Virus record (IMG/VR): IMGVR_UViG_3300032231_000006
Coordinates: 1 to 43,848 of that record
DNA length: 43,848 bases
Reading direction: 5' to 3' (one strand)
Source: a virus
Taxonomy: Duplodnaviria; Caudoviricetes
A program made the position numbers and the translations under genes. Below the pieces are notes generated by a model. It saw only the letters and a list, made by a program, of their open reading frames with translations. It was not told the origin of the DNA and searched no databases. Shown here piece by piece: positions 1-43,848 of this stretch. Numbering within the stretch: position 1 is the stretch's first letter; each line of letters begins with the position of its first letter.

Positions 1-142
1 CAGCGAGCCACCGGCCAGCGAGCCACCGGCCAGCGAGCCACCGGCCAGCGAGCCACCGGCCAGCGAGCCACCGGCCAGCGAGCCACCGGCCAGCGAGCCA
101 CCGGCCAGCGAGCCACCGGCCAGCGAGCCACCGGCCAGCGAG
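1..142 (+). repeat. Perfect 15-bp tandem repeat CAGCGAGCCACCGGC, 9 full copies plus 7 bp, truncated by the window edge; encodes (SEPPA)n
   Basis: Directly visible; in frame with the ORF ending at 451. Confidence 0.98.
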
Positions 143-451
143 ACGGAGGTCGCCGCTGCGATCGCCGACGCTGTGCCAGATCCTGAGCCCGTAAAAGCCG
201 AAAAGCCAGCAGACAGCAATGTCGAGGTGGACGCAGCCACGCGAACCACGAACTTGCGGCGGGCGTTAGTGAAGATGGTCACGAAATACCCCGGCGGGAA
301 GGGGGCGAAAGCTATGTCGAAGATCATAAAGGACTTAACGGGCCAAGCGAGCCCCGAAAAGATCCCCGAGGAAGTCTACCCTGCCGTGATGAGTGAAATC
401 GAGGCCGCTCTCGAATCCCTCCCGGAAGTCGACTCCGGAGCTGATTATTAA
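2..451 (+). CDS. 5'-truncated phage protein with SEPPA linker and C-terminal helical domain, of the type found upstream of DUF2800 genes
   Basis: Frame 2 is open from position 2 to TAA at 449-451; C-terminus LRRALVKM..GAKAMSKIIKDLTG..PEKIPEEVYPAVM. Confidence 0.75.
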   Translation, partial: SEPPASEPPASEPPASEPPASEPPASEPPASEPPASEPPASEPPASETEVAAAIADAVPDPEPVKAEKPADSNVEVDAATRTTNLRRALVKMVTKYPGGKGAKAMSKIIKDLTGQASPEKIPEEVYPAVMSEIEAALESLPEVDSGADY

Positions 452-452
452 A

Positions 453-1622
453 ATGAAACCGGTCGACATCAACACACTCCCGGATCATTGGGACCGGGGG
501 TGTTCGAACGCTAAGCGGTGGGTTAACTGCCCTGGATCTGTCGACGCACCCCCGTCTGAGGGTGGGTTTATGGCATCCCTCGGGACGTTTGGCCACAAGA
601 TCGCGGAGAACGTCATAAGTCGGGAACCCACTCAGCTAACTGAAGATGATCAAGAGCTGCTTGCGAAACTCAATCTGGACGAACTGGCGTGGTTTCGCAA
701 GTCCATAAAAACTTGCGTCGATCACATAGTGCGGGAACTCTGCAGACTCCGCGACGAGTGGGGGCCTGAGAACGTCCAAGGTCCATACCTCGAAACGAAG
801 ATAGCGAGTACCTGGATAGACGACCACGGCGGAACATGCGACGTGATCATCGTAACGCCCGAGACGCTGCACGGATATGATTACAAGTTCGGGAGTGAAG
901 CCGTGATCGCCGAAGGTAATGAGCAGATCATGTGCTATCTAAACCTGGCTCGTCAACTGCACCCCGGCCGCAAACGTTTTTTCGGGACGATCATTCAGCC
1001 AGCGTATAAAGGTGTTGACGAGTACGAGTTCACGGCTGACGAACTTGACGCGTTCCTGACGGAAGCCGTTGAGTCTACGAAATCCAAAGACCGTAGGGGT
1101 GGAGAGTGGTGTGAGTGGTGTACGCTCTTGCCAACGTGCAAGGAAGCTGGTAGGATGGTAGTTCAAGCGGCCGATGAATTTGGGAGTCTTATGGATTTTA
1201 TCAACGAAGCTGACGGGCCGACTCGCGAAAACGTCGAGAAGTTAGAGCGGATCATTATGATGCACCGGCTCGCTACGAACGCGTTCAAAGCCGCATCAAA
1301 GCTTTTGAAAGACTGGCACAACCGGGGTGGCGTCGACCTCAAATATCATCGGATAGCGCCTCGGAATAACAGATCATGGAACGGGCTCGCGATGGATGCG
1401 TTAATGGACCAGCTGCCGGAAGACAAGCTAGGGGATGCGATACAAGTGGCGCCCATCACTCCGGCGAAGTTGCAGGAACTACTCGGGATGAAAAAGCAAG
1501 AATTTAATGACCTGTTCAAGCCTTACATCAACTTCGCGAACTCACCACAACTTCGCGCGGGTGCCAAGCCGTCGATAGATGAGCTCGTCAACGATCTACC
1601 TATCTTCGAAGAAGATAACTAA
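453..1622 (+). CDS. DUF2800-family Cas4-like PD-(D/E)XK exonuclease
   Basis: RWVNCPGS, GTFGH, GGTCD, YDYKFG, QIMCY, C-terminal CEWC..C cluster; ATG at 453 directly follows the upstream stop. Confidence 0.88.
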   Translation: MKPVDINTLPDHWDRGCSNAKRWVNCPGSVDAPPSEGGFMASLGTFGHKIAENVISREPTQLTEDDQELLAKLNLDELAWFRKSIKTCVDHIVRELCRLRDEWGPENVQGPYLETKIASTWIDDHGGTCDVIIVTPETLHGYDYKFGSEAVIAEGNEQIMCYLNLARQLHPGRKRFFGTIIQPAYKGVDEYEFTADELDAFLTEAVESTKSKDRRGGEWCEWCTLLPTCKEAGRMVVQAADEFGSLMDFINEADGPTRENVEKLERIIMMHRLATNAFKAASKLLKDWHNRGGVDLKYHRIAPRNNRSWNGLAMDALMDQLPEDKLGDAIQVAPITPAKLQELLGMKKQEFNDLFKPYINFANSPQLRAGAKPSIDELVNDLPIFEEDN

Positions 1623-1676
1623 ACCCGGCGACGGGGTCCAGTCGCACAACGCAATATCGCGAGGAGTTTACGCAGA

Positions 1677-2276
1677 ATGGCCGAGAAAAAACCACTAGCA
1701 ATTAACGGGTTATCCCCGATTGGGAGGATTTCGTTTCCGAAACTCTTTGTACCCGAAGCGAGGGAGGCAGGCGACAAACCTAAATATCAGGTTACTGTCT
1801 CGTTCGTACCAGCTGAACTGGAGGGTGCAGATAAAGAGGCGTTCGAGGCAATGGTCGAAGCCGCGAACAAGTGCTCGAATGATATGTACGGGGTCAACCT
1901 GAAAGATCCAGTCATTCCAGAGGATGGCGACCCGTACTATCTTCGGAATCCGTTCCGCCGAGGGACGGAAAATAAGTATCACAAAGATGACGAAATCTGG
2001 ATTCGATTTTCGTCGATAAACAAGCCACAAGTGATCGACGGAATGAAACAGGAAATCACAGAAGAATCCGGGCAAGCCTACGCAGGCATGCTCGGCCGGG
2101 CGTCTTGGTGCTGCAAGGCTTACGACTACTTAGGGAACAGAGGTGTTACTTTTTATCTCGGCAACTTCCAAAAAACCGGCGCTGGTGTTCGGTTGACCGG
2201 CGGAGCCTCGGCTGAGGATGAATTCGGAGAGGTCGTCGCCGAGGCCCCAGCGGCCGACGACGGCACCCCGTTCTAA
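1677..2276 (+). CDS. DUF2815-family single-stranded DNA-binding protein
   Basis: RISFPKLF, NPFRRG, YAGMLGRAS, GNRGVTFYLGNFQ, acidic tail ending in F; GAGGAG RBS. Confidence 0.9.
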   Translation: MAEKKPLAINGLSPIGRISFPKLFVPEAREAGDKPKYQVTVSFVPAELEGADKEAFEAMVEAANKCSNDMYGVNLKDPVIPEDGDPYYLRNPFRRGTENKYHKDDEIWIRFSSINKPQVIDGMKQEITEESGQAYAGMLGRASWCCKAYDYLGNRGVTFYLGNFQKTGAGVRLTGGASAEDEFGEVVAEAPAADDGTPF

Positions 2277-2310
2277 ACGTTTGCTAGTTTCCTTCGCTAG
2301 CTGACACCTT

Positions 2311-2351
2311 TGGGTGGGGTGAGTAATTCAAGCACTCACCCCACCTATTTT
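2311..2351 (+). terminator. Intrinsic terminator after ssb
   Basis: 12-bp perfect stem GGTGGGGTGAGT/ACTCACCCCACC followed by TATTTT. Confidence 0.7.
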
Positions 2352-2375
2352 CACCAACACAAGAGACCAAGATAT

Positions 2376-3002
2376 ATGAGCACATACGAACAACCCACCA
2401 TAAACGAGCTTGATGAACTCAACGACAGAATTCAAAAGATTCAAACTTTCATAGAGAATTCCGCGATATTCGACGCACTCCCCGACGCGGATATGTCTCT
2501 ACTACGTGAGCAGTTCAAGTGCATGGTTCGATATGCTCAGCGGCTCCGTGGATTCACTGAGCGGGTGAAAGAGGCTTGTTTAATGGATAAGCTAGACGCC
2601 GAAATGAAGATCCGCGGGGGTTGGGCCATATTCCTTCGACATCGGTTCAGCGAAGATGAGCGGGGCTTCGACCTCCACCTACACGTAGGTGGGTACAACT
2701 ACCACGTAACTGTCACAGGTAGTGAACTTAAAGCCTTTAGTGTTGAGGAAATACTTGACGACCTTCTCTACAAATTCCAAGCGCAAATGGATCGAGCTAA
2801 GTACTCTGAGGGACTCACCGCGATTCTTGAATCGATGGTCCATCTTGATTCAGAGATTTCCACTTGTGAGATCTTGATCAACTCGCTGTCCTACCCTGCC
2901 GACCTAAAACCGGGGAAGTCAGCAGAGCTCAAAGACTGTCGCGAGCGGCGCGAGTCGCTTGAAAAGGCGATGCAAAAGCTAAAGGAATCGAAACCAGCAT
3001 GA
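2376..3002 (+). CDS. Hypothetical protein with N-terminal crAss001_48-like helical domain
   Basis: ELDELNDRIQKIQTFI..FDAL..LLREQFKCMVRY pattern; stop overlaps the polymerase ATG. Confidence 0.6.
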   Translation: MSTYEQPTINELDELNDRIQKIQTFIENSAIFDALPDADMSLLREQFKCMVRYAQRLRGFTERVKEACLMDKLDAEMKIRGGWAIFLRHRFSEDERGFDLHLHVGGYNYHVTVTGSELKAFSVEEILDDLLYKFQAQMDRAKYSEGLTAILESMVHLDSEISTCEILINSLSYPADLKPGKSAELKDCRERRESLEKAMQKLKESKPA

Positions 3003-5167
3003 AACACGTCTATTGCGATTTTGAAACACGATCGTTGCTATCTGTCAAAGACGTCGGCGCTTGGAAGTACGCTGAGCACGAATCGACGACCCCGCTAATG
3101 CTTGCGTGGAAGTTTAGGGGCGTCAAACAATGTGGTCAGTGGGTGGAGCGACGAAGCGGCCGAGGGATGCCGGAGGCCTTGGCCGAAATTGTAGCGGACT
3201 ATAACGTCGTTTTTCATGCGTTCAATGCCTCTTTTGAGATCGCGATTTACGAAAGCATATGCGTCAGCCGTTGGGGTTGGGACCCTATTGCAAGAAGCCG
3301 ATGGAGATGCACGGCTGCAAAAGCTGCTCACGCAAATCAGCCTCGCGCACTGGGGAAAGTGTGCAAACGTCTGCGGACGAAAGAGAGGAAGGACGCAAGA
3401 GGTACGTTTTTGCTTAACTCGTTGAGCGTCCCTCAGAAAACCGTAAAAGCTGTCAAGTACACTAAAGACACGGTAGACGGCCAGCACAAGAAGGGTGAAA
3501 TTCGCAAGGACTCTATCACCTACCTGACCGAGCACGGGGTTGAGCTGTTTGACGTCCCTGTCGGGGACAAAGGAAAGACTGCGAAATTTTGGTGGAACGA
3601 CGACCAAGGACTACTTGACGAACTTGCGAAATACAATGTGCAAGACATAGTAGCCGAAGAGGATGTTGATATCAATCTGCCAGACTTGCCAGAAGCCGAG
3701 CGGAACCTTTGGGAACTCGACCAGCTGATAAACTCCCGAGGGCTGCCGGTCGATCGTGAATTATGTCAAGGCGTCGCGAAAGTGTTCGAAGTAGAATCAG
3801 ATATTTGCAATGACGCTATCGCCGCCATAGCGCGCGAGGACGACGCCCGACCGCCTAATAGACAAGTCGAGCGATGTACGCAAACTGAGCGAATAAAAAA
3901 TTGGGTAAACGAGCGAGTTAACTTCGGTTCGTCATTAAGTGCAGAGCTCGTTAACGATTGGCTCGCTAAGCCTTGGGGCGTCCGCGATAAAGAACAAGCC
4001 GACAGGGTCCGCGAGGTGCTGGAGCTTCGCCAGATCGCCGGAGGGCTTGGCGTCAAAAAGTATTGGGCCGCAATGGATTACATACAGCAGGATGATAGAA
4101 TCCGCGGCCAGCTGCTTTACTACGGTGCAGCGACCGGACGATGGGCTGGTAAAGGTATCCAACCTCATAATATGCTGAGGATGCCAATACCTGAAGAGGT
4201 CTTTTTTGAGGCTATATCGCGAGGCGATCACGCTGAGGTAAACCTGCTGGCAGAGCTTGGCGGGTACACAACGATCGGGTTACTCAAGACGTGCGTAAGG
4301 GGACTCATCCGTGCAGAGCAAGGAAAGACGCTAGTCGTTAGTGACTTCGCTGGAATCGAGGCTCGGGTCCTCCAGTGGCTTGCGGGGAATGAGGAAGCTC
4401 TACAGTTATTCCGCGACGGGGCCGACATGTATGTTCACGAGGCTTCGAATATCTTCGGCATACCTTACGATGACATGATGGTATGGAGCGAGAAAAAACA
4501 AAAGCACGTTTGCGGCAAAACGTTCAAAGAAAAAAGGCAAATCGGCAAGATAGCAGTTCTGGCCCTCGGTTACCAGATGGGTGCTGATAAATACCAGTAC
4601 ACTTGTCAGCGAGGGTGGGGCGTGGATATAAGCCAAGAGCTCGCTAACGATATTGTCGCGAAATGGCGAGAAGCAAACCCGGCCGTAGTTGAAATGTGGT
4701 CAAGGCTGGATCGCGCATTCAAAGCGGTCCTAAAAAACAAAGCAGTTAAAGCGAAGATCGGTAAGTACCTCCGAGTATTCTGGAGGGATGGCTACCTGAT
4801 TGTTCGGCTACCTTCAGGCCGTGAGTTGTACTACTTCGGGGCGGAGCTCTACAAAAATGAAAAAGGATTTCAGTCGATCCGATATCTTGACGGCGGGAAA
4901 CAATGGGTCGATACATACGGCGGAAAAATTTGCGAAAATGTAGTCCAGGCTATTTCAAGGGATCTACTTGTTCACTCAGCCTTCGTGGCGCATAATGATG
5001 GTCTATTCCTGATTGGCCACGTCCATGATGAGCTGATTTGCGAAGAGCTTATTGACGAAGGTGAAGCGTTCGCCAAACTCCACAGGGCTATGGAGTCGAA
5101 ACCTGATTGGGCGGAGGGGCTACCGCTCGCCGCCGCTACTTACTCACAGGAAAGGTACACTAAATAA
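2999..5167 (+). CDS. polA: Family A DNA polymerase with 3'-5' exonuclease (APSE-like)
   Basis: Exo motifs DFETRS, AFNASFE, YNVQD; pol motifs DFAGIEAR, RQIGKIAVLALGY, HVHDE. Confidence 0.96.
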   Translation: MKHVYCDFETRSLLSVKDVGAWKYAEHESTTPLMLAWKFRGVKQCGQWVERRSGRGMPEALAEIVADYNVVFHAFNASFEIAIYESICVSRWGWDPIARSRWRCTAAKAAHANQPRALGKVCKRLRTKERKDARGTFLLNSLSVPQKTVKAVKYTKDTVDGQHKKGEIRKDSITYLTEHGVELFDVPVGDKGKTAKFWWNDDQGLLDELAKYNVQDIVAEEDVDINLPDLPEAERNLWELDQLINSRGLPVDRELCQGVAKVFEVESDICNDAIAAIAREDDARPPNRQVERCTQTERIKNWVNERVNFGSSLSAELVNDWLAKPWGVRDKEQADRVREVLELRQIAGGLGVKKYWAAMDYIQQDDRIRGQLLYYGAATGRWAGKGIQPHNMLRMPIPEEVFFEAISRGDHAEVNLLAELGGYTTIGLLKTCVRGLIRAEQGKTLVVSDFAGIEARVLQWLAGNEEALQLFRDGADMYVHEASNIFGIPYDDMMVWSEKKQKHVCGKTFKEKRQIGKIAVLALGYQMGADKYQYTCQRGWGVDISQELANDIVAKWREANPAVVEMWSRLDRAFKAVLKNKAVKAKIGKYLRVFWRDGYLIVRLPSGRELYYFGAELYKNEKGFQSIRYLDGGKQWVDTYGGKICENVVQAISRDLLVHSAFVAHNDGLFLIGHVHDELICEELIDEGEAFAKLHRAMESKPDWAEGLPLAAATYSQERYTK

Positions 5168-5680
5168 ATGCCCCACATTGACGATTTCCCGGACCGACCG
5201 AATCAGTATGGCGAGTGGTGTACGACGCCTGCAAACGCGTTCCTTACCGGTTCGCGCAAGTACGGACTCCCTGCACTCGACGCCGACTACGATATGGTGA
5301 TTTTCACGGACAAGGACCCATCAAATTTTTACGACGATGCTACAGGGCCTCGGATGTACAATCAAGTCAGATTCTGTGCAAGGTCGGCAGTTTACTCAGA
5401 TGCACCGAATGAGCTGGTGGAGTTTCGCGGCTCAGATTCATCAGTCGAGTTGGTTTGCGATATGCCTTTATGTGACATTCTGCGGGCTGACTTCGCAAGC
5501 GGCATCGTCAACAATGTGAATTTCATACCTGTTGTCGATCCCAACCTGTGGCGGATTTGGGTTCGAGGGACGATGGCATTGTCGGCGATGGCACACGCCG
5601 GTATGATAATCAGTCGATCATACGCTATCGAGCTCTTTACAGAGCTCGGGTTACCGCGGCGAGCGGGTGGCTCGGGGTGA
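5168..5680 (+). CDS. Pol-beta superfamily nucleotidyltransferase-like protein
   Basis: hGS-x-DxD signature FLTGSRKYG..DADYDMVI. Confidence 0.7.
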   Translation: MPHIDDFPDRPNQYGEWCTTPANAFLTGSRKYGLPALDADYDMVIFTDKDPSNFYDDATGPRMYNQVRFCARSAVYSDAPNELVEFRGSDSSVELVCDMPLCDILRADFASGIVNNVNFIPVVDPNLWRIWVRGTMALSAMAHAGMIISRSYAIELFTELGLPRRAGGSG

Positions 5681-5790
5681 CAACTCGCGAGGCTGTTTCG
5701 TTTCTTGTTATGTTCTTCACGGTCATGCTGGCGTTGCATGGTTCAGTGTGGTTTTTACTTGAGGTTTTTTCGATATGGCTATCCAAATGA
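5677..5790 (+). CDS. Small single-pass membrane protein (37 aa)
   Basis: GTGA overlap with the upstream stop and ATGA overlap downstream; hydrophobic core. Confidence 0.55.
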   Translation: MTTREAVSFLVMFFTVMLALHGSVWFLLEVFSIWLSK

Positions 5791-6710
5791 AGCGGGAGGG
5801 GGACGCAGAGTGCGTTCGCATCTACGACGGGCGAAACTGCCTGACAATCCACGACAGGGACGCAGGTAATTTACCGGAATGGACTCAGGAGAAGATTCAA
5901 CAGCTTTCAAATTTGAAGACGGATTGTGAACTCGGTCACGTACACGTACCGGGCGACGCCGGGCAACCCATTTTCGACGCACTTATCCTTGCCCATCCTG
6001 AGTGGGTAACTGAGCACACGCCTATTATTTTCCGCACCAAGGGGGATATGATCGAGGAACTGGCCGAGCGTGGGGCCGCGTGGCTTACGCACCGGGAGGA
6101 GCTGGAGGCGTTAGGGTTAGTTGAGCTGTCAAGGGCGGAGGACGGTTCGGTTTTGAGGGAGTGGGTTCTTGACAACATAAAAATGCTGAACGTCGGGCAA
6201 CTCGCCGACCTGCTCGATGACAAGATCCCCCGGACGTCAGAGTCTGAAGTGATAACCGACCTGCATTTTTTACCGGAGAAAGTGGACTTCGATCGGGGTG
6301 GAGATCTACGGCGACGCGTCGCCGAGTTAATCACAGCGGACGTCCCGGAGCCGATCAACGGGCCGAAGTCCGGCCGGGGTTGGGTCGAATGCGCGTGGAC
6401 GCACACAGACGCGGACGGCGTGCTCACTGAATCCCTGTTCAGGAGGCAGCTATCAGACGCAATCGCGAAATTCGCCCAACAGATCAACGACCACGGAGCG
6501 GCGTTCGTGCCTCGGCGACTTAGCCACTCCCCTCCACCTTCCTACGGGGTCGCATACTATGATTGGGTAGGCGACTCGCAGCCGTTCGACGTCCGCGTCG
6601 TAATCCGGTTCGGATCAATAGGCGGCGACGAGCACAATCGAGGTGTAGCGGGCTTCCGTTTCTTTTTGACGACCCCCGTAACACTTGACGAAACCGCGTT
6701 TTTTGAATGA
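5787..6710 (+). CDS. Hypothetical protein
   Basis: Long ORF coupled by 4-bp overlaps at both ends; no motif recognised. Confidence 0.75.
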   Translation: MKREGDAECVRIYDGRNCLTIHDRDAGNLPEWTQEKIQQLSNLKTDCELGHVHVPGDAGQPIFDALILAHPEWVTEHTPIIFRTKGDMIEELAERGAAWLTHREELEALGLVELSRAEDGSVLREWVLDNIKMLNVGQLADLLDDKIPRTSESEVITDLHFLPEKVDFDRGGDLRRRVAELITADVPEPINGPKSGRGWVECAWTHTDADGVLTESLFRRQLSDAIAKFAQQINDHGAAFVPRRLSHSPPPSYGVAYYDWVGDSQPFDVRVVIRFGSIGGDEHNRGVAGFRFFLTTPVTLDETAFFE

Positions 6711-7003
6711 GTGGTCACGAACTTGAATCGGACATAGAGGCGGAAGTGGTCGAATGGGCGACGACTCAAGGGGGCTATTCCGTCAAACTTAAACTAGACG
6801 GCGAGCGAGGGTGGCCAGATCAGACTATCTGGCTACCGGGTGGCCGCGTTATCGTCCCGGAATTGAAACGGCCGAGGCGGAACAAGCGGTCCATCAACCA
6901 AGAAAAATGGATTCGCAGATTGACTCGACTAGGTTTTGATGCAGGTTTCTGCGAATCTTTAGGTGACGTGAAAAAACTGGCGCGGGGTGGGTATGGCAAC
7001 TGA
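6707..7003 (+). CDS. VRR-NUC domain nuclease
   Basis: ESDIE, GWPD, ELK and Q..W..L..LGF motifs; precedes an SNF2 helicase. Confidence 0.88.
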   Translation: MSGHELESDIEAEVVEWATTQGGYSVKLKLDGERGWPDQTIWLPGGRVIVPELKRPRRNKRSINQEKWIRRLTRLGFDAGFCESLGDVKKLARGGYGN

Positions 7004-8549
7004 AGCGAAAAAACACGACCTCATATCGCCAATCAGCGGTGAGTTGATTACGAAAGGGGATTTGGTCGGGGGCCACAACGATTTCGCTAGAAAAAACCCG
7101 CTGCACAATTACCAGACATTCGCGCACGATTGGGCGCTAGAACGGCTGTTCGTGCAGGACCGAAAAGGAGCGGGGCTGTTTCTTGATCCAGGGTTGGGCA
7201 AGACCAGGACAACGTTGACGTTGATCGACTCGCTATTCACGCTTGGCGTGATTAAGCGTGTCTTAATCCTCGCACCTCTCCGACCTGTCTACACTGTATG
7301 GCCTGCGGAAATTCGACTTTGGGGATTCAAGCACTCTCACATAATACTGCACGATCAACACGAAGTGGCGATGAGCTACGACTGCAAAATCGAGCTAATG
7401 AACTATGAAGGGTTAAAGAAAGTCCACCACCTGAAGCGGTGGGACATGATAGTCCTTGACGAATCGACCGCGATAAAAACCTGGTGCGCGAAGCGTTCGA
7501 AAAAGAAACTCAAGCGGCCTCGGACGTCCCCATTACGTAACCGAGCTCAGTACGTTCGGCTGATGCTCCCGAACATAACCAAGCGGTTGATCCTCACAGG
7601 CACCCCCGCGGCGAATAGTCTTTGCGATCTCCATTCCCAACTTTATGTTGTTGACGATGGGGAGTCACTCGGCCGCACTGTCACGCAATTCAGAGCTGCC
7701 TATTGCTACCAGGGCGGGTATCAAGGGAAAAAGTGGATGGTGATCAATGAGCGGAAGAAAGCAATTCACGACGCGATCAAGGACGACGTACTCCGGATGG
7801 ACGCGGAGACGTTCTTAGACATGCCGAAGCTCGTTCAGCATGATATATGGGTGGATATGCCAGCACCCGCCAAAAAACAATACGCGAGGCTTAAACGGGA
7901 CCTAGTCGCAGAGTTAGAATCTGGAAAAGTTTTCGCCGCAAATGCAAGTTCCGCGTATATTAAATGCAGGCAATTCGCCTCCGGCCAGATTTATGCAACC
8001 GACGATGAGGGGGAAAAGATCACAAAACCAGGGACGATCGAAGAGTTCGAGTACCATGTTTCGCACAAAGAAAAGACTATCGCGCTCATAGACTTGCTGG
8101 AGGAGCTTGCTGGAAAACCACTACTCGTTTTTTACTGGTTCAAGCACGAATTAGCTGAACTAAAAAACCACCGCGAATTCAAAACGGCACCTTGTATCCG
8201 AGGTGGTATGAAGCCGTCCGACGCCCAAATAGTCCTTGACGAGTGGAACGCGGATAAGCACAAGGTCCTCCTAGCGCAGTGGGCTGCAGCGTCTCACGGG
8301 CTTAACATGCAGAAAGGTTCTTGCGCCGATATCGCGTGCTATTGCCTGACAGACTCTGCGGAGGGGTACGAGCAGGCATATAGGCGGGTCTATCGTCAGG
8401 GCGTAAAATCGCGCCAAATCCGAATACATCGATTCCTGACACGGGGCACTACGGACGAAGTGCAATTGCAAAGACTCACGGGAAAATTCGAGACGCAAAG
8501 CGACTTCCTAAGGGCCCTCAAACAACACGCGAAGGGAACTGCGAGTTGA
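6993..8549 (+). CDS. SNF2-family DEAD/DEAH helicase
   Basis: YQ, DPGLGKT, VLDEST, LTGTP, HGLNMQ, QAYRRVYRQG. Confidence 0.93.
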   Translation: MATEAKKHDLISPISGELITKGDLVGGHNDFARKNPLHNYQTFAHDWALERLFVQDRKGAGLFLDPGLGKTRTTLTLIDSLFTLGVIKRVLILAPLRPVYTVWPAEIRLWGFKHSHIILHDQHEVAMSYDCKIELMNYEGLKKVHHLKRWDMIVLDESTAIKTWCAKRSKKKLKRPRTSPLRNRAQYVRLMLPNITKRLILTGTPAANSLCDLHSQLYVVDDGESLGRTVTQFRAAYCYQGGYQGKKWMVINERKKAIHDAIKDDVLRMDAETFLDMPKLVQHDIWVDMPAPAKKQYARLKRDLVAELESGKVFAANASSAYIKCRQFASGQIYATDDEGEKITKPGTIEEFEYHVSHKEKTIALIDLLEELAGKPLLVFYWFKHELAELKNHREFKTAPCIRGGMKPSDAQIVLDEWNADKHKVLLAQWAAASHGLNMQKGSCADIACYCLTDSAEGYEQAYRRVYRQGVKSRQIRIHRFLTRGTTDEVQLQRLTGKFETQSDFLRALKQHAKGTAS

Positions 8550-10546
8550 CGCAGAATTACGAATTCCCACCCTACATGACGGACCAAAAACGGTGGATGG
8601 CGCGAACTGCAGGGACAAAGCTGCCTTATTCCCCTCTCGCGGAAATGCCTCGCGGAGTTAGCCCTGAAAAGTGGCGATACGGGTGGGATAACCCAAATGT
8701 GTGGGCTGGGTTCGATGAGGCGATGCTTTTTTCGGCGGAGTCTCCTAGTAATTACGATGGGTTGTGCTACGTCCTACACCCCGGAGGCGACGTTAGCGAA
8801 AAAGAGCGGCTAGTCTGCCTCGACTTCGATCACGCCATCGACGAGGATGGCACCTTAGACGGCGACGTCAGGGAGTTTATCGCCGGACTCGGCACGTTCG
8901 TGGAGATTAGCGTAAGTGGCCGGGGGGTTCACGCGTTCGTGCTGGTCACGACGAAGCCTTTCAAAAACGCACTCCAACGGCCATTCGGGGGGTGCAAAGT
9001 TGACATATTATGTTCTAGCCAAGTTGCCGTCACAGGTAACGTGCTAGGCGAGTATCGCGAGTTGGCCAGCGTATCGATGGACGTGATAGAGCAATTCTCA
9101 CTTAAAGAGCAAAAAGCAGTCGATGCGGACGTCGCGGAAGTGTGGAGTGAAGCTTTCGAGTCAAAGGGCTCTACAGATCATCTAGTCGAGCACATGGAGG
9201 ATTGGGAGCCGTGCTACAGATCGTCTAAGGGGTCTAATCTCGGTTCGGGCGGCGACGTGGAGATGTTCAGGGCCGCTTGCCACCTCGCACGTCATGGGGT
9301 TACAGGCGACGAGGCATTGCACCTACTTGCGTATGTTCCGGCAGACCCCCCGTTCAGTACCGACGAATTACGTCATAAAATAGAGTCGGCGTTTCGCTCG
9401 GTCCACGCGGATGAAGGCGAGTTCGGTAAGCAATCAGCCGAAGTGGAATTTGATGACATCCCCGGCGCGACCCCTCCGACGCTGCAAGATATCTACGGGT
9501 TTAATCCGATCAAGTTATCGGACCTGTCAGCTATGGAGTTTGACACCGGCTTCGCCGTGAAGGGTTTGCTGGTTGACAAAGAGGGGCTATTCATCGGAGG
9601 CCGCGAGAAATCATTCAAGACCGGCATAGCTGCGGACCTTGCCGTCTCGCTGGCAACAGGGGAGCCATTCCTAAATCAATTTGACATCCTATGCGAGCCG
9701 AAGCGTACGGCATTTTTCACCGCAGAGATCGGCGTACGCGCAGCGCAAGCTTTGTTCGGTCGGATCACGCGTTCGAAAGGCCTGAACCCCCGCGATATCG
9801 ATGACATTTTCATAATCGAGCGTTTGCCGACATTCCAGATCAACGCGCACACGAACAAGCCAGTCGATCCAGTAGGCTTGACGATGCTGAAACGTTTCTT
9901 CAGGGATCAACAACCGACCGTTGCGGTTTTTGACCCGCTGTATCTAGCGATGGCGGGTGCGCCTGTAGGGGACATGTACGCTATCGGAAACGTGCTGAAT
10001 TCTATTTCAGAGATCTGTAGGGAGTTCGACATCTGGCCGATTTTCTGCCATCACGCGAAAAAAGATTCAACGAAAGAATTCACCCCAATGGAGCTGACAG
10101 ACTTCTATGGGTCTGGTGTATCTGCATTCGCTCGCCAGTGGCTTTTGATGTCCCACGCCGAGCCATTCGCATCCGGCCAAGCAAGTCTATACATGAACGC
10201 TGGGGGCTCCGCAGCGGGTGATTGTGGACTATGGAGGACGGAGATATACGAAGGGCGAAGCGATGAGCTATTAGACCGCAGCTGGAGCGTAACGGTGACA
10301 GATGAGCGGGACGATGAGACCAGCACGTTGAGAGGCAAAGACGCGGTCCTCGACGCCCTCAAATACTACAATTCCCCCCAGACGCCCGCGTCCGTTGCTA
10401 TGATGGCGAAGCTAGACCAGCGGACAGCGCAAGACATACTTGTCGACCTAGTCAGAGAACGTAAAGTCACCACGACGGGTGGAAAATTCCAAATCGAAGT
10501 ACCACAATCAACAGACGAAGACGGAAGCACATCGCATGAATTCTAA
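8546..10546 (+). CDS. AEP primase-polymerase fused to AAA_25/RepA-like helicase
   Basis: CLDFDH and EISVSGRGVH (AEP); GGREKSFKT, VFDPL, HHAKK (helicase); TTGA coupling. Confidence 0.88.
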   Translation: MTQNYEFPPYMTDQKRWMARTAGTKLPYSPLAEMPRGVSPEKWRYGWDNPNVWAGFDEAMLFSAESPSNYDGLCYVLHPGGDVSEKERLVCLDFDHAIDEDGTLDGDVREFIAGLGTFVEISVSGRGVHAFVLVTTKPFKNALQRPFGGCKVDILCSSQVAVTGNVLGEYRELASVSMDVIEQFSLKEQKAVDADVAEVWSEAFESKGSTDHLVEHMEDWEPCYRSSKGSNLGSGGDVEMFRAACHLARHGVTGDEALHLLAYVPADPPFSTDELRHKIESAFRSVHADEGEFGKQSAEVEFDDIPGATPPTLQDIYGFNPIKLSDLSAMEFDTGFAVKGLLVDKEGLFIGGREKSFKTGIAADLAVSLATGEPFLNQFDILCEPKRTAFFTAEIGVRAAQALFGRITRSKGLNPRDIDDIFIIERLPTFQINAHTNKPVDPVGLTMLKRFFRDQQPTVAVFDPLYLAMAGAPVGDMYAIGNVLNSISEICREFDIWPIFCHHAKKDSTKEFTPMELTDFYGSGVSAFARQWLLMSHAEPFASGQASLYMNAGGSAAGDCGLWRTEIYEGRSDELLDRSWSVTVTDERDDETSTLRGKDAVLDALKYYNSPQTPASVAMMAKLDQRTAQDILVDLVRERKVTTTGGKFQIEVPQSTDEDGSTSHEF

Positions 10547-11783
10547 ACAAAACGAAACTAAGTTGAAAATGCAATCGTTGAAAGCTTTTTGCCGAAGCGA
10601 GCGGCAAACGGAATTACTCGAAGCGATCATATCAACGGGGTCGGTGACTAAGGCCGCGAAGGCAATTGGCTGCAATCACTCCACTGTATCGGCAAGCGTC
10701 AAACGTATCGAAAAGAATGCAGCTTTGCAAGGCTGGTCACCAGACCATGACCTCACAAAAGTCATCCCGGATTCGCACTACCTGAAAGGGGCGTCAACTT
10801 GCTACGATGGCGACGGGAATATAACCCAGCAGTGGATAAAGACCGACGCAAAGAAAATGGATTTGCTCCGCGACCTCCAGGACTTCGCGGAAGCGTTAGG
10901 GGAGAACGAGAAAGGCAAATTCAAGAAGGTAAAAAAACCAAGCGGCAAACTTGATTCTGAGCTGCTAACGGTCTATGCGCTTGCCGACCTTCACCTCGGA
11001 ATGCTTGCGTGGTCCCGTGAGACTCGCGAGGACTACGATCTGGCCATCGCTCGGGAGGCTTTACGGGTCGGCGCAGATCTGTTGATCGAGAAGACACCGA
11101 AAAGTGAAATGGCGATCATAGCCAATCTCGGGGATTTCTTCCACTTTGACAACGACACTTATCAGACGACGAGCGGTAACATCCTAGACACGGATGGCAG
11201 GTGGACTAAAGTAGTAGAGATCGGCGTTGACTGCCTGCTGTACTTCACTCGCCGGGCGCTGGAGAAGCACAAAACCGTCAAGATAATCAACTCGGTTGGT
11301 AACCACGACGGCCAGTCGGCTGCTATGCTACCTTTCATCTTGAAGCCTTATTTCGAAAACGAGCACCGCGTGATTGTGGAGGACGCACCCCGCGCACACC
11401 ACTATCATTTGTTCGGCGCTAACCTATTAGGGATGCACCACGGACATAGAACTCGCGCGAATCGGCTACCGATGACGATGGTGAACGACATGCTGACAAA
11501 CTCAGAGATAGACACAAGCGAAGTCGAGTTCATGCACTGGCTGACTGGTCATATCCATCACGAAACGAAAGAATATGACGGGTGTTTGGTTGAGAGTTTC
11601 CGCGCTCTGTGCGCAAAGGATTCGTATCACGCAGGTGGGGGATACCGCGCAGGCCGCGAGTTACAAGCGGTGACTTATCACAGAAAATTCGGCGAAGCGG
11701 GTCGCGATCGAGTATCATACAAGATGATACAGCACTTTTCAAAAAACCAGAGTATGAGACGATCAACAACGAGGAATCCCTAA
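10536..11783 (+). CDS. N-terminal HTH plus calcineurin-like metallophosphoesterase
   Basis: GSVTKAAKAIG HTH; ADLHLG, LGDFFH, GNHD, HHGH, GHIHH. Confidence 0.88.
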   Translation: MNSKQNETKLKMQSLKAFCRSERQTELLEAIISTGSVTKAAKAIGCNHSTVSASVKRIEKNAALQGWSPDHDLTKVIPDSHYLKGASTCYDGDGNITQQWIKTDAKKMDLLRDLQDFAEALGENEKGKFKKVKKPSGKLDSELLTVYALADLHLGMLAWSRETREDYDLAIAREALRVGADLLIEKTPKSEMAIIANLGDFFHFDNDTYQTTSGNILDTDGRWTKVVEIGVDCLLYFTRRALEKHKTVKIINSVGNHDGQSAAMLPFILKPYFENEHRVIVEDAPRAHHYHLFGANLLGMHHGHRTRANRLPMTMVNDMLTNSEIDTSEVEFMHWLTGHIHHETKEYDGCLVESFRALCAKDSYHAGGGYRAGRELQAVTYHRKFGEAGRDRVSYKMIQHFSKNQSMRRSTTRNP

Positions 11784-11784
11784 A

Positions 11785-12264
11785 ATGATTAAAATACTAT
11801 TCGGGCCGATTGCGTCTGGGAAGTCTACATACGCCCGAGATCAGGCGAAGGCAGGTGCGATCATAGTCAGCGATGACGCTATTGTTCTTGCCGTTCACGG
11901 AGGTGACTACTCGCTGTACGATCCCGCATTGAAGCCGCTATACAAAGGCACCGCGAACCAGATGGTGGCGTCTGCGGTGCTCGCGGGTCGAGACGTAGTG
12001 GTCGACTCGACAGGTGTGAGGAAGTCCACACGCGATCGATTCGCATTGCTCGCGAAATCGCTGGGGGTTGAAGCTAAGATCATCGCGTTCCGTTTAGGTG
12101 TTTTCGCGGGCGAGTTAGACGGTGAGAGAAGGTTCAACGCAGATCCCCGCGGATTGTCCGCCGAGCAGTGGAGGAACGTGGGGATTCGGCACATGCAAAC
12201 TGCTGAGCCATTGACGATCGACGAAGAGAGTATTACCCATTTCGTACCTTGGAGAACCGCGTGA
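11785..12264 (+). CDS. P-loop kinase (AAA_33 / polynucleotide kinase-like)
   Basis: GPIASGKST, SDDAI, VVVDST..R. Confidence 0.82.
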   Translation: MIKILFGPIASGKSTYARDQAKAGAIIVSDDAIVLAVHGGDYSLYDPALKPLYKGTANQMVASAVLAGRDVVVDSTGVRKSTRDRFALLAKSLGVEAKIIAFRLGVFAGELDGERRFNADPRGLSAEQWRNVGIRHMQTAEPLTIDEESITHFVPWRTA

Positions 12265-12266
12265 GA

Positions 12267-12626
12267 ATGACAAACGAAAATCGAAAATCAATTTACATTG
12301 CAGGGCCGATGCGGAATCTGCCCGAATTCAACTTCCCGGCGTTCATGGCGAAACAAGCAGAGCTCGAAGCGAAAGGGGACTTCGTGTTCAACCCAGCCGA
12401 GCGAGACATTGACGTCGGATTCGACCCCGCAGGTATGGAAGGGACGGAGGACTTGACAGAGCACGGGTTCAGTGTACGCGAGGCGTTGGCCGTGGATACG
12501 GAATTCATCTGCAAACACGCAACCCACGTACACATGCTACCGGGTTGGTCGAGGTCCACCGGAGCTACCGCAGAGCGGGCGTTAGCCATTGCGATCGGGA
12601 TCGAAGTGGAAGGGGCACCAGCTTGA
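12267..12626 (+). CDS. DUF4406 (nucleoside 2-deoxyribosyltransferase-like) protein
   Basis: IYIAGPM..NFPAF..FNPAE..LPGW..S.GA..E. Confidence 0.85.
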   Translation: MTNENRKSIYIAGPMRNLPEFNFPAFMAKQAELEAKGDFVFNPAERDIDVGFDPAGMEGTEDLTEHGFSVREALAVDTEFICKHATHVHMLPGWSRSTGATAERALAIAIGIEVEGAPA

Positions 12627-13348
12627 GATATCTTGGCAGCAAAAGGAGGTTAGCGAAACACATACTGCCTTTGTTTGACTTGTTCAAGAGCACCCGGACG
12701 TATGTTGAGCCGTTCGTCGGTGGATTCAACATGATGGATAAGGTGGTAAACGCACCAAGTCGGATAGCCAACGACGTGAATTACTATCTCATTGAACTAT
12801 TCAGAGCGGTTCAAAACGGGTGGAAGCCTCCGGACTTCGTCCCTTTTGAGCTGTACCAGGACATACGAAAGCACAAGGACAGATACGAACCTGAGCTTGT
12901 CGGGTTTGTGGGGTTTGGCTGCACGTTCGGCGGTAAGTGGTTTGGGGGATACGCCAGAGATAAAGAAGGCAATAACTACGCCGCGAGAGCGGTGGGGGCT
13001 CTGACCAAACAAGCACGTTTGATCCAAGGCGTAGACATAAGGTGCGGGTCCTATGCAGACCTCGAAATCCCGGAACACAGTTTGGTTTATTGCGACCCTC
13101 CTTACCTCGGCACAACTGGCTACAAATCGAAAATCGATCACAAAGATTTTTGGGACTGGGTTAGAGGATTCGACTGCAGGGACGTAGCGGTGCTGGTCAG
13201 CGAATACGCCGCACCCGATGGCTTTTTCTACCTTTTCCAAAAAACACAAAGGGTCGATGTCAATAAAGCTACAGCGAGAAATAAGCGAGAAAAAGTTTTC
13301 GTATCAGGTAAAACCTTAGACATGATATTGGGAGAGACAGATATATGA
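12623..13348 (+). CDS. Dam-like (D12 class) DNA adenine methyltransferase
   Basis: RYLGSK, YVEPFVGG, ND, YCDPPY; TTG start overlapping the upstream TGA. Confidence 0.9.
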   Translation: MRYLGSKRRLAKHILPLFDLFKSTRTYVEPFVGGFNMMDKVVNAPSRIANDVNYYLIELFRAVQNGWKPPDFVPFELYQDIRKHKDRYEPELVGFVGFGCTFGGKWFGGYARDKEGNNYAARAVGALTKQARLIQGVDIRCGSYADLEIPEHSLVYCDPPYLGTTGYKSKIDHKDFWDWVRGFDCRDVAVLVSEYAAPDGFFYLFQKTQRVDVNKATARNKREKVFVSGKTLDMILGETDI

Positions 13349-13890
13349 CTTACGCACCCCACTTGAGATGGGCACCCCAGACGACCCTCTTGATCCTCGG
13401 CCACGGACGTCACGGTAAAGACACAGTCGCAGAGATCATGCGAGATGATTTCGGACTACAGTATGAGTCGTCGTCATGGGCAGCTGCTGAAAGCGTTTGC
13501 CGACCTTACCTCGAAAAGAAAGGGCTGAGCTACCCAACACTGGAGGCGTGCTACGCCGACCGGCACAACTACCGCGAGCTGTGGCACCAAGCAATCGCCG
13601 AATACAACCGCGAGGACCCAGCGAAGCTCGCGCGGGATATAATCCGAAAAGGCCCCGTATACGTAGGGATGCGGAGCCATCGCGAGTACCGGGCGTCCAA
13701 ACATCTGTTTGGGTTGACGATTTGGGTTGACGCGTTCGGGAGGCAGCCGCCAGAATCCAAAGAATCTTTCAACATTGACAGGTCAGTTGCAGACGTCATA
13801 ATTGACAATAGCGAAATTGACCCCACAAACGAAATTTTACGGGAAAGGGTCCGAAGGCTGATGGTGGCCCTAGGATACAGGAAGCGATGA
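13345..13890 (+). CDS. Deoxynucleoside monophosphate kinase-like protein
   Basis: LLILGHGRHGKDTVAE, GMR..E, DVIIDN. Confidence 0.75.
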   Translation: MTYAPHLRWAPQTTLLILGHGRHGKDTVAEIMRDDFGLQYESSSWAAAESVCRPYLEKKGLSYPTLEACYADRHNYRELWHQAIAEYNREDPAKLARDIIRKGPVYVGMRSHREYRASKHLFGLTIWVDAFGRQPPESKESFNIDRSVADVIIDNSEIDPTNEILRERVRRLMVALGYRKR

Positions 13891-14546
13891 GCGACACAAG
13901 AGCTCGGGACGAATTCGTCAAGAAATACGCAACCTACGCCGAGAAATACGTAGACACTTTCGTGCGTCGGAAGCCGGAATACGTCAAGCAACTGCGGGGC
14001 GACATGTTATCTGAAGCCTACCTGCGGCTAGTTAAAGTTGCCGATAAGTTTTTCTTCGATGACGAGGGCGAGTCGATCTACGTCCGAAACTACGCGTACC
14101 TCGCTGTTCGAGCTGCGTGCTCTGACGTGCTGCGATCCGTCGTCAATATAGCGGGCGGGCGGGGTAGTAGCACCCGCGCAACTAGGGCCTCTGAAGACCT
14201 GCATTGTTCGTCCGGATCGATGCCAAGACACACAGTTGATAAAATTTCCGGGAAAAAACGGGACGCGATACCTCAAATCTGCGTATATATAGATTGCAGC
14301 AACTACGCAGCGGTGCAGATAGAATCGCAGGCAGCTAGGGAGCCTTTGCCGGACGACCTGCAAGGGCAAGTCGGCGATAAACGCGTAATCGACTGGAGTC
14401 AGCATTTTTCGGGCGAGAACTTAGAAGCGGTTGAGTCGTTGATCGAGTCGTACCGCACGCAGACGACCCGTGAAGATAGGGCCGCGCACGTCCGGCGATT
14501 GCGGAAAATCAAGCCGCTCATTCAAGAGATCGTCCATGGATCATAA
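13887..14546 (+). CDS. Sigma70 region 2-containing sigma-like factor
   Basis: DMLSEAYLRLVKVADKF..NYAYLAVRAACSDVLR resembles sigma regions 2.2-2.4. Confidence 0.7.
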   Translation: MSDTRARDEFVKKYATYAEKYVDTFVRRKPEYVKQLRGDMLSEAYLRLVKVADKFFFDDEGESIYVRNYAYLAVRAACSDVLRSVVNIAGGRGSSTRATRASEDLHCSSGSMPRHTVDKISGKKRDAIPQICVYIDCSNYAAVQIESQAAREPLPDDLQGQVGDKRVIDWSQHFSGENLEAVESLIESYRTQTTREDRAAHVRRLRKIKPLIQEIVHGS

Positions 14547-14874
14547 CAGGCCGTTATCCGAAACGCTCAGAGAAGTGTACAACGATATGGTCGAAGCTTA
14601 CGCGGATGCGAGGCTAAACGAGAATGTCGCCGGGCAAGAGCGGATCAGCAAGCACATTTCGAGTTTAACAAAACAAATCAAAGACCAAGAAATCCACGAG
14701 CGGCGAGTGGTGCCTGTCGACGAGGTCTGGAAATACAACGGCATTGTCGGCGACGTTCTGGGTTCGATCCTGAAGCGATTAGAGGGTGAGCCTCTAGACG
14801 CATCCGCTGCGATTATCGAGACACAGGCGCAACTTGAGATAGTGGCCAAATCAGAGTTGGGGGTTGAGCGATAA
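14536..14874 (+). CDS. Possible terminase small subunit (Nu1-like C-terminal part)
   Basis: Helical protein with E.RVVPVDEV motif; the genome has a GpA-type large subunit. Confidence 0.4.
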   Translation: MDHNRPLSETLREVYNDMVEAYADARLNENVAGQERISKHISSLTKQIKDQEIHERRVVPVDEVWKYNGIVGDVLGSILKRLEGEPLDASAAIIETQAQLEIVAKSELGVER

Positions 14875-15230
14875 TGAGCGCAGACGTAGCATACGCTGTA
14901 ACACGACGCAGGGGTGAGGCGGGTTCAATTACTCGCCGGACTGGGGAGGCCTCTGTAGACCCTGAGACGGGTGACGTCGCTGGCGTTACGTCTACGACCA
15001 CCGTGAGGTGGCTCGTGAAAGAACCGACCAAATACTCACGGATTGTGAGGGCGCAAGCTGCTCAACAAGATATCGGACAGACTACGTTTATTTTGTGGTC
15101 GAAGGATGTAACGTTCGCCAAGGTCGACAACGAGGATTTCGTGACATTCGGAGGGATCAATTATCACGTCAAGTCGTCGACGATCGAGAATGGGACTGCT
15201 TTCATTATCACAGCGGACGAGGTGGTCTAG
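14874..15230 (+). CDS. Head-closure / head-tail joining protein
   Basis: 118-aa beta-rich protein: ITRRTG..DPETG, DFVTFGGINYHVKS. Confidence 0.65.
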   Translation: MSADVAYAVTRRRGEAGSITRRTGEASVDPETGDVAGVTSTTTVRWLVKEPTKYSRIVRAQAAQQDIGQTTFILWSKDVTFAKVDNEDFVTFGGINYHVKSSTIENGTAFIITADEVV

Positions 15231-15667
15231 TGGCTCCGAAGGTGAGTGTAAGCGTGGACGTCAGAATTCCATCACCTGACCTCAAGGCTACGAAGCGACT
15301 AATCCACGACCACATGGTTGAATTCACGAGGGAGCAGTTGAAAACGTGGGTCTTGCACACAGTCGACCCTATCCCTGTTTGGTCTGGTGCGGCTCGCGCT
15401 TCTTTCCTTTTTCTGGCTGCTAAGGCTTTTACGTCGTTCAAGATAAACCCGGTCGTGGCGTCTAGAATCACGCTAGGGATCACGGAGGCTAAAGCCGAGG
15501 TGTTCCTTGAGCCAGGGAAGCGTTACGGGTGGGAGTGGGAAAGCGACCTCGAACACATAGGCATAGTGGAGGACCGAGTCGGGTTTGTGAAGGCAGGTTT
15601 CAACTCCATCAGAAATGCAAAAGTGAAGCTACCGCAACCAGCTGTAAAGTCGGTGAAGGGGGAATAA
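15230..15667 (+). CDS. HK97 gp10-like neck / tail completion protein
   Basis: IPVWSGAARASF resembles the TPVDTG.AR.SW motif; GTG overlaps the upstream stop. Confidence 0.6.
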   Translation: MAPKVSVSVDVRIPSPDLKATKRLIHDHMVEFTREQLKTWVLHTVDPIPVWSGAARASFLFLAAKAFTSFKINPVVASRITLGITEAKAEVFLEPGKRYGWEWESDLEHIGIVEDRVGFVKAGFNSIRNAKVKLPQPAVKSVKGE

Positions 15668-17140
15668 GTGGCGACTGAAAAAACGAAAGTTGAGTTCGAC
15701 GTATTGGGGGCTATAACCTCACTCGCGAAGCTGGAGAAGAAGTCAAGAGAGACAGGGAACGAGGTAAAAGGCGCGTTTGAGGCTGGGGGCGAAGGGACGA
15801 AATTTTTCGCGGAGGCGTTGGACGCAGTTGACCCCAAGTTGGCTACGTTCGTAGCCAGCGTGGGCACTGCAGGGGCGGGGGTTGCGCTCGCCGTCGGGTC
15901 TGTAGCCACGTTAGCCGCGAACTTACTAGGCGTCGCGGAATCACTCAGGGACGTTGACGCTACTTTCGAAGGTATCATCGAGCGATCGAAGGACGTGAAA
16001 GAATCACTCCAGTTGCGTGAGAATCTGTCTGGTGCCAAGGATGACTTTGACTTATCACTTCGGAGAGAAGAATTAGCCTTCAAACGCACTGAGCTCACGA
16101 AAACTAAGGCAGCTAACTCGGAGGCACAAAGAAGAGCTGAAGACCAACTAGAATTTGCGAAAGACACATTAGCGAAGGTCGACGAAGCCGAAAAGTCCGC
16201 AGCAAAAAATAGCCGATCAGCTGCCGAGAAGCTGCAAGATTTTCAGGACAAAAAGGTAGGGGACAACCAAGGCAACGCGTCAAAAAACATAGAAGAGGGC
16301 TTGAAAAGAGACGCCGAGCTTGCGGAGCAGAAACAAAAGGCGCTGAAAGGTCAAAAGTCGGAGGCCCAAAACCTCGTTGATGCGATGGAGACGCTTCTCG
16401 AAATTGAGAAGAATCGGGGGGTTGAGATACGTTCTAATTCGAAGCTGTTAGCAGAACAGCAACGTATAGTGTCGTTGGACGCTGGCCAAGGAAGGCAAGA
16501 AGGGAATGCTAGAAAAGCGGAGTTACTGTTTGAAGAGACTCGAAAAAACATCCAAGGGGGTGCGAAAAGCTTCGCCGAGCAAGGGACTCTAGGGAAGCTT
16601 AAAGATAATTTCTCAGCTGGCTTGAGGGGCGTACTAAGTCCTACGTCTCTCGGATCGATCCCCGGCGGTGCGAAAGCTTTGAGTGGTATTGAAAAAGCAT
16701 TTCAGGACGCGGTCATAGAGGTCTTTAGGGATGGAAAAGTTACGACGGGTGAAGTCGAGGGACTTGAGGAGCTCCGCACAAAGTTGAAAGATCAAATCGG
16801 GATCGTAAAAACGAAAATCGGCGAAGGTACAGGGAGTGACACCCTCACCGGACGCGTCGGGAGAATCGAAAAACTCGTTAACGAGCTTGCGGGGTTCACC
16901 AAGGCCGGGACACTCGCCGCAGGAGCTGGCCTAGGCCCGGACCAAGGGATAGCAACCGCGAGCCAATCGGTCCGCCAAAACCAAGCCGCACGAAACGCGG
17001 CCAGAGGCGACACCTCAGCTGCGGTAAATCAGACCATCAATCTAAACGTTGACGTCAAGGGTGGTATCATCGACGCGGACGTCGCGAAACAGATCGGCGA
17101 AATTGCGGCGACGGAGTTCCGAAAAGGGACAGCGAAATAG
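15668..17140 (+). CDS. Probable tape measure protein (short, 490 aa)
   Basis: Ala/Gly/Lys/Glu-rich helical protein, hydrophobic GAGVALAVG patch, C-terminal INLNVDV strand. Confidence 0.65.
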   Translation: MATEKTKVEFDVLGAITSLAKLEKKSRETGNEVKGAFEAGGEGTKFFAEALDAVDPKLATFVASVGTAGAGVALAVGSVATLAANLLGVAESLRDVDATFEGIIERSKDVKESLQLRENLSGAKDDFDLSLRREELAFKRTELTKTKAANSEAQRRAEDQLEFAKDTLAKVDEAEKSAAKNSRSAAEKLQDFQDKKVGDNQGNASKNIEEGLKRDAELAEQKQKALKGQKSEAQNLVDAMETLLEIEKNRGVEIRSNSKLLAEQQRIVSLDAGQGRQEGNARKAELLFEETRKNIQGGAKSFAEQGTLGKLKDNFSAGLRGVLSPTSLGSIPGGAKALSGIEKAFQDAVIEVFRDGKVTTGEVEGLEELRTKLKDQIGIVKTKIGEGTGSDTLTGRVGRIEKLVNELAGFTKAGTLAAGAGLGPDQGIATASQSVRQNQAARNAARGDTSAAVNQTINLNVDVKGGIIDADVAKQIGEIAATEFRKGTAK

Positions 17141-17145
17141 TCTAG

Positions 17146-17174
17146 TTGACACAACCGGAGCCGCCGGATATACT
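17146..17174 (+). promoter_or_regulatory. Near-consensus sigma70 promoter TTGACA-N17-TATACT
   Basis: -35 at 17146-17151 and -10 at 17169-17174, in the intergenic gap upstream of the holin. Confidence 0.8.
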
Positions 17175-17217
17175 GACACAAACCTTCTTTTCGAAACCCC
17201 ACTCAGGAAAAAATCAA

Positions 17218-17436
17218 ATGAGCAGATTTGGAAAAATCCTTCGCGGAACCGCGAAATCGAACACAATGCAATTCAATGGCGGTGCGATTGCATCGATCCT
17301 AGCACTCTTACAGTCGGATGGGGTCAAGGACCTGCTGGCCGCGAATCCGCAGTATTCGGCGTACGTCACAATTGCCGTTCTGGTCATGAACCTGTTTTTA
17401 CGCGCAAAAACCTCGACGCCCCTTTCCGAGCGGTAA
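17218..17436 (+). CDS. Holin-like small membrane protein (72 aa)
   Basis: KS.T.xFN start, two hydrophobic segments, C-terminal LR..T..PL typical of small phage holins. Confidence 0.7.
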   Translation: MSRFGKILRGTAKSNTMQFNGGAIASILALLQSDGVKDLLAANPQYSAYVTIAVLVMNLFLRAKTSTPLSER

Positions 17437-17482
17437 CCAACCACAAGGCTTTGACTCTTTTTCTAAACCACCCGGAGCCGCT

Positions 17483-18205
17483 ATGAATCTTAAAATCATC
17501 ACCCTATGCACAGCGTTCGCCTTGAGTGGATTGACGCATGGTCAACCCTCAGGAGGTCCCGGTGTGTTGGATAAGACTCCTCGGCAGGCCGAGCCAGTGG
17601 AGATCATCGACGTCAAACCAGGAATCGAGCTCAGCGCCCCGCTAACTTGCGAAGTCGGAGAGCTTGTTGAGTTTTCCGCGTTCGCGAGCAACGTCGATTC
17701 ACTCGTGTGGGAGATCATCCCGAAAACACCCGACTTCCGCGTGATGGCTAAATCGCGTGTCGCTTTTTTCAGCGCCCGGCCGTCGAGTAGCGGGGAGTCT
17801 TTCCGGCTTGTGCTTGCAGGCGCGAAAGGCGGGGAGGCTTTCCTCTTTCACCAAGTCATCACAGTGAAGGGTCCGACAGTAGCACCCAGTAAGATGCAAG
17901 CCGCTGTAAACTTGTGGGCGACGTTGGTGCCCAAAGCTGAAAACCGATCTGCGAAGCTTCGGGCTATGGCGGGCGTGTTCCGCCAACTCGCCGAGTCAGA
18001 GATCGAAGTCGATAAAATCCTCGACGCTACGGCTATTGCTAACTCCGCAGTGTTAAATGGCGACCTTGAGGTTTGGATTCCGTTTCTCGACGCAATGGGC
18101 ACAGAGATCGACCGACTCGGCGACGCCGGAGAGCTTGACACGCCGAGCCAGTACCGAAAAACGTGGCGAGAGATCGCCGACGCATTGGACATCCTCGCGT
18201 CATAA
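17483..18205 (+). CDS. Secreted protein: Sec signal, Ig/PKD-like beta domain, helical C-terminus
   Basis: MNLKIITLCTAFALSGLTHG signal; VGELVEFSA..LVW..LVLA..ITV beta-sandwich pattern. Confidence 0.65.
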   Translation: MNLKIITLCTAFALSGLTHGQPSGGPGVLDKTPRQAEPVEIIDVKPGIELSAPLTCEVGELVEFSAFASNVDSLVWEIIPKTPDFRVMAKSRVAFFSARPSSSGESFRLVLAGAKGGEAFLFHQVITVKGPTVAPSKMQAAVNLWATLVPKAENRSAKLRAMAGVFRQLAESEIEVDKILDATAIANSAVLNGDLEVWIPFLDAMGTEIDRLGDAGELDTPSQYRKTWREIADALDILAS

Positions 18206-18220
18206 CCGAAAGAGGGCCTT

Positions 18221-19306
18221 ATGAATAGACGATCCGCCCTTGCATCGCTGATAGGGGGAGCCGCCAGCGTCGCTTCAGCGAATCGATTATGCGGTGCGCC
18301 AAAGTGGGTTTTCAATCCGCACGTACACTACTACGGCGCGGAGCCGCCCATTGTGCGGCGAGCTGACCGAGCTCGGTTCTATCGCGAGTTCTCCGCGTTT
18401 CGAGGCGCAGCTAAAGCCTCAAAAACGAACGTATTCCTCCACCACAATCTGGCACGCGAGCTCGGCGAGATTGCGCCTCACGACCAGACCGGAATATTTG
18501 ATGAGTTCGGGAACCACACGGAAGTTGGTGAAGGCGACTGCTTAGCACATGCGGTTGCGTTAGGGGGCGACATCCTTGCCGCGACGAACATACACGAGCT
18601 CGGCAAACAGGAGAAGTGGCTCGGAAAAACGTCGGTAGAGATGGTGTATGCTGGGTCTCGAATCGAGATCGGCCAGCAATCAGACCCAAAGAAAGTCAAC
18701 AGGCTCGCGGGTCGAGCGGGGTCAAGAGGGGTTTGGGGGGCGAGGTTCGCGAATGAATTTGGATTCCTACATCGCCAGAAATATACACGGAACGGGCATA
18801 CGATTGACCTGACTGGTTACAGCCCCGACCGATCAAGGCTCTACAGAGACGCGGGGGTCCCTGATTGGTTAGAGCCAATCTGCCGTCAACACCCTGTGAA
18901 GTCGATATCTAACGTCCTGTCCGGAGAGGAAGCCCTCGACGCTATTTGTGCTAGGCAGGTGGTCGTACTTTGCTCAAGCTACGCTTTCCACGACACGCGA
19001 GACAGCTTAGGTTTTAGCGATCCGTATCTCGGTGGGCGATGGGGCGGAGGCGGTCGCAAGGAATGGCGCCACGCAATGCTGCTGTCCGGGGCCGTGTTGG
19101 CTGAGACCCGTAGGGGAGGTGTCGTTCACAATTCCCACGGTGTGTGGAACGAAGGACCGCGTCCGTTCGGCCTACCTGAAGGGGCTTTTTGCGTCGACGA
19201 TTACGTGCTCGATTTGATGGTAAAAGACTGGTACGATTGCTACGCGTTGTCACTATACACCGGCGCGAATGCTAAGCGTATTCGCCACAAACTGTATCGA
19301 AGGTAA
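18221..19306 (+). CDS. Papain-like (C1 / clan CA) cysteine peptidase with twin-arginine signal
   Basis: MNRRSAL..ASA signal; Q (HDQ), C (GDCLAHA), H (WRHAM), N (HNSHG.W). Confidence 0.8.
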   Translation: MNRRSALASLIGGAASVASANRLCGAPKWVFNPHVHYYGAEPPIVRRADRARFYREFSAFRGAAKASKTNVFLHHNLARELGEIAPHDQTGIFDEFGNHTEVGEGDCLAHAVALGGDILAATNIHELGKQEKWLGKTSVEMVYAGSRIEIGQQSDPKKVNRLAGRAGSRGVWGARFANEFGFLHRQKYTRNGHTIDLTGYSPDRSRLYRDAGVPDWLEPICRQHPVKSISNVLSGEEALDAICARQVVVLCSSYAFHDTRDSLGFSDPYLGGRWGGGGRKEWRHAMLLSGAVLAETRRGGVVHNSHGVWNEGPRPFGLPEGAFCVDDYVLDLMVKDWYDCYALSLYTGANAKRIRHKLYRR

Positions 19307-19311
19307 ACGAA

Positions 19312-19845
19312 ATGCTGCGATGGAAATTCAAAGATGTTCCGATAATGCTGTGGCTCACTTTGACCCTTGCCGCGTTCGCCGCTTTTACGACGTCGGTTCG
19401 AGGGGCTGACCTGTATGTACAACCGCACAAAGACAGACAGGAAAAAGAGAAACCCCATTCGGATTACCCCTCTCTCCTTCTCGAAGGGCGGGACGAGGGT
19501 GTCATCCTAATCATCGGGTTCGAGGGGTGCGTCCATTGTAAAACCCTCATCGGCGAGATCCCGAAAGACTACCGGGTTTTTTACGTACAGTATAACGAAG
19601 CCGACGAGCTCAATGAGTCCGAGGACCCGCCGAAGTGGGACGAGTTGAGGGTGGAAGCAAAGCTCGATGCGATGTACCCTGCGTGCCTGATCATGGTTAA
19701 AGGCGAAATATCACACTCATTCACCGGGTCGCTCGATTGGGTAAAGTTCCGCGATCACGCGAAGCCCGCAAAGCTCAAAAAGAAAGAGCGTAAACAGATC
19801 CGGAGAAGTTGGATCGACTATTTCAGAGGTGGGTCAACATCTTAG
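19312..19845 (+). CDS. Exported thioredoxin-fold protein (CVHC)
   Basis: N-terminal hydrophobic signal; ILIIGFEGCVHCKTL; YP cis-Pro loop followed by a beta-hairpin and FTG. Confidence 0.75.
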   Translation: MLRWKFKDVPIMLWLTLTLAAFAAFTTSVRGADLYVQPHKDRQEKEKPHSDYPSLLLEGRDEGVILIIGFEGCVHCKTLIGEIPKDYRVFYVQYNEADELNESEDPPKWDELRVEAKLDAMYPACLIMVKGEISHSFTGSLDWVKFRDHAKPAKLKKKERKQIRRSWIDYFRGGSTS

Positions 19846-19850
19846 GGAAA

Positions 19851-21542
19851 ATGCTACACCTGACCGGTGAGGCGATGCTGAACCGAAATTATGACGTATG
19901 CAGCCGATGGGCCCCCGCCCGTCGCGTGATGCAAGACGGCTGTAAGTACTCGATTCCGGACTACCCCTACATCGAAGGGATTCTCGATTCTCGCGCAAAA
20001 AATAACTGGATTATGAAAGGGACGCAAGTCGGTCTCACCGAGGGCGGGATAACGATTGCAACCTTCGAGGCGGATTACCACCACCGCGACGTCATATACT
20101 ATTTCCCAACTAAAAAAATGGCGGAGCGGTTTTCGAAAACACGTTTCTCACCTGCTATCAATCTATCTGAGTACCTAGCAGGGCGGTGCACCAACAACAG
20201 CGTCGAGACTAAGCAATTCGGAAACGCAACGATTCACATTCTCGGTGCTAATTCTTCCGCGGACCTAAAAGGTACGTCGTCCGGTCGGCTCATTTTTGAC
20301 GAGCTCGACGAATGGACCGACCAGCAAATCTACATGGCCGAGGAACGGTCAAGCGGCCAAAAAAACGACGACACAATCATTTGGGGGTTCTCCACGCCGC
20401 TCTACCCGAATAAAGGTATCCACAAACAATATCTGAGATCGACACAAGAACACTTCCGATTCGACTGCCCCAGCTGCAGAGAGCGTATAGAGTTAAGGTG
20501 GCCTGACAGCTTCGAGCTATGTGGGGAACACGAGAGCGACCCCGAACTGAAAAACTCACGGATAATCTGCTATGCGTGTGGAGCGGAGCTTCCGCACGAA
20601 GAGAAGGTACAAGGGCGCAGCTGGCTCGCGACTAGGTCGCAAGGCGGAACGGCCGCGTGGGAGCAGACGAACGGCGGACCAGAGTTGATGAAGCTGAACC
20701 GGGGTTTCTATCTCCCTCAGCTGTATTCGCCAACGGTGGCTCCTTATAAAATCTCACTCAAATTTCTACGGAGCCGAGGGGACGAGGCGGCGAGTAGGAC
20801 TTTCTGGAACGACTGCGCCGGGCTCCCTTACATCACCGACCAGTTCCAGGTGACCGACGCCGACATCGACAAAGCGATCCAAAAGCACGGCCTGTACTCC
20901 ACGAACGACGTCGGACCTTTTGACGTCGATAACTCTTACGTAACGTTAGGAATCGATCAAGGCGGACCCCTACACCATTGGGTTGCTGTCAACTGGGTTT
21001 TCGACGCTGCGAAGCCGGGGGACCCGAACGACAAAGCGTTCGGGAAGCTGGTAGGGTTCGGACAAATACTGCAGGACAATTGGGGGGAATTGGCGGAGTT
21101 GATGCATATCTACTGCGTCCGCATGTGTGTGATTGACGCGGCCCCTCAACCGACGTCTGCCCGGTCGTTCGCGAAGGGATTCGCCGGGGCGGTTTACGCC
21201 AACTACTATAACACGACGCTGTCAACCGGTGGTCGAGACATCCGACTCATCAATGACGAGTACGGCGCGAACGTTTCAAAGACGGACAACGTCGGGTGGA
21301 TGACGAAATCACTCGGCCGGATCATCAATGGGGCGATCAGCTTCCCTACAGATGTTACTATGGAGCTCCGCGATCAGCTGAAGGCGCCCGTCCGCACCAT
21401 GCAAAAAATTCAAGGTCACTACTTCGCCAAATACTTAGATGGCGACTCGGATCACTACGCCCATGCACTTACTTACGCTGAAATTGCGCTGAAAATTCAG
21501 GACCCTGATTTACATACTGACGACGACGAAATACGAGAGTAA
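19851..21542 (+). CDS. Terminase large subunit, lambda GpA family
   Basis: MKGTQVGLTE, LIFDELD, FSTP, CPSC..CYAC, LGIDQG, DHYAHA. Confidence 0.9.
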   Translation: MLHLTGEAMLNRNYDVCSRWAPARRVMQDGCKYSIPDYPYIEGILDSRAKNNWIMKGTQVGLTEGGITIATFEADYHHRDVIYYFPTKKMAERFSKTRFSPAINLSEYLAGRCTNNSVETKQFGNATIHILGANSSADLKGTSSGRLIFDELDEWTDQQIYMAEERSSGQKNDDTIIWGFSTPLYPNKGIHKQYLRSTQEHFRFDCPSCRERIELRWPDSFELCGEHESDPELKNSRIICYACGAELPHEEKVQGRSWLATRSQGGTAAWEQTNGGPELMKLNRGFYLPQLYSPTVAPYKISLKFLRSRGDEAASRTFWNDCAGLPYITDQFQVTDADIDKAIQKHGLYSTNDVGPFDVDNSYVTLGIDQGGPLHHWVAVNWVFDAAKPGDPNDKAFGKLVGFGQILQDNWGELAELMHIYCVRMCVIDAAPQPTSARSFAKGFAGAVYANYYNTTLSTGGRDIRLINDEYGANVSKTDNVGWMTKSLGRIINGAISFPTDVTMELRDQLKAPVRTMQKIQGHYFAKYLDGDSDHYAHALTYAEIALKIQDPDLHTDDDEIRE

Positions 21543-21547
21543 AAACC

Positions 21548-23266
21548 ATGTTTGGATTTATCGATACCTTCCTGCCTGTCCTCCGCAATTGTATTGCAGA
21601 ACAAACCGCAGGCGGCGACGCGTTTCTACAGACAGATTGGAAACTGTGGAGAGACTGTTACAAAGGTGGAACGGCTTTTCGAGATACATACCTCGAAAAG
21701 TTCGCGGGCAAAGAAGACCCGGCGGACTTCACCCGGCGTCTGAAGATGACACCGATCCCCGCCTACGCGAAGCGAGAAGTGAGGGGGATTGTCAACGCAA
21801 TAGCTCAGCGTCTACCCGACGTCATCCGGCGGGATGGCTCGAAAACCTGGCAGGAATCCGTTCGCGGAGTTGGCCGAGGCATCGACGCGAAAGGTGCTTC
21901 GATGAATAGTTTTTTAACGCGAAGGATGTTAGTAGACTTACTCGTGATGGGTTCGGTTGGGTGCATGGTAAACGCACCGAAGCTGCCGGACCTCGGCCGC
22001 CCACTCAGTAAGGCGGACATTCCGAAAGACTTCAGGCCTTACCTGACTCCGTACTCCGTAGAGGACACCCCGATCCTGATTGAAGCCGACTCGGATTCGC
22101 CATCCGATTGGAAGTATGTCCTTGTACGGTCTTTTGACCACGAATTTAATCTGTTAACAGGCCACACGGATTGCAAACCTTCGTGGCAATTTTTCTGGTT
22201 GGATGACGAGCGGGGGGGCCTCGTCAGCAAGCTCGAATTGGACCGGGAAGGGAGCCCGACAGGTGACCCGCAAGAGACTTTACTCGATGCCATCCCGTTC
22301 GTCAGCTATGACATTGGTGATTCGATCATCGCGGAAGCGTGCTCGTATCAGATCACGTACCTGAATATGATCTCAGCGGACTCGTCATACGCCATCGACG
22401 CGAACTACACCACGTTGGTCCGGCAGCGATCGAAGGGAGGCGCGGGGTCGCACCTGCGGGGTGGGAAAGGTGATGACACAGTCCGCGCGGGATCGCTGAA
22501 GGGTATATATTACACGGATAAGTCACCATCTTACATTGCGCCGCCGACTGGACCCATGAAGTTGTCGTTAGAGCTTCGCCGCGAGATGAAGAAAGAGATT
22601 CACGATCTCGTGATTGGGTCCGTCGCCGACATCGGCGAAGAGGGGACGATCGAGTCCGGGCTCGCGTCTATCGGGGCCGAGCTCGAATCTGGTGAGCAAC
22701 GGTGTTGGGATCATTACGTTAAATTCGAGAACCAGCCTCAATCGAATAAGCCTCCAACCGTCAACTATCCCGACACCTGGACCCTAAAGACGACGAAAGA
22801 GCGAATAGAAGATGCGTCGGCAATGGTGGCGTTGGGGTCCGTCATCGTTGGGCAGCTCGCGAAGAAACAAGCCGCGAAAGACGCCGTGGACATCCTCCAC
22901 CGAGGGTCGAAGTCTATACAGGACATTGACGCGATGAAGGCTGAAATTGACGAAGCCCCTTACGCAATCTCAGACCCAAAGACCGTCCTGCAAGCGGCGA
23001 GCTCGGGGGTGTGGAGTGTAGAGACCGCGGCCCGCGCAATCGGGGCGAACGAAGGCGAAGGCGAAAAAGCGTTAGAGGACGCCGCAAAACGGGCTCAAAT
23101 GGTCGTCGCCGCCCAGTCGGAAGTGAACTCCGCGACGAGGGGTAACGAAGACGGACAGGCGGGCGTCGGCAGTGAAAAACTCACTCGCGAGGGTGAGATC
23201 AACGGCGACGCGAGTCTGAAAAAACCAGCGGCTCCGGGCCGACCCGAAAACACCGACCAAAAATAG
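21548..23266 (+). CDS. Portal protein (DUF4055/SPP1-like)
   Basis: Follows TerL; W..WRDCYKGG..YL..E...F..RL pattern, IPFV. Confidence 0.85.
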   Translation: MFGFIDTFLPVLRNCIAEQTAGGDAFLQTDWKLWRDCYKGGTAFRDTYLEKFAGKEDPADFTRRLKMTPIPAYAKREVRGIVNAIAQRLPDVIRRDGSKTWQESVRGVGRGIDAKGASMNSFLTRRMLVDLLVMGSVGCMVNAPKLPDLGRPLSKADIPKDFRPYLTPYSVEDTPILIEADSDSPSDWKYVLVRSFDHEFNLLTGHTDCKPSWQFFWLDDERGGLVSKLELDREGSPTGDPQETLLDAIPFVSYDIGDSIIAEACSYQITYLNMISADSSYAIDANYTTLVRQRSKGGAGSHLRGGKGDDTVRAGSLKGIYYTDKSPSYIAPPTGPMKLSLELRREMKKEIHDLVIGSVADIGEEGTIESGLASIGAELESGEQRCWDHYVKFENQPQSNKPPTVNYPDTWTLKTTKERIEDASAMVALGSVIVGQLAKKQAAKDAVDILHRGSKSIQDIDAMKAEIDEAPYAISDPKTVLQAASSGVWSVETAARAIGANEGEGEKALEDAAKRAQMVVAAQSEVNSATRGNEDGQAGVGSEKLTREGEINGDASLKKPAAPGRPENTDQK

Positions 23267-23274
23267 GAAAGATA

Positions 23275-24168
23275 ATGGCGAATCGAACAGAATACTACCG
23301 ATCAATAGACGACGCGGATACTTATTTCGCGAATCGACTCTACTCTACGGATTGGGTAGGGGCATCCGACGCTGACAAGTTGATGGCAATGACACAAGCC
23401 GCTAGGTCCCTAGACTCGCTGCGGTTCACGGGTTACAAGAAGCCAGTATATGACGCACTGGTCGCGGACGCACTGGCGACGGTAGCGACGCTTGAATCTG
23501 CAGACGCAACCCAACCCAAGCAGTGGCCGAGAGATTCGGACGAAGCCACGTACGATGCCCCTTCGACTGTCCAGACCTTGGCGGCATACGATACTAACCC
23601 CTCCGCGGGTAATGTGACCGTGAAGCTAACAACTCAAGACGGCTCCGAGTACACGACAGCGGCGATAGCGTTTGACGCCGTCGCCGCATCGATACAAACA
23701 GCCATTGACACCGCGATGGCCTCTCTGTCGGGATACACTGCAGGTGACATCGCGGTCACAGGTGGGCCGCTTACCACGGACGCGGTCGTCCTCACGTTCT
23801 CCGGGTCCTCTGTGAGTGGAGAAGGTCACGGGGTTCGTCCGGTTGTGACCCCCGACGCGACGTTTCTTATCGACGGGGTGCTAGCGAGTGTTCCGGCAAC
23901 CACTAACGTTGCCGGTGAGTGTCCGGACCGGGTATTTTATGCGCAATGCGAGGAAGCTATCAGTTTGCTGAGCGGGAAGTTACCTGATCAAGAGTTCGAG
24001 AATTTGCAGCTCACATCGGACGGAGCTGCCTCCACCCGTGCGTCGCTCGATCGGAACCGAATGCCTCCGAAACACACGTCGCATTTTTTCACGTCCGCGA
24101 CGGCGTGGAAGTATCTGCAAGCGTTCCTAGATGACGATAATGCGATTTTTCACATCCTTAGGGGTTAA
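23275..24168 (+). CDS. Head-tail adaptor (DnaT-like family) with an inserted accessory domain
   Basis: Y.SIDDADTYF..W..A.RSLD..F.G.K..Q..WPR and P..V..AQCE.A motifs flank a ~115-aa insert. Confidence 0.75.
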   Translation: MANRTEYYRSIDDADTYFANRLYSTDWVGASDADKLMAMTQAARSLDSLRFTGYKKPVYDALVADALATVATLESADATQPKQWPRDSDEATYDAPSTVQTLAAYDTNPSAGNVTVKLTTQDGSEYTTAAIAFDAVAASIQTAIDTAMASLSGYTAGDIAVTGGPLTTDAVVLTFSGSSVSGEGHGVRPVVTPDATFLIDGVLASVPATTNVAGECPDRVFYAQCEEAISLLSGKLPDQEFENLQLTSDGAASTRASLDRNRMPPKHTSHFFTSATAWKYLQAFLDDDNAIFHILRG

Positions 24169-24314
24169 GGTGAAAAGTCTAGTGCCAAATTCGCCAATCT
24201 CGCGTTTTAACTATTGCGTGGGGGCTGTCTTTGCCTCCCGGTGGGTGCGATAGCTAACGCTAGGGCGGTTGTCAGTTTCACCCGTGAGTTTATGGAGCCC
24301 GGTGTGAGACCTAA

Positions 24315-25118
24315 ATGTCAGACTTGCCAAACCAGGAAGCGTCCCCAACACCTCCTCTCGGTGAACCCTCAGTTGCGCCAACGAAGCCAGCGACGATAAC
24401 TTCTCTCGACGACTTGCCGCGAGACGTCCGGAACCAGCTTGAGGCGGAACACAAAAGGGGGCTACAGAATCAAATCCAAGAATTGACAAAGAGAGCAGAG
24501 CAAACGGACATCCTCCGAAATCAGGTCAACGAATTGATGGCAGGTCTCGGTGACGACGTAGAGGTCGGCGACGTGGCCGACAACGTCAAACAAACGCTAG
24601 CCGACATGCAATCCGACCGAGAGCGTTTAGAGGCCGCGAACAAAACCGCGTCTGAAAAACTGCAAACGGCGGAAGCCCTTGCGACCAGCAATAGACAACT
24701 GTTTGACACAGCAAAGCAGGACCACGAATTCGCTATCCACGCAGGCCCGAAAGCTGTTTCACCGGAAGCGGCAAACCTTATTTCGATGGTTCTTAGGCCG
24801 CTCTCGACTACGCACGACGATGGAAGCGTGACGGTGAAAATGGACGTCGAGGACGAAAATGGTCACGTAACGAAAGACCAAGAAATCTCGGTTGAAGATG
24901 CTGTGAAAATCATGGAAGGGAACGTTGAGGCGTACGGGACCCTCTTCAAAGCGACACAACGGGGCGGAACGGGTGGTCAATCAAGTGGCGGGGGACGAGC
25001 CCCGTCGGGAGACCTTGACTTTTCCAAGATGTTAAAAGACCCGACACAATTTTTCAAAGCGATGCATCAAAATCCAGCGCTGGTTGAGCAGTCGGCCGAC
25101 GCACTCCTTCGCAGCTAA
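24315..25118 (+). CDS. Capsid scaffolding protein
   Basis: Coiled coil, LFK..GGTGG tail, directly upstream of the coat gene. Confidence 0.8.
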   Translation: MSDLPNQEASPTPPLGEPSVAPTKPATITSLDDLPRDVRNQLEAEHKRGLQNQIQELTKRAEQTDILRNQVNELMAGLGDDVEVGDVADNVKQTLADMQSDRERLEAANKTASEKLQTAEALATSNRQLFDTAKQDHEFAIHAGPKAVSPEAANLISMVLRPLSTTHDDGSVTVKMDVEDENGHVTKDQEISVEDAVKIMEGNVEAYGTLFKATQRGGTGGQSSGGGRAPSGDLDFSKMLKDPTQFFKAMHQNPALVEQSADALLRS

Positions 25119-25164
25119 TAGAGTTCGCGCGGGCAGATACCTCTAAACGAAAGCAGTACATAAA

Positions 25165-26547
25165 GTGGCAAATGACAACTCCGCGGCCTTACCACAATTC
25201 TGGGTTCTTGTCGGTCTCCGAATCCTTATGGAAGAGACCCCCGCATTGATGGCCGTCAACCGTCAATTCGCGCCGAATTTCGCGCGAGCGGGGAATCAAG
25301 TCAACGCGTGGCGAGCCGCGAAGCGCAGTATTCGCCGCAAGACAGGCACCGACAGCTACGTAGCGGCTGATGCCGACCTCGTTGCGGTTCCTGTTGTCCT
25401 CGACCAGTATTTCTATGATTCGTTCGTCATTCGCGACGAAGAGCAAGCTCTGTCGACTGCAGAACTAACTCGAACGCACGCACGCCCCGCGATGATGACG
25501 ATCGCCAGCGGTATCAATCGCGCCATCCTCGGCCGAGTACATGCGTTCCTGCAGCAAGGGTCGCCAGAAAAACGAGCGGGACGCCTCGGGGCTCTCACAA
25601 CCTCAAACGCTTCCGCATTCATTCTCGAAGCTGAGGAGGTCCTGTTCGACAATTTGGCCCCAGCGGATGGCATTCGTACAGCCATCGTCCACCACACGGC
25701 TCAAACGAAGTTGATGGAAAACTCGGAGTTTATGAAGGCGAACGAGCGGGGCCAAGATCAGGCAACGTTACGGACTGGCGTCGTCGGGACGGTGTACAAC
25801 ACGTCGGTAATTATGTCGCAAGACGTGAACTACGTGCGAGCAGCGAACGCCGACACTCAATCGGCGGCGGTCAACAACTCCGGCGGATATGCCGCTGGTT
25901 CTGTTGCGGCTATGACCGTCACCGATCCCGGGACCAACTACCAAGTTGGTGAGTACGTCAACATTGCGGGCAACGACCAGCCAACCTACTTGACGGCCAC
26001 GACGGGTACGACTTCGATCACGCTGAACGAAGCTCTGAAATATGCGGTCGTTGACACGGCGGTGATCACGCACTACTTGGCCTGCACAAACGAGGCAACT
26101 GAGCGGGCTGCGGGCTACCAGAAAGAAATGGTATTCACCCACACGAGTGGCAAGCAACTGCAAGTCGGTCAGATCATAAGTTTCGGAACAACGTCAAGGC
26201 ATTCGTACACGATCATTGAACGCTCGGCGACCACGGCGACTACGTCGACGGTGCTGCTTGACCGACCTTTGGAGGCGACTGTCGCTTCCGGAGCGACGGC
26301 GTTCCCCGGACCTTCAGGCTCGATGAACCCGGTGTTCCACCGCGACGCCATCGCGTTTGTGAGCCGCCCGATGGAGGATGTATCGGCGGGTGGAACCGCT
26401 ATTTCAGCGGTTGTAAACTTCGAGGGTATCGGCCTGCGGATCGTCCGACAGTACGACTCGTCTTTGGGTGGGTGGCGTTTCAACGTCGATCTACTTGCGG
26501 GCGTAAGCGTCTTAGACGTCGATCTGCTTTGCGTCTTGCTTGCGTAA
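25165..26547 (+). CDS. Major capsid protein, P22 coat-like
   Basis: VNR.F..G..V, LDQ..SF...D.E, PAM..IA..IN, FHRDAIAFVSRP, D.L.GV..LD. Confidence 0.88.
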   Translation: MANDNSAALPQFWVLVGLRILMEETPALMAVNRQFAPNFARAGNQVNAWRAAKRSIRRKTGTDSYVAADADLVAVPVVLDQYFYDSFVIRDEEQALSTAELTRTHARPAMMTIASGINRAILGRVHAFLQQGSPEKRAGRLGALTTSNASAFILEAEEVLFDNLAPADGIRTAIVHHTAQTKLMENSEFMKANERGQDQATLRTGVVGTVYNTSVIMSQDVNYVRAANADTQSAAVNNSGGYAAGSVAAMTVTDPGTNYQVGEYVNIAGNDQPTYLTATTGTTSITLNEALKYAVVDTAVITHYLACTNEATERAAGYQKEMVFTHTSGKQLQVGQIISFGTTSRHSYTIIERSATTATTSTVLLDRPLEATVASGATAFPGPSGSMNPVFHRDAIAFVSRPMEDVSAGGTAISAVVNFEGIGLRIVRQYDSSLGGWRFNVDLLAGVSVLDVDLLCVLLA

Positions 26548-26567
26548 GACGCCGACTTGTGAAACCC

Positions 26568-26605
26568 AAACCCGCGACGTCTTAACAGACCGAGCGGGTT
26601 TTTTA
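26568..26605 (+). terminator. Intrinsic terminator after the capsid gene
   Basis: AAACCCGC..GCGGGTTT stem with inner GTCT/AGAC pairing and a T-run. Confidence 0.75.
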
Positions 26606-26627
26606 TGCCCCTTGTTTTTTAAGGTTA

Positions 26628-27092
26628 ATGATGGCGAACATGTATTGGCAGCGGTGGACCTATGCGAGCTTCGCTGTGTCCATCCTTGCTGACATGGACG
26701 CTGCGTCGATTGCAACCGTCGTTGAAGGGTTAAACCCGAAGCGAACAGCGGCGTGGGAGTCAGCATCGACGCGGGTGGAGTTCACCATTTCGGGCCCGGA
26801 CATCCAGAAACAATCGCCAACCCGCCATAAGGTGGACGTTAGTGTTTTTGCTGTGATCTCATCCGACATTTCAAACAACAACTACGCCCACTTAGACGCA
26901 GTCGGCGAAGTTACTGCAGCTCTGGACAAGTGTTTCCTGGTAAAAGATTACGGAGCGACCGGGTTAATCGACATCGGGAACCTGTCTCTGACGGACGCGA
27001 GCGACGGCGTTAGGGTTACTCACCTCAAACCTTCGGCGGCAGATACCAAACTACATTCAACGGTCGCCGCTAGTTACGACGGCAAATTTTAG
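26628..27092 (+). CDS. Probable tail terminator protein
   Basis: About 150 aa, alpha/beta, directly upstream of the tail tube. Confidence 0.55.
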   Translation: MMANMYWQRWTYASFAVSILADMDAASIATVVEGLNPKRTAAWESASTRVEFTISGPDIQKQSPTRHKVDVSVFAVISSDISNNNYAHLDAVGEVTAALDKCFLVKDYGATGLIDIGNLSLTDASDGVRVTHLKPSAADTKLHSTVAASYDGKF

Positions 27093-27104
27093 AAAGAAAA
27101 AACA

Positions 27105-28178
27105 ATGCCAGCGAATCGAATCAAAGACCTGAAAGACATGACCCTTGGTTTTCAGGACGGTTTCAGCGGGACGTCGGCGATCAACGAAGCCACCCCCGCG
27201 GTGAGTGATACATCGCTTGGTGTTGATACTCACGTCCTCCGAGATTCGCGCACACTTGTACCCATTGGCGCTAGGTTCACGACCGCAGGAATCCCTACGA
27301 TTCGCACGGTGACGGCTACGCAAAATTCTCAGCAATGGACGCTGACGATCGATGCCACGGGCGGGACGTTCGACCTCGTCCTGAACGGGGAGACCGCATC
27401 GTCGATCGCTTTCGACGCCACGTCCGCTACTGTTCAGACGGCGCTTGAGGGTTTGGCATCTATCACAGCCGGGGACGTCACAGTTACAGGAGACGGACCC
27501 CACACCATCACAATGGCAGCTACCTTCGCGAACACGTCAACCAACACGTTGACCTCAGTTGCCACTTCGCTTACTGGCGGGGCCAGTACGGCCGTAGTCG
27601 CTGCCGTTCAGGACGGGACAGACACTTGGGAGGTAACGTTCACGCCGGCGATTGCTACAGGGTCCGTACCTGCAGATGATGCCGTCATTACGTGGTATCC
27701 TCGACGCCTTGAATTCGAGATCGACACGGGCGATCTCGAATGGGACGAAGGTGCAAACCCAGAAGTCCGAAAATCGAGAGGTGTTATCGTCGGGCTGAAG
27801 CAAGGTGATGAACAAGAGATGACGGTTTCGGCGGCTTTCGAATTCTCACGGATGAGGGCTGAAACTTCAGTCGCCGAGGGCGGAGCGAATGATAAAACAC
27901 CATGGGAAGTTCTCCACCAGCTGGGCTTTGCAGCGGATTGGCTCCCTTCGAGCCACGGCGGAGTGTGCGAGCCATACTCGGTGGATATCTACGTCATCGA
28001 CTCGCCTAACTGCGGGAGTGAGCAGGCGGAGGTTATGATTTTCCCTCAATTCGCTTTCACGTCGATTTCACCAAGCGTCCAAGATGGTATCGTGACTTTC
28101 TCAGGCTTGTGCGTCGCGAAATACCCCATAATCACGTCAGTCACGAACGACGCGGACGCGGTCGGCGTGATCTACTAG
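27105..28178 (+). CDS. Major tail tube protein with inserted domains
   Basis: DLKDMTL.FQDG..GDLEWDE..R.RG..GDEQ.M.VS..F tube-like scaffold; no sheath gene. Confidence 0.75.
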   Translation: MPANRIKDLKDMTLGFQDGFSGTSAINEATPAVSDTSLGVDTHVLRDSRTLVPIGARFTTAGIPTIRTVTATQNSQQWTLTIDATGGTFDLVLNGETASSIAFDATSATVQTALEGLASITAGDVTVTGDGPHTITMAATFANTSTNTLTSVATSLTGGASTAVVAAVQDGTDTWEVTFTPAIATGSVPADDAVITWYPRRLEFEIDTGDLEWDEGANPEVRKSRGVIVGLKQGDEQEMTVSAAFEFSRMRAETSVAEGGANDKTPWEVLHQLGFAADWLPSSHGGVCEPYSVDIYVIDSPNCGSEQAEVMIFPQFAFTSISPSVQDGIVTFSGLCVAKYPIITSVTNDADAVGVIY

Positions 28179-28192
28179 GTCCGACATAAATC

Positions 28193-28240
28193 CCCGGCGG
28201 GGGTGTCGAATTGTAATCGATTCCGCCCCTAAAAGCCGGG
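28193..28240 (+). other. Imperfect intergenic hairpin after the tail tube gene
   Basis: Nested pairings CCCGGC/GCCGGG, GGGGTG/CGCCCC, TCGA/TCGA; no T-run. Confidence 0.45.
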
Positions 28241-28259
28241 CCAACAAACAAAAAATCAT

Positions 28260-29030
28260 ATGCCGAATGTCTCGACCTACTCGGTTGAATCTGTAGACGA
28301 TACAGCGCTGATAGTGCGGGACCAGCACCACACGGCTACCGGGTCGATCGTGATCGGAACCTACCATCACGCGGACGCCACGTCCGGGGCGATTGCCTTA
28401 ACGCTGCCGCTTGCGTCGGGGATCGCCGGACGAATTTTGATCATCACGAAAGAAGATTCATCCACCAACGCGGTTACAGTGACCCGCGCGGGGTCCGATA
28501 CGATAAACGGGTCTACAACGTTTGTATTGACTGAGCAGTATGACACGGTTATACTGGTTACGGATGAGACGACGGATGACGTGTGGACCGTCGCTGGATA
28601 CTACTCAGCGAGCGGGACAGGCGGGGGAAGTAGTAGCGTAGTTGACCTCGAAAACGGCAACGCTGGATCGATAGTAATCGGGGAGCCTGTTTACTCATCA
28701 GCCTCGGGGGAGGTTAACGAAGCGAAAGCCGACGCGGTGTCGACTTCGTACGTGATCGGGCTTGTGGCTGACACGACAATAGCGACGGCAGCCACAGGTA
28801 GCATCGCGGTTGGCGGAGTACTTGAGGCGACCACGGGCCAGTGGGACACGGTGACGGGCGGCTCCGGAGGGTTGACGTTCGGCGACAAGTATTTTTTGAG
28901 TGCCGCCGCCGCCGCCCGTTTGACGAAAACCGCCCCGTCCACTTCGGGCGATGTTGTCTTCCTCGTCGGGGTTGCGTTAAGCAGCACGAAGATGAAATTG
29001 GTACTCCGTGAAGTTGGGGAGATCACGTAG
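28260..29030 (+). CDS. Two-domain virion protein: tail-fibre-type repeat domain plus decoration-like domain
   Basis: DAT.GAI.LTLP..N.VTV..DTING..L..Y..V.L..W; then IGEPVY..A.AD..VIGL..G.L.G.KYFLS. Confidence 0.6.
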   Translation: MPNVSTYSVESVDDTALIVRDQHHTATGSIVIGTYHHADATSGAIALTLPLASGIAGRILIITKEDSSTNAVTVTRAGSDTINGSTTFVLTEQYDTVILVTDETTDDVWTVAGYYSASGTGGGSSSVVDLENGNAGSIVIGEPVYSSASGEVNEAKADAVSTSYVIGLVADTTIATAATGSIAVGGVLEATTGQWDTVTGGSGGLTFGDKYFLSAAAAARLTKTAPSTSGDVVFLVGVALSSTKMKLVLREVGEIT

Positions 29031-29411
29031 ATGGCGAAAGTAAGGCCGCTAGTTAACGATGCAGGGTCACCGCGTGAATCGAAATCGACAGACTACCTCG
29101 ACACCGGAAAGCTCAGCGTCTCTAACCAGGAAACCATAACGGTTACAGGGACTACAATAACCGTCAGCGATGAGGTGGGGAGGGTCTACCTTGACGCGTC
29201 GTCTGCGCAGGACGTGCAAACGATTAACGGCTGTGCAAACGGGGATTGGCTAGTAATTCAAGGACTTTTTGGGACGTCAAACGTAACAGTAAAAGATGGC
29301 GTCGGCAACGTGCATATGAAGGCAGACGTCGTACTAAACCAAGTGGAGGACACTTTGATCCTGTCGAAATTAGGAGCAAATTGGTTCGAAGTGAATTGGA
29401 GTCCTGGATAG
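29031..29411 (+). CDS. Small beta-rich virion protein
   Basis: Thr/Val-rich, TING..GD, C-terminal WFEV; in the structural operon. Confidence 0.6.
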   Translation: MAKVRPLVNDAGSPRESKSTDYLDTGKLSVSNQETITVTGTTITVSDEVGRVYLDASSAQDVQTINGCANGDWLVIQGLFGTSNVTVKDGVGNVHMKADVVLNQVEDTLILSKLGANWFEVNWSPG

Positions 29412-29728
29412 TGATAGTGCAAGAACAAATCAATATACCAGGCTTCCATGTCGCGATATACGCCAGCGCAGGCCACGTAGCGTCGGACGTAAAAACGCCG
29501 CCAACGTCCACGATCGGGCCTATCCCTTTAGTGACCTGGGGTCCTCGGCTTGACCTCAAGACGAACGATAAAACATCGGTGGATCTGCACGCTATATTGC
29601 GAGCTTTGAAAAAAGTAGAGGCGCAGGCTGACGCGTACAAGCACGAAGACTCTGAAAGCAAGCGACAAGTTATGAAGCGATCAATAAAAGCGTGCCGGAA
29701 TGCGATTGAGCGGGTGGCAAATGCCTAA
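29411..29728 (+). CDS. Hypothetical protein
   Basis: GTG overlaps the upstream stop; fills the gap between neighbours. Confidence 0.5.
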   Translation: MIVQEQINIPGFHVAIYASAGHVASDVKTPPTSTIGPIPLVTWGPRLDLKTNDKTSVDLHAILRALKKVEAQADAYKHEDSESKRQVMKRSIKACRNAIERVANA

Positions 29729-29981
29729 CGACGAACTACAGCATCTGACGGCGGTGTCGCTAAAGCTGACGAAAATGGATGTAAAACTCGACACCCTCAT
29801 CCGCGACGTGGAGCAGCTGCAGAGTGACCAATATGGTGACGGCAACCATGACGGGATTCGAATCGACGTCGATCGTCTGAAGCGATCTCGGGCCAACCAG
29901 AACGCTGTACTGTGGGTCTTGTTCACCTCGGTGGTGGGGATGGCGGCAGCATTCGCACTTGATTTTCTGAATAAAAACTAG
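29721..29981 (+). CDS. Coiled-coil protein with C-terminal TM helix (XhlA/holin-like)
   Basis: KLDTL..GDGNHDGIRIDVDRL followed by a hydrophobic helix. Confidence 0.6.
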   Translation: MPNDELQHLTAVSLKLTKMDVKLDTLIRDVEQLQSDQYGDGNHDGIRIDVDRLKRSRANQNAVLWVLFTSVVGMAAAFALDFLNKN

Positions 29982-29991
29982 AGGCGCAGGT

Positions 29992-30534
29992 ATGAAAGTC
30001 GACGGAATTGAAGTCAACAACGACGACGCGGTCTATGGCCCGTTCGTCATCCAGAGAGGCTGGAAGATTCACACAGAGACTACGGATGAGGCTAAGAAAG
30101 GTGAGTGCATCCTCGACGATGATGGTAACCGAATCCCGAACCTGATTGGCTTCTGGGGTCGGCCGGTGTGGACGATGGAAGAATTTGACGACGCTTGCCC
30201 TTTCCCTGAACCCCTCCCTAACGAACTCGTGTTCACGCCAAAAGGAAAGCAACCCGATTATAAACATCCTGAATTCTTGGCGCGTAAAAAAGAGTATTCG
30301 CGGAAACGGTGGGGTTACTTGTTGCTGAAAACTCTCGAACCTTCAAACGTTGAATTTGAGGGGGCGAGCCTCGACGACCCATCCACTTGGGGGGACGTAG
30401 AGGAAGCGATAAAAAAAGAGCTCCCGGAGTATGAATTCAAAGGGCTTTTGGACCTCATCTACGAAGCTAACGCCATTGACCCTCAGAAGCAGGAGGCGAA
30501 CCGTAACACTTTTTTGTCACAGCGACGGGCGTAG
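29992..30534 (+). CDS. Tail assembly chaperone (gpG-like)
   Basis: Acidic 180-aa protein ending in a slippery T TTT TTG site. Confidence 0.75.
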   Translation: MKVDGIEVNNDDAVYGPFVIQRGWKIHTETTDEAKKGECILDDDGNRIPNLIGFWGRPVWTMEEFDDACPFPEPLPNELVFTPKGKQPDYKHPEFLARKKEYSRKRWGYLLLKTLEPSNVEFEGASLDDPSTWGDVEEAIKKELPEYEFKGLLDLIYEANAIDPQKQEANRNTFLSQRRA

Positions 30535-30543
30535 GACGCCCGT
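30510..30543 (+). promoter_or_regulatory. -1 ribosomal frameshift signal
   Basis: Heptamer T TTT TTG (30510-30516) in the correct phase, 8-nt spacer, 8-bp hairpin ACGGGCGT-AGG-ACGCCCGT (30525-30543). Confidence 0.8.
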
Positions 30544-30740
30544 TCGACTACGAAAAGTATGGACGCTCGTTTAAGTTTTTAGTGCTGAAATGCTGTCAAC
30601 GGTGGGGTATAAACCCATGGCGCGGCGGGTGGGAAAGGCTCGATCTCACGCAACGGCTCGATATGATCGAATTTGAAAAAGCGGCACTGCACGACGAGAC
30701 AAAACTCAAAACCACAATCGCAGAATTATTTCAGAGGTAG
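30516..30740 (+). CDS. Frameshift extension (gpT-like) of the tail chaperone
   Basis: -1 frame open for 74 codons (VTATGVGRPFDY..CCQRWGINPW..ELFQR*), ending 6 bp before the next ATG. Confidence 0.78.
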   Translation, partial: VTATGVGRPFDYEKYGRSFKFLVLKCCQRWGINPWRGGWERLDLTQRLDMIEFEKAALHDETKLKTTIAELFQR

Positions 30741-30746
30741 TTCGTA

Positions 30747-31325
30747 ATGGACCACAACGTTTTCAACAACGATTTCGACTTGTCGAGATTGTTCCAGCGA
30801 CCGATTCACAACCAAGGGCTCATCCGAGGCCGTTGGACAGGGGCAAGCGTCTGGACTAACCAAGCCCACCGCGACGCGTTCCTTCGTGGCGAAAACGTCA
30901 AGCCGTTGTATGCTGAAGATTTTGACAATGGCGTTACCGATGTCGGGATCCACTACGTCCTAGATACGTCGTTTCGTGGCACCACCGCGCTGACTTCGTG
31001 GTACGCTTTGCTGATTGACAACGCATCCTATACGGGGGTCGCCGCGGCCGATACGATGGCGTCGCACAGTGGGTGGATCGAGAACCAAGATTACGACGAG
31101 GCTGTGCGGCAAACTCTGTCGTTCTCCGCCGCTGCGTCCCGCGCAATTAGTGATTCTGTGAGCTTCACGATGAACAGCACGGTCACGATCAAGGGGCTCG
31201 GCGTCAACTCAGACAATACGAAAGGCGGAACTACGGGGACCTTATTCTCGACTGCTCTTTTCGGGACGCCTCCCGCACTTGTCGCGGCCAACGTCCTTAC
31301 TGCCAACTACTCACTCAGCGACTAA
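30747..31325 (+). CDS. Minor tail / fibre-associated structural protein
   Basis: NGVT..G...L..WY.LL..A.DTMA.H.GW.E..Y..R pattern. Confidence 0.6.
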   Translation: MDHNVFNNDFDLSRLFQRPIHNQGLIRGRWTGASVWTNQAHRDAFLRGENVKPLYAEDFDNGVTDVGIHYVLDTSFRGTTALTSWYALLIDNASYTGVAAADTMASHSGWIENQDYDEAVRQTLSFSAAASRAISDSVSFTMNSTVTIKGLGVNSDNTKGGTTGTLFSTALFGTPPALVAANVLTANYSLSD

Positions 31326-31380
31326 CCTCTCTGAAGCTCCCCTAGTCCACCAACTAACTCAATAACAGGGAAAAACAATT

Positions 31381-32121
31381 ATGGGCGCGATGTCTAGCCT
31401 CCAATCACAGTCGAAAACCTTCGGAGCGAATGCGCCGATCAACTTGTGGATTACGTCCGAGCTCGTCAAACGACTCGATGATGCCATCCCCACCGCATTC
31501 GCTGCAACGGACGCGGTTCACTCCCTGGCGACGTCTACGCAGACGTCCGGCAACGCGACGCTTACTGTCACGCTGCGAAATGGCGAGACGTTCACGACCG
31601 GGAGTATCGCGTTCGACGATTCGGCAGCAACGATCGAAGGACTCATCGACACGGCGGCGACAGCGGCGTCTGTCACCGGATGGACCAACGGAGATATAAG
31701 CGTCTCCGGTGGAGCGGTTAACGTCGCGCCCGTTGTGTTGACATTCGACGGGGCATCTGTCACAAGCATCGCCCACGCCGTCACGACCTTAGCAGACGTG
31801 GACGGTGCCGGAGGGGCTTGGGGTGCTGTCACGATCACGACCAAAGGGCAGACCAGCCGCCCCGCGCTTGCAGTGTTGAAAAACTATGACATTATCACGG
31901 GGACGCCCCCGTTGCAAGATGCTGTAGCGGCCACCGGCGTTATGGCGAAGGGCAGCGGGTCGAATTCCATCCCTACGAATATCGTCAAAGCGTTGATGAG
32001 GGAGGCATCTGCGGAGGATGATAACCAGGGGACATACTTCTCTTTGCAGGCGACATTGATGAGTGGAGATCGAGCACCGATGCGAGAGACTTCAAAGACG
32101 TCTGATGTTCTGCCTTCTTAG
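31381..32121 (+). CDS. Virion protein carrying the shared IAFD accessory domain
   Basis: Central region aligns by eye with the inserts in 23275..24168 and 27105..28178. Confidence 0.65.
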   Translation: MGAMSSLQSQSKTFGANAPINLWITSELVKRLDDAIPTAFAATDAVHSLATSTQTSGNATLTVTLRNGETFTTGSIAFDDSAATIEGLIDTAATAASVTGWTNGDISVSGGAVNVAPVVLTFDGASVTSIAHAVTTLADVDGAGGAWGAVTITTKGQTSRPALAVLKNYDIITGTPPLQDAVAATGVMAKGSGSNSIPTNIVKALMREASAEDDNQGTYFSLQATLMSGDRAPMRETSKTSDVLPS

Positions 32122-32153
32122 ACCAATCCCACGGCTTGCGTATCGGTGACTTT

Positions 32154-33230
32154 ATGACGATGGTATGGATGGACAGCTTTCAATGGGTTGACTCGGGGGA
32201 AACCTCGACGACCCTTGAGAGTTTAATTGCGGAGCGGTACGTTTCCGCAAACCTCGACGCAGGTGCAACGAAGGGGTCCATCCAGACCCCCGTTGGTGGT
32301 TCACCCCGCCAAGCGTTGACGTTCGGCTCATCGACGTCGGACAACTTGACGCTGGACATTCCGGCATCGAATGAGGTTTACGTTTCCTTTCGCTCAAAGT
32401 TCGTAAATGATGCCTCATCTAGCTCGGCCGACATCATTCGTTTCGTTGACACGAACCTTTCGACGCAGCACGCTGCCTGGACTATGGATGATTTTGGAAC
32501 GTTCCGTATGCTGCTTCGGGGGAGTTCCGAGCTCGGAAGGTTCCACCCCGTGGATTGGCATTACGGAGAGTGGAACCACATAGAATTTTACCTGAAGGTC
32601 GACAACACGACAGGGGCCTACGACTTCCGGGTCAACGGAACCTCAGTCGACAGCGACTCCGGGATTGACACGCAAGCAGCTGGAGGAGGTGCCGACATAG
32701 GGCGAATTGTACTCGTCAACCCCACCAGCGCGAGCGGCAACGGGCATTCAATTACGGACCTGATAGTTGTGAACGGGTCCGGGTCACGGAACAACACGTT
32801 CACAGGTGAGAACAAATTTGTTTATCAGCTATTGCCAACAGGCGACACAGCCGATGAGGATTGGACACAATCAACGGGGGTGGATTCGTACGCACTGATT
32901 GACGAGATAAGCCGAGTGACGACCGACTATGTTGAGAGCTCCACTGCGGCTGAAAAAACATTGTGCAGCTACGGCTCAACAGGCAGCGAAGCTGGTATTA
33001 TGGCTGTCACGTTGATCGCAAACGCCGCGCTTGACACGGGGGCGACAACGGAGAATTTCAAGCAAGTAGTTAAAGAAGGTGCGACAGAAGGGGATGGAGC
33101 GACGCAAGACGTCACAGCGTCGGCGACGCAAGAGGGCTTCTCTGACATTTTCGAAACGAATCCAGACACCACGGCCGCTTGGACCTCAGCAGAACTTGAC
33201 GGCGTATCTGCCGGAGTGGAGTACGTCTAG
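32154..33230 (+). CDS. Lectin/LamG-like tail protein, paralog 1
   Basis: W.HIEF.LKV..G..D.RVNG, ITDL.V, C-terminal NPDT.AAWT. Confidence 0.65.
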   Translation: MTMVWMDSFQWVDSGETSTTLESLIAERYVSANLDAGATKGSIQTPVGGSPRQALTFGSSTSDNLTLDIPASNEVYVSFRSKFVNDASSSSADIIRFVDTNLSTQHAAWTMDDFGTFRMLLRGSSELGRFHPVDWHYGEWNHIEFYLKVDNTTGAYDFRVNGTSVDSDSGIDTQAAGGGADIGRIVLVNPTSASGNGHSITDLIVVNGSGSRNNTFTGENKFVYQLLPTGDTADEDWTQSTGVDSYALIDEISRVTTDYVESSTAAEKTLCSYGSTGSEAGIMAVTLIANAALDTGATTENFKQVVKEGATEGDGATQDVTASATQEGFSDIFETNPDTTAAWTSAELDGVSAGVEYV

Positions 33231-33231
33231 C

Positions 33232-34314
33232 ATGGCTTTACTTTTGATCGAAGGTTGGGAGTGGTTGTCAGGTTCTGAGACCCGTGAAGACATAGCAACC
33301 CGTATGGATGAATTCGAGTATTGGAAGACGAGTGTAGGCTCCGGGGCGGGTGGGCTACTCACAACCCGTGGGGTTTTCCAAGGACTGGAGCTAGACAACG
33401 GCGACTCTTTTTGGACTCGCCCGCTAAAGGATTTCGGCAGTGGGTCCGACGCAACTTTCATATGTGGCTTGTATGTCAAGACGCCTGGAACCCTCGCGAC
33501 GACAGATTTTATTCGGGTTTATTGCGGGGCCACCCTCCAATTCACTATCCAGATTTTAGCGACCGGGGAGCTACGTCTACAGCGGGGCGGAGCTACAACG
33601 ATTTCGACCACGACAACAACGCTTTCGACGTCGAACGAATACTACCTTGAGTTCAAAGTCCTGGTTAACGACACGGCGGGGACCTTCGAAGTCAAAATCG
33701 CGGACGTAACACTGAACAACGAAGAGACAATAACGGCCACCGATCACACTGATACGTTGCTCGACTCAAAAATATCTTCGCTTTCGACTGAAGTGACCTG
33801 GAACCGCGTGAGGTTCGCTTCATCCATGGATGGGTTGCTAATCGACGACGTCTACCTCGCGGACGGCTCGGGTTCGGACGTCAATGATTTTCAGGGGAAT
33901 ATTCTGGTTGAGGCAATCGAGCCCAATGGCGATGGCTCAACAACCAACTTGACGCCATCCTCGGGTTCAAATTTCGAAAATGTAGACGATGCGACAATGG
34001 ACAGCGACACCACGTATAATACTGCGGACGCTGACAGTGAGTTGGATTTATATACAATGACTGACATCACTCGGACGGGTGACATTGTCGGCGTGCAGGT
34101 TCAAGCCAACGCCAGAATTACAGAAGCAAGCCCTCGGAAGTTGCGACTCATCACTCGTCACGGTACGACGAACGGTGAGAGTGCAACTACCACGCTCGCG
34201 GACGACACCTATAGAGGTCGCTACGCTATTTTCGAACAAAACCCAGACACCGCCGCGGCGTGGACGAATTCTGACATAACAGACATCGAATGCGGCGTTA
34301 AGCGGCAAGGGTAA
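33232..34314 (+). CDS. Lectin/LamG-like tail protein, paralog 2
   Basis: YYLEFKV..GTFEVKI, IDDVYL, C-terminal NPDT.AAWT; ATG at 33232. Confidence 0.65.
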   Translation: MALLLIEGWEWLSGSETREDIATRMDEFEYWKTSVGSGAGGLLTTRGVFQGLELDNGDSFWTRPLKDFGSGSDATFICGLYVKTPGTLATTDFIRVYCGATLQFTIQILATGELRLQRGGATTISTTTTTLSTSNEYYLEFKVLVNDTAGTFEVKIADVTLNNEETITATDHTDTLLDSKISSLSTEVTWNRVRFASSMDGLLIDDVYLADGSGSDVNDFQGNILVEAIEPNGDGSTTNLTPSSGSNFENVDDATMDSDTTYNTADADSELDLYTMTDITRTGDIVGVQVQANARITEASPRKLRLITRHGTTNGESATTTLADDTYRGRYAIFEQNPDTAAAWTNSDITDIECGVKRQG

Positions 34315-34317
34315 AAA

Positions 34318-35619
34318 ATGGCGATACGTGTAGCACAGCAGGTCTTGCAATATGCTGCCGGGCCGACAACGGAATCAGACATACGCGTCACGAAGGTGTT
34401 CGCGCAAGTCGCGGTAAAAGCTGTAGGGACCCCGACTATCGGCGCGAACGCGTCGAACGCTATGTTCTCCGCCGGGCCTACCGTAGACACTAGTGGGGTT
34501 GTTTTCGAAAACACCTCGAACGTTGTGTGGGCCACGGGAGTGGTCACTACAGGGTCTATCGGTGGTGATCAGATAGGGACGGCCGCGAACGTGTTCGGAT
34601 GGAGCGATGTGTGGGAATATGACCCGATATTTGAGATCGACGTCAACCAATCGATTTTCGGCGGCGATGGTCAAACCTTAACGTCAAACTACTATGTCGC
34701 TTCAAATGCGATGCTAAGTGACGACCCTATTGTGGGGTACAACCAGACAGTCGACGTCGTCCAGTATCTAGGGTTCAGTGTCAGATTCTTTGCTGAAGAC
34801 GTTGGGAACACCTTGGGTATATCGGACGCCCATAGAGTCGCGGAGGCTGTTGAGGTGTCAGCTGATAACTATTTCTGGACCGACCCAGCTAATGACAGCT
34901 CAGTAATCCGCGCCTATAACGCTTCCACTTCGCTCGGTATAACCACTGACGTTTTTCAATTCGTCCCCGCGGATATCCTCGACTCAATCGGCTTTTCGGC
35001 GGTCGTCGCGGCAGTGGGTGACACTGACAGGACCATAGGGCAGTCGGGTTTCCTGAACCAATCGCTCGGATTTACGATATCGGATAACAAGTGCCGGGAG
35101 CAAGAATATGACCCGCAAGTAGGTGAAGGCCGGAGCGATTTCAAAGCTCTGCAGGTCGCGACGCCTGTTTTGGCGAACACCGGGTTGGTGGTTTTCAGCT
35201 TCCCTGTCTCTTCCCCGACAACTACGTTGACGATGGAGGCTCCCGAATTTCAGAATGGTGAGACTCTCACGTTCACAAAAATCGACCGAGTAACGCGGGG
35301 CGGCGACCGGAAGATTTACGGCGAAGGGAAGTGGGCTAGCTGGCGACGGCTAGAATTTACGGTGAAAGATCTCTGCACAGTCGACGCAGACGAGATTATT
35401 GCCTTTCTAAATACCACGTTGGGTGATACAATAAAGCTGGTGGATTGGGAGGGCCGGGGTTGGTCCGGGTTCATCGTAGCCCCTGAAACGGACATAGTCG
35501 AAGGTGTCAATGGTTGGTCCGCGTCATTTGTCTTCGAAGGAGAGCCAACGCTAGACGCGGTACAGCATGGCTCCGATAACGTAACACATAATTCCGTGGA
35601 CGTCGTCCACGGGGAATAG
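34318..35619 (+). CDS. Tail protein with repetitive N-terminal region and C-terminal distal-tail-like domain
   Basis: LG(F/I)(S/T) repeats; C-terminal domain similar to 36500..36898. Confidence 0.55.
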   Translation: MAIRVAQQVLQYAAGPTTESDIRVTKVFAQVAVKAVGTPTIGANASNAMFSAGPTVDTSGVVFENTSNVVWATGVVTTGSIGGDQIGTAANVFGWSDVWEYDPIFEIDVNQSIFGGDGQTLTSNYYVASNAMLSDDPIVGYNQTVDVVQYLGFSVRFFAEDVGNTLGISDAHRVAEAVEVSADNYFWTDPANDSSVIRAYNASTSLGITTDVFQFVPADILDSIGFSAVVAAVGDTDRTIGQSGFLNQSLGFTISDNKCREQEYDPQVGEGRSDFKALQVATPVLANTGLVVFSFPVSSPTTTLTMEAPEFQNGETLTFTKIDRVTRGGDRKIYGEGKWASWRRLEFTVKDLCTVDADEIIAFLNTTLGDTIKLVDWEGRGWSGFIVAPETDIVEGVNGWSASFVFEGEPTLDAVQHGSDNVTHNSVDVVHGE

Positions 35620-35628
35620 AAGAGAACA

Positions 35629-36492
35629 ATGTCGATCGACCTGAAATCCCTAAGTGAAAGCCTGTTCATCCGTGGTGATGACGCGGCGGCTCGGACCATC
35701 ACGATCGGCCAGCAAGTCACGAATTCAGACGTGATTGTAGTCGACACGGCGACCTTTTCGCTATCAGCCGCGGGGGCTGTAGTGTTCGGGAGTAGCTTAA
35801 CAGCCGCGTCTGCGGCGTTGAGCGGAGCCATCACTGTCGGGACGACGCTTACGGTGGGCGGGGTGTCCACACTGACGGGAGCGGTCACAGCGGCCACCGG
35901 AATATCCTCACCCATGCAAGGCACTGACAATGAAGCTTTCGGATCGCTCGCTGGCGAGTCCTTGACGAGTGGGGCGAATAACACACTCGTTGGTGCGAAC
36001 GCCGGAAATGCCCTCTCGACACAATCGTCGAACGTTCACATCGGAAACGACGCGGGGCTTCTGTGCGAAGCGAATAACAACGTGTTCATCGGCGATGGCG
36101 CGGGCAACACAACCACGACCGGCTCGGGATGCATACTGATAGGTGCGATTCAAGCGACGGGGGCCACGACGAGCGATGAACTCCGCATTCACAACGACGC
36201 AGCAGAGACGCCCGTCATTTCTGGCACGATGGGTGTTAACAAAGTTGGCGTAAACACGTTGTCGCACAACGCGCAGATGAACGTAACAGCCGATGACGCC
36301 GACGCGTTGAACGTGCTAGAGCTTACGCAGAGTGATGATAGTGAAGCATTCATAAACTTTGCCGGTACTTCGTCGGCGGCGACGACAACGCCGCTCTCCT
36401 CTTTCACGACGCCTGGGGCTGTGGCGGGTCACCTGAAAATCGAGATTAACGGCGTCGAATATTGGCTACCTTTTTACGCGGACCCTTCCTAG
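35629..36492 (+). CDS. Tail fibre-like protein with N(T/V)x(I/V)Gxx(A)G beta-roll repeats
   Basis: NEAFGSLAG, NTLVGANAG, NVHIGNDAG, NVFIGDGAG; C-terminal I.INGV.YW.PFY. Confidence 0.7.
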   Translation: MSIDLKSLSESLFIRGDDAAARTITIGQQVTNSDVIVVDTATFSLSAAGAVVFGSSLTAASAALSGAITVGTTLTVGGVSTLTGAVTAATGISSPMQGTDNEAFGSLAGESLTSGANNTLVGANAGNALSTQSSNVHIGNDAGLLCEANNNVFIGDGAGNTTTTGSGCILIGAIQATGATTSDELRIHNDAAETPVISGTMGVNKVGVNTLSHNAQMNVTADDADALNVLELTQSDDSEAFINFAGTSSAATTTPLSSFTTPGAVAGHLKIEINGVEYWLPFYADPS

Positions 36493-36499
36493 GTTAGCT

Positions 36500-36898
36500 A
36501 TGACTAATTTTTTCAAAGCCCCTTACGGTCGCGTTGTGGTAACATCCGTGTTACCTGACGGAGAGTTCTCGAACTCTAGATCGCCTGAATCCCGAGTCCA
36601 GATAAAGAGAAGGATGACCGGAGGGGCTATCCTGTACAAGCGGTCGAGTGACCGCGAGCTTTTGAACCTACGTTACGTAGTCAGTCGCATGAAAGCGATT
36701 GAGCTTTCGCAATTCATCGCCGCTTTTCAGGCGCACGAATGGGAGCTCGTATTGCACGACGAATCTGTTTGGCGGGCTAAGCTAGTAGGTGAACCGATAA
36801 AGCAATCCGCAACGTCAAAGCGAGACAGCGGGAACGCAGCCACCGGCGACGAAGACACACAATTTGATTTTCAATTTTCAGCTATCAAGGTAAGCTAA
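36500..36898 (+). CDS. Distal tail (Dit)-like protein
   Basis: 132 aa, directly upstream of and coupled to the large tail-tip gene. Confidence 0.5.
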   Translation: MTNFFKAPYGRVVVTSVLPDGEFSNSRSPESRVQIKRRMTGGAILYKRSSDRELLNLRYVVSRMKAIELSQFIAAFQAHEWELVLHDESVWRAKLVGEPIKQSATSKRDSGNAATGDEDTQFDFQFSAIKVS

Positions 36899-39800
36899 TG
36901 GCTCGCGACGTACCTGCAAACGTGCAGACTCTGTTAGAGACCGACACAGGGCAAGAAATAATCGTAATTCTCGAAGTCTTTTGGTCGGGTTCAAACTCAT
37001 CCTCGACGTTCTACGCGGACCGGGAAATAGCCGGACACCCAGAAGTTAAATCTAGCATCTTGAGTCTGTCGAACGTAGACGCGGCTGTCCAGATTTCGCA
37101 GGGAGGCCAATCGAAGTCAGTATCAGCTACAATCGACGATACGGACGGCGAGATTAAAGAGGTGTTCGATTCGAACGACATTCACAAAGCTCCCTGTCAA
37201 GTTTGGTTCTACGTCAACGGTACAGATTTCGACACCGACAAATTTTCCATATTCCTTGGGCAAATCAACTCCCCTATAAAATGGTCGGAAGGAGAAAGGA
37301 CATTTGAGATTCAGATCATCAACAGAATCGAGGACGTTGAGGTCGGGTTCTCAGCCGAGGAAGGTGCGTTCGTCCAGCTGCCTGAAGAGCTGATCGGCCG
37401 ACCATGGCCTTTATGTTTCGGGACGGTGACTAATGTACCAGCCTTGCGAGCCGCGCCTTCTATCAGCGGTACACTTGCACGGGGCGTCGGGATCGCCGAC
37501 TTCACGCTTCAGAACAGGATCGTTCTCGCCGAGCAGATAACGTGCCCACAGACGCCGATAGGCTTCAAGTGCGCGACATCCGGCCCTAGTTTCCAAACGT
37601 CCTGCACTGTCGCTTACGAGCAAGACGCCTCGTGCCAACAAGCAAGATGCCTTGAGCTCGAACGCACCAAACTAAGATTACAAGAAGAGAAGCAATTCGA
37701 GTACGACCACATAATCGTCTTCGGCGGTGAAAAATTCCCACAAGGGTTCCAAGCACACCATGTGGCGAGTGGTCGCGGCGGAGGTCCCGGAACTTCGGGG
37801 CCGCTGCCAAGCGGCGGAGGTAGCGGGACGCTAGGTTCTAACGCGTCGCAACTGCTCACGCTCAACATTAACGGGGGCTTATTCGATGGGTTCTTTGATG
37901 GGACTCCGGCGAACCCGTCGAACCGTTTCGTGATCCGAGGGCGACAGCACCCGCTATATGATCCAGCGACCGGCACTGTGAAACGGACCGAGATAGAGGC
38001 AGAATTAGAATCACTGTGCTCCGGCGGTTTCGGTGGGGGCGAGGACTCCGATTACATTGACGGGTTCAACGGACCTCTATATACAGGTCTTCGATCGTCC
38101 CGGATTAGCTGGGAAAATTATCGAAACGCTGACCGCGCAAATTTCTTTTGGTCGCGAGGCGGATCGACAGTCACGCTTGAGTCGTCGAAAGAGATCGTGT
38201 ATATCGCGAATCTAGTCCCATCGACTATTCTCTCTGTTAAAGCGAAGAGATTCTTAAACGGAGCGGAGTTCCTGGTGACAGTCCCTTCAGAGTTTTATGA
38301 AGTCCGGCAGGTGGATTTCAACGGCTACGACGTTATGGAGATCGTTTTTCAGCGGCCCTTGTCGTCGGAAAACCAAGCCGAGGGGGGTGGTTGGTCTGAC
38401 GAGATATTCGTCACACAAACAAGTAGCGTCGGGCCGAATACCGTTGACATCATCCGTTGGTTCATCGAGACGTACACCGATTTCGCCATAGATTCGACCT
38501 CATTCAACACGGTCCGAGACGAGATCGACACGTACCGTATGGACTTCCCTTTGCTGACCCGGCCTAACATCATTAACATCCTGCAGAGCATCGCACGTCT
38601 GGCGCGGTGCGCAATATGGCAGCGGGATGACACGTTTTTCATAAAGTACCTCGCGAAAGAACCGACCGCGATCACGTCGATCGAAGAGTCAGACGTCTTG
38701 AAGTCCGGCGACGCGGGTGAAGGCCCTGGAACGCTCGTTATCACAACGACGGCTACGAATGACCTAGTGACGGACTCGACGGCGACGTGGAGAAAAGATC
38801 ATGCGATTCCTGAGCCGAACAAATCAATACTGCGGCACAACGTGAATCGATATGGCACACATGACGCGGAGGAGTCCTACTTCACGTTCGCGTTCTTGGA
38901 TCTCGTTCGAAAGTCCCAAACATTTTGGCTGATCCGATCTGCGAACACCTGGAAGAAACTAGCAATCACAGTATCGTTAGAGTTCGCGTTTCTCGAACCT
39001 TTCGATGCTGTGTTGGTGGATATCCCTTCGATCGCGAATAGGCCTGTGATGTGCGTAATCGAAAGGGCGGTTCTGGACTCGAAAGGGAAGCACGTAAACC
39101 TCGAAATCTGGACACCTGTAAAACTCGGAGAAATGGAAGCCTACGATTTCGCATTCCCTGCGAATATCTCGGAACACGCCCTCTACCCGACTATAGAGGA
39201 CCGAAACGCGAAGCACGCAGGATCAGGAAAGGAGCCTAACTTCTCGGTTATCGCGCCGCCCGGCCATCCTATGACGCCCGACCAGAACAACGTAATCTCC
39301 GGGTTCGGACTCGGCTGCAATGGTGATGGGTCAGCTTCGTTTATCGACGGGTGTCGGCAAGACTTTGGAGACCAGAAGCCTAGCGACATCGGTGATAAAA
39401 AACCTACGCCGGACACGTCGGTCGACCAGACGGGTAGCGTTTCGTCAAGGTCTTCACCGATCTCAAATGGGGCAGGAGACGGTCCTTTTTCTGTCAACAG
39501 ATTCGTGGAAGACTGGGCGAAAAAAACAGAGGGTGACTCCGGCCGAGCTCGCGAGACCGCAGAGACAGGGGGCTCCGGGTCCTCTGTAAATGACGGCGGG
39601 GACGGCAAGACTCAAAACCCACAAACCCACGATGGGGGCGACTTAACTGAGGATGACCTGAACAGTTTACCGGATGCGGAGGATGAAAGCCTAGACTGTA
39701 GATTCACAGTCACGGTCACCGGCTTCCCCACGAAAGATTTCGGCAGTAAAATCGGCGGACGAACTGTCTGCGTACCTTCCGGCCAGGCACAAACGGAGAA

Positions 39801-40008
39801 GTACGCATTCGATTCCCTGGCAGCGGCTCTGGTCTTCTGCGAGACGATCAAAGGTGGGCCGAGTTGCAAGGGATACGCACCTTGCGGAAAGTGTATTAAC
39901 GGCTGCGGGCTTTCGAGCACGCATTGCCCTGACGGTAATGAGGGACCGGGAAACATTATCGGATTCACCCCCGACCCCGGCGGTGGACCTCCACTGATTC
40001 TCCAATAG
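36898..40008 (+). CDS. Tail tip / baseplate hub protein with Cys-rich insert and C-terminus
   Basis: IFLG.I, GRPWPLCFG.V.NVP, LEPFD.V hub motifs; 1036 aa. Confidence 0.7.
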   Translation: MARDVPANVQTLLETDTGQEIIVILEVFWSGSNSSSTFYADREIAGHPEVKSSILSLSNVDAAVQISQGGQSKSVSATIDDTDGEIKEVFDSNDIHKAPCQVWFYVNGTDFDTDKFSIFLGQINSPIKWSEGERTFEIQIINRIEDVEVGFSAEEGAFVQLPEELIGRPWPLCFGTVTNVPALRAAPSISGTLARGVGIADFTLQNRIVLAEQITCPQTPIGFKCATSGPSFQTSCTVAYEQDASCQQARCLELERTKLRLQEEKQFEYDHIIVFGGEKFPQGFQAHHVASGRGGGPGTSGPLPSGGGSGTLGSNASQLLTLNINGGLFDGFFDGTPANPSNRFVIRGRQHPLYDPATGTVKRTEIEAELESLCSGGFGGGEDSDYIDGFNGPLYTGLRSSRISWENYRNADRANFFWSRGGSTVTLESSKEIVYIANLVPSTILSVKAKRFLNGAEFLVTVPSEFYEVRQVDFNGYDVMEIVFQRPLSSENQAEGGGWSDEIFVTQTSSVGPNTVDIIRWFIETYTDFAIDSTSFNTVRDEIDTYRMDFPLLTRPNIINILQSIARLARCAIWQRDDTFFIKYLAKEPTAITSIEESDVLKSGDAGEGPGTLVITTTATNDLVTDSTATWRKDHAIPEPNKSILRHNVNRYGTHDAEESYFTFAFLDLVRKSQTFWLIRSANTWKKLAITVSLEFAFLEPFDAVLVDIPSIANRPVMCVIERAVLDSKGKHVNLEIWTPVKLGEMEAYDFAFPANISEHALYPTIEDRNAKHAGSGKEPNFSVIAPPGHPMTPDQNNVISGFGLGCNGDGSASFIDGCRQDFGDQKPSDIGDKKPTPDTSVDQTGSVSSRSSPISNGAGDGPFSVNRFVEDWAKKTEGDSGRARETAETGGSGSSVNDGGDGKTQNPQTHDGGDLTEDDLNSLPDAEDESLDCRFTVTVTGFPTKDFGSKIGGRTVCVPSGQAQTEKYAFDSLAAALVFCETIKGGPSCKGYAPCGKCINGCGLSSTHCPDGNEGPGNIIGFTPDPGGGPPLILQ

Positions 40009-40017
40009 GAAGAAGCT

Positions 40018-40446
40018 ATGTCGAAATCAGTAAACGAGTTGTTTCTCCCGTGCGCGATGCGAACGCAATTGACGGCATTCGCCAAAGATGGCACAAAACG
40101 CAAAGTGCAGCGGTGCGGCGAGCCGACAGCGGACCATAACACCAAAGACGTCACGCCAGAGGTTTGCGAATCGTGCCCCGTGCGGGCTGAAGTTACGCTA
40201 AAAGCTATGGAGCTGAATCGGTACAAACCTCCACTGCTGGATGAGACGCACACGGTTGTCAGTAAACGGAAATTTACGGAAGCTGTTCTGCCGTGGCTGC
40301 CATGCCAAGATCGAGAGCTGGCGCAGGTGCAAGCATGTTGCGGGCAAAACCTCGACCTACCTATCTGCGGATCGGTCGACTGTTTCCGGCTCGGATCGTC
40401 AATCCATCCCGGCCACTGCCAAGAGTGCGCGAATCGAAAGCCATAA
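40018..40446 (+). CDS. Cys-rich protein with two internal repeats
   Basis: 11 Cys in 142 aa; LPCxxR..CG..CxxCxxR occurs twice. Confidence 0.7.
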   Translation: MSKSVNELFLPCAMRTQLTAFAKDGTKRKVQRCGEPTADHNTKDVTPEVCESCPVRAEVTLKAMELNRYKPPLLDETHTVVSKRKFTEAVLPWLPCQDRELAQVQACCGQNLDLPICGSVDCFRLGSSIHPGHCQECANRKP

Positions 40447-40488
40447 CGAAAAACAGGCCGCAAGGATCATCGACCCCTTGCGACCTGT
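40447..40488 (-). terminator. Terminator between the convergent gene blocks
   Basis: ACAGG-C-CGCAAGG..CCTTGCG-A-CCTGT stem; T-run on the minus strand. Confidence 0.65.
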
Positions 40489-40503
40489 GCGGCACTTTTT
40501 GGC

Positions 40504-40698
40504 TTAAGCGTTCCGTGGCGATCCAAAGACCGCGAAAATTGCAATCAGCATAATCAAGACCGAGCCGAAAATTACGGTCGGGTCCGTCGCGAAAAAGACT
40601 TCGCTGACGGCTTCGCTCGATTTTGGGAGCACGAAGTAGAGAATCCCAAGCAAAAAAGAAGCTACTACCGCGTTGAGAATCATTGTGAATCGTTCCAT
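40504..40698 (-). CDS. Small two-TM membrane protein (64 aa)
   Basis: ATG at 40698, two hydrophobic helices, own promoter and terminator. Confidence 0.7.
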   Translation of the reverse strand: MERFTMILNAVVASFLLGILYFVLPKSSEAVSEVFFATDPTVIFGSVLIMLIAIFAVFGSPRNA

Positions 40699-40722
40699 TG
40701 TTTTTCGCCTTTTCAAAGTGCC

Positions 40723-40767
40723 GTTTTGGTTACACTAAAACATACAACCAAAACTAGATCGAGTCAA
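40723..40767 (-). promoter_or_regulatory. Sigma70-like promoter TTGACT-N17-TATGTT overlapped by a 9-bp inverted repeat
   Basis: -35 at 40767-40762, -10 at 40744-40739; arms GTTTTGGTT (40723-40731) and AACCAAAAC (40746-40754). Confidence 0.6.
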
Positions 40768-40781
40768 ATAATCTGGGTGGA

Positions 40782-41246
40782 TTAGACGTCGTCAAGGTAA
40801 CCGTAGTTCAAAATTGATGCTGATTTGCACCATCGTGACATTGTTGAGGCGTTTACGCCTACATACTGAGCCGCTTTTCTCACGGAGCTGAAAATCATAG
40901 AAAGTTCTGGGTCATCTTCGACGAACAAGAACACTGCCTTCGATTGACCCCCTCCCTGCCACGTAGCGGGGTCTCGCGACTTCAAAAGCTTCGGGGACGC
41001 GTAACGCTGTCGAAGCCCCATCACAGCGGCCTGAGCCATCCCCTTTGCGCATAAGCGAGGTCCGTAGCCCTCGCGGCTTGGCTCGGTGACGTGATCCCGC
41101 AGCCAACAGCCAAGCTCGGAGTTGTCGGTGAACCGCCCGTTCCATTTATCTAAGGCGGGGTGAACATCTACGAACCGACCGTACCCTACGTACCGGACGT
41201 TGCCCTGATCGTCTCGCCAGATCCATATTGCGTGAGTGCGTTGCAT
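40782..41246 (-). CDS. Degenerate GIY-YIG-like domain plus NUMOD1-type HTH
   Basis: AIWIWRD..VRYVGYG; KAVFLF..IFSSVRKAA..GV..STMSRWC..YGY. Confidence 0.65.
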   Translation of the reverse strand: MQRTHAIWIWRDDQGNVRYVGYGRFVDVHPALDKWNGRFTDNSELGCWLRDHVTEPSREGYGPRLCAKGMAQAAVMGLRQRYASPKLLKSRDPATWQGGGQSKAVFLFVEDDPELSMIFSSVRKAAQYVGVNASTMSRWCKSASILNYGYLDDV

Positions 41247-41248
41247 TT

Positions 41249-41482
41249 TTAGATCTCTTTCTTTGTCGTCAGATCGGTTACGAATGTGTCCCCCACACGC
41301 CCAACAGAGTGCCAATCGATCACCCGATATCGACGACCCCGCTCATCTTGTATTACCGACCACTTACCGCTAAGTATTATCTTAACAGTGTGATAATCTT
41401 TTGGCGGGGGCTCACTGCACCCGGCGAACACAGCCAAAAGAGTACAGACTAATAGCGATATCGCGAGGTTTTTGAATTGCAT
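41249..41482 (-). CDS. Small lipoprotein
   Basis: Signal peptide ending in lipobox FAGC. Confidence 0.7.
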   Translation of the reverse strand: MQFKNLAISLLVCTLLAVFAGCSEPPPKDYHTVKIILSGKWSVIQDERGRRYRVIDWHSVGRVGDTFVTDLTTKKEI

Positions 41483-41523
41483 TCTTTTTCACTTTCAGGC
41501 CGATTCAGCCGCTAATGTGTAAT

Positions 41524-41790
41524 CTATTGGTCTCTTCGGTAACCGAGCCGCCAAAGTACCCTGGCGAGATCAGTAGCGAATTCATCAACGTGCTCTTCAT
41601 CTAAGCTGTCGAATCCGGCGTGGAGACATTCGTGGATTATTGTGTTTAATTCATTGACCCCGCGAAGCTTCGCCGCGACCTTGATTTTCTTACCTTTGAC
41701 GCCGGGGCGATCGCAGGACCCCCACTGCTTAGTCACGTCGAATTGAGTGCGGACGAAGTCCCACATTTTTCCCTTGATCTTAATTCTCAT
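41524..41790 (-). CDS. Small HExxH zincin-like protein
   Basis: WG.C, NTIIHECLHA..EE.V; ATGA coupling. Confidence 0.7.
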   Translation of the reverse strand: MRIKIKGKMWDFVRTQFDVTKQWGSCDRPGVKGKKIKVAAKLRGVNELNTIIHECLHAGFDSLDEEHVDEFATDLARVLWRLGYRRDQ

Positions 41791-42038
41791 TTGCAATCCG
41801 TGGACCCTCGTTTGTGCTCACCTCGACATGATAAGAAAACCCTTCCAACCCCTTCAGCTGCGTCACTCCACGCGTCCAGACATTCAGGGTGGCACTTTAC
41901 TTTCTCGATAGTGTTGTCGCCAACCCACGTCCAATAACAATAACGCGACCCTTCCATTATAGTCTCATCGCACCAGTAGCACCGATGGGTTTTTCGGCAT
42001 TTTTTCACCACGCCTCCAGATAGTAGTACGCCACTCAT
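41787..42038 (-). CDS. Small zinc-binding hypothetical protein
   Basis: RKTHRCYWC..I..G..Y..CHPEC. Confidence 0.65.
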   Translation of the reverse strand: MSGVLLSGGVVKKCRKTHRCYWCDETIMEGSRYCYWTWVGDNTIEKVKCHPECLDAWSDAAEGVGRVFLSCRGEHKRGSTDCK

Positions 42039-42053
42039 TCGTTTAGCTCGTCC

Positions 42054-42800
42054 CTATTTAGATCCAAATCGTCCATGTTCTTCGACTACTTTCTTATAAG
42101 TGGTTTCGGATTTTTCGATCGTTGTACATTGCCGACCAATCTTTTTGCACACACGTAAGGTCGTCCCGGTCCCGCAAAACGGATCGAGGACGTGCTGGCC
42201 CGGCAGCGTGTTGAGTTTGATGCACCGCTCGACTAGGTCTTCGTTGAGCTGCGTTGGACACCATTTGCGGCGTTGTTTGCTGTTACCCACAACTCGCGAA
42301 TAGTCGAAAAACGAATCGTCAATTTCAACGTAGTGGTCGAGCGAATCACCAGGGACCTTGCCACCCTTCTTTGCCCGTTTGTCGCAGTTCAGTTCACGCC
42401 ATGAGGGTATCTTGACGGCTTGGGGGTACTCAAGGGCGTCTCTATGTTGGAGTCGCCATAGTGGTCGGTGTGCGTTGCCTATGGCGTTTCTATTTTGGCG
42501 GTAGAAAGTGAACGTCTGGACGAACGGTTTGAAATCGTACTCGTGGACAGATGCTGAATACGAAAAGGCTTCAGCAAAATCAAGCGTCCATCGCGAGTTA
42601 AACGACACCCAAACTACCGGCGCGAATTCGCAGAAAGTTAAGAGGCAAGATTCGAACCAAGCGGCGTAATCGTTGTCCGGTTGCGAATCCTTAAAACCTT
42701 CGTACCTGAGACCGATGTTATCAGGCGGATCTGCGAAGATCATATCACACTTAGTTAAATTGTCCAGGCAGTCGCCGTGGATGATTTCATATTTCAACAC
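42054..42800 (-). CDS. Beta-class N6A/N4C DNA methyltransferase with atypical DPPD motif
   Basis: IHGDCL, FADPPDNIG, PTQL, VLDPFCGTGTT; GGAGG RBS before the GTG. Confidence 0.85.
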   Translation of the reverse strand: MLKYEIIHGDCLDNLTKCDMIFADPPDNIGLRYEGFKDSQPDNDYAAWFESCLLTFCEFAPVVWVSFNSRWTLDFAEAFSYSASVHEYDFKPFVQTFTFYRQNRNAIGNAHRPLWRLQHRDALEYPQAVKIPSWRELNCDKRAKKGGKVPGDSLDHYVEIDDSFFDYSRVVGNSKQRRKWCPTQLNEDLVERCIKLNTLPGQHVLDPFCGTGTTLRVCKKIGRQCTTIEKSETTYKKVVEEHGRFGSK

Positions 42801-42903
42801 TTAGGCCTCCACTTCGCGAGCCTATCGTCCCTGAGATCGTCGCACCAATTGCAGGTATCAGATACACCTCGTCCTCCTCTCCTAAAAGAGATAAGTAATT
42901 GCG

Positions 42904-43053
42904 TTAGTAACGGGGGTCGTTGATTTTCCGCAGATACGCTTTCCGCACGATATCGCGACGGCGAAATTCAAGGAAAACCAAAAGCCCGAAGAACGTCCAC
43001 GACAACCCGGCGCCGACAGCGGCGCCCAGCAAAACTGCGATCTCGTAACTCAT
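42904..43053 (-). CDS. Small single-TM protein (49 aa, MSYEIAVLLG..DPRY)
   Basis: GGAGGTGA RBS, hydrophobic helix then basic tail; below the ORF-track cutoff. Confidence 0.65.
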   Translation of the reverse strand: MSYEIAVLLGAAVGAGLSWTFFGLLVFLEFRRRDIVRKAYLRKINDPRY

Positions 43054-43112
43054 CGGTCACCTCCGGACAACTTCGTGAAAACTACCTTCAAGCTCCGCAC
43101 CATTTCATACAT
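43050..43112 (-). CDS. Possible 20-aa peptide MYEMVRSLKVVFTKLSGGDR
   Basis: AAAGGA upstream, ATGA overlap with the next gene. Confidence 0.3.
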   Translation of the reverse strand: MYEMVRSLKVVFTKLSGGDR

Positions 43113-43118
43113 TTTTCA

Positions 43119-43152
43119 AATTCCTTTACTTGTTGAATTCCTTTACTTGTTG
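43119..43152. repeat. 17-bp tandem duplication AATTCCTTTACTTGTTG x2
   Basis: Directly visible. Confidence 0.92.
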
Positions 43153-43162
43153 ACCGCCAACG

Positions 43163-43540
43163 CTACTCCGCCCACCTCGCCAGCATGTCGTCGGTGAGCA
43201 TGTCGTCGGTGAGCATGTCAGCCGCCATACCAATGATAGCGTTGCCTCGCGGAGTAGGTCGAAAGATATCCACCGGACCTACGCGGCCAGTGATGGCCCC
43301 CGGTGGACGAGTGACCCTTTCGATAAGCCCAGCATGTTCCAGAGATGTCAAAATTGCGTAATCGTGCTCCATTTCACCCCCTAGCTCGTCTTCGCAGATC
43401 ACCAGATGGTTGTTGCACTCTATGAGTCTTTCGAGGCGGCGGGCCGATAGGATACTATCGATCCAACCCCTGCTCTTCGTGCGCGGGTTATCGTGCTGGC
43501 TCACGCCTTCACTGTTTGACCTGTTCACTATTTTCCCCAA
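43163..43540 (-). CDS. Winged-helix-like hypothetical protein (start uncertain)
   Basis: L..LE.AGLIERV..F..T..G wing pattern. Confidence 0.5.
   Translation of the reverse strand: MGKIVNRSNSEGVSQHDNPRTKSRGWIDSILSARRLERLIECNNHLVICEDELGGEMEHDYAILTSLEHAGLIERVTRPPGAITGRVGPVDIFRPTPRGNAIIGMAADMLTDDMLTDDMLARWAE
43182..43219. repeat. 15-bp tandem repeat AGCATGTCGTCGGTG x2.5 (encodes DMLTD repeats on the minus strand)
   Basis: Directly visible. Confidence 0.9.
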
Positions 43541-43848
43541 CCTTTCAGTCGCACCAGATTATGACCAAAGGAGGCCCCTAGGTCACTAGAGGCCTCCACA
43601 TGCTCTACACTATCGCCTCAGCTAAGGCCAATTCACGGTTTCACCCCCTTCCTCATTCTAGGTGTTGACGTGATGGGTTCAATACTCAGCTAATCCTGTT
43701 TCATCGTTCAGGCCCTCCGTTCACGCTAGTCCCTTACCAATACTACAGTTCTCCAACTCCCCAAGCCTACCACCTAATAACTTCGCCGTCAAACGACGTT
43801 CACTTTCCGCAACGCCACTATAAACTCGATTTGACAAACCCTGAAAAT

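Follow-up and report, generated by a model that had tools for sequence, protein, structure and literature searches.

The window analysed here is a stretch of 43,848 nt from the IMG/VR record IMGVR_UViG_3300032231_000006, which represents an uncultured sediment phage. The record is 45% complete according to CheckV, and one contig extends about 1 kb beyond its right end. The ORF list places four ORFs in a row on the plus strand, from 17218 to 19845, followed directly by terminase, portal and capsid genes. A sequence-only reading of this DNA had described four consecutive envelope-targeted genes here, and the ORFs proved to be real and arranged in series. The features of the locus are as follows.

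17146..17174, plus strand: sigma70-like promoter match (TTGACA-17-TATACT) in the gap after a tape-measure-like gene; not conserved
17218..17436, plus strand: 72-aa holin-like protein with two hydrophobic segments; weak holin identity, start corrected from 17146
17483..18205, plus strand: 240-aa partner protein with a Sec-type signal, a PKD-like Ig domain and a helical bundle
about 17612-17875, plus strand: PKD-like Ig domain of the partner (residues 44-131)
about 17891-18199, plus strand: helical bundle of the partner (residues 137-239), predicted binder of the protease tail
18221..19306, plus strand: 361-aa papain-fold (C1A-like) cysteine protease with a twin-arginine leader
18485, 18539, 19070 and 19130, plus strand: catalytic set of the protease (Q89, C107, H284 and N304, respectively)
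19280..19303, plus strand: C-terminal tail of the protease (residues 354-361, H-x-L-Y), predicted docking peptide for the helical groove of the partner
19312..19845, plus strand: 177-aa thioredoxin-fold protein with an N-terminal hydrophobic signal, CVHC at 19528-19539 and a conserved Pro123
19809..21542, plus strand: large terminase (TerL), the flank directly downstream of the cassette

Judged from its sequence and its model, the third protein is a papain-fold (C1A) enzyme with an intact catalytic set, for which proteolysis is predicted. Foldseek comparison of its AF2 model (pLDDT 87.7) gave xylellain (3OIS) as the best PDB match (E 9.6e-9), with papains and cathepsins next; 231 PDB matches were obtained at E<=0.001, and those listed were C1A enzymes. 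The papain-type Gln/Cys/His/Asn set noticed earlier was borne out, as all four residues are invariant in 38/38 close relatives, are present in 96, 99, 99 and 88 of 99 distant relatives, respectively, and lie in register with those of xylellain (profile E 1.9e-5). The fold is shared with xylellain of Xylella fastidiosa and with papain and the cathepsins (TM 0.49/0.64). Unlike xylellain and papain, to which it is 13-15% identical, the protease is phage-encoded and has a Tat leader, a conserved docking tail and a nearly obligate upstream partner, and in the clade of the window it falls below the Pfam C1 cut-off. PF00112 matched neither the window protease nor any of its 38 close relatives, and one distant relative scored above the cut-off (24.7 vs 20.7 bits). 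The family comprises 1154 clusters at 50% identity and has no name in Pfam or PHROGs. Single-sequence searches with the protease gave no match in IMG/VR, GenBank phages or PDB sequences, nor did the close alignment in GTDB; for the locus scans a 16-row alignment was used, the 99-row version being too divergent. Of the top 150 relatives, 31 contain inteins (31/43 of the long relatives scanned), mostly at the catalytic Cys or His. This can indicate that the gene is probably essential, one that the phage cannot lose.

Export of the protease via the Tat pathway is predicted, as had been proposed from its NRRxAL leader. The leader contains a twin-arginine motif, a hydrophobic region and an AxA site, the features of a Tat substrate; it reads MNRRSAL in the window, where the consensus Lys is missing. 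The twin-arginine pattern is shared by 36/38 close relatives, and the Pfam TAT_signal model was matched by 8/38 at E<=0.1. Three export states occur in the family, namely Tat, no signal and an N-terminal membrane anchor. No signal was seen in 99/150 distant relatives, a count based on our own pattern and including some truncated sequences. The N-terminal hydrophobic signal of the partner is present in all clades inspected.

The partner protein carries the Sec-type signal, the Ig-like (PKD-like) domain and the helical bundle that had been attributed to it. Its gene stands before that of the protease in 74/80 non-redundant loci, lying within 550 nt upstream in 51/54 viral or metagenomic and 23/26 cellular ones. 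Complex prediction for its helical domain with the protease tail scored 0.66, and the best of three controls 0.00; the mark applied is reached by 116/157 solved and 2/215 mismatched pairs, figures that are roughly applicable to our own alignments. The runs share at least 81% of contacts with a partner pLDDT of at least 82, and the confident contacts are limited to the helical domain and the tail. Interface residues are conserved above the rest of the helical domain among 15 close relatives (0.78 vs 0.53), a difference that the deep alignment does not show (0.35 vs 0.35). One protease copy that is without a partner (L116) is also without the C-terminal tail. The protease tail is thus predicted, from these models, to dock on the helical domain of the partner. 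A role of the partner as a chagasin-type (I42) inhibitor was considered and rejected: its alignment contains no NPTTG, the active-site-binding loop motif of such Ig-fold inhibitors, and the predicted interface joins the helical domain to the tail of the protease. The best named matches of the beta-sandwich are the PKD domains of the clostridial collagenases ColG and ColH (Foldseek E 4.8e-4, TM 0.68; VIA Z 8.9, rmsd 3.2, 80 aligned); here, unlike in ColG/ColH, the PKD domain resides on a separate protein together with a helical bundle. The top VIA match was a phage tail chain (Z 9.9). Since these Z values are tied with those of many other Ig folds, the fold of the partner points to no function. 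The Atlas held no partner relative at 0.9 or more, and the 161-aa helical proteins upstream of three membrane-anchored prophage copies (L180, L189 and L191) resemble the partner by eye, with no score attached.

The fourth protein was described as a signal-peptide thioredoxin with a CVHC motif, and this description held: C73, C76 and P123 are invariant in 6/6 sequences, and PF00085 was matched by 5/5 aligned relatives (one above the cut-off), while the window protein itself has no Pfam match. The two inner residues of the CxxC vary widely among 31 copies. Two roles had been offered for it, reduction of envelope disulfides or of the catalytic Cys of the protease. None of the 19 viral rows in the clade with signal-less proteases has the thioredoxin. 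This favours the second role: keeping the catalytic Cys in its reduced form is more likely its task than opening the wall. A strict rule that the thioredoxin accompanies only Tat-type proteases was abandoned, as it also occurs beside the signal-less L038 and the same three membrane-anchored prophage copies. A count of 28/31 for the thioredoxin was set aside as partly circular, the group having been defined with the thioredoxin.

The claims for a 2-TM holin and for a promoter of its own stood in part. The start of the small protein at ATG 17218 is backed by aligned relatives, and a 96-aa frame from TTG 17146 was ruled out because this TTG is where the -35 box starts. The two segments of the 72-aa protein are moderately hydrophobic, and its family is conserved upstream of the partner, a lysis-type position; in three loci (L002, L004 and L005) the holin-like gene is found 2.3-6 kb off, behind the small terminase. 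PHROG holin matches were obtained in relatives only (E 0.025 in 2/6, E 2e-5 in 1/12), and no Pfam holin family matched the small protein or its relatives, so that its sequence gives a weak indication of a holin. The promoter match (11/12) is tied for best within 10-30 kb. The TTGACA-17-TATACT pattern arose in 8/100 shuffled sequences, a looser pattern was absent ahead of the holin-like gene in 19/19 relatives, and the terminase follows directly after the thioredoxin; the case for a promoter belonging to the cassette is therefore weak.

Co-occurrence of the four genes was likewise found in part. The protease and the preceding partner gene form a fixed core, linked in the 74 loci given above, whereas the holin-like gene can be displaced and the signal-less clade has no thioredoxin in its viral rows, so the four do not form a single invariable unit. 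Throughout the Tat-type clades TerL is preceded by the cassette. The signal-less clade of the quick IQ-TREE run has another order: tail genes, a 1-TM protein, the Sec partner, the protease, a small protein with a hydrophobic end and often an HNH gene. The position after the tail genes is a usual location of lysis genes. The window's own clade consists of 14 rows with no cellular member and no complete genome (G001-G003 are 62, 41 and 39% complete), and the host and the absence of lysins are therefore carried over from the wider family. The window terminase as a query retrieved no viral locus, only distant cultured phages. Of 20 chromosomal stretches, eight have housekeeping genes as neighbours, eight have terminase, portal, integrase or resolvase genes nearby, and four are ambiguous; to judge from the first group, the pair is functional outside phages as well.

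No muramidase, amidase, transglycosylase or spanin was matched by Pfam in 51 ORFs or by PHROGs in 50 ORFs of the window, in keeping with the earlier statement for this 45% complete record. The window also held no lipobox ORF, and no outer-membrane step was identified in it. The exclusion of classical endolysins extends to related genomes: PF00959, PF01510, PF13539, PF01520, PF01464, PF01551, PF08291 and PF01471 were found in 0/42 virus records, which are mutually related and were chosen by us, 21 of them at least 90% complete and seven with terminal repeats. Positive controls matched every time; the counts leave out PF05838 and PF00182 (GH108 and GH19), whose controls were silent. PF01183 and PF00877 were found in 0/5 related records, and the scanned ORFs of G017, G019 and G015 and the late region of G009 contained no peptidoglycan hydrolase.

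The host of the window phage is likely to belong to the Planctomycetia, in line with the planctomycete host suggested at first. The family was matched in 104/401 Planctomycetia genomes vs 6/401 phylum-wide, those six all falling in the class sample. Its GTDB loci lie in Planctomycetota-labelled records in 27/34 cases and elsewhere in 7/34, and one close relative, on a contig of 1147 nt, carries the label Anaerolineae. Cellular relatives cluster in the Gemmataceae, reported to be without peptidoglycan genes. In Planctomycetia, peptidoglycan genes are reported to be dispensable or absent and Cys-rich wall proteins of the YTV type to be present (PMC10632474, PMC8567305, PMC12673574); one of these sources also records the detection of peptidoglycan components in planctomycetes (PMC12673574).

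The results are best read as a protease-based lysis (exit) cassette, to which we give a probability of about 55%. The papain-fold protease would take the place of the endolysin, be exported folded via Tat, and attach through its C-terminal tail to the Sec-signal partner of the preceding gene. The PKD domain of the partner could position it at an insoluble substrate in the wall. In the oxidising periplasm, the exported thioredoxin would keep the catalytic Cys reduced or make it so. The small membrane protein may time lysis by membrane depolarisation in the window phage, and may release the protease in the signal-less clade. The protease would then cut the protein wall of the likely Planctomycetia host, where host biology suggests Cys-rich YTV-type proteins as a possible substrate. 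Of the non-canonical exit system envisaged by the sequence-only reading, the linkage, the absence of known lysins from related near-complete genomes and the host group were supported by the data, as were export signals that speak against a place in the virion, and its lytic role and its substrate keep the standing of proposals. A wider version, to be held tentatively and at slightly under even odds, is that Planctomycetia phages lyse a disulfide-rich protein wall by a two-subunit exoprotease and use no peptidoglycan hydrolase; its papain-type catalytic subunit would be delivered by Tat, holin or membrane anchor according to the clade, clipped by its tail to a pre-exported PKD/helical targeting subunit and activated by a phage thioredoxin, with the chromosomal copies serving as the matching protein-wall autolysin of the host.

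Compared with the holin-endolysin-spanin cassettes of tailed phages, such as S-R-Rz/Rz1 of lambda, the cassette likewise pairs a small membrane protein with a hydrolase directed at the envelope, in a late operon that adjoins the terminase or comes after the tail genes; it differs in that no peptidoglycan hydrolase family or spanin pair was found and that a C1A protease stands with a separate partner, joined in some clades by a thioredoxin. Signal-peptide and SAR endolysins (fOg44, P1, phage 21) are exported by a host translocase before lysis, with the holin as trigger only. Export ahead of lysis would be shared with these enzymes, here through Tat instead of Sec and with a different enzyme class. 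PeiW and PeiP, the pseudomurein endoisopeptidases of methanogen viruses, are similarly viral cysteine peptidases, not muramidases, directed at a non-murein wall, archaeal pseudomurein; they belong to another family with another domain layout, and we know of no partner or thioredoxin for them. In the open literature searched, no description of this cassette was found. The cassette is probably a mode of phage-induced host lysis that has not been described.

Among the alternatives, a non-lytic envelope role survives best, though it is unlikely. The pair would be a Planctomycetia periplasmic remodelling pair carried by phages to change the surface of the host cell, whether by removing receptors, excluding superinfection or softening the envelope, with lysis left to unrecognised genes. 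It would explain why a relative is held by about a quarter of the Planctomycetia genomes, the chromosomal stretches among housekeeping genes (6-phosphogluconate dehydrogenase, kinases, chorismate synthase) and a Limnoglobus roseus pair outside any prophage context seen, and an enzyme exported through Tat needs no holin to leave the cytoplasm. It is opposed by near-complete genomes without another lysin candidate, by the late-operon position next to membrane proteins in two different genome layouts, and by inteins at catalytic residues, which fit an essential gene; kinship between host autolysins and endolysins is moreover the norm.

Somewhat less probable again is a lysis cassette whose protease is a peptidoglycan peptidase, cutting stem peptides or cross-links as a new catalytic class of ordinary endolysin. 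Mycobacteriophage Lysin A is reported to have papain-superfamily cysteine protease domains (N4, N5) that are NlpC/P60-like and C39-like and fused to glycan hydrolase and wall-binding domains (PMC3314691), unlike the stand-alone C1A-like window protease, which has neither. Viral C1A-like models named 'Peptidoglycan binding-like' (E 5e-6) and 'N acetylmuramidase' (E 3e-5) match the fold, and peptidoglycan components have been detected in planctomycetes. However, a peptidoglycan-binding domain occurs in 0/42 records and in none of the 43 long relatives scanned, the first fold matches are protein-cutting C1A enzymes and not NlpC/P60, CHAP or C39, and the cellular relatives cluster in the Gemmataceae. 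A virion or assembly role, with the protease maturing head or tail proteins or carried in virions to breach the wall when the phage enters, is highly improbable: the adjacent terminase, portal and capsid genes, the frequency of Ig/PKD domains on virions, the tail-chain match and the many signal-less distant relatives speak for it, but the leader and partner signals would take both proteins out of the cytoplasm, where virions are assembled, the signal-less clade has the pair after its tail genes, and chromosomal copies persist without virion genes.

The protease-based cassette, if correct, would add a Tat-dependent, two-subunit lytic enzyme to phage lysis and make an exported protease an intein hotspot. 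The family is open to testing, as prophage and chromosomal copies are held by the cultured genera Gemmata and Limnoglobus. Whether peptidoglycan or Cys-rich protein forms the load-bearing layer of the Planctomycetia envelope is a long-running question (PMC12673574, PMC10632474, PMC8567305). Since a phage must cut that layer, the substrate of the protease would name it.

The window, a virus record of 43,848 nt assigned to the linear class with a CheckV completeness of 45%, encodes PolA, an SNF2 helicase, a primase, the large terminase, a portal, a scaffold, a P22-type coat and tail genes. It is not the whole genome, since a 1120-nt contig from a sequencing run that is its possible source extends about 1 kb beyond the right end. 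This contig, of about double depth, is possibly a terminal repeat. The window itself opens with a tandem repeat of 15 bp (1-140), which probably marks an assembly break point. Four genes of interest follow a tape-measure-like gene and precede the large terminase:

17218-17436, + strand: small membrane protein
17483-18205, + strand: partner, a 240-aa protein with a Sec-type signal
18221-19306, + strand: papain-like protease
19312-19845, + strand: thioredoxin

The positions of these ORFs in the sequence-only reading were confirmed, except for the first start, which was moved from TTG 17146 to ATG 17218; the TTG opens the TTGACA box, and the alignment of the small protein with its relatives runs from the ATG. 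The case for a separate promoter of the cassette (TTGACA-17-TATACT) is weak: it is a good match (11/12), yet the pattern also arises in 8 of 100 shuffles and is absent ahead of the same gene in 19 of 19 relatives. No match to Pfam or PHROGs was found for any of the four proteins. Head-completion-like and short tape-measure-like genes (14874-17140) come before the cassette and terminase, separate from the remaining tail genes, and locus L016 has the same order.

For the protease, 49 relatives were found at 43-62% identity, and a profile from 38 close ones retrieved 1154 clusters (50% identity). The papain-type catalytic set read from the sequence was borne out: Q89, C107, H284 and N304 are invariant in 38/38 close relatives, are kept in 96, 99, 99 and 88 of 99 distant members, and align in the 99-row profile with their xylellain counterparts. 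Xylellain was also the best match of the structural model (pLDDT 87.7; E 9.6e-9), followed by papains and cathepsins. The proposed twin-arginine leader was likewise recovered in 36/38 close relatives by pattern and in 8/38 by Pfam. Among the best 150 distant matches, some of them truncated, a Tat pattern is seen in 36, a hydrophobic N-terminus in 15 and neither feature in 99, while most Gemmataceae copies have a membrane anchor; the predicted export state thus differs across the family.

Intein or homing-endonuclease domains were present in 31 of the 43 long members scanned (31 among the best 150 distant matches). Most are inserted either immediately ahead of the catalytic Cys, leaving this residue at the first position past the intein, or just behind the catalytic His. 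At 29 relatives' loci also showing a terminase, six proteases exceed 500 aa and no terminase exceeds 578 aa. Inteins tend to settle in indispensable genes. A precursor obliged to splice first would suit folded Tat export. The hotspot includes relatives P0077-P0208 (loci L027, L030, L032, L045 and L061); some of these proteases have two inteins and several have Tat leaders.

The partner was modelled (pLDDT 88.2) as a PKD-like beta-sandwich with a helical bundle; collagenase PKD was the best named match of the sandwich, with Ig folds tied. Its gene is found no more than 550 nt ahead of the protease at 51/54 viral or metagenomic and 23/26 cellular loci, counted among 90 non-redundant loci where enough flank was available and with profiles built from the same loci. 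Its stop often overlaps the protease start, and by gene order it is the protease's fixed companion. The predicted complex scored 0.66 against 0.00 for the best control; the mark was reached by 116/157 solved and 2/215 mismatched pairs, counts only roughly valid for the alignments used here. Contact agreement among runs was at least 81% and partner pLDDT at least 82. The confident interface places protease tail 354-361 inside a groove of partner residues 180-210. In 15 close relatives the conservation of these residues exceeds that of the remaining helical domain (0.78 vs 0.53); in a 68-row alignment, which contains two differing subfamilies, the values are equal (0.35 vs 0.35). A hydrophobic/aromatic tail motif recurs family-wide, 8-14 residues past the last conserved Gly, and is missing from the partnerless copy at L116. 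The models therefore support predicted docking of the tail on the helical groove. Two other partnerless copies, from a Balneolaceae chromosome (L102) and a Mucilaginibacter isolate (L103), have another kind of C-terminal tail.

In a quick tree of 81 proteases, the window's clade (14 rows, support 100) has the thioredoxin in 11/14 rows, the other three contigs stopping shortly after the protease, and a second Tat clade in 13/13. It is absent from all 19 viral rows of a signal-less clade, which groups with the Gemmataceae copies. A terminase-led search gave four further loci; in each of them the thioredoxin lies upstream, and the whole set was visible in the one that was long enough. Because the signal-less clade manages without it, we infer that the thioredoxin mainly keeps the exported protease Cys reduced, a comparison based on few events among kin that share such traits; of the two roles suggested earlier, the opening of envelope disulfides is disfavoured. 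Membrane-anchored prophage copies also have a thioredoxin, which counts against a Tat-only link. Many relatives add a DUF1360 membrane protein with CxxC; in the second Tat clade (e.g. L021:3408-3737) it stands beside the thioredoxin and could feed it electrons. None was found in the window.

The small membrane protein adjoins the cassette in the window, L009 and L016. In L002, L004 and L005 it sits behind the small terminase, 2.3-6 kb upstream, and the signal-less clade has a different 1-TM protein in its place. Its homology to holins is weak. Of the proposed four-gene linkage, the protease-partner pair is near-constant, while the thioredoxin and the holin-like gene are optional or mobile. A second holin-like candidate, at 29721-29981, is an 86-aa coiled-coil protein whose transmembrane segment is C-terminal; in L002 and L003 its relatives come after the capsid gene. 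Many relatives encode a small protein between thioredoxin and terminase (L002:8578-8961, L011:1662-2201, L013:2132-2530, L014:1388-1894), in which a Tat-like leader and a W-x-x-E-N-W amphipathic end are frequent; it was not found in the window. In the signal-less clade a different one with a hydrophobic end follows the protease. Both kinds may serve an outer-membrane step.

The reported lack of a recognised lysin or spanin in the window was upheld (51 ORFs against Pfam, 50 against PHROGs; no lipobox ORF). Among 42 protease-bearing virus records, chosen for length (21 reach a completeness of 90% or more and 7 have terminal repeats), interrelated and with most of the complete ones in clades other than the window's, none matched phage lysozyme, Amidase_2, M15_4, Amidase_3, SLT, M23, M15_3 or PG_binding_1, for which positive controls matched. 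GH108 and GH19 also gave 0/42, with controls silent in both searches, and GH25 and NlpC/P60 gave 0/5. Peptidoglycan hydrolases were absent by Pfam from 44 ORFs of virus record G017, 54 of G019, 49/151 of G009 and 144/168 of G015. Related elements encode further peptidases (L143:15742-16539, L145:7843-8727, L182:8696-9697), including trypsin-like and M28 peptidases in G015 and, in L182, a signal-bearing trypsin-like protein encoded immediately behind the protease. Other genes of G019 specify a DOT1-like methyltransferase (E 5.6e-17) and a protein with weak similarity to CsrA (L151:17778-18395, L151:13748-13960).

Of 34 GTDB loci, 27 are in Planctomycetota-labelled records. The protease occurs in 104/401 genomes of a Planctomycetia class sample around Limnoglobus and in 6/401 of a phylum-wide sample, all six also within the class sample; the two were searched with different profiles. 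Since no cellular sequence falls in the window's clade and a short contig with one close relative carries an Anaerolineae label, we infer a Planctomycetia host at the level of the protease family. Passages of PMC10632474, PMC8567305 and PMC12673574 describe peptidoglycan genes as dispensable or absent in Planctomycetia and Cys-rich YTV wall proteins as restricted to them, peptidoglycan nonetheless being detected in several species.

Non-lytic envelope remodelling by the protease-partner pair is an unlikely alternative. Its main evidence is that 8 of 20 chromosomal stretches lie among housekeeping genes, but these copies would also fit a host autolysin akin to the phage protease. Eight others have terminase, portal, integrase or resolvase genes nearby (two placed solely by similarity to their neighbours' genes) and four were assigned to neither. 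Both partner domains score in 6 of the 20 stretches, the helical domain only in 7 (four weakly), PKD only in 1 and neither in 6. A syntenic locus in five Planctomycetia genomes (L180, L181, L189, L190, L191), with a helical membrane protein, anchored protease, thioredoxin, terminase and portal, is either a prophage family or a domesticated element. L183, L184, L185 and L187, where genes for a Ser/Thr kinase and 6-phosphogluconate dehydrogenase neighbour a signal-less protease and its weak, helical-only partner, look like a resident chromosomal locus. Somewhat less likely still, the protease could be a peptidoglycan peptidase: C1A-like viral models bear peptidoglycan-related names, and passages of PMC3314691 describe papain-family domains in mycobacteriophage lysins. 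A virion or assembly role is very improbable.

No description of a protease-based cassette of this kind was found in the literature searched. The late operon would, with a probability of roughly 0.55, be a lysis cassette; it falls outside the canonical type, and its working is likened to that of signal-peptide endolysin cassettes. Its products would be a partner exported by Sec, a protease exported by Tat and a thioredoxin that is also exported. The protease tail would dock onto the partner, whose PKD domain would hold the enzyme at the wall, the thioredoxin would maintain it in the reduced state, and the membrane protein would set off lysis.
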